Assembly: GCF_001194135.2 (NCBI RefSeq)
Contig: NC_068982.1
Location: 50,804,459 to 50,868,458 of the forward strand
Length of the DNA stretch: 64,000 bases
From: Octopus bimaculoides
Lineage: Eukaryota
Direction: 5' to 3'
The notes beneath the pieces are model-generated. The model was not told the DNA's origin and ran no database searches. It saw only the letters and a list, made by a program, of their open reading frames with translations. The position numbers and the translations under genes were made by a program. Of the stretch, positions 1 through 64,000 are shown piece after piece; position 1 is the first letter of the stretch; each line of letters opens with the position of its first letter.

Positions 1-692
1 GAAAGTATTAGAAAAGTGCGCTCTTGCACTCTAAAAATCAGAAATATATTTGCTATCTTATTCAGAAATGAAAAATCAGATGAATTTTAATAGAATATTG
101 ACAGAAACATGAAAAATTACTGTAATGAGTTACAAATACACAAGATTTTATATGCATTTTCTATATATTTATTTTGTTTCCCTACTTGAATTTCTATTTC
201 TCTATTTTCCCACTTCTTCCTTTCAAATTTCTTCCTAACGGTACATAATTTCATAAACTAGCATTATATGTAGAGAAAACTACAAAGAGACAGTTTCGTC
301 TCAAGATTACTTTTCACATTAAATTTCGTAAACGTAGAGACTCGTGTAAAAGAACTAATACATGGTTTATTTTAGTATTTCATCTGAAAGCTACCTCCTA
401 TTTAATATTCTTACATTCATAGGTAATGTTAGTCTCGTTTGCATTGTGAACTTAAAGAGAAGTCCATCAATGAAATCAATAGCTCTCTGCCCTTGTTCGA
501 GCAAATTCAACAAATGAAAGAGAGAGTGGATTTCTACTACATAGACTACAGCGTCTGCAAAATAATGAGTACATTGTACTCGCCTGACTCATTCTCACTG
601 AAATCTTTTTATCAATCCCAAATTACAATTCTGCTCTTTGTGGAAGTATCTAATAAATAAAATAAACTTCAAAGCGACAGATACAGCTACTG

Positions 693-907
693 TTTATCTT
701 TTATCTTTCATCACTTGTTTCAGTCATTGGACTGCGGCCACAGGGGGCACTGTCTTCAAGGGATTAGTCGAACAAATCGACTGCAGTACTTATTTTTGAA
801 GTCGGGTACTTATTCTATCGTTCTCTTTTGCCGAAGCGCTAAGCTACGGTAACATAAACAAATACCGGTTGTCCAGGCCTGGGGGCATAAATAGGGACAA
901 ATACACA

Positions 908-910
<3 letters not shown>
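693..910 (-). mobile_element. SINE family B, 3' half
   Basis: Reverse complement matches the 3' module of the full copies at 20843 and 49722 (cttgacaaccggt...gatagaataagta...gtcgatttgttcgact...atgactgaaacaag-(taaaaga) tail). Confidence 0.85.
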
Positions 911-975
<65 letters not shown>

Positions 976-1006
976 TGTATGTATGTGTGTTTGTGTGTGT
1001 GCATGT

Positions 1007-1132
1007 ATCGACTCCGAAAGGATGAAAGGTAAAGTTGGCCTCGTTGGAATTTGAACTCAGAACACAAAGACTGACGAAATGCCGCAAAGCATTTTGCTCG
1101 GCGTACTAATGAGTCAGCCAGCTCGCTGCCTT
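1007..1132 (-). mobile_element. SINE family A, 5' half (tRNA-derived head)
   Basis: Reverse complement aaggcagcgagctggc...gttctgagttcaaattcc...ctttcatcctttcggagtcgat matches the copies at 4841, 29571 and 45080; B-box-like GTTCAAATTCC. Confidence 0.85.
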
Positions 1133-1744
1133 ACAAAAAAACTTGTAGTATTAAAAAGAATTTTTGGTTTAGCTTGAACAACATTCCTGGCAATAACGTC
1201 TATTCTCACACCTCCTTTTTAGTTGCAATGAGCTTTCTAGAATAAAACCGAGTACTTATGTATACCGAAATATAACATACTTGAAAGTAATAGATGTCAA
1301 CCGTGTCACCCTAACATGGTCAGAGACTAAAGTACTATTTAAGTACACTAGTATAAGTGAAAAAGTTCTTTATTGTTATAACATTATTACTTTTACACAA
1401 TTCTAATATGCGGCTGTCATGTTTAATCTCAAATTTTGGACGGCTCTCATCTTTTCTGCTTCACCTTATCTTGCCTATATTTTCTACACCAACCCCTATG
1501 TAATCCCAACAGACACTTAAAATGATATTCCGGTCTCTTTTATGACTGGCAAATTCAGCAAAAGATGTGTTGCCGTTGTTTCCTTCCTTATCAAATTTTG
1601 TGCTTTCATTTATTTATTTTTTTTCCCATTTTTATCATTTCTGTTTGTCAAAGTGTAAATGTCTGTTTACAACTGTGTCTACCTGTTTAATTTGAAATAT
1701 GACCATTTTTTCCTCTTTATTTTTTTTTATATCTGCTATTCTGG

Positions 1745-2046
1745 GTTGGAGTATCATTGCATGACTGATAGTCTTCGTAAACCAGATATCTTTCTTCGTG
1801 TCTTCAGAACCCATGATGGTACATTCTTTGTTATTTCGGTTTTGTTTACTTTTTGAATATCATTCATGTACTGGTTTACAGTAGTAGCCAGTGCATATAG
1901 ACAGGCGTTAATCTGCCAGTGCGTGAGTTCATCACACTATTGTAAATATTCATCACCAATTTCGTTAACAGCTTTTAATACCGTATCTGGTGGGTTTTTA
2001 CTTACTTTGGTAGAGAATACTCTCTCTTCGCGAGAGTCCTTCAAAG
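1745..2046 (-). mobile_element. Decayed non-LTR ORF fragment, possibly the pre-RT region of an R4/Dong-like element
   Basis: My translation of the minus strand: ERVFSTKVSKNPPDTVLKAVNEIGDEYLQ*CDELTHWQINACLYALATTV...KNVPSWVLKTRRKISGLRR. The N.LY..A / P.W...KI..LR pattern resembles R4-clade ORFs (recalled similarity, not searched). Confidence 0.45.
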
Positions 2047-3044
2047 TCAAAGTTATTTTTTCTCGGAAAATTTCTGTATATATGCATATATGTATGTATG
2101 TATATACTTCTTTTTATTAAAGCTGCAAAAACATTACAAAAAGATTGTTACTGAGTTTCACCTTCCCCTTCACCGGACAGTTGTGATCAAGACTGGAATA
2201 AATATATATATATATATAAGTTCAATATTTTATAATTTTCAGAAGAAAAACACACGTTTCCTTATATCGGACTTGTTTGAAAAGCAAACTTTTCGTCGTT
2301 GAACATACAGAATACAGCAATGGACAAATTAGTCGATTATAAATGGATAGCAGAAACGAGTAGATGAGATTCAATCCAATATTCCAAATGCCTTGTTCTG
2401 ACTCTTAATGACTTGCACCTTTTAATCCCTTTTACATCCTTCTCCCTTATCGCTCACCTTCTTTCCTCTCCCTCATCCTCGAGGATAATAATGCTTTCTA
2501 CAAATGGAACAGATCCCATGCATCCCTATGATTCTTATTACAAAACCTATTATAAACTTGGAATTTAGTAGAGCTGTCCTCATTTGATATGACTTGTACT
2601 TGCGACTCTCATGTACAATCCTATCTATAAAATATGAGTTGAAATGTAAATATCTTCGCAATATCTCTTATGGATATTCATCGATGTATAACCAAGGAAT
2701 TTCTGCGTATCAATTGGTTTTTGTATCGTCACCATACGTATAAGGAGAAATGAAAAAAAAAAAACTTTATTTTCTTCTCTGTTATTTTTGTGGCTTATTC
2801 AGATGGAAACTTTATACTAATTCATTGCAACCTTGAACTCGGCTATCCCCGCACAGCACAATCCCTCTTTTGGAGACGCTTCATTTAACACATTTTCAGA
2901 ATATTAAAGCCGATTCTCTTGTTCTTTTTGCGAACGGGAAGATATGTAATTTTCTTTCTCAATTTGTCTTTTTCATTTCCTAAAATTTTTCGCTATCTGC
3001 AAAAGGGATTTTTTCTTTCATATTAAATGAAGGATTTGTTCTTT

Positions 3045-3079
<35 letters not shown>

Positions 3080-3449
3080 CGTTCAATTTGGATTGGGGTG
3101 GGACTGCTTTTTGGTGTTGTGATTTCTGCTAGAGTATGCACAAGGAAAGATATCTTTATTTCAAAAGAGTGCCGTTCATTTGCTTTGCATGCATGTATTT
3201 TTTCACAGTAGCTAGAATTGCTATCGTTGAAAACGCTGCCATGGACTAACAAAGTTATCAATTTTTTTCCTGTTTCCGCGCATTTCTCTTTAATTTCCGC
3301 TTTTACTGTGAAAATGATGGAACTGCAACTATTATGTTTTGGAGAGCTATCTCTTTTCCGCTTTCTTTAACAGTTTAACATAACCCTCACATCTCGAAAT
3401 AAACATCACAGGTTGACAAAACACAATAATATCATTTTTGTGCATTTAT

Positions 3450-3513
3450 ATAACAACAATAATAATAATAATAATTATAATAATAATAAATAATAATAAT
3501 AATAATAATAATA

Positions 3514-3558
<45 letters not shown>

Positions 3559-3560
3559 TA
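3450..3560. repeat. (AAT)n directly followed by (ATT)n microsatellite
   Basis: Visible trinucleotide tracts in opposite orientation. Confidence 0.95.
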
Positions 3561-3566
3561 AATAAT

Positions 3567-3668
3567 GTTTTCAAATTTTGGCACAAGGCCAACAAGTTCG
3601 GGGTAGGAGTTAAGTCGATTACATCGACCCCAGACCCAACTGGTATTTATTTTATCGACCGAGAAAAC
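3567..3668 (-). mobile_element. SINE family A, 3' part
   Basis: ttttggcacaaggcc...gtcgattacatcgaccccag...tattttatcgacc is the reverse complement of the family A 3' module. Confidence 0.8.
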
Positions 3669-3739
3669 AAGTCAGAGAACAGGCGAACTGGTGCGGCACA
3701 CATGTCCATTGGTTGTTACAGCAATACATGAAGAGACGA

Positions 3740-4500
3740 ACACAAGTGTTGTGGCTTGAATCGTTGGTACGAAATTTTACCTTTGTCTAATCGTCACCTT
3801 TTGCGGTACAGAACGGGCAGGTGGTGGGTTTGAGTGGGGGTGAACAGCAATATGTGGTAGAATGAGGTCTGCGCGTACAGACAAATCCGGATGACTACAA
3901 AAGTCTTCAAGACTATCCCGCAATTGTACTCCCATTGTGAGAGTAATGGGGAAGGCCAGAACAGAAATCCCTGCTAGAATCACTTGGAAGTTTTGTTTCC
4001 TGAAAAAAGAAGGGTAAAGCGGAGGAAGAGGAGGGAAAAAGAGCTGCCACAAACAACAGAGATAGCAACTACAACACTCCTCGGCTATTCCAGTTGACAA
4101 ACTGATAGAAGTCCCGAGTATAGCCAGAGTCGCCTCAATGACCGATGAAGAAGCTGGTTATCAAGAAAATGAAAGGTGACCTCCTCCAAAAGCAAAGCTG
4201 AGAAGACTACAGGACAAGAAATGCCATTCTATTGTCTTGTGACAATGAGGAAAAAAATGTAGAATGCAGAGAAGTGGATAACAACCGGACCGATAAGCAA
4301 GCAAGATACATAAAAGGAGACCCCCACCGGGGACAACAGCGTCAAATACACATATACCCGAATCTCAAACGAAGATCTGACGGAGCCATAATAATACGAG
4401 ATTGTAGATGAAAAGAAACTGTTTATGGAGGAAGAGACGGTGTTTGAATGTAAAGAACGCTTGAAATACGGATTGTTGATGTTTTAAAATCCCTAATGTT
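3740..4500 (+). mobile_element. Possible highly decayed Tx1/L1-type ORF1 remnant
   Basis: Purine-rich, moderately GC-rich block with weak echoes of the 53174 ORF1 (VTFCGT.. versus VPTYLGR; ..GRP..). No intact motif. Confidence 0.25.
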
Positions 4501-4840
4501 CCATGCACACCTATAACTAAGAGAACATAAGATGCTTACATTATACAAAGCCTACATGGTTACTACTCGGAGTTTCTTCTTTCTGATCCCCAGCTGCTTG
4601 GTACTTCAGCCTCATATTCCAGAAAGTATCTGAAAGTAAGGATGTATCTGGATTATGATTTAAATATATGAAGAAGCGACAAAAGAAGGCGCATATAAAG
4701 CAATATCTGGCTTCATTAACTAAACATGTCCAAGATTCTTGTCAAGGATTTGGATGTGCAGACACCAAAATTCCTAAGCGAAGGTTGGTCACGCTCAACG
4801 CCGGATTCGATACACAGCCATAAACAATATCTATCTATTT

Positions 4841-5048
4841 AAGGCGGCGAGCTGACAGAAACGTTATCACGCCGGGCGAAATGCTTTTCGTCTGTCTTCA
4901 CGTTCCGAATTCAAATGCTGCCGGGTTCGACTTTGCCTTTCATCCTTTCAGGATCGATAAAATAAGTCCCAGCTGAACACTGGGATTGATGTAATCAACT
5001 TTTCCCCTCCCTCAAAACTGCTGGCCTTGTGCTAAAATCTGAAAGCAA
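4841..5048 (+). mobile_element. SINE family A, near full length
   Basis: aaggcggcgagctgacagaaacgtta...ttcaaatgctgccgggttcgactttgcctttcatcctttc...ggccttgtgctaaaatctgaaa; about 12 related copies in the window. Confidence 0.9.
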
Positions 5049-5175
5049 AATTCATCTATTTATCTGTTTGTACGTACACATACACACACATTGCTGTCGT
5101 TGCTGTGGCTTCCTCGACCGCCGCCACCGCAGTTGTTGCCGCGGGTGCACTTCTATCTATCTCTCTCTCTCTCTC

Positions 5176-5211
<36 letters not shown>

Positions 5212-6190
5212 NNNNNNNNNNNNNNNNNNNNNNNNNNNNNNNNNNNNNNNNNNNNNNNNNNNNNNNNNNNNNNNNNNNNNNNNNNNNNNNNNNNNNNNNN
5301 NNNNNNNNNNNNNNNNNNNNNNNNNNNNNNNNNNNNNNNNNNNNNNNNNNNNNNNNNNNNNNNNNNNNNNNNNNNNNNNNNNNNNNNNNNNNNNNNNNNN
5401 NNNNNNNNNNNNNNNNNNNNNNNNNNNNNNNNNNNNNNNNNNNNNNNNNNNNNNNNNNNNNNNNNNNNNNNNNNNNNNNNNNNNNNNNNNNNNNNNNNNN
5501 NNNNNNNNNNNNNNNNNNNNNNNNNNNNNNNNNNNNNNNNNNNNNNNNNNNNNNNNNNNNNNNNNNNNNNNNNNNNNNNNNNNNNNNNNNNNNNNNNNNN
5601 NNNNNNNNNNNNNNNNNNNNNNNNNNNNNNNNNNNNNNNNNNNNNNNNNNNNNNNNNNNNNNNNNNNNNNNNNNNNNNNNNNNNNNNNNNNNNNNNNNNN
5701 NNNNNNNNNNNNNNNNNNNNNNNNNNNNNNNNNNNNNNNNNNNNNNNNNNNNNNNNNNNNNNNNNNNNNNNNNNNNNNNNNNNNNNNNNNNNNNNNNNNN
5801 NNNNNNNNNNNNNNNNNNNNNNNNNNNNNNNNNNNNNNNNNNNNNNNNNNNNNNNNNNNNNNNNNNNNNNNNNNNNNNNNNNNNNNNNNNNNNNNNNNNN
5901 NNNNNNNNTTTTTTATGTTTGAACGGGGAAATATTTGTGTTTCAGCTAAAATAAAACAGATACCACCACCATCCCTACCGACACCAACTCCATGTCACGC
6001 GGATGTTTAAATCAAACTGTTAACTTACCGCTCCATAATATGATTGCTTTCCAAGATGTTGAATATCTGTAGTAAAGTTTCCGCCAATCCACCTTCTTTC
6101 TTATATGTATCTGTTTTGTCATTCATTGATTTGATTTTTACTGGGATGTCAGATCAAATATATCGCATTTTTTTTTAAAAACACACACAT

Positions 6191-6275
6191 ACACACACAC
6201 ATATATTCACGCACACACACATATATTCACGCACACACACATATATTCACGCACACACACATATATTCACGCACG
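6191..6275. repeat. 20-bp minisatellite (acacacacatatattcacgc) x4
   Basis: Four exact tandem units. Confidence 0.9.
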
Positions 6276-6488
6276 CACATACTCACACATAACACAACAC
6301 ACGCACACACACATACACACATACTCGTACGCACATGCAGCGTGTATATGTAGGTATGTGTATGTATGTATGTATATTGTATGTATGCATAAATATATAT
6401 ATATACTTTTATATGCATATGCATTAGTGTGTATGCATTATATTTATGCATTATGTTTATGCATTATATTTATGCATATATATATCGC

Positions 6489-6577
<89 letters not shown>

Positions 6578-7199
6578 TTATGTACATGCTGATATATAAT
6601 TATGCCTTGAAAAATGTGAAGAGCACTCAATACATAATGTAGTGCTCAAGAATATTGCGAAATAGTTGATTTATTCTATTCTTTCTCGAAGTTTCTTGCA
6701 GTAACAATAGACAAAACAACTGTTTCTCGATACATATTTATACGTATACAATGTATTTGCACTTACACACACATTTTATTATTTTTATAATGTATGTGTG
6801 TGTGTATGTATGCATTTGTGTTTATTTGTAAAATTATATAATTGTATTTCTTTTTGTACTTAAACTTCTGCTATGTATGTTTCATAATTTGTTAAGCGTA
6901 TGTTTAAACGAAGATTCTCATGTTCAAATTGTCTTTGCATATGATTCATTAACGAAAATTTATTTTATATCTTGATGTAAACAGAACGATTTATTATCAA
7001 TAATTTACTTTTAGCTTGTTCGCAATAAAGAAGTACCTACATTTCAAGGTATTTTAAAATAATTTCATCGCTACATTTCGTTGATAATATGCACGTACAA
7101 TACCAGCTTCCGTATATTGTTAATCCCGTATCTCTCATAACACGCACTAATTTACCTGCGGAAGCCTCTTAATTACCAAGGTCGCCAGACAAATACGCA

Positions 7200-7548
7200 G
7201 GAAGGTAAAGGTAAAGACCCCCTTCGGACATGAATAACCATGGGATTGCACCTAGAAAGTTACCTTCCGAGGCACAAGTCCGGGCAATGTTGTTTCATGG
7301 AAGGCCAACAGTCACCCATGCATACCAGCCTCCCCTTTCTATGCCACCGATGTTATCCAAGGGAAAAGCAAAGGTCAATACAACTTGACACAAGTGACGA
7401 CGTAACTCATTTCTACAGCTCAATGAACTGGAGCAACGTGAAATAAAATGTCTTGCTCAAGAACACAACACACAGGCTGATCCGGGAATCGAACTCGTTA
7501 CCTCATGATTGTGAGCCCGACTTTCTAGCCACTGAGTCATCCCCCTTC
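7200..7548 (-). mobile_element. SINE family C (tRNA head, CORE/Meta-like middle, distinct tail ending ggggtctttacctttacc)
   Basis: Reverse complement aligns along its length with 25262-25575; B box GTTCGATTCCC; tgtgttcttgagcaagaca module. Confidence 0.9.
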
Positions 7549-7774
7549 ACAAACACTCACACGCACTCACACACACATATATAAACAGCAGTTTGCAATA
7601 TTTCACCAAGGAGGAGAATTATGATTGTCGGTAAATGTAACTAGGGTGTTAGGAAACACCTACATTGCTAGAAATAAGAGCTAAACCGCTATAATGCTGC
7701 AGTTAACGCACATGAATGAAAACATACACACTAACAAGGACCATAATCGTCTGAAAAGTGCCTTATACCCAAGT

Positions 7775-8560
7775 CACATTTAGTGACAATTATAATTCTC
7801 TTGTTCTTCAGGGCATGGAGGTTGTGTGCATGATACACCAGCAATGGCTTTAACTTAAAACCTCCTGCACAATTACTTCCCAACATAATGGCCACATGTT
7901 CTTTTCAGATCTTATAGCCTGGAATAGTTTTCTCCTCCTTGGAAATGAATGAACAGTCTGACAATTTTTTCCATTACAATCCAGTTTCGTCGACGTTAAA
8001 AATCTGTTCGGGAAGAAACCCATTTTCTTCGATGGTTTTCTTTAATGCATTACGAAATTCCGCTACTGCTCGTTCGTCAGCTGAAGCACGTTCACCTTGC
8101 TTCTTAATGGACTGATAACTTCTTCACTCCTTAAATCTCATGAACCATCCTTGACTTGCCGTGAACTCTACATCTTTCTCATCTGGATATTTTTTTCTTC
8201 AGGTCCTCAAACAAAGACAATGCGTTCTCTTGAAAAATTTCTTGACTAATAGTAGCGCGCTGACGATTCACCCTAACAATCCAAAGACAAAGAAGACTTT
8301 CCATTTCTTCAAAAAGTTTGTCTCTTTTCTTATTCATGACAGTGTACATCCCTGGGTCTTCAGATTTGATATGTGCTAAAATCTTATCCTTATGTACAAT
8401 TGTCGATACAGTTGTCCATCTCATCCCAAAAAGATCGTGCAATTGCGACCACTTTTTCATCTTTTTCATGGCGTTTTATCATAGCCAGTTTATCTTCCAG
8501 TGTTATAGCCTGACGCTTAGCACTTTCACTATGAATTTTCTTAGGAGTTATGGGGGAAAA
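7775..8560 (-). mobile_element. Tigger/pogo-family transposase remnant (CENP-B HTH plus start of DDE domain), disrupted
   Basis: KRQAITLEDKLAMIKRHEKDEKVVAIARS..., EEMESLLCLWI, then QIFNVDETGL*WKKL..FISKEEKTIPGYK..KEHVAIMLGSNCAGGFKLKPLLVYHAHN; frameshifts and stops. Confidence 0.92.
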
Positions 8561-9011
8561 AATAAAGTCACAAATCAATGAGAATGAGAAAGTAGATGAT
8601 AAACAGACGTAAACAAATCTGAATTCAAAACAATTGCAGGAACCACTAGTGACAACGACGCCTAACGGTAGATATTGGAACTACAGTGCAATATGAGCTC
8701 CGAAAGACCGATAAATAAGACAACACAGCTGATGTCATGATTTCGTTCACTAAGCTACACTACTTTATGGTGTGTATCTTAACATTTACTGTACGTATTT
8801 TAATATAATTTTATATGCTTTTATTCTTATTTATTGTAGAGTAACATGGTTTTATGTGCTTTTAACGGTTTTGTAGTGATTTTACGATTCTAATATTTGT
8901 GGCGGACAGACGCAAAGTCGAGTAAAGTGACTTAACTTTATTATTTTTCCATATATCATTTTGAAAACCGACGTATAATCGAGAACGACTTAAGCTGAGG
9001 TATGCCTGTAT

Positions 9012-9032
9012 ATATATACATGTGTGTGTGTG

Positions 9033-9069
<37 letters not shown>

Positions 9070-9268
9070 TGTTTGTCGCCCCACCACCGCTTGACAACCG
9101 GTGCTGGTGTGTTTACGTTCCCATAACTTTGCAGTTCGGCAAGAGAGACCAATAGAATAAGTACCAGGCTTAACAAAAATTAAATACTGGAGCCGATTAA
9201 TTCACCTGAAAATTCTTCAAGGCAGTACCCCAGTATGACAATGACTGAAGCAATTAAAAGATAAAAGT
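9012..9268 (+). mobile_element. SINE family B, 3' half with (TG)n
   Basis: (tg)n-tttgtcgccccaccaccgcttgacaaccggtgctggtgtgtttacg...aatgactgaagcaattaaaagataaaag. Confidence 0.88.
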
Positions 9269-9272
9269 ATCA

Positions 9273-9313
<41 letters not shown>

Positions 9314-11243
9314 TTAAGAAAACAGGCAGTATGGTTAAAGATAGAACAGTTTTAATCACAAAAGCTCTGTTCGATCAGAATTGAACTGGAATTATAACAA
9401 AATAAAAACGACTTTGCTTCATATAAATAAGAGAAAATTTTCGTAAGAATCGCAAGCACGTGAACGCAGCCTATTTTCAAATTAACTTATTTTGTGAATT
9501 CTTGAGCGTTGTCACGAGAAATTATTTTAATGGTCCTTCTAAGAAACAACGTCAATTATCAACTGGTTCTTTGAGTATGCTACATGCTGACGATCCGTAA
9601 AGCTTGACATACTCTACTAAGCACCGATTACCCCAGTAGGTATCTAGAGAATCTTATAGCAAACATCTGTTAAATATAAAAACACAGACAAGTTCCCAAC
9701 GTTTAAGGTTTTCTACACGAACTACAAACGCAAAATACACACACACGCACACATACAAACACACAAATACAAACATATGTGCATAAGTATCGATATGTAT
9801 GTTTGCATATATGAACGCATGAATGTTTTCATGTCGGTGAATGCATGAATGTATTTTGCGTACGTAGATTCAATGGCCGAAACGCTGATTTCCAAGTTAT
9901 AAATACATGCATACAATCGACTACACAATCTAAGCTAAGCTGTTAATGTTCAGAGTTATTATAACATCAGAGTCGGTTACGTAATATATATGTATGTGTG
10001 TGTGTGCTGTGTTTATGGGCACGTTTGTATCCACACGAAAGAAAAAAAACATAGATTAGAGTTTAGATTGTTTTCCAATAAATATAAACCCTATTCCATG
10101 CATTGTTGAAAGGTACAATGCCAAGCATATTTAAAAAAAAAAAAAAGAAAAATAAGACATCACTCTATCAAGGCAATGCATCAAGTTACGTAGTGAACTC
10201 AAAGCATCTTTCTCGTTATGTGAAAGTGAAAATTTATCACCAAGAACACAGCTGCTTTGCTCCCAGCTAATGGATGGAGGTGTGATAGCAAACATCAACA
10301 TATAATACCGACAAAATTTCAAGCACTTCATAAAAATTAAGATAACCCAACAGTTCGAGACTTCTGGACGAAACTCAACAGTATGGACGCTGTGAATAAT
10401 ACATACATACATATATATATACACACAGAAACACACACATTCACGTATGATTTAAAGGCTTGTTTATTAAGCGATGCTGTTTCGCGTTCCTCCTACATAA
10501 TTTGTTCGAGCTTGCCGGCCGTCGCATCCAGTCCCTGGGTATTTTCTACTGACTTTCTATTAGGAAGCTATAGCTTTCAATGTCATTTCAAGATTGTTCT
10601 GTTTGGTATGTGGTGCAGACTATAGCAAAGGAGCTTGAAATGCATTCATCAGTCCACAGTTGGCGCTCTGAAATTACTGTTCGTGTTTTAACGCCTCTTG
10701 CCTAAAGCGAGAATTTTCTTCACGGTAAACTGCAATGAAAATGAATATTTTACAGATCAAATATGTCCCAAATATATTTGAACTGATCTAAAAGTTTGGT
10801 TTATGTATGTGTGTGCGTGCGTGCATGTGTGTGTGTGTGTACGTATCTCGCTTTCTCTCTCTTTCTCTCTCCGTAATATATTTAATAAATAATTTTACAG
10901 ATTAACTCATGAGGTAGATTCCTAAAAGGGATGAAATAGTACTATACATAATTACCACTTACTAGAAGTTGGAAGAACTTTACCCTAGATAAAAAAGGTT
11001 ATATATTTGAACTTTTTACTTCATCTCCGTCACATTTTTTAACGCTGCCTCATATTTTTAGTTCTGTCTCATACTGGGCGGGGATAGTTACTTGCTTTTG
11101 TATTAACGGCCATCCAACCGAGACCATACGTATTTGAATATCTCTGGTTATTACTTCCTGAAAATCCATTTTTAACGTCCAGCTTAAGTCGGGATGCATG
11201 TTATGAAGGGAAGCCCATTCGACTACGCAAAGGGTTGCATGTA

Positions 11244-11461
11244 CAAGAGGGTGCTGAAAAGTTCCTGGTTTTGGGTAAAGGAAAATGCAGGACGATCGAC
11301 TAATTATGATTTTATTCAACATATTCCCCTCTCAGATTCACACACTTATTGCAGCTGTCCTTCAGCTCTTCTAGGCCCTGTAAAAGAACTAGGAAGCTTG
11401 GGCCTCCAGCTAGGCTTTTCGCGACACCCTAAAAGTCAGGTACTTTTCAGTACCCCCCTCG
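11244..11461. mobile_element. Mariner-type MITE, 218 bp, ~30-bp TIRs, TA target duplication
   Basis: Left TA|caagagggtgctgaaaagttcctggtttt; right end reverse complement TA|cgaggggggtactgaaaagtacctgactttt; TA at 11242-43 and 11462-63; no ORF. Confidence 0.88.
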
Positions 11462-11961
11462 TAGAATATAACTGCCAGAGAAGATATCTACACAAATAAT
11501 CAATATTGATGAAGGCTTGTGAAATCGTTCGTAGTTAATGATGTAAATATTGACTACTGTAAGACATTTACACAAGGTAGAAGATCCCTGGACGTAAACA
11601 TTATAAACGTTCTCCTTTTCTCTCAAATCCTAAACTTAGAAGGTCTTATAAAGAAAAAAAAAAGATATTTCATAAATTTCCTCCGAATTATAACTAACTT
11701 TATCATTAATTTTAATCGAATTTCCCTCTTTGTAATATATTCAACAAACTTACAGGTTAAGTCAAGGTAAAGATTTCTAAACAAAATAGTTAAATAATAC
11801 TAAGTAGTTTGTCAAATTATACATGCAAACTTTGGTCTTCTTCGTATTCCTTGATTTCAAATGCACATTTCATATCCCGCCACACGCTGAGAGGAGATAG
11901 CCACCTTCCTTTGTATTAGAGGTCATCTAGAGGACATCACGCACACACGCACACACACACG

Positions 11962-11997
<36 letters not shown>

Positions 11998-12371
11998 TAT
12001 AGACACACACATATATATACACACACACATATATACACACATACACACACACATAGTCACACAAACATATATAATCATTTACAGTATGTTTTTGCTGACG
12101 TTCACACAGGTAGATGGAGACTAAAACGATAAATGGTAAACGGGTGATTGTCAGTAGGCGGCATTAAATATTCTCAAACATATGGGCTGTGAAACGCACC
12201 CATCTTTCCTTTCCACACCGCTTATCATCTTAATTCAGAAGGTCTCTGTCCTAAACATTGATTTCTCCACTCTCCATGCAGAGTTAACGTAATAGTTGTC
12301 ATTGGGAAAGAGAATATTAAATTTGAACAGAAAATCTCGTTATTTTTACACCTTAGTTAAATATTTAGTGA

Positions 12372-12688
12372 AAGCGCATGGCTTATTGTTTAGGATATTC
12401 GGCTCACGACTGTAAGGTCGTGAGTTCAATTTCCGGCGGCACGTTGTGTCCTTGAACGAGACATTATTTCACGTTGCTCCAGTCCACTCAGCTGTCAAAA
12501 ATGAATAGTAACTGTTTTTCAAAGGGCCAGTCTTGTCACATTCAGTGTTACGTTGAATCTCCATGAGAGCTACGTTAAGTTTCGAGTGTCTATGGAGTGC
12601 TCAGCCACTTACGTGTTAATTTTATGAGCATGCTGCTACGTCGTTCGGATCAACTGGAACCCTCGTCGTCGTAATCAACGGAGTACCA
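12372..12688 (+). mobile_element. SINE family D (tRNA head, CORE/Meta-like module, tail ggatcaactggaaccctcgtcgtcgta)
   Basis: Matches the 22085 copy in reverse and the 3' half of the 41383 copy. Confidence 0.88.
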
Positions 12689-12934
12689 GTATAAACTGAC
12701 CATTTAACTGAATTAAATCGCATGAACAGTATACACTCAGCAGTATATGTCTAAGTATACAGTCAGCAGTATATGTTTAAGGTGATCAGTATATTTCTTT
12801 CCTATTATCGCTACGTTTAAAAATCAATATAGAGAAATTTTGTGTGCATTTTTTTGTATACCAAATTTTTTTCCATATACAAAGACCCATTTCTGTTTTG
12901 CTTTTGTCATTATGCTACAACCACTTAAATGTTC

Positions 12935-13175
12935 TACTATTGAGAAGCCTACAGGAGAAAAAGCATTCATTTTTCTTTAGGTAGATGTCAACATTCCGAA
13001 GACTTTGGCCTTGAGCTTCTTTGATATGGATTTCGAAGGGATAGTTTGACAGGAAATTGAAATCTTCGCTTTTAGAATGACAGTGCATGATCACCTGATG
13101 GCGTATGCATTCTTGAGATAAATAATTCTTTCTGTTCATGAGCACCAGAAGCAATAACAACATAAATAACTTCAC
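12935..13175 (-). mobile_element. Helitron/Pif1-type helicase C-terminal fragment, frameshifted
   Basis: EVIYVVIASGAHEQKELFISRMHTPSG.., KRRFQFPVKLS.., IKEAQGQSLRNVDIYLKK..CF resemble the Helitron motifs FIPRI...FKR.QFPV.L.FA.TINK.QGQSL..VG.YL. Confidence 0.7.
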
Positions 13176-14041
13176 TGGAAAAAAGAAGAAAGAGAAAGAA
13201 GTGGAAAGAAAGACCGAGGAAATGAATTGAAGAGATAACTGGAACACAGAAAGGTCAACGCTTGGTTGCTGATAAATCTATTTCTTCATATGCCCCTTGG
13301 TATCACCTATTCTTTCAAATTGTGCTGGTGTTTTACAGGAATCGTTCTGGTTTCATCACATGCTCGGAGTGTAAAGAAGGATCATATATGCATGTGAGTG
13401 CGTGTGAATGTCTGCGTGTGTGCGCGTCTGTGTGCGTGTGTATGTGTGTGTATGTGTGTGTATGTGTGTGTGTGTGCCTGTATTCATTTATAAAAAGGGC
13501 TTTTATTTCTCTTTTTATTACGGTTTGTTACTTCTTACATGTGTTCATATGTTTGTCAGTGTGCACAAGTATGTTTCTGTATGTATGTATATTATGCATG
13601 AACGTACGTATGGATTTTTATGTAGAAAATGTTCTTCTTTAGACTTCTTGTGGGTGTGTAGTACAATTGTTGTTTTTCTTCTTTTTTTTTTCTTCTATCA
13701 TCGACTAGAAAAAGAAAGTCAATGTCAGAAGCAAATCGGCAGTGACTCCCTCTCGCTCATTCATGCAATCTATCTCTATCCCACAATCAATCCCTTCTTG
13801 ATTTATCTCAACCTCTTTTTAACATATCCTTAACTGATATAATTAGTCTGTGTCCACGTTTGTGAGCATTTTCTTTCTCTTTTCTTTTACTTTTTCATTT
13901 AGTATATATCTGTGTATGTGTGTGTATATGTATGTATATATATACATATATATATATAGATATAAATAAGGATAAGATCGGTATTTAAAATATTGATCTT
14001 ATCAAGTGGTCAGCATGGGAATAAAAACCATCAAAGGTAAT

Positions 14042-14335
14042 AATTATTTCAAATTATAATACAGGGTATCAAGAGATACCACCACGCTGAAAAATAGCAG
14101 TCAAATCCTGACTCCAAAACCACAATAAATGTCCGCAAGGTACGATTAGCGAAGACGAAGACCAAATAAATCAGTAAAAATAATAAGATCTTATTATTTT
14201 TACTGATTTATTTGGTCTTCGTCTTCGCTAATCGTACCTTGCGGACATTTATTGTGGTTTTGGAGTCAGGATTTGACTGCTATTTTTCAGCGTGGTGGTA
14301 TCTCTTGATACCCTGTATTATAATTTGAAATAATT
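14042..14335. repeat. Perfect 294-bp spacerless palindrome centred on AGATCT, adjacent to a gap
   Basis: 147-bp arms are exact reverse complements around 14188/14189. Confidence 0.97.
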
Positions 14336-14574
14336 TTATATATATATATATATATANNNNNNNNNNNNNNNNNNNNNNNNNNNNNNNNNNNNNNNNNNNN
14401 NNNNNNNNNNNNNNNNNNNNNNNNNNNNNNNNNNNNNNNNNNNNNNNNNNNNNNNNNNNNNNNNNNNNNNNNNNNNNNNNNNNNNNNNNNNNNNNNNNNN
14501 NNNNNNNNNNNNNNNNNNNNNNNNNNNNNNNNNNNNNNNNNNNNNNNNNNNNNNNNNNNNNNNNNNNNNNNNNN

Positions 14575-14631
<57 letters not shown>

Positions 14632-17600
14632 TACACGCATATATGTGTATATATAATACATTGATAGATTTCTTGTGTCTTTGCATATCTATACACCTTT
14701 GTAACATTTTCTCATATCCCAACTCATGCTTGTATTATGATCTCCCGTCGTTATCCTCGCACACGGTCTTTTCTTCAAATTTCTATTTCCGTCATCAATT
14801 CCATTTGTCACCCTCCAGCTCTAACCATCTCATCTACATTAGTTTTTCTATAATATTATTTTCTTTTGCTCCTACTTTCACGCACACTTTATTCTCTTCC
14901 TTCTGTTTCTTCCTTTCTCTCCCTTTGCAGCTGTACATTATGGACTTTTTCGACTTATTTTGTCTCAGATTCTCTTGATGAGTAATTGTTTAAACTTGAA
15001 TCCAATGCCTAAACAAAAAAAGAACACATTAAAATGAATGGTCTCACACTACTTTCCGTTTCAAGTTATCCCAGTGAGCCAAATTTTTCCCAACGTTTGT
15101 TTGCCTGGATTTTTATGCCTAACACACACAAACGTGCACGCACACACACACACACACACACATACACACACACACACACACACAAAGTAAACGTGCAGGT
15201 ACATATGTTTGAGTATTTATATATGCGCACTCACATCGTCCATACATACATATATGTGTGTATCTGTGTCCGCGTGTGTCTTTCTTTATTCTTTATTCTC
15301 CCAACAATCGTTTTCTCTCACTTGCTGTCTCCGTCGTTTAGTTTTCTTTATCACCTAATTTCCCTCCCTAAAAAGCCATAACCCATATCCTTTTTTGTTC
15401 TTGTTATTTCATATTACTTAAAATAAATATTTTCACATTATTTTCCATTTCAAGTTAACCCAGTTTTCCAAATTGAATTCAAGGGTCTCGTTTCTCTAGA
15501 TTTTTATGGGCCACACTTAACCCATTCCCGTAAGTCGAAAAGAATTCAAGAAACCTGCTGTCCAAACAACATCAGAACAGTATTAAAAACAAGTCAACCC
15601 TTCAGGAATCTCCCTCCCAGACACGGCCTCCGTCAGACCATCCTGACTGAAAACGTATGTTATCAATCTTATGAAGTTCTAGCAGCGAATATAAAGCTGT
15701 TTTATCATGTTGCGAGATGGAAGACGTATAATTGTTACTATCTTCTACGCTGTTTTTATTTAGTCATAAGTCATACCTGATGGGGCATTATGAACACTAT
15801 TATTCTAGCCTTGACCGTCCCGCTTTTCAGGAGTATATCTAAGACTGCATCCAATATGTATTTTTTAAGTTGTTAAACTGTCAATTATGAAAATTCTGTT
15901 GCTATCTTTAGAAGGTCGAGCGACCGCTGATTCTCGGTGATCTTCTGCAATTGTACGCTATGTTAAAAAAAGATGCCAGTGTGTCAGCACATAAATGGAA
16001 ATAAAGTATCTGCAATTGAAATACCCCAAAGCTATACAAGTGAATTAACACAGCTCTGACTTTAGATTTTCATGAATTCGACTCAGAAGCTGTGTTTTCA
16101 AATTGTCCCAAATAATTGCAATCTTCAAAAGAAAATGCATACGTTTCGGTGCACTTTTAAAGATTATCTTGATGATATCAAAGGTCAACTGTAAGCAATT
16201 CCGTTGAGCTTTTATGCATATGGAAATTATCGAGGAAAGGGGATATGACAAAGATAAATGTTACATAACAAGGAGAAAATATTTCATTGAGAACTTTATT
16301 ACGAGTTTAGCTACAACCGCATATGATGTGGCATTGAGACAATACAAAACGTTCTAAAATTTGTGTAAGGAATAGGGTCGAGGTTTTGATATGTGATAGA
16401 ATGGTGTGAGCAAAGATATGTGGTAAATATAATTAACTTATGTTAGACAATATTGAACAACATGAATATGATACGAAATGTACAATAGTAAAATGTTGCT
16501 CTTTTGAAAAATCATATCTTTGTTCTAGAACCGTTGATGGAGTTATTACATTAGCTCAGTAATAACCTTTGGCAAGGAAGACTTCATCGGGCGATGAAAA
16601 TAGAAAAGGCAGAAATAAGTGAAAAATGGGATTAGGAAAATTTGCCAACTACAGACGATATAAGTGAGTGGGAAGAACAGTAAAATTGTACGTATTTTTA
16701 TTTCCTTGTGGTTATGTTCGATACATCATATCACGGAGTAAATGTAAAACAAGAAATATGATAAGTTGAATGCTAAACGTTCTGTTTTGTTAAATGCGCG
16801 CGAGTGTGAGTATATGTGTATGTGTGTATATGTATGTACGTCTGTGTGCGTGTATGCGTATGTGTGTGCGCATGTGTAGGTGCGTAGACATACATAATAA
16901 CTAACATTTAAGTTTCTGCTTTGGAATTTTGCTTTCTCCAGCTGACTACTGGAAATCGCATTAAACACTTTACGACAACACGGCTACAACAGTACCAAAT
17001 AGCATAGATGATTCCACTGAATATTTAAATATTTACTCTAATAACAAAGTACTTAAATCCCACCTTTCTCTCTCTTCTCCTTTTCTGCCATGTTTATTGC
17101 CTCGTCGTCCAGAAAGAAGATTGTTCTTCCATGTACAACTGTAGCTATTTTTATCATTTTGTTATTAGTTGGAGATTACTTTAATGTTACTCTACTTTTC
17201 ATATCTCCCTCTCAATAAGGCAGTGAAACATTCCTTTATACTCCCCAATCACTTTGGGTTTACTTTAGTCTTGAATGCCTTTATAAGTCCTAAACTATTA
17301 AGCCCTTTGCTTCACTTAGCTCTCTAAGGACTTTGTATTTCAAAAGTTTCTAATGGACAGCTCTTTTTCTTTTCTTTTTCAGAATGTTGAATGCGTGGCT
17401 TAGGAACTCGTTTGTTTCTTTCTTGTTTGTAGTTATTTTTAACCATTCATGAACCATTGCAGTGCTTTTAGAGGACCTCTTCATAAACCACTTTTGTTTT
17501 CTCCGTAAAACACACCCCAAAGTTTCCTTGTTGACCATCTGGCAGGAACCCAATTTGTTATTTATTTCATTGTTACACATTTCTTCTATCGTTTATTATT

Positions 17601-18163
17601 TTCTATTTTCCCCTCTGTCTCTTCCTTCATCTCCCTCTCAAACATACTTTCACAGCGGTGCACAGACGAGTTTACTCTTATAATTAAGCACCATAAATCA
17701 ATAATCTCATTTGTCACATAGATTATTCTTATGTTATTTAGCGTTAAACTAGAAGGCTCTATCAATATCAACATTCAATCAAATCTTAGCCGTTTATTCC
17801 TGAGTGTAATCATAGGGTTTGAATATTTTGCATACGAATACCCTATTTTCGGTTACTTCAAAGTATCTAATGGCCATTAGAAATATGATATCTTGTTTTT
17901 ACCCTTCTAAATCCATTTTATCCTTTCAAGTTTTCAACATTAATATTTTATATTATATTCAACAAGCATAGAATTGTAATATAATTAAAACCTATTATTT
18001 CCTTTAATCTTTCAAATCAACTCATGAGCACTTTCATTATTTTGTGTCTCAACCTCCTCTTCCTGTGCAGGGGTCGGCAACATTTTAAAAAATTAATGCA
18101 TTTTCTAAAAAAAATAGATCAACATTTATGGCCTTTTGAGCATTTGATAGCTTTTAGACTGTA

Positions 18164-19039
18164 TTGAGTCATCCCATAAATAATGCAGTTTTTTTTTTTA
18201 TACTTCTTTTATTTTTTTTAATTAATATACACAAAGTTCTTTTTAATCTAAAATATACTCTCCTTCATTTCCTACAATGCTCTTCCATCTATTTGGCAGA
18301 CTTGCAAGGCGCTCCTTCCAAAATTCACTTGTTCGTGACGAAAAATACTCCTCCAGTACTGTTCTGACCTCGTCCAGAGAATTCATATTTTTTCCGTCCA
18401 AATGATTTTGAAGACTGCAGAACAAATGATAATCAGATGGAGCAATGTCCGACGAATATGGTGGGTGGGGCATCGTTTCCCATTCAAACTACTCCAGCCT
18501 TTGGAATGTCATCCTCGCTGTGTGTGGTCGAGCATTATCCTGATGGAAGAACACCTTTCGTCTTGAAACCAAAGATGGACGTTTTCCGATGGCACGCAGG
18601 TGTCGATGATTGGTTCCTCAGCAGTCACGATAGGATTTTGTTCCACCAGGATTTACAAGACATTCTCGTCGAGCTCAACAGATCTTCCAGGACGAGGCTC
18701 GTCTCTTAGGCTGTAGTTTCCGGCTCGGAATTCCTGGAACTACCGTTGACACAGGTTTATACTTATTGTCTGATCCCCATATACTGCATTAATATTTCCA
18801 TTGCGTTGTTGCCTTTATTGAATTCATAAAGCAAAATGTGCCGAATATGCATGCACCTTTGTCACTTCCATTATAGCTTTGAAAAAGTAACTGTTAAAGT
18901 CGAACTGCACTCTTCAAAACTTGCACTAAGAAGTACAAGGTAAAATTAATACCTGCTTGACGCAGGTAGTTTATCCCGTCCCTCTCCAACTTTTAGTTCA
19001 TGCAATTAAAAAAACCGTATTATTTATGGGATGACCCAA
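18164..19039 (-). mobile_element. Internally deleted mariner element with TIRs and TA TSD
   Basis: TIRs ttgagtcatcccataaataatgcagttttt and reverse complement ttgggtcatcccataaataatacggttttt; TA at 18162-63 and 19040-41. Transposase pieces: HIRHILLYEFNKG, SLRDEPRPGR, FFHQDNARPHTA, HPPYSSDIAPSDYHLF...GEYILD. Confidence 0.96.
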
Positions 19040-20218
19040 TATTTTTGTATCACGATTTGTTTGATTTTGTGCTTACATAAACTTTGCCAGTGATGGAAAA
19101 TACGGGTACGAAGGGGATATTTTAAATTTTATATATAATGCAACATACATGTGGGCCAAGGGTAAATATACAAACAAGATCAGAAGTGAGTTATTACAAA
19201 AAAAAATAGCTATTGTTTTAGTTTACAACTATTAGATAAATTTTTCCACATATTACTCTTGGGTACAAATTGCTTGAGTAATCTTTATAAGGATAATGAC
19301 ACGAATGCAAAAGCCGTACCATCTACATATTTAGGATTCATCTTTCAGAAATAAAAGTCAGAGTATCCCATTTCACCCGCTCCTTTAAATTTTGAGATCA
19401 ATTGTTTTAAGACTTTTTATCACTTTCTCAAATTTTCTCAATAATTCTTCATAGGGAATCGCAAAGTTTTGCATTCTTTTAAGTATTGTACTCATTGCTA
19501 CGAATTTTTTTCATACATGTCGTGGATGCTTGACATCTGACACCAGCCGCTAAGCTGATAACAGCTGCGGTGTCACGTGGCTCATTTAGATCGCAGTTAT
19601 TTCAATAACCAAATCACAAACCAGTTGCAATGGCAAGGAAAGGTAATATGAAACAGAAAGATTGGAATTGGTGGGGGGGGGGGAACTAACAAAACTGTTA
19701 AATAATTCTTAGGAAATAATGAAGACCAAATAGAAGGATAAATGTGAGAAGAATAGTCTAAACAATGAACACATGGAAATAAGAATAAAAGAAAAGAAAG
19801 ACAAAAGAATAAACGACTTTTGAGAAAGAAAGAACCAACTGGGAAAGAAAAAAAGCTATCACATTGCTTCTTTTCAATAAATTGGTAAACAGTTCTTATC
19901 TCTTCAAACGGTGAGCCGTAGCATGTCCAAAATTGTTTGTATGAAACCGATATTCTTTCTTTGAGAAATTACTTCTCAAATTCATGTGTTAAAAATAGTT
20001 AAAATATCTTTAAGTTTTTTGCTTTGCTTTGTAGATTTTCTTTTTTTTTTTTTACTTTTTATGTTATTTTAAACAAATGTTTCTTTTTTCCTCGTTCGTT
20101 TGTTTTTATTTTAAATCTCAATTTCAGAATTTAATTTAGTTCATGATTTGCTCTTTGCCTTTTTCTTTCGCTTTCTTTCGTTTTACCCTCCTTTCTTTCA
20201 TCTTATTCTTTCTTACGC

Positions 20219-20221
<3 letters not shown>

Positions 20222-20284
<63 letters not shown>

Positions 20285-20310
20285 CTCTCTCTCTTTCTCT
20301 CTCTCTCTCT
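20222..20310. repeat. (CT)n microsatellite
   Basis: Visible dinucleotide tract; a similar (CT)n tract lies at 59251-59328. Confidence 0.95.
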
Positions 20311-20461
20311 TGCGTTTTGTTATTCTCACCCCTGTTTCCCTTAAACTCAGTATCAGTAATGTTATTACATATTTTTTTTAAATATATAGTCGTTGATTTA
20401 TTTATTGCACACACTTTAATTTCTTTCTCTCTTAACTTTTTCGTCCTCTCTCCCTCTCCCT

Positions 20462-20495
<34 letters not shown>

Positions 20496-20704
20496 TATAC
20501 ACGCACACATGCATACATACATAAATACATAGATACACACACACACAGTCACATAATCTTCTTACCTTTAAAACAAGCACCCATTTAATTCTTCTATTTT
20601 TCTTGTTATATTTATGTGAACCTTACTGTTTTGTTTTTCGGTCTTGTGTTGTTTTTTCTTTTTTGTAATCCACAAAAATATAATTAAATCACAATCATGT
20701 AATT

Positions 20705-20830
20705 ATCTGCTGTAATGGAAGCTAGCGAAGGAGCCCCTACGTAGGAGCTACTTGACCGGCTAAAAATAGCAAACAAATCTTACTTAAATTACATCTTAGT
20801 GTGAAAGAGGAGTTATTGGCACAGGATAAT
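20705..20830 (+). mobile_element. Old interspersed family G fragment
   Basis: tacttgaccggctaaaaatagcaaacaaatctt..ggataatgtag is shared, diverged, with 29790, 34925, 45870 and 50300. Confidence 0.5.
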
Positions 20831-20842
20831 GTAGTTTAAAAT

Positions 20843-20979
20843 ACGTAGACGTGGATGTGTGGTAAGAAGCTTGCTTCCTAACCACATAGTTCCAAGTTCA
20901 GTTCCACTGCATGACACCTTGGGAAAGTGTCAACCTTGTGAGTAGCTTTAGTAGACTGAATTTGGTAGAAAGAAGCCCG

Positions 20980-21032
<53 letters not shown>

Positions 21033-21245
21033 TTTGTGCTTGTCCTCCGCCTCCGCTTTACAACCGGTGTTGGTATGTTTACGTCTCCACAACATAGCGG
21101 TTCGGCAAAAGACCGATAGAATAAGTATCAGGCTTAATAGAAAAAAAAACAAGTGCTGGGGTCGATTAGTTCGACTAAAATTCCTCAAAGCTGTGCCCCA
21201 GCATAGCCACAGTCAAATGACCAAAACAAATAAAAGATGAAAGAT
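20843..21245 (+). mobile_element. SINE family B, full length with internal (TG)n
   Basis: tRNA-like head (gtgtggtaagaagcttg...gttcagttccact), caccttgggaaagtgtc CORE-like module, internal (tg)n, tail ...cccagcatagccacagtcaaatgaccaaaacaaataaaaga. Confidence 0.92.
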
Positions 21246-21454
21246 AATACGTCAGAGAAAGGCGATGAAGTTATGGCTGAAATGACTTTTATCATCGGCC
21301 TGCTTATTCAAGGCTAAACGACTGCAGCCTACTGTAAAGTATCACTCTTATTTTAAAATATTTAAACTGCTCTTTTAAATAAAGAATTTCTTACAGGCAC
21401 TTTTGTTTGTCAACTCCTGAAGGTACAGTTGTGCCTGGCGAGATTTGAACTTAG

Positions 21455-21665
21455 AGGGTGAAGAACATTTACATTAAAATTTCTTATAAAGGTATTAACT
21501 CCAGATTTAGGTAGAAGAGGACAGTCGACTATGTCGACCCATGCACTTAAGAAATAGTTTATTTTATCGATCTTTAAAAGCAAAGTTGCCTCAAGCGAAA
21601 TTTGAACTTACAAGATAAAGAACCAAACAAATATCGCTAGTCATTTTGTCCAACGCTCTAACGAT
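21455..21665 (-). mobile_element. SINE family A, diverged
   Basis: gtcgactatgtcgacc...ttttatcgatc...aaagttgcctcaagcgaaatttgaact...ctaacgatcctgcc. Confidence 0.65.
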
Positions 21666-22084
21666 CCTGCCATTCCACTTGTCTGTTGATTATTTAATTA
21701 ATGGTTCTTCGTATTGGTATAATACTTCAAATAACAGAACAGGAATATAGTCGATTAAATCGACACCACTTTAAGCTCACTGCTTATTTCATAGATCTTG
21801 AAAAGAAGAATCAGTCATGATGTCGGAATTCAGGCACATAAAGACCAAACTAGACACTGATTATAAGTTATACTTTGTCGAACAGTCTCTCGTTTCAGAC
21901 ACTTTGCCAACCCCCGTTTGTGTAAACAGTGCTGTCTACAAGGCCTCACTTTTGGAGGAGAGGATGTAAAGTAAATATCTCCTTCGTCGGTTTCGACAAT
22001 TACTGTTCCATTATTCGATCAACTAAACTACTTACTCATTGGATTAATGTGTAAGTACTTGAGTATCCCGCAGAGAAATGTAAC

Positions 22085-22420
22085 CTTAACGTTATGAAGC
22101 CTGGCTCTTCGTCGGTTACGACGACGAGTGTTCCGGTTGATACGATTAGCCGAGCGCCGTGCTCGAAAATTAAAGTGCAAGTGGATGAACACTCCACAGA
22201 CTCGCGTACCTTTCACGTAGTTTTGAGGAATATTTAGAGTGATACAGAATATGACAAGGCTGGCCCTTTGAATTTCAGGTACAATTCATTTTTATCAGCT
22301 GAGTGGACAGTAGCAACGAAAAATAAAGCGTCTTGCTCAAGGATACAACACACCACTAAGAATCTAATCTACAACCTTACGATCGTGAGCCGAATACCGT
22401 AACCAACAGGTCACGTGCCT
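22085..22420 (-). mobile_element. SINE family D
   Basis: Reverse complement of the 12372 copy (cgtcggttacgacgacgag...gacaaggctggccctttgaa...gtcttgctcaagga...cgtgagccgaatacc). Confidence 0.85.
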
Positions 22421-23599
22421 TAACGTTATACTCATGCAGAATCAGCGTGACACTGTGTGAATAGGTGGGGTTATTTGAATAATAGGTACGATACGTTCCG
22501 ATGGGTTTCATAGTTTTCATTCACTCAGTTTCATTCTTAAGGCTTAGGTTGTGAAGTGTCTATTGTTAAAAAAAAAAGTTACTTAATATGTTACTCATTA
22601 AGATCGAACCGAAAGCTCGTGAATGTGAAGCAAACTTCTTAGCCAGTTGACCATATTGTGTCTATTTAGGTGAGATTGTAACCAATTGTTATCGTCCGTT
22701 TATTTTATTGTCTCCCAAAGGATAAAACTCAAAATCAAATACAGTGAAATTTGAACACAAACCTCAAAGAAACAAAATTAAATTACTGTTATATATATCC
22801 GATGCGCTAAACTTTGTGCCATTTTACTCCGTTCTTCTGTATAATGAATGGCATTAGTAAATGTTATCTCTTAAACTTATATCGGAACTTCATTCTTTTC
22901 ATTCCTTCAATTATGACAATAATCGTCCATATTTTAAATTTGAAGCCTTTTGTCTGGAACATGGAATTTTGTCATGTGTAAATGTCATTAATACTTCCAT
23001 TTTAATCTCGGATAATAGTGTCCTTATCGTTTATGATGGAGTTGTTGCTTATCACCAACTTACTCCTTATTGACAAAAACCCATGATCACAGATGCTCTA
23101 ACCGTCTTTTTTTTCTTTTTTTTTTTTTGTCCAATCATTATACATTATACATGCAGGATTACATTATCCGAGAGAGAGAGAGAGAGAGATAGAGAGTAAG
23201 GTTCGATTTGAGAGCATATTGTTTGCTTCTTCTAGCACATTGCACAACAGCATAGAGGGTTCCTTAATTCGCTGTACACTGCCTTGTTTGTAAGCGGGGT
23301 TGAATATAATCTTCCCCGGTAACTACCACATATTTATTTTATCAAACTAAGCATTTTTGGAAGGTAAAATCGAGTCCATTGCAAACTCAGAATCATAAAA
23401 TCTATAAACTTAGTCAACAACTCGAACTTACTTCTAGAAAATTCTAAAGGAAGACACATTCTATTGACCCGATCGAAGTATATTATCGGTAAACATTTCA
23501 TTAACCACAAAAATATAAAAGCTAAGTCGCCATGCAATGGGATCTGCTATCCATTCCCGTGTTCCTTTCAGTCAACATTCCGTCCGTCCTTTCTTCCTT

Positions 23600-23800
23600 C
23601 CCTCACTCACTCACTCACTCAAACACACACACACTCATTCACTCATTCACTCACTCACACACACTCATTCACTCACTCACTCACTCAGTCACACACACTC
23701 ATTCACTCACTCACTCAGTCACACACGCACACACACTCATTCACTCACTCACTCACTCACACACACTCATTCACTCACTCACACACGCACACATACTAAC
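23600..23800. repeat. (TCAC)n/(CA)n-derived compound minisatellite
   Basis: Recurrent ~24-36-bp unit cacacacactcattcactcactca(ctcagt). Confidence 0.85.
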
Positions 23801-23815
23801 ACACACACTTACACA

Positions 23816-23867
<52 letters not shown>

Positions 23868-25261
23868 CTCCTTTTAGATCTATTTATCCGTCTATTTGTC
23901 TGTATGTCTGTCTAATTAACTGTCAGATCTACTTTCCATTCTGCTAACGTGTGTATCTGCTTATTTTTATAATACAGATTAACATCTAAACCTAATAATA
24001 AAACAAAAAACAACGTATGATGGCGTTACCCAACCATGGCCACAGATTTTGTTCTGGAACAGGTAAAAGATAAAAGTGTAACATCCACAGATATTCGTTA
24101 ACCAAGGTTATTTAACTTTAATTATCTATCGATAAAAATTCATAGATCATGACATTGTTTCATTATGTTAAACATTTTAATTGTGCTTGCGATTTAAACA
24201 TACAAATGTAGAATAATATAAACCTCCCTCCTCTTCATTCTCTCTAATAACATAGGCCTTCTCTCTATTTCTCTCTCTCTCTTTCTCTCTGTCTTACGTA
24301 TTTTCCCTTTCTATTTTTTCACTGATACTACTATTTCTGTTTCATTTCTTTATTTGTTTATGCATTGAGTTGCCTTTAATATTTCTCAAAGTGTATGGTC
24401 CATCGTGACGGTAAAGTCAGAACTCTGCGATATGATATCTATTCTCTGAAATGAGTTTAAAATATACAGTTCTATTAATTTACAAACCTCAGCACCATCG
24501 GAGAACCTCATGTTTATATCGAACAATTTATTGCCATTGACTCAACTCTTAGAAAATTATTGTGCATTAGCAAAGATTTCCTAATGTGAATAATGACATT
24601 AATGTTTGAGTTTATCAACAAGAATAAAACCACTATTGAATTTTAAAGCTTTTAAAGGAATTTAGTTACACATTATACCAAATTACATTAATTTACGAAG
24701 GTGTTTATCATCTATATTGTGGAGCTGCTAGAAAGCAGATAATCTATTATTCCATACCGGAGAAAAATTATCTGATTTATATTGTAAATAATGGAATCCA
24801 AAATATTTTCACTGACCTTATCTTCATTACTTTTCCTCGGATTTATTAATCTAATGTAGCGTTAGGAAAGAAATTATCTTTGTTTTTCAAAAAGCTATAG
24901 AAATCGTCAAAGATTTATTCCAATTAGTGGTTCTGATATTATCTATGTTAGGCAATCTTAGGAAATCATAGGAAACAATGAAATAAATCTATTTTGCATA
25001 ATTCTTTTTGGACATGGAGAACGGCTTGAAAATATCTGGTGTAAATATGAGATTATATGATGGATTGAGAATTTATATGATAAAGTATCTGTTCCACTTC
25101 GCAGTTAAATGTTCTTTCCTATGTTGCTAGGATTGTATAAACTTTATAAACAACTTGTTGACGTAAACCATAGGCATCATAGGATATTTTATTGTTATAG
25201 CATCAAGTATAGCTAGTGTTGTACAAAAACATTATTGTTTCCATAAAGAATAAATAAAAGA

Positions 25262-25575
25262 AGGCGCATGGCTCAGTAGTTAGAGGTAGTGAGTTCGATT
25301 CCCGGACTGGGCTGTGTGTTGTGTTCTTGTGCAAGACATTTTATTTCACGTTGATCCAGTTTACTCAGCTTTAGAAATGAGTTGCGACGTCATTGGTGCC
25401 AAGCTATATCGGCGTTTGCCTTTCCCTTGGATAACATCAGTAGTGTGGGAAGGGGATACTGGTATGCATGGGTGAGTGCTGGTCTTCCATAAACAACCTT
25501 GCTCGGAATTGTGCCTCGGAGGGAAACTTTCTAAATGCAATCTCATGGTCATTCATGTCCGAAAGGGGTCTTAAA
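25262..25575 (+). mobile_element. SINE family C
   Basis: aggcgcatggctcagtagttag..gttcgattcccgg..gtgttcttgtgcaagaca..tgtgcctcggagggaaactttct..atgtccgaaaggggtctt; part of the tRNA head is deleted. Confidence 0.9.
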
Positions 25576-25779
25576 AACCCTTTTAAATAAAAGAACAATT
25601 TTCAACTGCGTTGTATATAATTGTTGCCAATGACTACTTTCTCAGTGGTATCCAGTTAATATTGCAAAGTATTCATTGTTCTTGATAATAATCTGTTAAT
25701 TTACATCTTTCATATTCTTAAGGTTATTTATCTTTATAAATATCGAACCAAAGTGAATACCTCGCTATGTGAAAATTAC

Positions 25780-26250
25780 TGGAATAATTTATCTTGCTAG
25801 CGTGTAGGACTGATGAATTATTTATGAAACAAACAAGATGTATTTGAAGATTATACAATGCAATTAATATTGCGGAGCTAAGGAGTCCTCTGCAGTAGAA
25901 CAAAATAATTATATAAAGCATCGTGAAAATCGCTTTAAAAAAAACCATTCTCTCAACATATGTATGCATTGTGAAATTTAGTAAGTTATCTCTCAACTAC
26001 CCTCTCGAAATACATACAGTGTTCAAAGGATGATTATCAAAAATTATAAAATTGTTTGATCTTTTATAGACCACGGGTGTCGCTACATTAGCAATTCCAG
26101 GAGGTGTGATCTTTGTCTCACAGACAAATATAAAAGAGTATTTCAAAATTTTTCGCCAGAAGAATATAGTTCGTGAACTTTTGTAGACACTTCCATTGGT
26201 ATTATTCAAGAATTTCCACCTACCAACTGTTAAAAATACAATTAGATTTG
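25780..26250 (+). mobile_element. Highly decayed Penelope-like GIY-YIG region, same type as 54990
   Basis: Residual motifs NYIKHRENRFKK and RYISNSRRCDLCLTDKYK resemble Y.G..E..FK.R and Y....C.LCL.EK. Confidence 0.5.
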
Positions 26251-26516
26251 CCACTTCTGACAGGTAGTCATATGAATTTTAAAAAATCAAAAAAAATCAC
26301 TCATTTTAAAATACTAAACATAATTAACAAAGACTCATTTTAAATACTGAACATTTTCCCACATATATCGTCTTAGTGCTTATGTACTTCAGTCGTTTGA
26401 ATAATCGGTAACATAAAACTCAGATTACAATTTAAGAAGCTTCATCTTCTAAGAAGATAAGTTCAGTCTACTTTATGCTCTGAATATTTATTCCCGTTTT
26501 GTAAACAGGAACTTTC

Positions 26517-26517
26517 A

Positions 26518-26552
<35 letters not shown>

Positions 26553-26795
26553 CACCACACGCACACACAACACCACACACACACACACACATAATACACA
26601 CACACATACATACATATTATACATACATACATACATACATACATACATACATACATACATACATACACATATGCAAATACAGCCATATATAATTATGGAT
26701 ATGTATACGTATGCAATTTAGAAAGATAGATAGATGGATAGATATACAGACAGACGGACGGACGGATGGATGGATGGATGGATAGACAGACAGAC

Positions 26796-26860
<65 letters not shown>

Positions 26861-26950
26861 TGAATGCATATATTTGTACATACATACATACATGCATACA
26901 TACATACATACATACAAACATACATGCATACGTACCTACGTACATACGTA
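26517..26950. repeat. Compound microsatellite (CA)n-(TACA)n-(GACG/GATG/GACA)n-(GATA)n-(TACA)n
   Basis: Visible tracts. Confidence 0.95.
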
Positions 26951-27477
26951 TATTCATATGTAAACACTTGCGCACGCATATCCATTAATATTCTTACAAA
27001 GAATGCTATTTCTTGAAACTGTCTTAAATCCATAAATAGTGGATAGCGTTATGCTGTATTAATATGTTATTTCCATATTATTCAACAAAATAATAGCTAA
27101 TATTATTACACCCGAGGCGTCAACAATCTTGTAAAATTAGAAAATGAACTTGTATGAAACCTCTTAGAAATTCTCTAATGGACTCAGTGAAATTCAACTA
27201 TATATTTAAGATACATACATAGACATACATACATACATACATACATACATACATACATACATACAGATGCATATAATGAATGTAGGGAGTGTACAAATAC
27301 ATGCATAATATATGGATATATATATATATTTATATGTGTGTGTGTGTAAATATATATATAATAAAAATATTCTTATATATGCGTATATATATTATATATT
27401 TATATGCACAATATATGTAAGTAAAATATGTATGTAAATCTGTATATATGTATACACGTATATGTATGTAAATTTGC

Positions 27478-27532
<55 letters not shown>

Positions 27533-27639
27533 CGTACAAATTCCTGTGTATATGTATATTTATATAGGTATTTATGTGAACACATGCAAATATAATTGTA
27601 CTTATATATACACGTGTATATATTTATGTACATGCATAT

Positions 27640-28240
27640 ATGCTGGGGCACCGCCATTGTAATCACGTTTTAATTGGCCAGTTCTATGGGTTTGGCTTTT
27701 GGTGAAGGATGAAGTTCGATATCACTGCCCTCTTTTGAGTTACCTGCCTTGATATTGATTCACCTGGGATCTTGGATAGTAAGAGGTCAAGTTGTTTCTT
27801 GAAAATATCCACTCTCACTCCATGGAGGTCCCTCAGATGTTTTGGCAAGGAGTTAAATAGCTGTGGGCTCTTGAATCCCAAGCTATTGCAGTACATGGTC
27901 CTCACCCTAGATGAGACAGCTGAGATTTTTGGAACAGTGCAGTGACGTCCATTTTGAGGTCTTGAATAAATCTCAATTCCAAAGTTTTGTACCAGCCCCT
28001 CCAGTATCTTCCATATATATATATATANNNNNNNNNNNNNNNNNNNNNNNNNNNNNNNNNNNNNNNNNNNNNNNNNNNNNNNNNNNNNNNNNNNNNNNNN
28101 NNNNNNNNNNNNNNNNNNNNNNNNNNNNNNNNNNNNNNNNNNNNNNNNNNNNNNNNNNNNNNNNNNNNNNNNNNNNNNNNNNNNNNNNNNNNNNNNNNNN
28201 NNNNNNNNNNNNNNNNNNNNNNNNNNNNNNNNNNNNNNNN

Positions 28241-28283
<43 letters not shown>

Positions 28284-28426
28284 TGCGTACCTCTCCCGTT
28301 TTCGCTCCAGGGAGTGTAGTCGTCGCTCTTTCAGTCTCTCCAAGAAGCTTAACTGTCCCATTGATGTAGTCTTCCTTATGTAGTATCGCATCAACTTCTG
28401 CTATTAACCCTACAGTGTAGGGTGTC

Positions 28427-28428
<2 letters not shown>
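27640..28428 (-). mobile_element. CR1/L2-group LINE 3' end (post-RT region and 3' UTR), interrupted by (TA)n and a gap
   Basis: WTPY..; MGQLSFLERLKERRLHSLERKRERYAV[IY]nIWKILEGLVQN..SLGFKSPQLFNSLPKHLRD..FKKQLDLLLSKIP is the typical L.SLE.RR.R..II..WKI..G / LFN.LP tail. Confidence 0.85.
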
Positions 28429-28463
<35 letters not shown>

Positions 28464-28585
28464 NNNNNNNNNNNNNNNNNNNNNNNNNNNNNNNNNNNNN
28501 NNNNNNNNNNNNNNNNNNNNNNNNNNNNNNNNNNNNNNNNNNNNNNNNNNNNNNNNNNNNNNNNNNNNNNNNNNNNNNNNNNNNN

Positions 28586-28629
<44 letters not shown>

Positions 28630-29139
28630 GAGAGAGAGAGAGAGAAAGAAAGAGAGAGAGAAAGAGAGAGAGTGTGTAGAGAGAGACCAAAGTGTATGTA
28701 TGCCGCCATATGTATAGAAAAAGGAATACAAATATATACAAATATATATATTCTTACTATGGAAAGAATCTTGGACGCGTTAGCAACAACAATATACAAA
28801 TTACTTTCTCACTGTTATGTGTAAGTTCAGCAGCGTTTTTATAAAATTTCTATTCATTTTTTTATATCGCTCTAGGCTAAAATCTCTCGCCAGTGTAACT
28901 GGGTCATGCGGAAATTGGCAATTGTTAACAGAAGCCCAATTGTGGAGAATGCCGACATTTCTGCGTATGCTAGCAAGATCCATTCCTGATCGAAACTATA
29001 TATATATATATATAAGATAATTTTTATATCCAAGTTAACATGGCTATCTTGTTAGGACACCAAATACCGAGTTATTAACCTTGAAAGATCCCCTTATATA
29101 GGCGCTTGGTCATAAAGGCCCACATATGAATCCGTGACC

Positions 29140-29290
29140 GATAAATTCCACTACGGTAAATTCACAATAGGTAAAATTCAGTGCGGTATATTCCACTAAG
29201 GTAAATTCCAGTACGTTAAATTCCACTCGGAAAATTTCTTTATAGGTAAAATTCAGTGCGGTATATTCCACTAAGGTAAATTCAACGGTT
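29140..29290. repeat. 15-bp minisatellite (ggtaaattccactac-like, ~10 units) with a 75-bp higher-order period
   Basis: A 42-bp block at 29167-29208 recurs exactly at 29242-29283. Confidence 0.88.
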
Positions 29291-29460
29291 TTAGAAAACT
29301 AATTACACTCGCCCTTGTTACACACTTCTCAACTAATTAGTCGTTAGTTAAAGTATAAGTTTATGTCATTATTACTCATTTTTTAACTGAATTTCACTGT
29401 ACTGCTAATTTTTTTTCATTCAGTTTAACTTTGAACTTTGAAACCCTCAACCATGGCAAC

Positions 29461-29502
<42 letters not shown>

Positions 29503-29570
29503 TTGTGAGAACATTAGTTCCTTTTACTTTTCATCTATCAATAAAAGGTAGTTATATATTTATTATGTCT

Positions 29571-29765
29571 AAGGAGGCAAGCTGGCAGAATCATTAGCAC
29601 GCCGGGCGAAATGTTTAGGTGCGTTTCACCCGTCTTTACGTTCTCAGTTCAAATTCCGCTGGGGTCAACTTTGCCCATCATCCTTTCGGGTCGATAAGAC
29701 AGATACCAGTTGAGTATTGGAGTCGATTTAATCAACTTAGCCCCTCCTTCTAAATTGCTGATCTT
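29571..29765 (+). mobile_element. SINE family A
   Basis: aaggaggcaagctggcagaatcattagcacgccgggcgaaatg...gttcaaattccgc...ctaaattgctgatctt. Confidence 0.88.
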
Positions 29766-29789
29766 ATATTTATGATTCGTCTTCAGTCT

Positions 29790-30012
29790 AAGCCCAAAGT
29801 CACAATCATTGAGGATGAGCTAATACAGGTGATCAGCTTGCTAAGAAAAACAGCCAAATCTTCTAATCACTCCTAACTGCTAAAAGAAACACATTAAATA
29901 ACGTAGTCTTTGAAAGGTAATGTCCAGAAAAGAATAACGTTGTCATGTTTAGAATGTTTTTGATTATAGAACTGCTATCATGACTGACTTGGAGCTTGAC
30001 AATAGCAACAAT
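29790..30012 (+). mobile_element. Old interspersed family G fragment with 3' end
   Basis: gcttgctaagaaaaacagccaaatctt...gtcatgtttagaatgtttttgattataga...ttggagcttgacaatagcaacaa. Confidence 0.5.
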
Positions 30013-30059
30013 TGTTACCTCATCTAATAGCGCAGTTCTATTTTAAAAAAAACCGTAAG

Positions 30060-30375
30060 CGTAGTAAGGCCGACTATTTAAGAAGTTCCCTTCACAACAA
30101 AGAAGTTTCAGATTCCAGCTCACTGCGAGGCATCTTGGATAAATATCATTTTCTATAGCATCGTGTCAGCCTGTGTATCTTGCGAGTGAAACTGGTCAGA
30201 CGGTAGCTGCACAGAAGCCTCTCAGTTGGATTGCACCTGTAATTAAGAGGTAGAATCTAGTCGCACATTGTGTTACACTGATTTAACCTGGGAATTATGC
30301 GCGTCTCGTGATAATACATGAGCAGGATATTCAGTCAGTCGAAGAAATGAATCCTCGTTGTTGAATGACAGAGAT
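30060..30375. mobile_element. Diverged SINE B head (+) joined to diverged SINE D body (-)
   Basis: gaagtttcagattccagctcactgcgaggcatcttgg (B head), then gcacctgtaattaagagg...gatattcagtcagtcgaagaaatgaatcctcgttg (D-like). Confidence 0.5.
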
Positions 30376-32249
30376 CAACTATCACTAGTATAAAAATACT
30401 GTACCTATACACTAGAACTACTGACTGATTAACCTAAAACCAAGTATACATATTACATTGATAACCTCTATAATGCGCTCAGTTAACCTTGTTGCTCAGT
30501 GTCTTTGGTCTTTGCATATTTTGCACACAGCCTTCATGTTATTGTCTACTAACTGATTTTATCATTCGAGCATTATGCCTTTCTTAATGTCTTTCATCGT
30601 TTCACACACACACAACAATGCAGTACACAATAAGTTACTCACAATCTCCTCCATCAGTACGTTACTCGAAACCCCCTCTATCAATATGTTAATCGAATCC
30701 TTCTACATTAAATAATATTTCCCGATGAGACTTCTTAAAGCGTCTGGCTAAAGTCAGAGAAAAAAATGTCGGTAAAAGATATGCCACGACATCTTACGTA
30801 TCTTCGACAACTATTTCTTCAACATTTATACTTATTGCATTATTTTACAACTACCACGTTCCTAATATTTATATGGTAGTTCAGTAAATTTACTCGAAGA
30901 TTTATAAAAAATAATCATTTGTTGATTTTTTTTGTGCCATGTTCTTTTCCTTTTAAAAGCAAAAAAGTTTACCGAAAACAACTCTCTCGCTGTTTTCTTT
31001 CTCTCTTTCTCTCCACCTCTCCCTTTCCTGCTTCTTTCAACTTTCCGTCTCTGCATTTTATGCCATTTTTATCCAGACACTCTACATTAATGAGGGTTAT
31101 AATGATATGACTTAAAGGGCTAAAATCTCAAAATCAATATGATAGTCTTCGTTCTATCGAAGTAAATATGTTCTTGAAATGAACAAGTACTTTTATCTTT
31201 TGACAAGTCAAAAGAAGGAAAAATATATAAAGGTGACAGTGAATCGACTTGTATGTAGTGATAGTCAAGCACGCAAACAACTCTGTAGTAAAAGCCAGTA
31301 GCTGAAATAGATCTCATCTGATCAACATACTGATGTCGATGTAAACAGGAAATTCTTTCGACAGCTATAACTCAAGACGAACTCTTCCAACGATGGAAAT
31401 ACTTTTTCTCAGCAATTTCTTTACAAAATATTCTCTTTTTTACTTTATATTTTTTCTTTCCCTGCATACACAAACTCGTAAACACATTAAGCCTCTTAAT
31501 ATCCAAAGAAAGGAAGGAGAAAGAGAGAATAAGGAAATAAAAGTATAAAAGTATAAATAGAAATAGCAAGATGAAATGAATGATGAATTAAGACAAAAAT
31601 ATATTTTCCGAGAAATTTTAAATGGCGACCATCGCCACCATCGCTTGTTTTATTCCAATTAATTTCTACGAGACAAGATTGATTATTCAATATTCTGCCA
31701 CCCAACAATAATTTTCTCTAACTATTAATTTTCTTCTATTCATGAGCAACAATTAACCAAGTAACCAATTGTAATACATACGTCTGCAATAACTGACAGT
31801 AATAACTGAAAAGAAAAAAAAAAACTTGTAAATACGTTGAGAAAGTATTTTACTCTTCATTTTTCCCGTTTCCTTTTCCGTCNNNNNNNNNNNNNNNNNN
31901 NNNNNNNNNNNNNNNNNNNNNNNNNNNNNNNNNNNNNNNNNNNNNNNNNNNNNNNNNNNNNNNNNNNNNNNNNNNNNNNNNNNNNNNNNNNNNNNNNNNN
32001 NNNNNNNNNNNNNNNNNNNNNNNNNNNNNNNNNNNNNNNNNNNNNNNNNNNNNNNNNNNNNNNNNNNNNNNNNNNNNNNNNNNNNNNNNNNNNNNNNNNN
32101 NNNNNNNNNNNNNNNNNNNNNNNNNNNNNNNNNNNNNNNNNNNNNNNNNNNNNNNNNNNNNNNNNNNNNNNNNNNNNNNNNNNNNNNNNNNNNNNNNNNN
32201 NNNNNNNNNNNNNNNNNNNNNTTCTATATTTAAGAGAAGAGGAATTATG

Positions 32250-32429
32250 TACATCATTTACCTTATTTACAATTAACGGATATTTGTCCTCATCTTGTTG
32301 TTAACCCAGGTTCGAAATTTCCCCAAGACACCTGATGAAGGCTGGAGGGTATATCAGCCGAAGCGTTGTGTTAACAACAAACAAGATGAGGACAAATATC
32401 CGTCAATTGTAAATAATGTAAATAATGTA
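32250..32429. mobile_element. Penelope-type inverted pseudo-LTR fragment (imperfect ~55-60-bp inverted repeat)
   Basis: tttacaattaacggatatttgtcctcatcttgttgttaac versus reverse complement tttacaattgacggatatttgtcctcatcttgtttgttgttaac; hammerhead core in the spacer. Confidence 0.75.
32327..32372 (+). ncRNA. Minimal type-I hammerhead ribozyme motif (A15.1 changed to G)
   Basis: GACAC-CUGAUGA-A-GGCUG...CAGCC-GAA-GC-GU-U-GUGUU: stem I GACAC/GUGUU, stem II GGCUG/CAGCC; canonical GAAAC reads GAAGC here. Confidence 0.7.
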
Positions 32430-34039
32430 AAGTTGAATGGGTTTAATACAAAAAACTAGCAAACATTTTCTGTATAGGTTGAAGCACACGAAGCAGTGTA
32501 AATCTCGTGTAAGAAGTCTGAATAATTTTTCACAGCTTTCAAAACTCATCTACTGCATATAAGATAACTACAAGCTCCCTAACAAAAAATAATGTGATAT
32601 TTTCAATGTTTTTTTTATATATTTTCCAGTTGTGTCTAAATATATATTTATAGAAGGATAAGCCAACTTCTATTTGAGTACTACTCTTTTTTTTTTCTTT
32701 CTTTTTTTTTATTAATGTCACTCATCCTGGATATTTTAGAACTTTTTAAGCCTGGAAATTACTTACTTAAAACTCTGCCATCATTACTATAATGTTTATT
32801 TCACACTTAAGTTACTAAATGACAAGTAATTCGTCAGCAAACACCTGGAAGTTGCTTACTTGTTCTCCATGACTTCATTTCGCTTTCTTTATCTTATTTC
32901 AAACTGTTACATGTTTGATGGAGATATATTTTTTATTTCATTTTGTTCTTTCACTTCAGCTTAGTCAAAAAAGAAAAAAAAAAACAAAAGATAGTAATTA
33001 TTAGTTAACTAGTTTATGTTATACAGTATTTCTTTTTTATGTTGAAAAGTCAGACATGGGCAAGAAAAGGCTGAGGAGGTTAAATGACTAGAAAATTGTA
33101 ACTGTTTGAAATGTCAAGCAATGCTATAAAGAAACGTCATGAGATTTCTGTAAATGACGAATCAGCCTCTTTTTTTTCTTCTTTTTTTTTTTTTGACTGC
33201 ATTAAAATTAAAGTAATTTTGTTCTTTTTTTTTTCTTTCCAAAATTTCAAATATGTACACGGAAAAGAATATTTACATGCATTGCCTTAGTTTTAAGAGA
33301 TAAATTGACTTCTTGAAACATCGTAGTCTGAAGAGTTGCTCAGTCAGCTATATGGTTAACTACCAATAAAAGAGTTGACGGTTCGTTTTCTAGCACCGAC
33401 TCTGAGTTTTATCCGTGACTTTGTACATAAAGTTTCATATAGACACCCATGAGTAGATGTATCGCACATCAACAAGAGAGGAAATACTCCATTAAATATG
33501 TCGTATATAAAGTAGCATTTTTGATATTGAGCATTTTTTGCTTGTCTTTTTATAACTTTGTTAGAGGAGAAGGGTTAGCCCCTGACACTATTAAGGGTTT
33601 CCAACACTGGTGGGTTGAAAGGAGCAAGATATTTTCTAACCGGAATGTTGGCCTGAATGCTTATCCCAGAATGGATCTATTACAGAGGTCCAAGGCCCAA
33701 ATAGGTGTGTTAAATTAGGCGATGAATTAAATCTTACCGCACCTAAATAATAATATACCATCTGACGAGCTTCCACACAATTTCCGGCTTTGGTCTACCT
33801 GAAACTGTAGAAGACACTTGCCTATGGTGCTACACTGTGAAATTGAAACCGAAACTACAATGATGCTAGGCGAACTTCTTAATCACATAATTAGATACTG
33901 CTTTGATCACGGTACGTTTCTTTGGTTTTGCAGTCGATGCTTCAAATTCTTTTATTTATGCCGCGTAGGCAACAGAAAACCACTCCATGGTGGTGCCACA
34001 TAAACCCAACCCCGCCAAAATCCACAAGAAGACCTGCGA

Positions 34040-34280
34040 CTTTTTCAATAGCAACAATAAAGATCCTTCCCGGTTTCCCCGTTTCCGTGGCGTATATAAA
34101 TCCACCTTCAGGGGACGCTCGTCCGTCGCAGGGTTACTCATCTTTATCACCTGAGTGGATTGGAGCAACAAGAAATGAGGTGTTTTGCTCAAGAACACAA
34201 CGCGTCGCTCGGTCCAGGAATCGAAACCACAATCTAACAATCATGAGTCCAGCACACTGTCCACTAAGCCACGCTCCACC
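34040..34280 (-). mobile_element. tRNA-derived SINE with a Nin/Deu/Meta-type conserved domain
   Basis: Reverse complement: tRNA head gttcgattcctgg, tgtgttcttgagcaaaaca, then gtaaccctgcgacggacgagcgtccc...acgccacggaaacgggg, resembling the aaccctgcgatggactagcatccc domain as I recall it. Confidence 0.65.
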
Positions 34281-34724
34281 ACAACACCGGAAACAATAAC
34301 AAAAAACAACAAACAAAGCAACAATAACAGCAGTGTGTATTTGTGTGACATTGGATTTATGGACTGATATGTAAAAATGACAATAAGTCTTTTCTCAGTT
34401 CAATGACAGCTTCATATATATTTCAAATTTTGCCACAAGACCAGCAGCTGTGGCNNNNNNNNNNNNNNNNNNNNNNNNNNNNNNNNNNNNNNNNNNNNNN
34501 NNNNNNNNNNNNNNNNNNNNNNNNNNNNNNNNNNNNNNNNNNNNNNNNNNNNNNNNNNNNNNNNNNNNNNNNNNNNNNNNNNNNNNNNNNNNNNNNNNNN
34601 NNNNNNNNNNNNNNNNNNNNNNNNNNNNNNNNNNNNNNNNNNNNNNNNNNNNNNNNNNNNNNNNNNNNNNNNNNNNNNNNNNNNNNNNNNNNNNNNNNNN
34701 NNNNNNNNNNNNNNNNNNNNNNNN

Positions 34725-34902
34725 TGACTCGATTACATCGACCCCGGAGTTCACTTGGTACTTATTTTATCGACCCCGAAACGACCCTGAAACGATGAAA
34801 AAAAGTCGACGTCGGTGGAATTTGAACTCAGAACGTAAAGACGAATGAAATGCTGCTAAGCATTTGCCCGGCATGCTAACGAGTTTGCCAACTCGCCGCC
34901 TT
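34725..34902 (-). mobile_element. SINE family A
   Basis: gattacatcgacccc...gtcgacgtcggtggaatttgaactcagaacgtaaagac...ttgccaactcgccgcctt. Confidence 0.88.
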
Positions 34903-34924
34903 AGTGTCAGATTCATATAAACAG

Positions 34925-35100
34925 CTATTTAGCAGGCCTAGTAATTGAAGTTCCATCCTCGACCATCCGTTTTACATCAAGCATTGCATCGTCCAATACT
35001 GCTCTTAATTATTTTTACGGTGGTAGGTTGTGATTTGAGGAAAATTTGATTGATACTTCTAGCATCTCGAATGACAGCACAAAGGCTCCCTCATTGGTTT
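34925..35100 (-). mobile_element. Old interspersed family G fragment
   Basis: ggtaggttgtgatttgaggaaaatttgattgatacttctagcatc...aggctccctcattgg. Confidence 0.45.
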
Positions 35101-36279
35101 GATGTAGTCACTAGATAACAATGATGAGGCATAATAAATCCTATCTTTAAGATAACTTCCATCTTTCTCATCCATCTAACATCTGTAAAATGAAGAGAAC
35201 TGGATGCCTTAAAAATGTCATCTTAAAAGAATGAATCAAAACAACCGCTCTTATGATATCTCTAACTTAAATATGAACATACATCTTTTGACCCTTTTGA
35301 AGTTTAATAATCTTGCTACTTTCTTTGTACTGTGTAAGATGTATAGTCGAAGAAATCGATACAATATAGATCTAAACAAAGAAAACAAAGGGATTCCTTG
35401 AAACAAAGGTCACCGAATTAGAAATTATAAAACTTCTATTTCGCTTTCTCTAACTATCAAATCAAGCACTTCTTTTNNNNNNNNNNNNNNNNNNNNNNNN
35501 NNNNNNNNNNNNNNNNNNNNNNNNNNNNNNNNNNNNNNNNNNNNNNNNNNNNNNNNNNNNNNNNNNNNNNNNNNNNNNNNNNNNNNNNNNNNNNNNNNNN
35601 NNNNNNNNNNNNNNNNNNNNNNNNNNNNNNNNNNNNNNNNNNNNNNNNNNNNNNNNNNNNNNNNNNNNNNNNNNNNNNNNNNNNNNNNNNNNNNNNNNNN
35701 NNNNNNNNNNNNNNNNNNNNNNNNNNNNNNNNNNNNNNNNNNNNNNNNNNNNNNNNNNNNNNNNNNNNNNNNNNNNNNNNNNNNNNNNNNNNNNNNNNNN
35801 NNNNNNNNNNNNNNNNNNNNNNNNNNNNNNNNNNNNNNNNNNNNNNNNNNNNNNNNNNNNNNNNNNNNNNNNNNNNNNNNNNNNNNNNNNNNNNNNNNNN
35901 NNNNNNNNNNNNNNNNNNNNNNNNNNNNNNNNNNNNNNNNNNNNNNNNNNNNNNNNNNNNNNNNNNNNNNNNNNNNNNNNNNNNNNNNNNNNNNNNNNNN
36001 NNNNNNNNNNNNNNNNNNNNNNNNNNNNNNNNNNNNNNNNNNNNNNNNNNNNNNNNNNNNNNNNNNNNNNNNNNNNNNNNNNNNNNNNNNNNNNNNNNNN
36101 NNNNNNNNNNNNNNNNNNNNNNNNNNNNNNNNNNNNNNNNNNNNNNNNNNNNNNNNNNNNNNNNNNNNNNNNNNNNNNNNNNNNNNNNNNNNNNNNNNNN
36201 NNNNNNNNNNNNNNNNNNNNNNNNNNNNNNNNNNNNNNNNNNNNNNNNNNNNNNNNNNNNNNNNNNNNNNNNNNNNNNN

Positions 36280-36320
<41 letters not shown>

Positions 36321-37245
36321 TGCACACTCACATATATATGCATACTACAATATATAAATATTAATTTCCATACATGGGTCAATAAGGTTTGAAACCATGA
36401 ACAATAAATAAAATTATCTGTAAATGTAAATGGATGTTGTCACTTTCATCTGTGTTAGAAGAAAAGCACGACAGAAAAGTACCGTACAAACACAATAACC
36501 CATTTACCCGCTCGTACACGTTGTAACCGTTAACGTTGTAGACGCTTTAAAGAATTGTACAATGAACATCAATACTTTCAGTTTTTAAGAATATTTGGCA
36601 GTAGAAAATATATGGTGTTTATTGTTGTGCTTGAATGAATGTTATATCCTGTAATCAGACTCGCTTAGAATCCTATTTGTGCATACATACCTACATACAT
36701 ACATACATACATACACACAGACATGCAAACACACACAAACTCTCTCTCATCCCTACACACACCCTCTTTCTCTCNNNNNNNNNNNNNNNNNNNNNNNNNN
36801 NNNNNNNNNNNNNNNNNNNNNNNNNNNNNNNNNNNNNNNNNNNNNNNNNNNNNNNNNNNNNNNNNNNNNNNNNNATATAATGTGCTGACCCGTGATGAAA
36901 ATTCGACAAAATAAGTACTCCATCTAGTGAGAGATAAAAATTATTTATCTAAGGCCAAAATACATGTATTAATGCGCTACTAATAGTTTCGTATGATGAG
37001 AGTACTCAAACATACTCTTCAGGCGCAAACGACATATCATAACGAACTGAAGATATTGAATAGTAGAAGAAACGCGAAATAAACTGAGAAGGCAGTACAT
37101 AGAAAATGCAAGCAGTAAACAACGGAAAACGAAAAACAGAAACTAAAAGGTCAAAAATATAATTGTAATAGGTAAAAAGGTAAAAGAGCTATCCTCCTTA
37201 GACCTCTATTACTGCTGTATTTGTTAGAGTGTGCTTCTTTCTGAT

Positions 37246-37300
<55 letters not shown>

Positions 37301-37883
37301 NNNNNNNNNNNNNNNNNNNNNNNNNNNNNNNNNNNNNNNNNNNNNNNNNNNNNNNNNNNNNNNNNNNNNNNNNNNNNNNNNNNNNNNNNNNNNNNNNNNN
37401 NNNNNNNNNNNNNNNNNNNNNNNNNNNNNNNNNNNNNNNNNNNNNNNNNNNNNNNNNNNNNNNNNNNNNNNNNNNNNNNNNNNNNNNNNNNNNNNNNNNN
37501 NNNNNNNNNNNNNNNNNNNNNNNNNNNNNNNNNNNNNNNNNNNNNNNNNNNNNNNNNNNNNNNNNNNNNNNNNNNNNNNNNNNNNNNNNNNNNNNNNNNN
37601 NNNNNNNNNNNNNNNNNNNNNNNNNNNNNNNNNNNNNNNNNNNNNNNNNNNNNNNNNNNNNNNNNNNNNNNNNNNNNNNNNNNNNNNNNNNNNNNNNNNN
37701 NNNNNNNNNNNNNNNNNNNNNNNNNNNNNNNNNNNNNNNNNNNNNNNNNNNNNNNNNNNNNNNNNNNNNNNNNNNNNNNNNNNNNNNNNNNNNNNNNNNN
37801 NNNNNNNNNNNNNNNNNNNNNNNNNNNNNNNNNNNNNNNNNNNNNNNNNNNNNNNNNNNNNNNNNNNNNNNNNNNNNNNNNNN

Positions 37884-37926
<43 letters not shown>

Positions 37927-37974
37927 CATACATATATATGATATTAAGTAAGTAAGTTAACAGAATCATTTGCA

Positions 37975-38162
37975 CGCCAGAGTAAATGCCTAGCAGCATT
38001 TCGTCCGTCATTAAGTTCTGAGTTCTAATTTCGCCGAGATCAACTTTACCTTTCATCATTTCTGGGTTGATAAAATAAGTAACAATTGAGCACTGGGGTC
38101 GATGTAATCGACTTTTACTATATTCCCGAAATTGCTAGCCTTGTGCCAAAATTTGAAACCAG
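37975..38162 (+). mobile_element. SINE family A
   Basis: gttctgagttctaatttcgccgagatcaactttacctttcatc...gcactggggtcgatgtaatcgac...gccttgtgccaaaatttgaaacc. Confidence 0.85.
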
Positions 38163-38309
38163 TATAATATGTGTGTGTGTGTGTGTGTATCTCCCTTTTA
38201 TCAAACCTCTTTTTATATTATCTCCCTTTCTTTGAATTTTTTTTCTAGTCTTTCGCCGTGTTGGACCGCTGAACACTACAAGTTTTTTTCATTCTCTTTC
38301 TGTTTATTT

Positions 38310-38720
38310 TCTAGTAACGTCATTTACTGCATCCCCTGCTCCTTCTGTCCGTCCCTGTACATCGGTCAAATGGGACGCCGCTTGACTGACCGGTTCGCAG
38401 AGCACACCGAGACATCAGACTCGGCAATGGCACCCCGGTCTCGCACCATTTCCGCTCTACCAGTCATTCGCTACATCATCTGTGTGTGTTCGAAATGTCT
38501 TTGCAGAGGGGCTATCCGGACACGTGCCTTCGCCGTGAACAGAAATTAATCTTCTCTCCTCGCTCCATTCGCGCCACATAGACTCTACTCACCTCCACTG
38601 TTCATCTGGCACACTTACTTCCACTGTTCATCTGACACCAACCTCACCTCCTCTCTTCATTTGATACCAACCCCACACCTCTCAAGTACGCTGAGTAAGT
38701 GCTATGATTGGTCGTCCGTT
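38310..38720 (+). mobile_element. Penelope-like element 3' fragment: GIY-YIG endonuclease (CCHH type) and 3' tandem repeats
   Basis: SNVIYCIPCSFCPSLYIGQMGRRLTDRFAEH, then a frameshift to ..PVSRHF..; short repeats cacctccactgttcatctg(a/g)cac at 38590-38660. Confidence 0.85.
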
Positions 38721-38854
38721 AGTTTCCAAGTTCACAGCTGAGGCTGGAGCTAGGGATCCATATTAGGCTTCGAGGAAAAAGGACAACAAAAGCCAAGGCA
38801 GAACGAGTAGCTCAAGTCATTTAGAATAATTTAATTAGAGTAAGGTGAATTTGA

Positions 38855-38930
38855 AATCTTAAGCTGTTTCTGAGATATCCCAAGTGATAGGCTTGCATAT
38901 CCGTGCACTAGGTATTCCGTCGTCAGAGAC
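38855..38930 (-). ncRNA. Degenerate hammerhead ribozyme copy, inverted partner of 39295
   Basis: Reverse complement GUCU-CUGACGA-c-ggaauaccua...uugggauaucuc-a-GAAAC-agcu-uaagau: core present, but stem III has lost the G of CUGU. Confidence 0.55.
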
Positions 38931-39294
38931 AAGGTGAATATGTATGAAAGTTCTAGACAGGAAAATTCACAGTTTATAAGGAATTAAATAGTAGATAGAA
39001 GAATAAAGAGTAAAAGTAGATAGAAAAATACCAACAGGAGAATAAAGTTCACAACTCATCTTTTTCCGAGAGAAAAAGCTGATCTGTGTACTTTATTCTC
39101 GTGTCTGTATTCTTCTATTTAGTATTTTATTCCTAATAAACTGTGAATTTCCTTTTCCTCTAATATAATATTATGTGTGTGTGTGTGTGTGTGTATTTAT
39201 ATATATTATTTTATTCTATTTTATTCCTTATAAACTGTGAATTTTATTCCTTGTAAACTGTAAATTTTTGCCCTGTCTAAAATATTCATACTTT

Positions 39295-39370
39295 GTCTCT
39301 GATGACGAGATACCCAGCGCAAGGACATGCTAATCTACCACTTGGGTTATCCCAGAAACAGCTGTAAGAC
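39295..39370 (+). ncRNA. Minimal type-I hammerhead ribozyme motif with palindromic stem III
   Basis: Stem I GUCU(39295-98)/AGAC(39367-70); CUGAUGA 39299-305; stem II gagauaccca/uggguuaucc; GAAA 39355-58; stem III ACAG/CUGU; predicted cleavage after GUA at 39366. Confidence 0.78.
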
Positions 39371-39717
39371 TTCAAATTCACCTTACCCTAATTAAATTAT
39401 TCTAAATGACTTGAAATACTTGTTCTCTATTATAATACACACACACACACACACATATATATATTGTTGTATTACGGGATGGTATTTTTTTTCTTCTTTT
39501 TTTGCCAAGTAAACACACGCAGTTCTGCGACGAAAGATTTCCGGACAATGGATAGGCGTTAAAATAATAAAATAATAGTAATAAATGAGTGAAGAAAAAA
39601 ATGTATAGTGCGTATGTTTATTTGGCAAAAAAATAAAGTAAATAAAATGACCAACCCAAATACAACAATATCTGTTTCAACACACGATTTAACATCAGGA
39701 ATCTTGCAAAACGAAGT

Positions 39718-39752
<35 letters not shown>

Positions 39753-40442
39753 NNNNNNNNNNNNNNNNNNNNNNNNNNNNNNNNNNNNNNNNNNNNNNNN
39801 NNNNNNNNNNNNNNNNNNNNNNNNNNNNNNNNNNNNNNNNNNNNNNNNNNNNNNNNNNNNNNNNNNNNNNNNNNNNNNNNNNNNNNNNNNNNNNNNNNNN
39901 NNNNNNNNNNNNNNNNNNNNNNNNNNNNNNNNNNNNNNNNNNNNNNNNNNNNNNNNNNNNNNNNNNNNNNNNNNNNNNNNNNNNNNNNNNNNNNNNNNNN
40001 NNNNNNNNNNNNNNNNNNNNNNNNNNNNNNNNNNNNNNNNNNNNNNNNNNNNNNNNNNNNNNNNNNNNNNNNNNNNNNNNNNNNNNNNNNNNNNNNNNNN
40101 NNNNNNNNNNNNNNNNNNNNNNNNNNNNNNNNNNNNNNNNNNNNNNNNNNNNNNNNNNNNNNNNNNNNNNNNNNNNNNNNNNNNNNNNNNNNNNNNNNNN
40201 NNNNNNNNNNNNNNNNNNNNNNNNNNNNNNNNNNNNNNNNNNNNNNNNNNNNNNNNNNNNNNNNNNNNNNNNNNNNNNNNNNNNNNNNNNNNNNNNNNNN
40301 NNNNNNNNNNNNNNNNNNNNNNNNNNNNNNNNNNNNNNNNNNNNNNNNNNNNNNNNNNNNNNNNNNNNNNNNNNNNNNNNNNNNNNNNNNNNNNNNNNNN
40401 NNNNNNNNNNNNNNNNNNNNNNNNNNNNNNNNNNNNNNNNNN

Positions 40443-40497
<55 letters not shown>

Positions 40498-40712
40498 ACG
40501 CGCGTACGTGTGTGAACGTGCATGTGTGTATGTGTGTTGCATATATTCATTTTATGTAAACATACTTAAATCCTATATGTATATTTGATAAAGTGCATAA
40601 ATAATCTGTGTAGTTGATATCTCTGTACATGATAGTTACACCGCATGTTTATATGCCATGTCTGTTGAAAAGTAAGATCACATTGTTAGAAAATGGTATC
40701 ACAGAAAAAAAA

Positions 40713-40747
<35 letters not shown>

Positions 40748-41382
40748 GTAGTAGTAGAATTAGAACAGACTGGTTGACAGCTCTTTCCGTTTTCTAGATT
40801 TCATCATGTTTATTTAAACACAATAACGCACTGAAGGACTTCAAATTAGCAAAAATAAAAGCTGCCTTTTCTTCTGCATCCTTTTAGAGAGCAACGCGGC
40901 AATAATTATTTTATATGAATTGGTGAAATGTTGATTTTTTACACTTTAATTTGTAGTCTTAGTCCTCACCCTGTTGACCTTGAATGTAATGCAACAATAA
41001 TTTTTGTGTATTATAAAAGATTAGATTTATTTAACCTTATAGCACCGTGCAATATAGTTGGGGATCTGAGTTTGAAATAAGAATGAATGACTAGGAAGCG
41101 ATCCGTTATTATCTTAAATTGGTCTGCATCTTCTATTGACCTCCCCGCTCAATACACCCATCGCCCCATAAACACTCGCTCACACACACACACACACACA
41201 CACACAGAGATGTTCTTGTATTTTTTCTAATATCGATTAGATGTTATTTATATAGCTAACTCGGTTATTTTACTGACAGCTTTTGAGTTACATTAGTGAT
41301 ATACTCAAACCATACATAGACTCACACACTCATGTACACACACATACACTCACACTCGTGCACACACACACACACACACACA

Positions 41383-41770
41383 CGTTGTTGTTGTTGACAC
41401 TCCGTCGCTTACGACGTCGAGGGTTCCAGTTGATCCGATCAATGGAACAGCCTGCTCGTGAAATTAACGTGCAAGTGGCTGAGCACTCCACAGACACGTG
41501 TACCCTTAACGTAGTTCTCGGGAATATTCAGCGTGACACAGTGTGACAAGGCTGACCCTTTGAATTACAGGCACAACAGAAACAGGAAGTAAGAGTGAGA
41601 GAAAGCTGTGGTGAAAGAGTACAGCAGGGTTCGCCACCATCCCCTGCCGGAGCCTCGTGGAGCTTTAGGTGTTTTCGCTCAATAAATACTCACAACACCC
41701 GGTCTGGGAATCGAAACCACGATCCAATGACCGCGAGTCCGCTGCCCTAACCACTGGGCCATTGCGCCTC
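41383..41770 (-). mobile_element. SINE family D' (different head and middle, D-type 3' half, (CAA)n tail)
   Basis: Reverse complement ggaggcgcaatggcccagtggttagggcagcggactcgcgg..gtttcgattcccagacc..; the 3' half caaagggtcagccttgtcacac...gaaccctcgacgtcgtaagcgacggagtgtcaacaacaac matches family D. Confidence 0.9.
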
Positions 41771-41841
41771 CACACACACGCATACAAACACACACATATA
41801 CACATACACACACATACATATTTTATACATATACATAACGT

Positions 41842-42237
41842 TTTATGTATTTCTTTCACTGGACTGCAGCCATGCTGGAGCAGCTCCTTGAAGAATTTTT
41901 AAACGAACAACTCGAATCCAGTATTTATCTTTTAGACTCTGGTATTTATTCCATCGGTTTCTTTTGCCGAACCGCTAACTAAAGAGGACATAAACAAACC
42001 AACACCAGTTGTGAAGCGGCGGTGTGGGGACGAATACAAAGACACACACACACACACACATATACATGCACATATACGACAGGTTTCTCTCAGTTTCCGT
42101 CCACCGAATCCACTCACAAGGCATTGGTCGGCCCGAGGCTATAGTAGAAGACACTTGCCCAAGGTGCCACGCAGTGAGACTGAACCTAGAATCATGTGGT
42201 TGGGAAGCAAACTTCTTACCATACAGTCATACCTGTG
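41842..42237 (-). mobile_element. SINE family B, full length
   Basis: Reverse complement of the 20843 and 49722 copies, including the internal (TG)n. Confidence 0.92.
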
Positions 42238-42254
42238 CCTATGTATGTCTGCGT

Positions 42255-42295
<41 letters not shown>

Positions 42296-42426
42296 NNNNN
42301 NNNNNNNNNNNNNNNNNNNNNNNNNNNNNNNNNNNNNNNNNNNNNNNNNNNNNNNNNNNNNNNNNNNNNNNNNNNNNNNNNNNNNNNNNNNNNNNNNNNN
42401 NNNNNNNNNNNNNNNNNNNNNNNNNN

Positions 42427-42480
<54 letters not shown>

Positions 42481-43282
42481 AAAAGAGGGAAAGTCTGATA
42501 TACGTTTTTCCATTTGTTCAAACTATAGATTATGAGTAACACAAACAATAAAACCATATACACATAGAAAAACTGAAACAATGTAAATAAAAGGACAATG
42601 AATGAAGGTCCCTTTGCACTGGAATACAGGAAGACGTTTTCGTATTAGCTGACAATTCTGAGTGTCATTAGAGCGTAGGTAACATATATAACCTTTATCT
42701 GTTTTAGGTTATTCAGGGACAAAATGGATGTTAACAACTTACATCACATATATACTCCCACCTTCCTTTCACTCTCTTTCTCTCTCACTCTTTATCATAA
42801 ACACTGGCACAGAGAGAGAGGGGGGAGACAGTGGCACGCATACAAATGCGTAGACATTTTCAAAACAAAACAACATACGCATTTAAAATCCTTTTATAGA
42901 GCAAAATAACAATGTGATGCTTTCCATTGTTTTAAGGCCAAGTCTCATATTCCATTGAATATTCTGGAAATATATATCTGTGCACGCCTTCACAAACATT
43001 ATTAGGCTCGACAACGCTCGACTTTAACAGTAGAAAAGTGTGGTGAATATTAGCTCCAATTGACAGCTGACTATAAAAAAATTAGGAATCTAGGAATTAA
43101 TTAATTTGTATGAAAATGTACTAATCTATCGCTGGGTTTAGATAAGTATTTGTCACGCAGTGATTTGAGCAAACACTTTTGATTATGGTTCAGAAAAGAA
43201 TGAAGATGTTACAAAATGGTTAACATATACACATATACAGACATAAACCGATTTATCTCCTGTCTAAATATATATCTTTTAT

Positions 43283-43648
43283 CTTTTACTTGCTTCAGTC
43301 ATTAGACTGCAGTCATGCTGAGGTACCATCTTGAAGAATTTTTAGTCGAATGAATCGACTCCACCACTTTTTCTTTAAAGCCTGATACTTAGTCTATCGG
43401 TTTGTCTTGCCAAATTGCTAATCTATGGAGATGTTAAACAAACCAATACCGGTTATGAAGCGGTGTAGTGGGGAGCGTACATATATATATATACAACAGG
43501 CTTTTTTCAGTTTCATTCTTCAAAATCCACTTACAATGCTTTGATCAGCCTGATATTATAATAGAAGACATTTGCCCAACGTGCCACGCAATGGGAATGA
43601 ACCCGGAACCATGTGGTTTGGAAGCAAAGTTCTTACCACACAGCCACA
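43283..43648 (-). mobile_element. SINE family B, diverged, internal (TA)n
   Basis: tcagtcattagactgcagtcatgctg...atagaagacatttgcccaacgtgccacgca...ttcttaccacacagccac. Confidence 0.85.
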
Positions 43649-43720
43649 TATGCGTCTTACATATATAGCCTTAGGGCTGAAACGTATCAAAGAATAAAAG
43701 AATATATTAACTGTGTGTGT

Positions 43721-43767
<47 letters not shown>

Positions 43768-43871
43768 CGTGTGTGCGTAATATATATTATATTTATATAT
43801 ACACACACACATACATACATATATATATGTATGTATATATTTATATGTACATATATATATAATGTACACAT

Positions 43872-43918
<47 letters not shown>

Positions 43919-44413
43919 NNNNNNNNNNNNNNNNNNNNNNNNNNNNNNNNNNNNNNNNNNNNNNNNNNNNNNNNNNNNNNNNNNNNNNNNNNNNNNNNNN
44001 NNNNNNNNNNNNNNNNNNNNNNNNNNNNNNNNNNNNNNNNNNNNNNNNNNNNNNNNNNNNNNNNNNNNNNNNNNNNNNNNNNNNNNNNNNNNNNNNNNNN
44101 NNNNNNNNNNNNNNNNNNNNNNNNNNNNNNNNNNNNNNNNNNNNNNNNNNNNNNNNNNNNNNNNNNNNNNNNNNNNNNNNNNNNNNNNNNNNNNNNNNNN
44201 NNNNNNNNNNNNNNNNNNNNNNNNNNNNNNNNNNNNNNNNNNNNNNNNNNNNNNNNNNNNNNNNNNNNNNNNNNNNNNNNNNNNNNNNNNNNNNNNNNNN
44301 NNNNNNNNNNNNNNNNNNNNNNNNNNNNNNNNNNNNNNNNNNNNNNNNNNNNNNNNNNNNNNNNNNNNNNNNNNNNNNNNNNNNNNNNNNNNNNNNNNNN
44401 NNNNNNTATATAC

Positions 44414-44547
44414 GATTAGAAGTCATCACATAAATAGTAATAATAATAATCCTTTCTACTATACGTACAAGGCTTGAAATTTCGGAGGAGGGGACTAGCC
44501 GATTACATCGACCATAGTGCTCGACTGGTACTTACTTTATCGGATCC
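44414..44547 (-). repeat. Exact 134-bp inverted duplicate of 45199-45332, next to a gap, with its junction at GGATCC
   Basis: Base-for-base reverse complement; coordinate sums are 89746 at both ends. Confidence 0.95.
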
Positions 44548-45079
44548 GTTAATCAAATTCACTCATAACGCATTAGTCTTCCTGACGCTCAAGTTGACGC
44601 ACCGCGAGACTGATCCCAGAACTATGTGGTTAGAAAACAAAATTTTAGCATACAACTACACACACATATACAAATATTATTTGATTTGAAAACGTAAATT
44701 GACCTAGGTACAAAATTTCCATTTCTTGCAACAGATATCTGTGCCAAAAAAAAATAAATAAAAAATAAAATAAAATAAAACATCCAAAAGCGCTGGATCG
44801 AGATATCCAACGGTATATGGAATAAAGATTATTTTCCACACCAAACTGTCACTTGCTGGCATCTTATGTTGAAAGACAACTTTTAGATTGATTCTACGGC
44901 CATTCATTTATTTATTTATTTGCAAATGTTATTTATCTGTAACATTTTTTGCACCCAGTCCAAATAATTATCTGGTTGCTTTACTTCCCCCAAACATTCA
45001 GCTTTTTTTCTGGTTACTATTCTTATTCTATATTTATTAAGCTTTTCCCTATATTTTTCAGTCGATAAACACAAGCCAC

Positions 45080-45308
45080 AAGGCGGCGAGCTGGCAGGAT
45101 CGTTGCCGCGCCAGGAAAAATGGTTATCGGTTTTTCGTCCCTCTTTACTTTCTGAGTTCAAATTCCGCTGAGGTTAGCTTTGCCTTTCATCCCGTTCAGG
45201 ATCCGATAAAGTAAGTACCAGTCGAGCACTATGGTCGATGTAATCGGCTAGTCCCCTCCTCCGAAATTTCAAGCCTTGTACGTATAGTAGAAAGGATTAT
45301 TATTATTA
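45080..45308 (+). mobile_element. SINE family A, full length with (ATT)n tail
   Basis: aaggcggcgagctggcaggatcgtt...ttctgagttcaaattccgctgagg...gtagaaaggattattattattatt. Confidence 0.92.
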
Positions 45309-45779
45309 CTATTTATGTGATGACTTCTAATCTTAATATATTTTCATGTTTCGACTAATTAAAATATCACTAATATGAAGCACTTCATTATGCTAATTAG
45401 TTAATTTATTAAAACCTTATAAAACGGCTTCTTTTCAGAGAACGAAATAATTTAGGCCTGGACTCGTGAAAAGATAAATATAGATACTTTACGATGGAGT
45501 ACTGCTCATTTCAGAAATGACATATAAATCTTTATAAACTAAATATTAAATCACATTGAAGAGAAATTAATCGACTATATATACCTCTGTGTGTGTGTGT
45601 GTGTGTGTGTAATTACCATCTAACTACAGGTACTATTCTGTTAATATGTCTTCTCGCCTTCGTCACCTCGTCGAAATCTCTCTTCCCTCTTTCGCTTTCT
45701 CTCCTAACATTTAGAAACATTCTATGTATTAAATAACTGAGTAAACCACTAACCTACAAGCAAAAACTGAAATATTCAG

Positions 45780-46085
45780 TTGCTGCTGTTGTTGTTGCCG
45801 ATTTTGTTGCAGCTGCTGCTGCTACTCCTGCTGTTACTGCGACTACTGTCACTGCTGCTGGTGCTGCTGTTTAATCCCAGGTCAATCCTGGTTGACTAGA
45901 CCTATAATCGAAGACACACTAGCCGAAACCGTGGCATTTTTATTTCAGAAGTTGTGTATCTGGGATTACATTATCTAAAATGCTCTCTCATTATTATACT
46001 GGTCCCCCGTTTTTAAGATGTAGGTTGAGGTAGATTTCACTGCTATTTCTAGAGAAAGAGCGATTGCAAATAGGCTTCTTTTGTG
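45780..46085 (-). mobile_element. Old family G 3' part with (AAC/AGC)n tail
   Basis: (gtt/gct)n-ttaatcccaggtcaatcctggttgactagacctataatcgaagac...ggtaggttgaggtagatttcactgctatttctag. Confidence 0.55.
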
Positions 46086-47824
46086 GCGCATCAAATTTTC
46101 AGTACATTCTCATTTTATTTTATATCAGGTATTTTGTGAAGAATAGTATCGTTAATTATAAGTTTCCAAGGGGCCAATTATTCTGATATTATATGCAATT
46201 ATTCTGATGATTACAACCAAATATTATAAAACATGAAAATTTTATTAATAGTATTGAACTATATAAATTGTGGATCAAACTTGGTTTACAAAAATTATTA
46301 ATTTGCAGAATATAAACGCAATAAGAATCTTTGGAAATTAGCCATCACGTTCGTTATTTTCCATAACTGCTTTTATTCAGCTAAATTTTTCAGGAAAATA
46401 AAAAGACATTTGAAATTTGCACATCGTACCTTTGTATTGAAATTTAGTGGTATTAACAGTGATGAAAATAGTCCTTGAATACCATTTTTCCAGTAATAAC
46501 TATTATTATCATAAAAGCCAAATTGAAAAGAGTTGTTCATTGAATCGTGTGAAGAAAAGACGAAAAAAAAAAAACCATTGTTTTGTGCCAGATTTCGAAT
46601 TGATAATGGCATTCTGCTTTTTTTTTTTTAATGTTAGAAAGGAAATAAAAAGGAAAAATTTAACATCTGGGTCAATATTTAACTGAAAACACCAAAACAC
46701 TACGCAAATTTGACACCTTGAAATAATAATAGAAAAAAATGACACTGAATTTGTCAAGTAATTGCTTCTATGAACTACATAATAGCTAAGGTTGAGTGAC
46801 CTCTGAATGACTTCCTGTTTCTTGTTAACTAACAAAGGTTAAAGTAGGCTAGGAAAAATAATTTGATGGTCTATTTACAAGACGATGGAGTGTCTTTATC
46901 TATGTGATTCAATATAATACTGCTTTTTCTATCTTTTTAAAGAAATTGAAAGTTGAAATATTTGATAAATGTTTTGCAAACTTTCTTTGAGAAACTTGTA
47001 TCCATCGGCAGTAACATGACACTTGTCACTCTATCTTAAGAATTTCTAATCCCAATTTTTGTCAGTTATGTCAAAAACTACTGAATCAATTTTCTTCAAA
47101 CTTCTAGAAATTCAGATGCAGTATATTTTAAAAGACTGAGCATGTCTGGCGTAGAAAGCTCAATATGTAGTTTTTGTATTTACTTTCCCAAGATGAGTAA
47201 TACAATTTTTTGATGTAACTGGGTTTATATTGCGCCAAAAACTAAATCATTATATCTTGGTTACAGGATATTTGGGAACAAACCATTTATTATACGATAT
47301 TAGTAGCTAATATCACAGCAAAATATTGATTAAGTTGTTAGTCTTCGAGTTAATCTGAAAGCAGATGTAACATTTCCTTTCGTTATGGGGTTTCATAGAC
47401 ACAAAACAGAGAATCATTCTAACGCATGTACAGACGTCAGCAAACACAAATATATTCATTATATACTTACGGTAGAAAGATTGGATTTATCTTCAGCAGG
47501 CTCCAATATTAGTCTTTACAACCTTAATTTGAAAGCTCTTTGGTTTGCCTAGTGTTGAAATACTCTGGCCATTAGGCTGTATGTGAAGTCTTCTGCACAG
47601 TTGCGATGCGATTTATAAATTTCCGTGATTGTGTATAGTGAAAGACCTCTAACTGAGCAAACCATCAATTTATCAAGGTTTGGTGGACACTTTTTTTTCT
47701 TTATAATTTACGTCTTGAACACTAGTGCCGAGCACGCGTTTCTTTTCATACACATTTTTCTAACAAAATATTCATACAGTATGCATAATGCTGCTATGAT
47801 AATAATAACAACAACAACAACAAC

Positions 47825-47854
<30 letters not shown>

Positions 47855-47855
<1 letters not shown>

Positions 47856-48403
47856 CCATGATGCTGTACCAGACACTGGCTCTCATGGCTTCAGATCTTA
47901 ACTGATTAGAAGTGTTATCATGTACATGTTTTGTCTTGGTATAAAAGATGGGCTAATATTCTGTTTAATACCATAGCAAATATTCTGCTCAAATATTCTA
48001 CCTGTCGTTTGTTTGATCTTAATCAGTTAAGCTGACGATATGTGCATCTTTGATCACGAGAAGTAGTGAGGAAGCATCATAACCATGTGTTGGGAAGAAT
48101 TCTTTGGGTTCTGAATAATTCACCTCTGGAAACATGGGTGTTTCATTCAACATCCATAAACAACCATTATTCAGGGATCTTTAGACTGGGATGGGCTACT
48201 CGACCTGTAAAAAATGTTAACTGGGACCCACATTCAAGGTCATGTGTTGTTTATCTTGATATGAGATCACCATGTCACGCACATATGGTTGTGGTGCATG
48301 TACCTGGTGTACCCTTATCAGACGGGTAGTCATGATGGGTATACTGGGCTTCGTATATTTTCACCCCAGTGTCACTTTGATTCGTATGCACTGCTTTCTC
48401 ATT
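47855..48403 (+). mobile_element. Family F: ~550-bp non-coding element flanked on both sides by (AAT)n
   Basis: Aligns along its length with the reverse complement of 51371-51930; (AAC)n(AAT)n upstream and (AAT)n downstream; no tRNA A/B box or ORF seen. Confidence 0.88.
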
Positions 48404-48414
48404 AAATAATGATG

Positions 48415-48446
<32 letters not shown>

Positions 48447-48574
48447 TTCTTTAGTAACCACAAGAAAAACATGGACATTACAGGAAAAAACAAAGAACGT
48501 TTGTGTGTGTGTGTGTGTGTGTTGTGGGGGTTTTGCATGTAAACAAGATCAACAATAATAATAACAATAATTTT

Positions 48575-48770
48575 TCTATCAAAGGGACACAGCTTGAAAA
48601 TTTGGGGAGGGAGCTAGAAGATTACATCGACCCAGTGTTCAATCGATACTTATTTTATCGACTCACCTCCATTCCAAAAAGATGAAAAACAAAGTTGATC
48701 TTGACAGAATTTGAACTCAGAACATAATGATTTGAAAGAAACGCCACTAAGCATTTAAGCCGATGCGCCG
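48575..48770 (-). mobile_element. SINE family A
   Basis: gattacatcgacccagtg...cttattttatcgac...gaatttgaactcagaac...ccactaagcattt. Confidence 0.8.
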
Positions 48771-49172
48771 GATATTTAATCTAAGTACTCAGGAGGAACA
48801 ATACACGCACGAAAGAGTTATTCCGCGAATTTCATGTCTGAATTTCTTGGTGAAAGACTAGCTTTTACATTTGTTGAATTAATTAAATGTAGAAGTTGTA
48901 AATATTCATAGAAAAATTTCTGTCATAAATATTATCTCGCTTTACGAGTCAACGATAGATCCTCTGCAGAAGAGGTTACCAACTATCGGGTCGCAGACCA
49001 GTACCAGGTCGGGGTCATTTGATATTGGATCGCACAGATAGAATAAGTTTTTAAATTTAGTTTCTATTTCATCACTATCGCAGTTTTTATGATGTTTCTT
49101 GCATTATACATGATGACTTCAAAAGATATACTTTAAAAACATCTAACTTCATTATGGAAATGATAGGAGTTT

Positions 49173-49396
49173 AAACTCATCAATGACACCAACTTTGGAT
49201 TTGCTGTTATTTAGCGAATTCCTGATTTTATGCAGGTGTGTTTACGTCATCGTAACTTGGCAGTTCGGCAAAAAGGACCAATAGAATAAGTACCAGGCTT
49301 ACAAAGAATAAGTACTGGAGTCGATTTCTTCGACTAAAACTCATCAATGACACCAACTTTGGATTTGCTGTTATTTAGCGAATTCCTGATTTTATG
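49173..49396 (+). repeat. Exact 60-bp direct duplication (49173-49232 and 49337-49396) flanking a 104-bp internal SINE-B fragment
   Basis: aaactcatcaatgacacc...cctgattttatg occurs twice; a diverged third copy lies at about 50530-50644. Confidence 0.9.
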
Positions 49397-49440
49397 GTGT
49401 TTTTGCATTATACGTATATGTATTATACATGTAACTGTTG

Positions 49441-49680
49441 AGAGGGCGCGTGGATTGGTGGTTAGGGTGTTGTACTTACAATTGTGAGATCGTGCTTTCG
49501 ATTCCCGGACCGGACGGTAGTTGGGACTCTTGAACAAAGCATTTCATTTCATATTGTTCTACGATTACTTCGATACCTGACGCGTGGCACACCATGCACC
49601 TGTACAGCTAATGTGGGTTTTATGGAATGAGTGAGCTAATGGGCAGCACAAACATTTGATAACTATGAACCAACCATAAG
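49441..49680 (+). mobile_element. tRNA-derived SINE family E
   Basis: agagggcgcgtggattggtggttagggtgttg...tttcgattcccggacc head followed by a body unlike families A-D. Confidence 0.6.
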
Positions 49681-49721
49681 ATCGGAGAGAGTCCACTTCA
49701 ATTAAATAATTAAATGATAGG

Positions 49722-50118
49722 CGCAGGCACGACTATATGGTAAGAAGCTTCCGGGTTCAATCTCATTGCGTAGCACCTTGGGAAAGTGTCTTCTACTATG
49801 TCCTCGGGCCGACCAAAGCCTTGTGGGTGGATTCGGTTGACGGAAACCGAAAGAAGCCCGTCATATATATATATATACGTGTGTGTATATATTTATGTAT
49901 GTGTCTGTGTTTGCCCACCACCACCATCACTTGACAACCGATGCATGTGTGTTTACGTCATCGTAACATGGCAGTTCGGTAAAAGAGACCAATAGAATAG
50001 GTGCTAGACTTACAAAGAATAAGTACTGGAGTCGATTCCTTCGACTAAAACCCTTCAAGATGGTGCTCCAGCATGGCCGCAGTCAAATGACTAAAACACG
50101 TAAAAGAATAAAAAGATA
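49722..50118 (+). mobile_element. SINE family B, full length, internal (TA)/(TG)n
   Basis: ggcgcaggcacgactatatggtaagaagc..gggttcaatctc..caccttgggaaagtgtc...ggtgctccagcatggccgcagtcaaatgactaaaacacgtaaaagaataaaaga. Confidence 0.92.
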
Positions 50119-50190
50119 TATTATGCACTTTATTGTGATTTGTTATAATAATAATAATGGAACACCCCTCCCACGCGACGAGTGGTGTTC

Positions 50191-50231
<41 letters not shown>

Positions 50232-51020
50232 GCATAACAGTTGTGCACGTGATGTTTCAGTGCGTGTAAAAATTGCTTTGCATGGAACAAGACCGTGATG
50301 CAAAAAAGGGTTGGTGACAACTGTTCTTCCCGATTTCTCCTCTTACCATAAATAGCAGTCAAATTCCATCGAGTCACCCTTTGGAAACAAAATGTAACCT
50401 AAATATACAATTATTTGGGATAGGCAGAGCTGGGACGTTTTTGATCATAAGCGAACTACCAGTGGCAACATATGTCCCAACAACAACTGGATAACACTTT
50501 AAGATTTCGAAAGTATTCATGTATCTCATGACTTCAAAAGATATGCTTTAAAAACATTTGACTTCATGATGAAAATGATAGGAGCTCAAACTCATTAATG
50601 ACACCAACTTTGAATTTGTTGTTATTTAGTGAATTCCTGATTTTGATAAGAATTCACAGAAAGTTTTCACATGTCCAAAACATAGGACAAAAAACTAATA
50701 ACTTCTCATTGTCATCTGTCATTTCTGAATTTGTGTGCGTATGGTTGTGTTTTGTGCGTGTGCGCATGTGTATAAGTTTTTTTTCTCCCAGTATCAGAAA
50801 TTTGTATCGTATGTCATGAACATTTTTACATTTCTAATCTTCTATATTTGCTTTCATAGTTCGTAAGCATTTCTAGTCTTTTCTATGTTTTTTTGTTTTT
50901 TTTAACGAAATATTTCCATATGTGTATTGTCATGATAAGAACAGTAACGACTCATTTACTATTTGAAATCTGAGTTTTGCTATTTGCATGTCATTCTTTC
51001 TTCAATGAATATCTGATTTA

Positions 51021-51053
<33 letters not shown>

Positions 51054-51338
51054 AAAGGAAAAATGTAACTATATTTGAAAAGTTACTGGACTTCAGTCAT
51101 CTCTATTATTTCTACAGAAGCAACGCTTCTAAATAGATAAGTGCTGAAGATGGAGAGATTGAAATTCAACTAAAATTAATCAGCTGTCATCACCTAAGAA
51201 GATCACGGCTGCTTAAAGTTGTATATTTTTCATAGTAGTACATTAGACATAATTTGAAGCTTGCTATCAGTTTAGGTGTTATTAAAACGGCTGCCCTGAT
51301 GGAAAAATTTGAAACTATAATTACTATTATTATAATCC

Positions 51339-51370
<32 letters not shown>

Positions 51371-51930
51371 GAGTGAGAGAGCAGCGCATGCCATCAAAGT
51401 GACACTGGGGTAAAATATACGAAGCCCAGTATACTTATCATGACTACCCGTCTGGTAAGGGTACACCAGGCACCAGGCATATGCATCACAACCATATGTG
51501 CGCTACATGGTCATCTTATATCAAGATAAACAGCGCATGACCTTGCTGGTAGGGTGCAGTCAGAAGTTTCTTCAGGTCGATAAGTCCATCCCACTCAAAA
51601 GGTCCCTGAATAAGGTCTGTTTAAGGATGATGAATGAAACACCCATGTTTCCAGAGGTGAATTATTCAAACCCCAATTAATTCCTCTCAACACGTGGCTA
51701 TAACGTTCCCCTACAACTTCTGCTCGTGATCAGAGATGCACATATCGTCAGCCACCAAGAGACATTCTGAACTGGTTAAAGTCAAGCAACTGAGAAGCAA
51801 ATCTGTGGTATTGAGCAGAATATTTGCTTTGGACCATTTTTTATACGAAGGCAAAACATGTACATGATAACAGTTCCAATCAGTTAAGATCAGAAGCCAT
51901 GAGAGCCAGTGCCTGGTACTACATCAGGGC
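51371..51930 (-). mobile_element. Family F second copy, between (ATT)n tracts
   Basis: Reverse complement starts gccctgatgtagtaccaggcactggctctcatggcttctgatc and ends gtcactttgatggcatgcgctgctctctcactc-aataataat. Confidence 0.88.
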
Positions 51931-51967
<37 letters not shown>

Positions 51968-51991
51968 GTTGTTGTTGTTGTTGTTGTTGTT

Positions 51992-52749
51992 ATCATTTAG
52001 AGTTTCCTTTCATTATAACTTTATTTCAGCTGCCTTAGTACTGGGCATCCTCCGGAGGCCAAGAGTAGCAACAGCACATTTGTTTCGCTATGCATGCTAA
52101 AATTATCACCACGTTTATTCCATATTAGATGGAGAATGCTTTCCGTAAAATATGGGCTGTACCTATCAAGGTTATCTTTTGTATTTCACAGAGATTGGAG
52201 TTACCAGAGAGTTGCTTAATATACTTCTCAGCTCTCTTCTTTATCATTCCCAATGCACCAATTACTGCTTGTATTATTGTAGTACTAAGCTTCCACATTT
52301 TTGTGATTTCAATTTGCAGATCTTTATAGTGAGAAAGCTTTTCGTATTCCTTTCTTGAGACATTTTGATCTTGTGGGACAAACATATCTATTAACAAACA
52401 AGTTCTTCAGTTGTAGTCCTTCATCACAATGTCTGGTCGATTGGAGTCAATTTTTCTGTCTCTTTGTATTGGGAAGTTCCTAAGGATAATGACGGCCTCG
52501 CCATTCACTACATCCTCTAGATGGTGCCTATACCACTTATCACGGGATTTAATTTTGTAGTATTTACAAGCATTCCAGTGGATGTGCTGCCCTAGTCTGT
52601 CATGTCTTATGAGGTACTATTTTTCAGCCAGGCAGCCAGAAACAACATGATCAATTGTCTCTGTGAATTTTCCACAAATTCTACACGAGGGATCAGATTC
52701 ATCGTTAAGGACGTTTGCATAGTAGTTTCTGGCTGGTAAGCTCTCATGA
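51992..52749 (-). mobile_element. 5'-truncated R4/Dong-like non-LTR retrotransposon (CCHC finger, restriction-like endonuclease, 3' UTR)
   Basis: Single frame with 2 stops: SLPARNY..CRICGKFTETIDHVVSGC..RHD..HIHW..NRPDIVMKD..LIDMFVPQDQNVSRKEYEKLSHYKDL..VIGALG..GTAHILRK; (AAT)n on both sides. Confidence 0.9.
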
Positions 52750-52763
52750 TTATTATAATTATA

Positions 52764-52796
<33 letters not shown>

Positions 52797-52904
52797 GAAG
52801 ACTCTGCTCGTGGATTTCAATGAAGGACATGTGTTCGTGAGCTATAAGTTTTTGTTCAATTTTTACAAATAATAATGTTTGTTGTATCTGAAAATTTTTT
52901 ACGA

Positions 52905-54790
52905 CATTTGTGTGGCCAGGCCGACTGGGCTCTTGCTGAGCTGAGCGGAGCGGGAGAAGAGTGTTAGCTCTTCCTTTCTTTTTGACGTCCCCCTCTGCTG
53001 TCGGAAAACAGCCAAAAATGTTTTAAATTAATTGTTTCCGCCCTCTCCGCGCCTTAAAAGGCAAAGAGAGGGACGACCAAAGTCTTGCTAGCACGTGCCA
53101 CGCTGAGCAACAGAAGGAAAAAGAAGAAAAGAAACGCGAGATAGAAGAGAAAAAGAGCAAAGAAATTCAGCTAATGGACGCTGCTAAAGTCGGAACACCT
53201 GTGAATCCAAGCCCTCCTACTACCACCACTAACACTAACATATTGAACACTCAACAACAACAACCCAATACATTAAACAGCAGAGGTTTTGCTTCAAGCG
53301 CAAAGCTTAGAAATGAATTCATTAATGTTTCTGTAGAATTTCTCAAAGGCTACAGAAACATGTTAAAAAGAAAAACGGTGTTTTGATAAACACACCTTTA
53401 GAGGTTATAGACAATACAAACAAACGTACCATAGTGTACAAAACTATATCTTTAAAAAATAGACGTTTACAAACTGCTAGAAAGCAAAGAGTTGAAAAAA
53501 TGCTTGCAACCTATTTGGAAAGACGTAACATATCTGTCGATAAGAAATATAGCACAACTGAAGTCAGATATGCTACAGAAAACATAGCAAAACAACACTC
53601 AACAGTCCAGCTGAGAAACAGTGAACTTGTCCTAGTTCCAACATACTTAGGACGGCGCGTCGCCAGGATAAAAATACTGGAGATACCACCAGAAATGAAC
53701 GCTTGCTGAATTGTCGCAGCCGTCCTCCACGACTTGAAAAATAAAATTATAATCAACCAAGTCAAGAAACAAGGAAAGAACAAATGGACTGGTCAGGAAT
53801 TGCAAATAATGGTCCAAATAAACCAAGACGTTTTGGAAAAAATTCCTGACTAACTCAGCCTTCCAGATGATACTATGCTGAACGTCACAGTTGAGGACAG
53901 AAGGTCAAGATGTTATCAATGCGGACAGAATAACCACCTGAAAGCCTTCTTCCGGCAACTAAAACAGGAGGGCACTACCACCTTGATACAAGCATCATCC
54001 ACACCACAACTGAAGCAACCCTAACTACAGAAGCAACCCCAACAACCAAACCCACCGAAAAGAAAGCAGAGAGGGCTCCAGCAAACAACTGCACGAGAGA
54101 CAACAATGCCAACAACAGAGGAGCTGACCACATGCACCACCACAGGGCCTACAAAAACACCACCAACGCAGCTCTTGCCAGAGGAACAAAAAGCATCAGC
54201 AAATTTCGACCCACTGGATCTACCCCTTCCCGATTTTGACTCATCAGACATGTCGTGCAGTGAGGCCGACAGAATTGAGGGGACAGAAGTCAGACGTAAA
54301 AGACTAGGAAAAAGGCACAGCAGTACACCAACAAATAAACGAGTTGTACCCCCACCCAAAAGCATCGCAAATCACCTGAAAAAATAACAAAAACAACACA
54401 CCAACACCCACGCTTCCAATACCTTCACCAACACCACAGACACAACCAACAGTACAAGGCACAAGAGGGTCAACACAAAAAGGAAACGAAAATAACACTG
54501 TGAAAAAATACGAGGAAGTAACGAGAGCAAAGATTAATCCGGAAAATCGGTGGCCCTGCAGCTCGGCACCTGAAGAGGCTGATCCATGCCAACCGACAGG
54601 GTTTTTTAAGGACGTTGGACGGTCGGGCCCGTAAAATTGCTCTGGATCTGGTTCGGACGGGACCTCCAACTGGAGAAGAACTGGAGCGAGGTGAAGAGAA
54701 AGGTAGCCAGTCTCACTCAGAAATGGGCCGAGAGGAAGCGATTCTTGAAAGGTCGAGCCGAGGTGGTGAACACATATGTCACCTCAGTCA
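52905..54790 (+). mobile_element. Tx1/L1-clade LINE: 5' UTR, disrupted ORF1 (RRM-like region, CCHC knuckle), fused by deletion to an RT C-terminal fragment
   Basis: ORF1 from 53174: PTYLGRRVARIKILEIPPE, VTVEDRRSRCYQCGQNNHLKAF. From about 54500: KKYEEVTRAKINP..KS.., VKLLWIWFGRDLQLEKNWSEVKRKV..W.ERKRFLKGRAEVVNTYV. Confidence 0.82.
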
Positions 54791-54802
54791 ATATTATTAT
54801 TA

Positions 54803-54950
54803 ACGCAACGAGCTAGCAGAATAGTTAGCACGCCGGACAAAGTGCTTAGCGACATTTATTCCGGATTTACGTTCGGAGTCCAAATCCCACCGAAATCCTT
54901 TCAGTGACAATAAAATAAGTACAATTTCATACTTTGTGCCTATTGTAGAA
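54803..54950 (+). mobile_element. SINE family A, internally deleted, (ATC)n tail
   Basis: gcaacgagctagcagaatagttagcacgccggacaaagtgcttagc..gataaaataagtac..ttgtgcctattgtagaaagaatcatcatc. Confidence 0.8.
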
Positions 54951-54989
54951 AGAATCATCATCATCATAGTTGTCATCATCATCATCATC

Positions 54990-55815
54990 ATCGGATATTT
55001 TTTTGTATAACAAGACATGCTTCACGGCGCTCTCGTTTCTTGGTAAATTTTTGTGATTTTTTCAAAATTAGATTACATTTCACGCGATCACACAAATATA
55101 GAAAGATCTTTAATAGACATAATTTAAGAATCTCTTTCAGTTGTGCACCCAATGTTAAGGAAAAATTACTTAGCACTCCTAAACTACGGACAGAGGCAGG
55201 TTGTTCATGCAGGATTAGAAATGACTGCCCAGTGGACGGCTGATGTAACACCGAGGCTACAGTGTACGAAGCAAAGGTAGCCCCAAACAGAAACAGCACA
55301 AATATCAGTAACATCAATGCCAACACAGGGACACACACTAAAATTTATGTCGATCTTGTGAATCCAAATTTAAAATTCGCCTGAACAACCACAGATCTTT
55401 CAGGGTCCCGGAGAGACGCAACACAACAGCACTCGCAGCATACGTATGGCGCCTAAAGGACGATCACACGCCCCTTTAACATCAGGTGGAAATTGCTGGA
55501 AACTTGTGGGCCCTATCGCAATGGAACAAGACTGTAAATTGTATATGGCAGAAAGATATATTATCCTCATGAACTCACATGAGACAGGAGGTTACCTGAA
55601 CACTAGGACGGAAGCCGTGGGGAGTTGTCCACATTTTCGGAAATTTTTACTTCAAATTTGGAAGACAACTCGCCCGGCCATAATTTTTTAAGAGGAATAT
55701 TTCTTGAGCTATCACCGGTGTTCTTATGTTTAAAAAAAACATTCTTTGCAGAGAACGGTTATCGTTTAGAAAAACTGAAGAAATGTCTAGTTCACGCTAG
55801 ATATGAAATCAAAGT
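54990..55815 (+). mobile_element. Penelope-like element 3' part: RT thumb, CxCx5Cx5C linker and GIY-YIG endonuclease (Hydra-clade-like), disrupted
   Basis: HKYRKIFNRHNLRISFSCAPN; GCSCRIRNDCPVDG*C..VYEAKV; ..FKIRLNNHRSF..TTALAAYVWRLK; CKLYMAE..LNTRTE..SCPHFRKF. Confidence 0.85.
55775..55808 (+). ncRNA. Partial hammerhead core downstream of the PLE ORF
   Basis: CUGAAGA-A-AUGUCUAG-uucacg-CUAGAUAU-GAAA with an 8-bp stem II; stems I and III not recoverable. Confidence 0.45.
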
Positions 55816-55822
55816 TACACAT

Positions 55823-55856
<34 letters not shown>

Positions 55857-56022
55857 CCGTAATTTTTTGTCACCGTTCGTATACACCGTCATTTATGATT
55901 GTAATGGTATAACGGCATTTTAAGTCGAGTTAATTGTAAATTGTAAAATTGCTGGTTTGCTTTTAATGGCTTCGATTGATGTCACTGTGGATTTTGTAGT
56001 CAGTTTCACAGCAACTAATGAT

Positions 56023-56062
<40 letters not shown>

Positions 56063-56826
56063 TCTAAAAGTCCTCAGGTCACAACAATCCGGATTCTTTT
56101 TGTTTTTCTTTTGTATAGCTTCCGTGTTCTTTTTTTGTCTTTAGTTTTGGTGGAGAGGGTTGTTTTTTTTGTTAAATTCTCTTGTCATAATTGCGTGTAT
56201 TTCTAACAAAGTTAGTTATGCCATTCGTAAAATATATACATATTGTGTCACATTTGTCTCACGCCATTTTCTGAATACTTCCAGTCATATGAACTTGTAT
56301 AGGCTCAAATTTCAGGTTCAACAACCAGAATTTGACAACAGTTATGTCACCAGTAGAAACAACTTACTGACATTTCAAAAATCGGTTATAACGAAGAATC
56401 AAACCTCTGAATTTATAACAGTGAAAATTATATTAAAAAATATTCTTGCGATTCCTGCACCCAAGATTGTATTTAGCAGCTTACAATATATATCATGATG
56501 AGTGCGTGCGTTGTGCATTGCTAGTAAATGGGTGTATGCGCATGGAGGTAACATGTGGAGGAGGGACGTGGAGTGCGTCTGTATACATATGTGTGTGAAA
56601 TAGCCCAAATAACAAAAAGAAATATATAATTCTAATGCAATTACAATAAAATTTATTATATGAATATGCCATATAGTTGGGGTTTTTTTTATCAGAAAAG
56701 ATAATGGAAATTCAACTTAACTGAATATTAAAAATAAATGTGCGTACAAAATCTACATAAGTTATTTTTGTGCTTCACAGTCGTAAGGAGTGCCGCCTTT
56801 TTTTACATATATATATTACAGAGATC

Positions 56827-56900
56827 AGTGGTTCCCAAACGTTTTTACGCCAAGCCTTACTTCGCCATCTCCAAAAATTTCATGTATCCACTTCACTTAA
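56827..56900 (+). mobile_element. hAT (Charlie/Tip100-type) terminal fragment
   Basis: Begins CAGTGGTTCCCAAAC, a typical hAT terminus; no matching second end found. Confidence 0.45.
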
Positions 56901-58099
56901 TATAAAAGTAAATTTTATGTGGAAAAAGTTTTAATTTAAAATTTCAATAATATAAGTACATTCAATAAAAGTTGCATTAAAAATGGATTAAAAAAATTTG
57001 AGTTAAACAGTTATAATTTTTGATTAACAAAAATGTATCTTACGATACATTTTTTGAAGCTTTAAATTCACAAGACTATCTTAAAATACAGCGAATTCAG
57101 AGTTAAATAATTTCAGGTTGGTGACATTCTTCAGATTGATAAATTGCAAACTAGTGTTTGTGTCGTAAAAATACAGCATTTTTTATTAATTATAGAGAAT
57201 AATTAGAAAGTCCATTTTTCCGTGCGGTTTCTTGATAGTCGCTTAGTATTTATTTATATACTTGATTCCTAATTTGTGTAATTTTTGTACTCTGTTGCAT
57301 CTAATTTTCTTTCGCATCCTTTATTCATCTCATAGTACTCACTCTCTCAGTAAATATCTCTTTCATTAGTTTTATCACAGTCTTAATCTCTCTCTTTTAA
57401 AGAAACTTAAAAGTAGTCCACCCTGTACATAGTTCGTTATTATGCTAGAAATAGTAGAGATCATGTGGGTATAGCCTTTAGCATACAAACCAGTCATAAA
57501 TAGCAAATTCACTTGTGATTTGTTTTCTTTGGGGCTTTTTTAGTGAATTCAGATTTCCCTACTTCATTCAGTTGACCTCCCGGTAACTTGAAATCATGTT
57601 AATATTAAAGAGAGGCAAGGATTTCCCTCGGGGGGTAATTTGAAATCGATTTCGGATTACCCTATCAAGTCTTTCCCCAAATGTTCGTTGAATTTGTGGC
57701 TAATATAGTGTTTTTCTTATGTTTTTATATACGTTGTACTCGTGAGTAAATCATAGAGAAAGAGTTTTGAGCGTCCACTTACTTGGCTGAAGTCGAAAAT
57801 GTCGTATTTAAATTGTAATAACATAAAAGTTTTGTATAATAATGGTGTATGAATATATTTTTTGTATATAGATATATTATGCTTGCATTTAAAGTATGTG
57901 TGTATTAATAAATTTTGTTTTGTATACCATATATTTTGATCGTTAATTTGTTCTTTAAAAAAATAATACAAAAATCGTGACTCAGAATCTTTGATGTTCA
58001 AGGTGTTTTTTTAAATATATCTTTAAAATGTTAGGGTATATACTGGAAAAAAGATCGTATTCCAAAACTTACTTTTTCGGTCGGCAAAATAATATTGGT

Positions 58100-58272
58100 T
58101 TCACATTTTGGCACAAGGCCAGCAATTCCGAGGGTGAGGGGGGTAAGTCGATTACATCAACCGCATTGCTCAAATGGTACTTATTTTATCGATCTCGAAA
58201 GGGCGAAAGGCAAAGTCGGATGAAATGCCGCAAAGTATTTTGCTTGGCATGCTAATGATTCTGCCAGCCTAC
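58100..58272 (-). mobile_element. SINE family A
   Basis: ttttggcacaaggccagcaattcc..gtcgattacatc..gaaaggcaaagtcgg..gcatgctaatgattctgccagcct. Confidence 0.85.
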
Positions 58273-58961
58273 TGTGTTAGTCGATATAATAATATTAATG
58301 TATTATTAACCTAACCTATATAAAACACACAACTGCAGACGTACAAAAGATGGAAAATTATTTTTTGTCCGTTCATCATATGAACTAAGATAACACTAAC
58401 ACTGGAAATATATCGGAAATATATACACAAAGAAGAGATGAAAAGAGATATAGCGAAGGTAGTAATGTCTTACAGCTTCACAGTTTAAGATTTTACAAAA
58501 TGCCAGCAGCGAATTAAAATTAATCGTTTAGTCGAAAAGAAATTTGGAAACCACATTCTGATAAAAATGTACGTAGGTTGGGATTTAATAAAAGATTTCT
58601 AGGCAACGGAGAATTTAATACTTACCTTCCTTTAGTAAACGTTATGTAATTCCTGTTAATTAATAAGCAGCTTTCTCCATTATAGTATAGATGACACCTC
58701 CTTTCGAATGGACAGGATGCATCTTCTTTCTATCTTTATCTCTCACTCCCTCCCTCCCTCTCTGTCTGTTTCCTTTATTCTCTCTATGTAGCGGATAAAG
58801 CAAGGCAGTAAAACAAAATGGTAAAATATTGTTTTGAAAACATAAAGCATTCAAACAAAGCCTAATTGTATTTTATACATCTTCCCTGTAAGATGAATAT
58901 TAATAATACCAACGGCAACAACAACGACAACAATAAAAAAACAACAACGATAATAATGACG

Positions 58962-59165
58962 ATTCCAAATTTTGACACAAGATCAGCGGTTTCGGGGGGA
59001 AGTGATAAGTCGATTACATCGATCCCAGTGCTCAACAGGGCTCGATGAAATCATCTTATACTCCTTATACTTATTTTATCAACCCTTGAAAGAATGAAAG
59101 GCGAAGTCAGCCGCGGCAGAACATAGAACTCAGAACATAAAGACGGATGAAATGCCACTAACGAT
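58962..59165 (-). mobile_element. SINE family A
   Basis: aaattttgacacaag..gtcgattacatcgatcccagtgctcaa..gaaaggcgaagtcagccgcggcag..gaactcagaacataaagac. Confidence 0.8.
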
Positions 59166-59249
59166 TCTTCCAACTTGCGACAAGCTGTTTATACGAATGA
59201 TTTTCCGGTATGACCGGCATCCCCACCGCTCGCAACTTCTCTATTTCTG

Positions 59250-59329
<80 letters not shown>

Positions 59330-59677
59330 CATCTCTTCATGTGTATCTTTCATTCTCTATCTGTTTCACTATTCCAGAGACAAGGAGAAAGAAAGATTAA
59401 AGGCTGAGCGCGGAAAGAAGAGAGAGTTTGGACGTCAGACAAATATGTTTTCGATTTTTTCTTTTTATACACTTACACCACTACCCCTTTACAATTTCAT
59501 ACGTTTTAATTGTTGCTAACACTACTCCCATTTGAAATTTCTGTCTTTCAGATGCTCTTCTCCAAACAAATCTTCTAAAAACGTCCTTACCAGACAGTGA
59601 ATAATAATATGTAGTATTGTGGAAGTTCATTTTGGACTTTTCTGAATACAAGGTAAACACAGAGACAAGTAACATAT

Positions 59678-59713
<36 letters not shown>

Positions 59714-59959
59714 ACAGACAGACAGACAGAAGACAGACATATTGATTTTGGATTATTGTGTATTTGTTTATTGAGTGTAGGTATGAAAATGATGGCTTTT
59801 TCGTGAAAATTGACTACTTTAAAGAGAAGAAATTTTCCGAATATTATATGATATTGACGCTTGTTATTATCATTTTGGTTTGGCTCAGGTTCTATCTTAT
59901 TCCTAGTAGAATGTATGTGGGTTGCCTGCTACTACCTTAACCTCTATTATTGTTGTTGA

Positions 59960-59998
<39 letters not shown>

Positions 59999-61062
59999 TT
60001 TATTATTATTATTATTAGTAGTAGTAGTAGTAAAAAAGAAGAGTGCATTTGTTTGTGGAATAGAATTTGTTTGTGTAACAGAATTTTTTTGGGGGGTGGG
60101 GGGGGGGATAACCACTCCAGTTTATTAGAGGTATCACTTTGTCCTCACCACTACATTCTTGAGAGTTCTGGTATAAGTTCGGAATAAATTCTATTTTCCA
60201 TTTGTTTAAATGTAATTGTAATCTTAGCAATGTCGTTTATAAAAGAAAAATGTACTTCTTTAACAAGCAACAACTATCATCATCATCACCATCATCACGG
60301 CTACTACTACTACTACTACTACTGCTACTACTACTACTACTATCGTTATTAGCATAAGTTATTATTGTTGGTTTGCATTATTATTGTGCTCCCTATTGTA
60401 TCATATGCTTATTATCGTATGTTTGATGCATTATTTTTTTTATGTCTAAATTTTTATTGAAACCGGTGCTACAGAGAATTGTTCATTGTAAAAATACAAT
60501 GACAATAAATTGTATTGAATTGAAAAGAAGAAATCCAGAACTCAATGACGACAGAATGAAAAAAAAATTAAATACCGCATATAAAAGAATATGGCTAAAT
60601 ATATCCTGGCGAAAAATATTCCAATATAATTTTTTTCTTTTTTTTTTTTTCGTTGCCTATGTTTCAGAAGAACATAATATAAAGTTGAGACAATAAAAAA
60701 TTTTCTCTTCTACTAGATACACGAAAAAATATTGTCAAACCGTGCAATAATTCTTCAAGCAATTTTGTTCAGTGTTTCTTTGTAAAAAAAAAAAATATAT
60801 ATTTTTTTATAATGATTCTAAGTTCTCCGATCTGTAAATTTTATGAATCTTCAACCTATATAATAATTTTGTACGCTGACTTAGGGATTCCATCTTCATT
60901 GCTTTCTCAGATGCATATACTTAGCTGATGATTATTTTCGATACTTATCGAAATAATTAAAGTAATATAAGTTATTGACTAATATTGTGTATTTTTTTTT
61001 ATCGTATAATTATTTCTAGTTAGCTTTTTTAATGTTCCTTGCTTTACAGATCTTCTATCATT

Positions 61063-61420
61063 TTACATGTTTTAGTCATTGGGCTACAGCCATTCTGGGG
61101 CACCGCTTTAAAGGGCTTAGTCGAACAAATCAACCCTAGTGCTTGTGTTTTTATATAAAAATTTAGTACTTATCCTATTGTTTTCTTATGTCGAACCGCT
61201 AAGTTACGGAGACAACACCGGTTGTCAAGTGGTCGTGGAGGACGAACGCAACGACACATATACGACAGCCTTCTCTCAGTTTCCGGCTACTAAGTCGACT
61301 CACAAGGCTTTGGTCGGCCCAGGGCTATAATGGAAGACACTTGCCCAAAGTGCCTCGCTGTGAGAATGAACCACGAACTATGTCGTTGGGAAGCAAAATT
61401 TTTACTACACAGACACGCCT
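61063..61420 (-). mobile_element. SINE family B lacking the internal microsatellite
   Basis: ttttagtcattgggctacagccattctggggcaccgc...cacaaggctttggtcggcccagggcta..gacacttgcccaaagtgcc. Confidence 0.88.
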
Positions 61421-62249
61421 GCGCCTGTCGCAAGTTTCTTGTTCATTTCCTAAAGAAACGAAAATGAAGTATAACTGATCTTCGAAATTTTGTCCAGTTG
61501 CCGATCCAGTATAAAATATCAAATATAGCCATGTCTATAAGTAGTACTATTAATGATTATTTACTCCTAAATCATTCTCTGTCATATAATTACTCTTTTA
61601 ATTTTTCATTTCATCTTTATGTGGTCTAGGAAAAAACAGTAAAATACTGTACCCTTCCAATCGACCGTAAAATACGCTTTCCCTACAAATGTTCTTTGTT
61701 TGTGACTAGCTTACAAATCAAAATTTACTTCCGCTATTATTTCATTTTCATGTTCGCACACTCCATTTATTGAAATTTAGGAGATGTAGACCTAGATACA
61801 CTCTGCCAGAAAAAAATACCGTATTTTCTGTAGAAGTCGACTTAATATATCGTGTAAACATGTAGTGTAAACATTCAAAACATCGTCAGTATCTTTCCAA
61901 ATCATGCTGGACTTCACATGAAATTTTTTATCCTCAAAAGCCGTCTTGGTATCTGAGTCGACGACGGAAAATAACGGCACTTGATGGTTGTTGCTAGAGA
62001 AACTTTGATCAATACATATGTTTGATTACAGGTTATCTGAAACTAAAACTAGCAAAATCCATACCACAGTACGATCTAACATTCATATTCTCACTTGACA
62101 AACATCGCCCAGGATACTTTAGGGTACTCCACTTTGTTGCTATCATTCAGACCATTCTTTTCATTTTCCGCTTAGCGTGTGAGTGGTGGTTTTTATTCCC
62201 CTACACCCTAAAAGTTTCTGGGGGGATTCCATGAGGCCATATCATTGCT

Positions 62250-62640
62250 ATGACTACGCAGACTAAACCATTAATTATATAGATACAACTATCTGAACGT
62301 CTTGCTTCCTTGGGCATGGATACATTGAAGCTCAGACGTCAGGCAACTGATTTGGTAGACACCTACAAGATTATCCACCATTTTTCCAACAACAACCTTG
62401 GGCACCTTTTTGAATTCCATATGACAAACACTCGCGGACATGCTTATAAAATGAAAAAAAAAAAAAAAAAAAGCAACACAGCACCCATGACTTTCGGAAA
62501 CAATTTTTCACGCTCAGAATTGCTGAAGCATGGAATAAACTACCTGCATCGGTTGTTAGCAGTCGAGTCACTACATCCTTCAAAACTTCTACGCTTCCTG
62601 AAATCCGCCAACAGTACACCCGATAGTTTTTTCCCTTATT
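62250..62640 (+). mobile_element. CR1-group LINE 3' coding remnant with an expanded poly(A)
   Basis: YSERLASLGMDTLKLRRQATDLVDTYKIIH...TNTRGHAYK; L.LRR..DL..TYKI / TRGH..K is the CR1 tail motif. Confidence 0.85.
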
Positions 62641-62699
62641 TTTTTAGTTGTAATGCACCTGAGCACTGTATACAACAATTTCGTTCATTATTCAAATGT

Positions 62700-62850
62700 A
62701 ATAGGCATGCCTGCGTGGTTTAAAAAGTTCGATTCGCAAACGTCTGATTTCCAGTTCCTATCTACAGTACAGTGCCTTGGCATCTGTCTCTTCTACTTTC
62801 GTGTCAAGTTGATGACGCCTTATCAGTAAAATTTGCAACAAGGAAATGAG
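62700..62850 (+). mobile_element. SINE family B, diverged 5' fragment
   Basis: gcctgcgtggtttaaaaagttcgattcgcaaac..ttccagttcc..gtgccttgggcatctgtctcttctac. Confidence 0.5.
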
Positions 62851-63128
62851 CTGAGTTTAGTTACACACACACATACATACGCAAAACACACACACACAAC
62901 GTGCGCCCGCGTACGCAGGCAGGTGAGCGGGCGGAGGGACGGACAGACAGACAGGCATGATACAAAGGTTGCGAAAAATATGACACAAAAACAAGGTAAA
63001 AAAGAGTTGGTATTAGCTTGATGCTCACATCAAGTGGTTTATCAACGAAGAATACAATTTTTCTCTGAAAACCTATCTGATCCTGTATAGAACTTAAATA
63101 TACGGAATAGTAAACATGTAAGCATACT

Positions 63129-63163
<35 letters not shown>

Positions 63164-64000
63164 TAGAACGCAGTGAAATGAAAATTGAAATGATGTTCAA
63201 TAGATAAACGACTGGTAGAATGCAACAGTAAAAGTGTTTATAACAACAACGACCTTTCACATTGTCCTAAAGATCATTCACCAGCTGAATAATGACGCCA
63301 TCTAGCCCCCCCCCCAACGATCATTGTTCAATTTTACACTGAAATATCAACCAACAAACGCAAACAGAACATGTTGAAGATAAATCTAAAGCAGACTTAA
63401 ACTGCATATCTTGAAAATCAGAGAACATGCATAACGTTGGTTTAATCCAATTTATTCCTAATAATTATTTACATACATTTCTTGATAAAATAAGCACAAA
63501 ATTTAAAAGTTAGAAAAGTGAATAGGAAATAGTCAAATTTCCATTAACTCTGTTTCTCATATGGCATATTTGATATATGAGCTGCTTTCTAGTAATACGT
63601 GTAAAACATATAGTACATGTACTTACATGTGTGCATGTGTAGTTCATAAACAGACTGTTAAATTTAGATGCACGTTTACTTTCACAAATTTTCGCGCTCA
63701 TACACATGCACATTCACACACTCAAATGTGTGTATGAGGGAGAAAGAGAAAGAAAAAGGAAGAGAGATAGTGTGAGTGTGTATGACAGAGTGTGTGTGTG
63801 TGTGTCTGTGTCTGTGTGTGTGTCTGTGTCTGTGTGTGTGTGTGTAGATGCATGCTGAAATATGTAATTTTAAAGGAAGGAAATATGACGCAGGTAATTG
63901 AAATAAATTGAAATAAACGAATCCGGAACTGGAAATTGATCGAACTAACCTTGGAGAGAAATATTTTACGGTATACAACAAATATTTAACTTTCTTACAC

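What the first reader, a model, noticed from the sequence alone, without database searches (positions are those of the whole stretch)
51340..52795. Stacked (TAA)n-targeted retroelements: AAT, Dong-like LINE, AAT, family F, AAT
On the minus strand, a 5'-truncated R4/Dong-like element (CCHC finger, NRPD..D..KE.EK restriction-like endonuclease) and a complete family F element lie in tandem and in the same orientation. Each is bounded by AAT repeats. Dong-type elements are known to target TAA repeats, and each insertion regenerates a target for the next. This looks like a self-perpetuating microsatellite-targeting system with an autonomous LINE and a hitch-hiking non-coding element.
Basis: partly seen in the sequence, partly recalled or inferred. 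Interest (0 to 1): 0.75.

Follow-up and report, generated by a model that had tools for sequence, protein, structure and literature searches.

The report
Dong-type LINE stacked in AAT repeats
A dead, front-truncated copy of a known kind of jumping gene (a Dong/R4-type LINE that lands in TAA microsatellites) lies beside a 560-base non-coding repeat inside one AAT tract of an octopus-like genome; the LINE part is ordinary, and it is unproven that the neighbour rides on it.

Summary
The layout is real. On the minus strand it reads: AAT array (52795-52749), a 5'-truncated LINE C-terminus plus 3'UTR (52748-51997), AAATGAT(AAC)8(AAT)11 (51996-51933), the 562-bp repeat F (51932-51371), and a further AAT array (51370-51316).

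The LINE fragment encodes a CCHC knuckle and a restriction-like endonuclease homologous to that of R2, by both sequence and fold. It has no reverse transcriptase left and carries two in-frame stops, so it is a fossil. Relatives fetched from other animal assemblies all end in (AAT)n. Their 5'-truncated copies abut AAT arrays and are often stacked head-to-tail. (TAA)n targeting by Dong is already published, molluscs included, and Dong-R4 LINEs are known to be abundant in octopus.

F is non-coding and has no tRNA or Rfam head. It shows no similarity to any Dong-like UTR I could obtain. I could reach only two copies, 3 kb apart and inverted. Both carry the same compound (CAA)n(TAA)n array on one side, so F's orientation, its partner LINE and even its mobility remain open.

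Stacks also grow by unequal crossing-over between arrays. The finding is a new member of a known kind, of low to moderate interest.

The parts
52749..52795 (-). AAT-type array directly abutting the truncated 5' end of the LINE fragment. It is the upstream part of the target array.
   Evidence: TRF; sequence. The homology to LINE proteins begins within about 3 nt of the array.
52125..52748 (-). 5'-truncated ORF remnant of a Dong/R4-type LINE. It holds the linker, the CCHC knuckle (CRIC...HVVSGC, 52685-52632), the RHD motif, and the RLE motifs RPD (52439-52431), LID (52394-52386) and KEYEK/HYKD (52352-52320). In-frame stops at 52619-52617 and 52409-52407; natural stop at 52127-52125. No RT is left.
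51997..52124 (-). LINE 3'UTR (about 128 nt) with a small GC hairpin motif (CCTCCGGAGG). The motif is shared in position with L001 and L004 relatives. The UTR ends ...GGAAACTCT.
51933..51996 (-). Compound array AAATGATAA(CAA)8(TAA)11 between the LINE and F1. It is either the LINE's tail/target or part of the F unit, because F2 carries the same compound array without any LINE.
51371..51932 (.). F1: a 562-bp non-coding repeat with discrete ends. Orientation not resolved.
51316..51370 (.). AAT/ATT array on the far side of F1. Read on the + strand, it follows a 31-nt match to the 3' end of the S SINE-like family.
51284..51315 (+). 31-nt fragment matching the 3' terminus of the S SINE-like family (AAAACGGCTGCCCTGATGGAAAAATTTGAAAC). 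It may be the seed of the neighbouring array.
   Evidence: score 27 against a maximum of 25 in 200 shuffles.
47796..47854 (+). Compound array ATGATAATAATAA(CAA)6(TAA)9 beside F2. There is no LINE sequence upstream of it.
47855..48404 (.). F2: the second copy of F, inverted relative to F1 and 79% identical.
48405..48446 (+). AAT array on the other side of F2.

Best explanation
The locus is a fossil pile-up inside one (TAA)n microsatellite of an octopus-like genome.

Body 1 is a dead, 5'-truncated copy of a Dong/R4-clade LINE. Elements of this kind encode a reverse transcriptase followed by a CCHC knuckle and a restriction-like endonuclease. The endonuclease nicks a (TAA)n tract. The RNA, which ends at or in UAA repeats, is copied from the nick by target-primed reverse transcription. 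Reverse transcription usually aborts early, which gives 5' truncation.

Because TAA repeats remain on both sides of the insert, the site stays a target. Further insertions stack in the same polarity, and unequal crossing-over between the flanking arrays adds or removes units.

Shown here: the domain identity, the array flanks, and the stacking in relatives. Inferred: the nicking specificity and the order of events.

Body 2 (F) is a separate, non-coding, array-bounded repeat. Its being mobilised by the Dong-type machinery is one possibility, which I put at about 0.3. It is not a finding.
For: Domain identity:
- A profile of 31 homologues hits the C-terminal CCHC+RLE region of R2 proteins in the PDB (9nl2, 9nl3, 9dou; E about 4e-6).
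- An AlphaFold model of the closest homologue (pLDDT 92.7) matches R2 structures at E 1.5e-10, TMq 0.74.
- Longer relatives carry RVT_1 upstream and no AP endonuclease.

Array flanks in relatives:
- Most relatives examined end 3'UTR->(AAT)n in sense polarity (L001, L002 x3, L005, L008, L009, and L004 only degenerately); the first copy in L010 and the L002 copy at 6086-7324 lack the tail.
- 5'-truncated copies abut AAT arrays at different truncation points: window 52748; L002 6086, 8557 and 9612; L008 6773; and the 160-bp fragment in L005.
- Two long copies start right after short TAA arrays with homologous 5' ends.

Stacks: L002 has three copies in one array, L008 has two, and L005 has a LINE plus a fragment of a second RLE family.

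Literature:
- Dong-R4 LINEs are abundant in Octopus (PMC13282606, PMC8967140, PMC9115989).
Against: - I did not place the RT in a phylogeny, and the window copy has no RT. R4/Dong-clade membership therefore rests on architecture, target and the published octopus annotation.
- One related locus (L010) has two RLE-LINE fragments adjacent with no AAT array between them.
- One copy of a second RLE family (LINE-B in L005) abuts the array in the opposite polarity.
- For F, nothing links it to the LINE except the shared repeat context.
Confidence: 0.75

Rival explanations
1. F points the other way. Its compound array is a templated 3' tail, (TTA)n(TTG)n, of the kind carried by the S SINE-like family, and F is mobilised by a different LINE, for instance an RTE type with microsatellite tails. 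The Dong fragment and F then lie tail-to-tail and simply share an array. They are not a tandem same-orientation pair.
For: - Both F copies carry the same compound block on the same side, (CAA)8(TAA)11 and (CAA)6(TAA)9. F2 has no LINE upstream of it. An inherited compound repeat is what a templated 3' tail looks like.
- S copies end in ATT/GTT-type tails, read in S sense: ATTATTGTTATTATTATTGTTG at 48550-48572...ATTGTTGTTAT at 3450, and ATTATTATTATTACTATT at 45303.
- A 31-nt S 3' end sits in the + orientation just before F1's other array.
- RTE tails with (ATT)n, (TAT)n and (TTG)n are documented (PMC2887409, PMC3747384).
Against:
- F shows no similarity to the S 3' end.
- AAC interruptions also occur in Dong-like tails elsewhere (L010, L002).
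Confidence: 0.25
2. F is not a mobile family. F1 and F2 are an old local inverted duplication of an array-bounded segment, made by recombination or template switching between AAT/ATT arrays. The Dong copy later landed in the array next to one of them.
For: - Only two copies are known. They lie 3 kb apart, inverted, and are 79% identical, with homology ending exactly at the outer edges of the arrays.
- The shared compound array is then simply inherited.
- Array-mediated duplication is seen directly in L002 against L003.
- F was found nowhere else I could search.
Against: - Octopus assemblies appear not to be in the searchable collections, so absence elsewhere says little.
- The discrete shared termini also fit a transposed unit.
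Confidence: 0.15
3. The AAT arrays are element-borne 3' tails, as in the Drosophila I element, and not a target. Arrays at 5' junctions are only the tails of whatever lies upstream.
For: - Nearly every copy has (AAT)n at its 3' end.
- Long copies have only short, degenerate TAA runs at their 5' ends.
- The I element ends in TAA repeats (PMC3747384).
Against: - The outermost 5'-truncated copies have long arrays at their 5' junction with no recognised element upstream: window 52749-52795, L002 6009-6085 and L002 8395-8556.
- A truncated copy cannot bring a 5' array with it.
- Published work shows TAA on both sides of Dong and a 5' ribozyme that cuts an upstream TAA co-transcript (PMC3774820).
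Confidence: 0.1
4. LINE plus F is one retrotransposed unit. A read-through transcript from a master Dong ran through its tail into a downstream F and was copied as a whole (3' transduction). F2 is a deeper 5' truncation of the same unit.
For: The order LINE 3'UTR - compound array - F - AAT is collinear, and F2 begins at the array edge.
Against: - F2's upstream flank has no similarity to the LINE 3'UTR, so truncation would have to fall exactly at the UTR/array boundary.
- F1 and F2 differ by 21%.
Confidence: 0.08

Closest known systems
Dong (Bombyx mori), DongAg (Anopheles gambiae), DongBg (Biomphalaria glabrata): (TAA)n-specific LINEs of the R4 clade
   Same: - Single-ORF LINE with RT followed by a CCHC knuckle and a restriction-like endonuclease.
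- (TAA)n on both sides, in sense polarity.
- Found in a mollusc.
- Frequent 5' truncation.
   Different: - The window copy is only the last 206 codons plus the 3'UTR.
- Clade placement by RT phylogeny was not done.
- No 5' end, so the Dong-type HDV-like ribozyme cannot be examined.
R2 (28S rDNA-specific RLE LINE; solved structures 8gh6, 9dou, 9nl2/3)
   Same: The C-terminal linker, CCHC knuckle and RLE fold match R2 (Foldseek E 1.5e-10, TMq 0.74; profile E about 4e-6). The presumed TPRT mechanism is the same.
   Different: - 15-20% identity.
- The target is a microsatellite, not 28S rDNA.
- The target survives insertion, so stacking is possible.
R2 SIDEs (short internally deleted, non-autonomous R2 derivatives)
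   Same: This is what F would be if it rode on Dong: a short non-coding element at the same target as the autonomous LINE.
   Different: SIDEs share the 5' ribozyme and the 3'UTR with their R2. F shares nothing detectable with any Dong-like UTR available, and no ribozyme family matches it.
RTE-type LINEs and their SINEs with microsatellite 3' tails; the I element with a (TAA)n tail
   Same: Elements that carry, and so create, tri-nucleotide arrays at their 3' ends. This is a possible origin of the arrays, and of F if F is flipped.
   Different: In these elements the array is element-borne and only at the 3' end. Here, truncated LINE copies have arrays at the 5' junction too.
Other microsatellite-specific LINEs (Waldo, Mino, Kibi, Koshi; R1 clade)
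   Same: The same strategy of living in simple repeats.
   Different: They use an AP endonuclease, belong to another clade and target other repeat units.

Membership tests
R4/Dong clade of RLE LINEs | C-terminal CCHC zinc knuckle followed by a PD-(D/E)XK restriction-like endonuclease | tested here: met
   - Motifs CX2CX8HX4C, RHD, RPD-X14-D and E..K..(H/K)Y are present in the window copy.
- Profile hit to the R2 C-termini.
- Fold match to R2.
R4/Dong clade of RLE LINEs | Reverse transcriptase upstream in the same ORF, with no AP endonuclease | tested here: inconclusive
   The window copy is truncated before the RT. Relatives L005 and L004 have RVT_1 (E 1e-19 and 3e-22) and no Exo_endo_phos hit in the N-terminal pieces.
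R4/Dong clade of RLE LINEs | Dong subtype: inserted in (TAA)n, with repeats on both junctions | tested here: met
   The window copy and six truncation events in the window and relatives. One exception is L010.
R4/Dong clade of RLE LINEs | RT-domain phylogeny groups the element with R4, Dong and Rex6 rather than with R2, NeSL, CRE or Hero | not tested
   No reference sequences of these clades were available in the tools. Support is indirect: relatives include Exaiptasia and Montipora proteins, which come from the same taxa used as R4/Dong representatives in PMC7998251. In O. vulgaris, RLE LINEs are overwhelmingly annotated as Dong-R4 (PMC13282606).
R4/Dong clade of RLE LINEs | HDV-like self-cleaving ribozyme at the 5' end | not testable with these tools
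   The window copy lacks a 5' end. No Rfam ribozyme family matched the 5' ends of L005 or L009, but the Rfam models are narrow.
SINE / SIDE-type non-autonomous partner of the LINE (for F) | 3' end (and for SIDEs the 5' end) shared with the partner LINE | tested here: not met
   Smith-Waterman scores of F1 and F2 against nine Dong-like 5' and 3' UTRs, including the window's own, are no better than shuffles (z from -2.1 to +0.6).
SINE / SIDE-type non-autonomous partner of the LINE (for F) | Pol III head (tRNA, 5S, 7SL, snRNA) or a 5' ribozyme | tested here: not met
   No ARAGORN tRNA. No Rfam match apart from repeat-driven noise.
SINE / SIDE-type non-autonomous partner of the LINE (for F) | Dispersed multi-copy family with independent insertions | tested here: inconclusive
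   Two copies 3 kb apart and inverted. None found in the protein, metagenome, prokaryote-genome or supplement searches. These searches probably do not cover octopus DNA.

The most novel reading that the evidence does not exclude
F is a genuine non-autonomous retroelement of the Dong/R4 machinery. It would be recognised through its (UAA)n tail and a structured 3' end rather than through a shared 3'UTR. It would also carry an upstream (CAA)n(TAA)n leader, because it lacks the 5' ribozyme that trims Dong transcripts. Alongside this, the ATT-type tails of abundant SINE-like elements, read on the other strand, would supply the TAA landing pads. One family's tails would then feed another family's target supply.
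Probability: 0.2. Interest if true: 0.55.

Novelty: new member of a known kind. Interest (0 to 1): 0.28.

Why it matters
The LINE part mainly confirms, in a cephalopod-like genome and in several other animal assemblies, what is already published. Dong-type elements live in TAA microsatellites. Because the target survives insertion, they pile up there.

Two small points add to that:
- Direct evidence that the piles also change by unequal exchange between the arrays.
- A hint that tails of other retroelements may seed the arrays.

If F proved to be a Dong-dependent passenger, it would, as far as I know, be the first non-autonomous partner described for this clade. It would also bear on how RLE-LINE reverse transcriptases choose templates. 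The present data do not show this.

Tried and rejected
- **Pfam on the window fragment.** Only sub-threshold zf-RVT and AKAP95 hits. This was resolved by the profile and fold searches instead.
- **More F copies.**
  - Protein search with F2's 87-aa ORF: nothing.
  - Exact-pattern scans of metagenome contigs and prokaryote genome contigs with two conserved F blocks: nothing.
  - F k-mers in the held part of the O. vulgaris transcriptome supplement: nothing.
- **F as a deletion derivative of the LINE.** No similarity to any 5' or 3' UTR.
- **Ribozyme in F.**
  - No Rfam ribozyme, tRNA or other family in F.
  - A hand-built HDV-like topology at one end of F fails the L3/P1.1 requirements, and F1 carries two uncompensated mismatches. 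I rejected it.
- **F2's upstream flank as a decayed LINE 3'UTR.** No similarity.
- **'ATGATAA' at the array edges as a signature.** Rejected, because it is a one-base variant of AAT repeats and is seen in many arrays.
- **Strand of F from RNA structure.** RNAalifold finds fully compatible structures on both strands, so the wobble-preserving changes are not evidence.
- **F as coding.** 7-16 stops in every frame.
- **P0089 loci.** These were the same locus in several samples, not independent insertions.
- **Xiong & Eickbush 1993.** Not held.

Full report
**What is there**

Read on the minus strand, the region runs in this order:
- an AAT-type array (52795-52749);
- a protein-coding remnant and its 3'UTR (52748-51997);
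- the compound array AAATGATAA(CAA)8(TAA)11 (51996-51933);
- a 562-bp body, F1 (51932-51371);
- a further AAT array that decays into ATA/ATT variants (51370-51316).

The window is AT-rich (33% GC), full of microsatellites and SINE-like repeats, and has twelve N gaps. AAT/ATT arrays make up only 1.0% of its non-N bases. The coincidence of all element ends with such arrays is therefore not chance.

**The LINE fragment**

From 52745 the minus strand reads ESLPARNYY...CRICGKFTETIDHVVSGC...RHD...NRPDIVMKDYN*RTCLLIDM...KEYEKLSHYKDL...ILRKAFSI*. There are two in-frame stops (52619-52617 and 52409-52407) and a natural stop at 52127-52125.

Pfam alone gave only sub-threshold hits. A search of the large protein collection returned 98 relatives:
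- The closest named ones are Octopus bimaculoides UniRef entries at 75-86% identity. This is why I call the genome octopus-like, which is an inference.
- Others come from Exaiptasia, Montipora and many unnamed assemblies.

A profile of 31 of these hits the C-terminal CCHC-plus-endonuclease region of R2 retrotransposon proteins in the PDB (9nl2, 9nl3, 9dou; E about 4e-6). An AlphaFold model of the closest full C-terminus (P0001; pLDDT 92.7) matches the same part of R2 structures (9dou_A E 1.5e-10, TMq 0.74; Bombyx R2 8gh6_A E 7e-7).

In longer relatives the same reading frame continues upstream into RVT_1, with no AP-endonuclease domain. The fragment is therefore the tail end of an RLE-type LINE. 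It has no reverse transcriptase left and is dead.

**Is it TAA-targeted?**

I fetched the DNA around relatives from other assemblies, all non-octopus.

Most copies run 3'UTR->(AAT)n in sense polarity (L004's tail is only a degenerate AT-rich run; the first copy in L010 and the L002 copy at 6086-7324 lack it). More telling, 5'-truncated copies, which cannot carry a 5' array of their own, abut AAT arrays at different truncation points:
- L002 at 6086, after (TAA)25;
- L002 at 8557, after a 160-bp array;
- L002 at 9612;
- L008 at 6773;
- a 160-bp fragment in L005;
- the window copy.

Two long copies (L005 and L009) begin with homologous 5' ends immediately after short TAA runs.

There are exceptions. 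L010 has two fragments adjacent with no array between them. One copy of a second, distant RLE family in L005 meets the array in the opposite polarity.

[quoted passage not shown] It also reports that Dong RNA is trimmed from an upstream TAA co-transcript by a 5' HDV-like ribozyme (PMC3774820). Dong-R4 LINEs are abundant, and some recently active, in Octopus (PMC13282606, PMC8967140, PMC9115989).

I did not run an RT phylogeny. Clade membership is therefore well supported but not proven.

**Stacking**

Same-orientation stacks in one AAT tract recur in three related loci:
- three copies in L002 (8395-10835);
- two in L008;
- a LINE followed by a fragment of another RLE family in L005.

However, the two short copies in L002 share the same truncation point and are 94% identical. 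A second assembly of the same region (L003) has only one of them. Unequal exchange between arrays therefore also builds and trims stacks.

**F**

F1 has one relative in the window, F2 (47855-48404, + strand). It is 79% identical, has the same two termini, and is also array-flanked. F has these properties:
- 7-16 stops in every frame;
- no tRNA;
- no Rfam family;
- no protein relatives;
- no match in any collection I could scan. Those collections appear not to hold octopus DNA, so this absence says little.

F shows no similarity above shuffles to nine Dong-like 5' or 3' UTRs, including the UTR next to it.

Strikingly, both F copies carry a (CAA)6-8(TAA)9-11 block on the same side, and F2 has no LINE sequence beyond it. 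That block therefore belongs with F, or the two copies share descent. Three readings remain:
The block is an inherited 5' leader.
- **(b) The opposite orientation.** The block is a templated (TTA)n(TTG)n 3' tail like those of the S SINE-like family in this window. A 31-nt 3' fragment of that family sits just before F1's other array.
- **(c) A local inverted duplication** bounded by arrays.

MFE z-scores lean weakly to (a). Consensus folding works equally well on both strands and so decides nothing.

I put 'F is mobilised by the Dong-type LINE' at about 0.3. That figure also counts the co-mobilised (read-through) rival and is wider than the specific novel reading scored at 0.2.

**Verdict**

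The LINE reading is right, but it describes a known system. The 'hitch-hiker' reading of F is an untested hypothesis with at least two serious rivals.

The decisive step is a census of F and of this LINE family in the source genome. It should compare which end truncated F copies lose, and compare F's ends with octopus Dong consensus UTRs.

Noticed in passing
window 3559-3800, 4835-5055, 29565-29765, 34730-34905, 37955-38170, 45075-45321, 48572-48760, 58085-58300: An abundant SINE-like family (S) ends ...GGCCTTGTGCCAAAATTTGAAAC. Several copies are followed, in their own sense, by ATT/GTT-type tails, for example ATTATTGTTATTATTATTGTTG at 48550-48572 and ATTATTATTATTACTATT at 45303. About a third of the AAT/ATT arrays in the window sit next to such an end, so retroelement tails may seed the TAA tracts that Dong-type elements use. 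No Rfam or tRNA match at gathering score.
   Followed up: partly
window 3450-3558: Two arrays of opposite polarity, (AAT)n then (ATT)15, abut head-to-head beside an S copy. The outer edge again carries CAA units (ATAACAACAATAAT...). The origin is not explained.
   Followed up: no
window 50138-50230: (ATA)4-5, then a 33-nt hairpin (GGAACACC...GGTGTTCC), then (ATT)13. This is a small fold-back flanked by arrays of opposite polarity.
   Followed up: no
L002 8395-9611 versus L003 8790-9615: The stack of short Dong-like copies has two units in one assembly and one in the other. The two units are 94% identical and share the same truncation point, which indicates tandem duplication or deletion through the AAT arrays.
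   Followed up: yes
L005 7011-8100 (also L006, L007): A second, distant RLE-LINE family (about 35% identical in the C-terminus) meets the AAT tract in the opposite polarity. A 160-bp 3' fragment of a related element lies in the tract in the usual polarity. Polarity with respect to the repeat is therefore not absolute.
   Followed up: partly
L005 3257-3330 and L009 2873-2920: Near-full-length relatives start with homologous 5' ends (CC[A/C]CGTGG.CT.GAA...) right after short TAA runs. Their first ORF piece begins W-T-[KR]-E-E-Y-K, reminiscent of the Myb/SANT-like N-terminus reported for R4/Dong (PMC7998251). No Rfam ribozyme hit.
   Followed up: partly
L010 3887-5400: Two divergent RLE-LINE C-terminal fragments lie adjacent with no AAT array between them. 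The second ends in (AAT)8(AAC)3(AAT)2. This is an exception to the array-at-5'-junction rule, and it shows that AAC blocks occur in Dong-like tails.
   Followed up: partly
L001 60-480: A long inverted repeat (about 60-nt arms, GGTCCGAATATACTACTATCGTCCGACGTGCG...) lies just upstream of the LINE remnant. It could be a MITE-like insertion that truncates the LINE.
   Followed up: no
window 53090-53386 (+): An open stretch (…EKKSKEIQLMDAAKVGTPVNPS…LRNEFINVSVEFLKGYRNML…) could be a host exon. It has no Pfam hit, so the stack may lie in an intron.
   Followed up: partly
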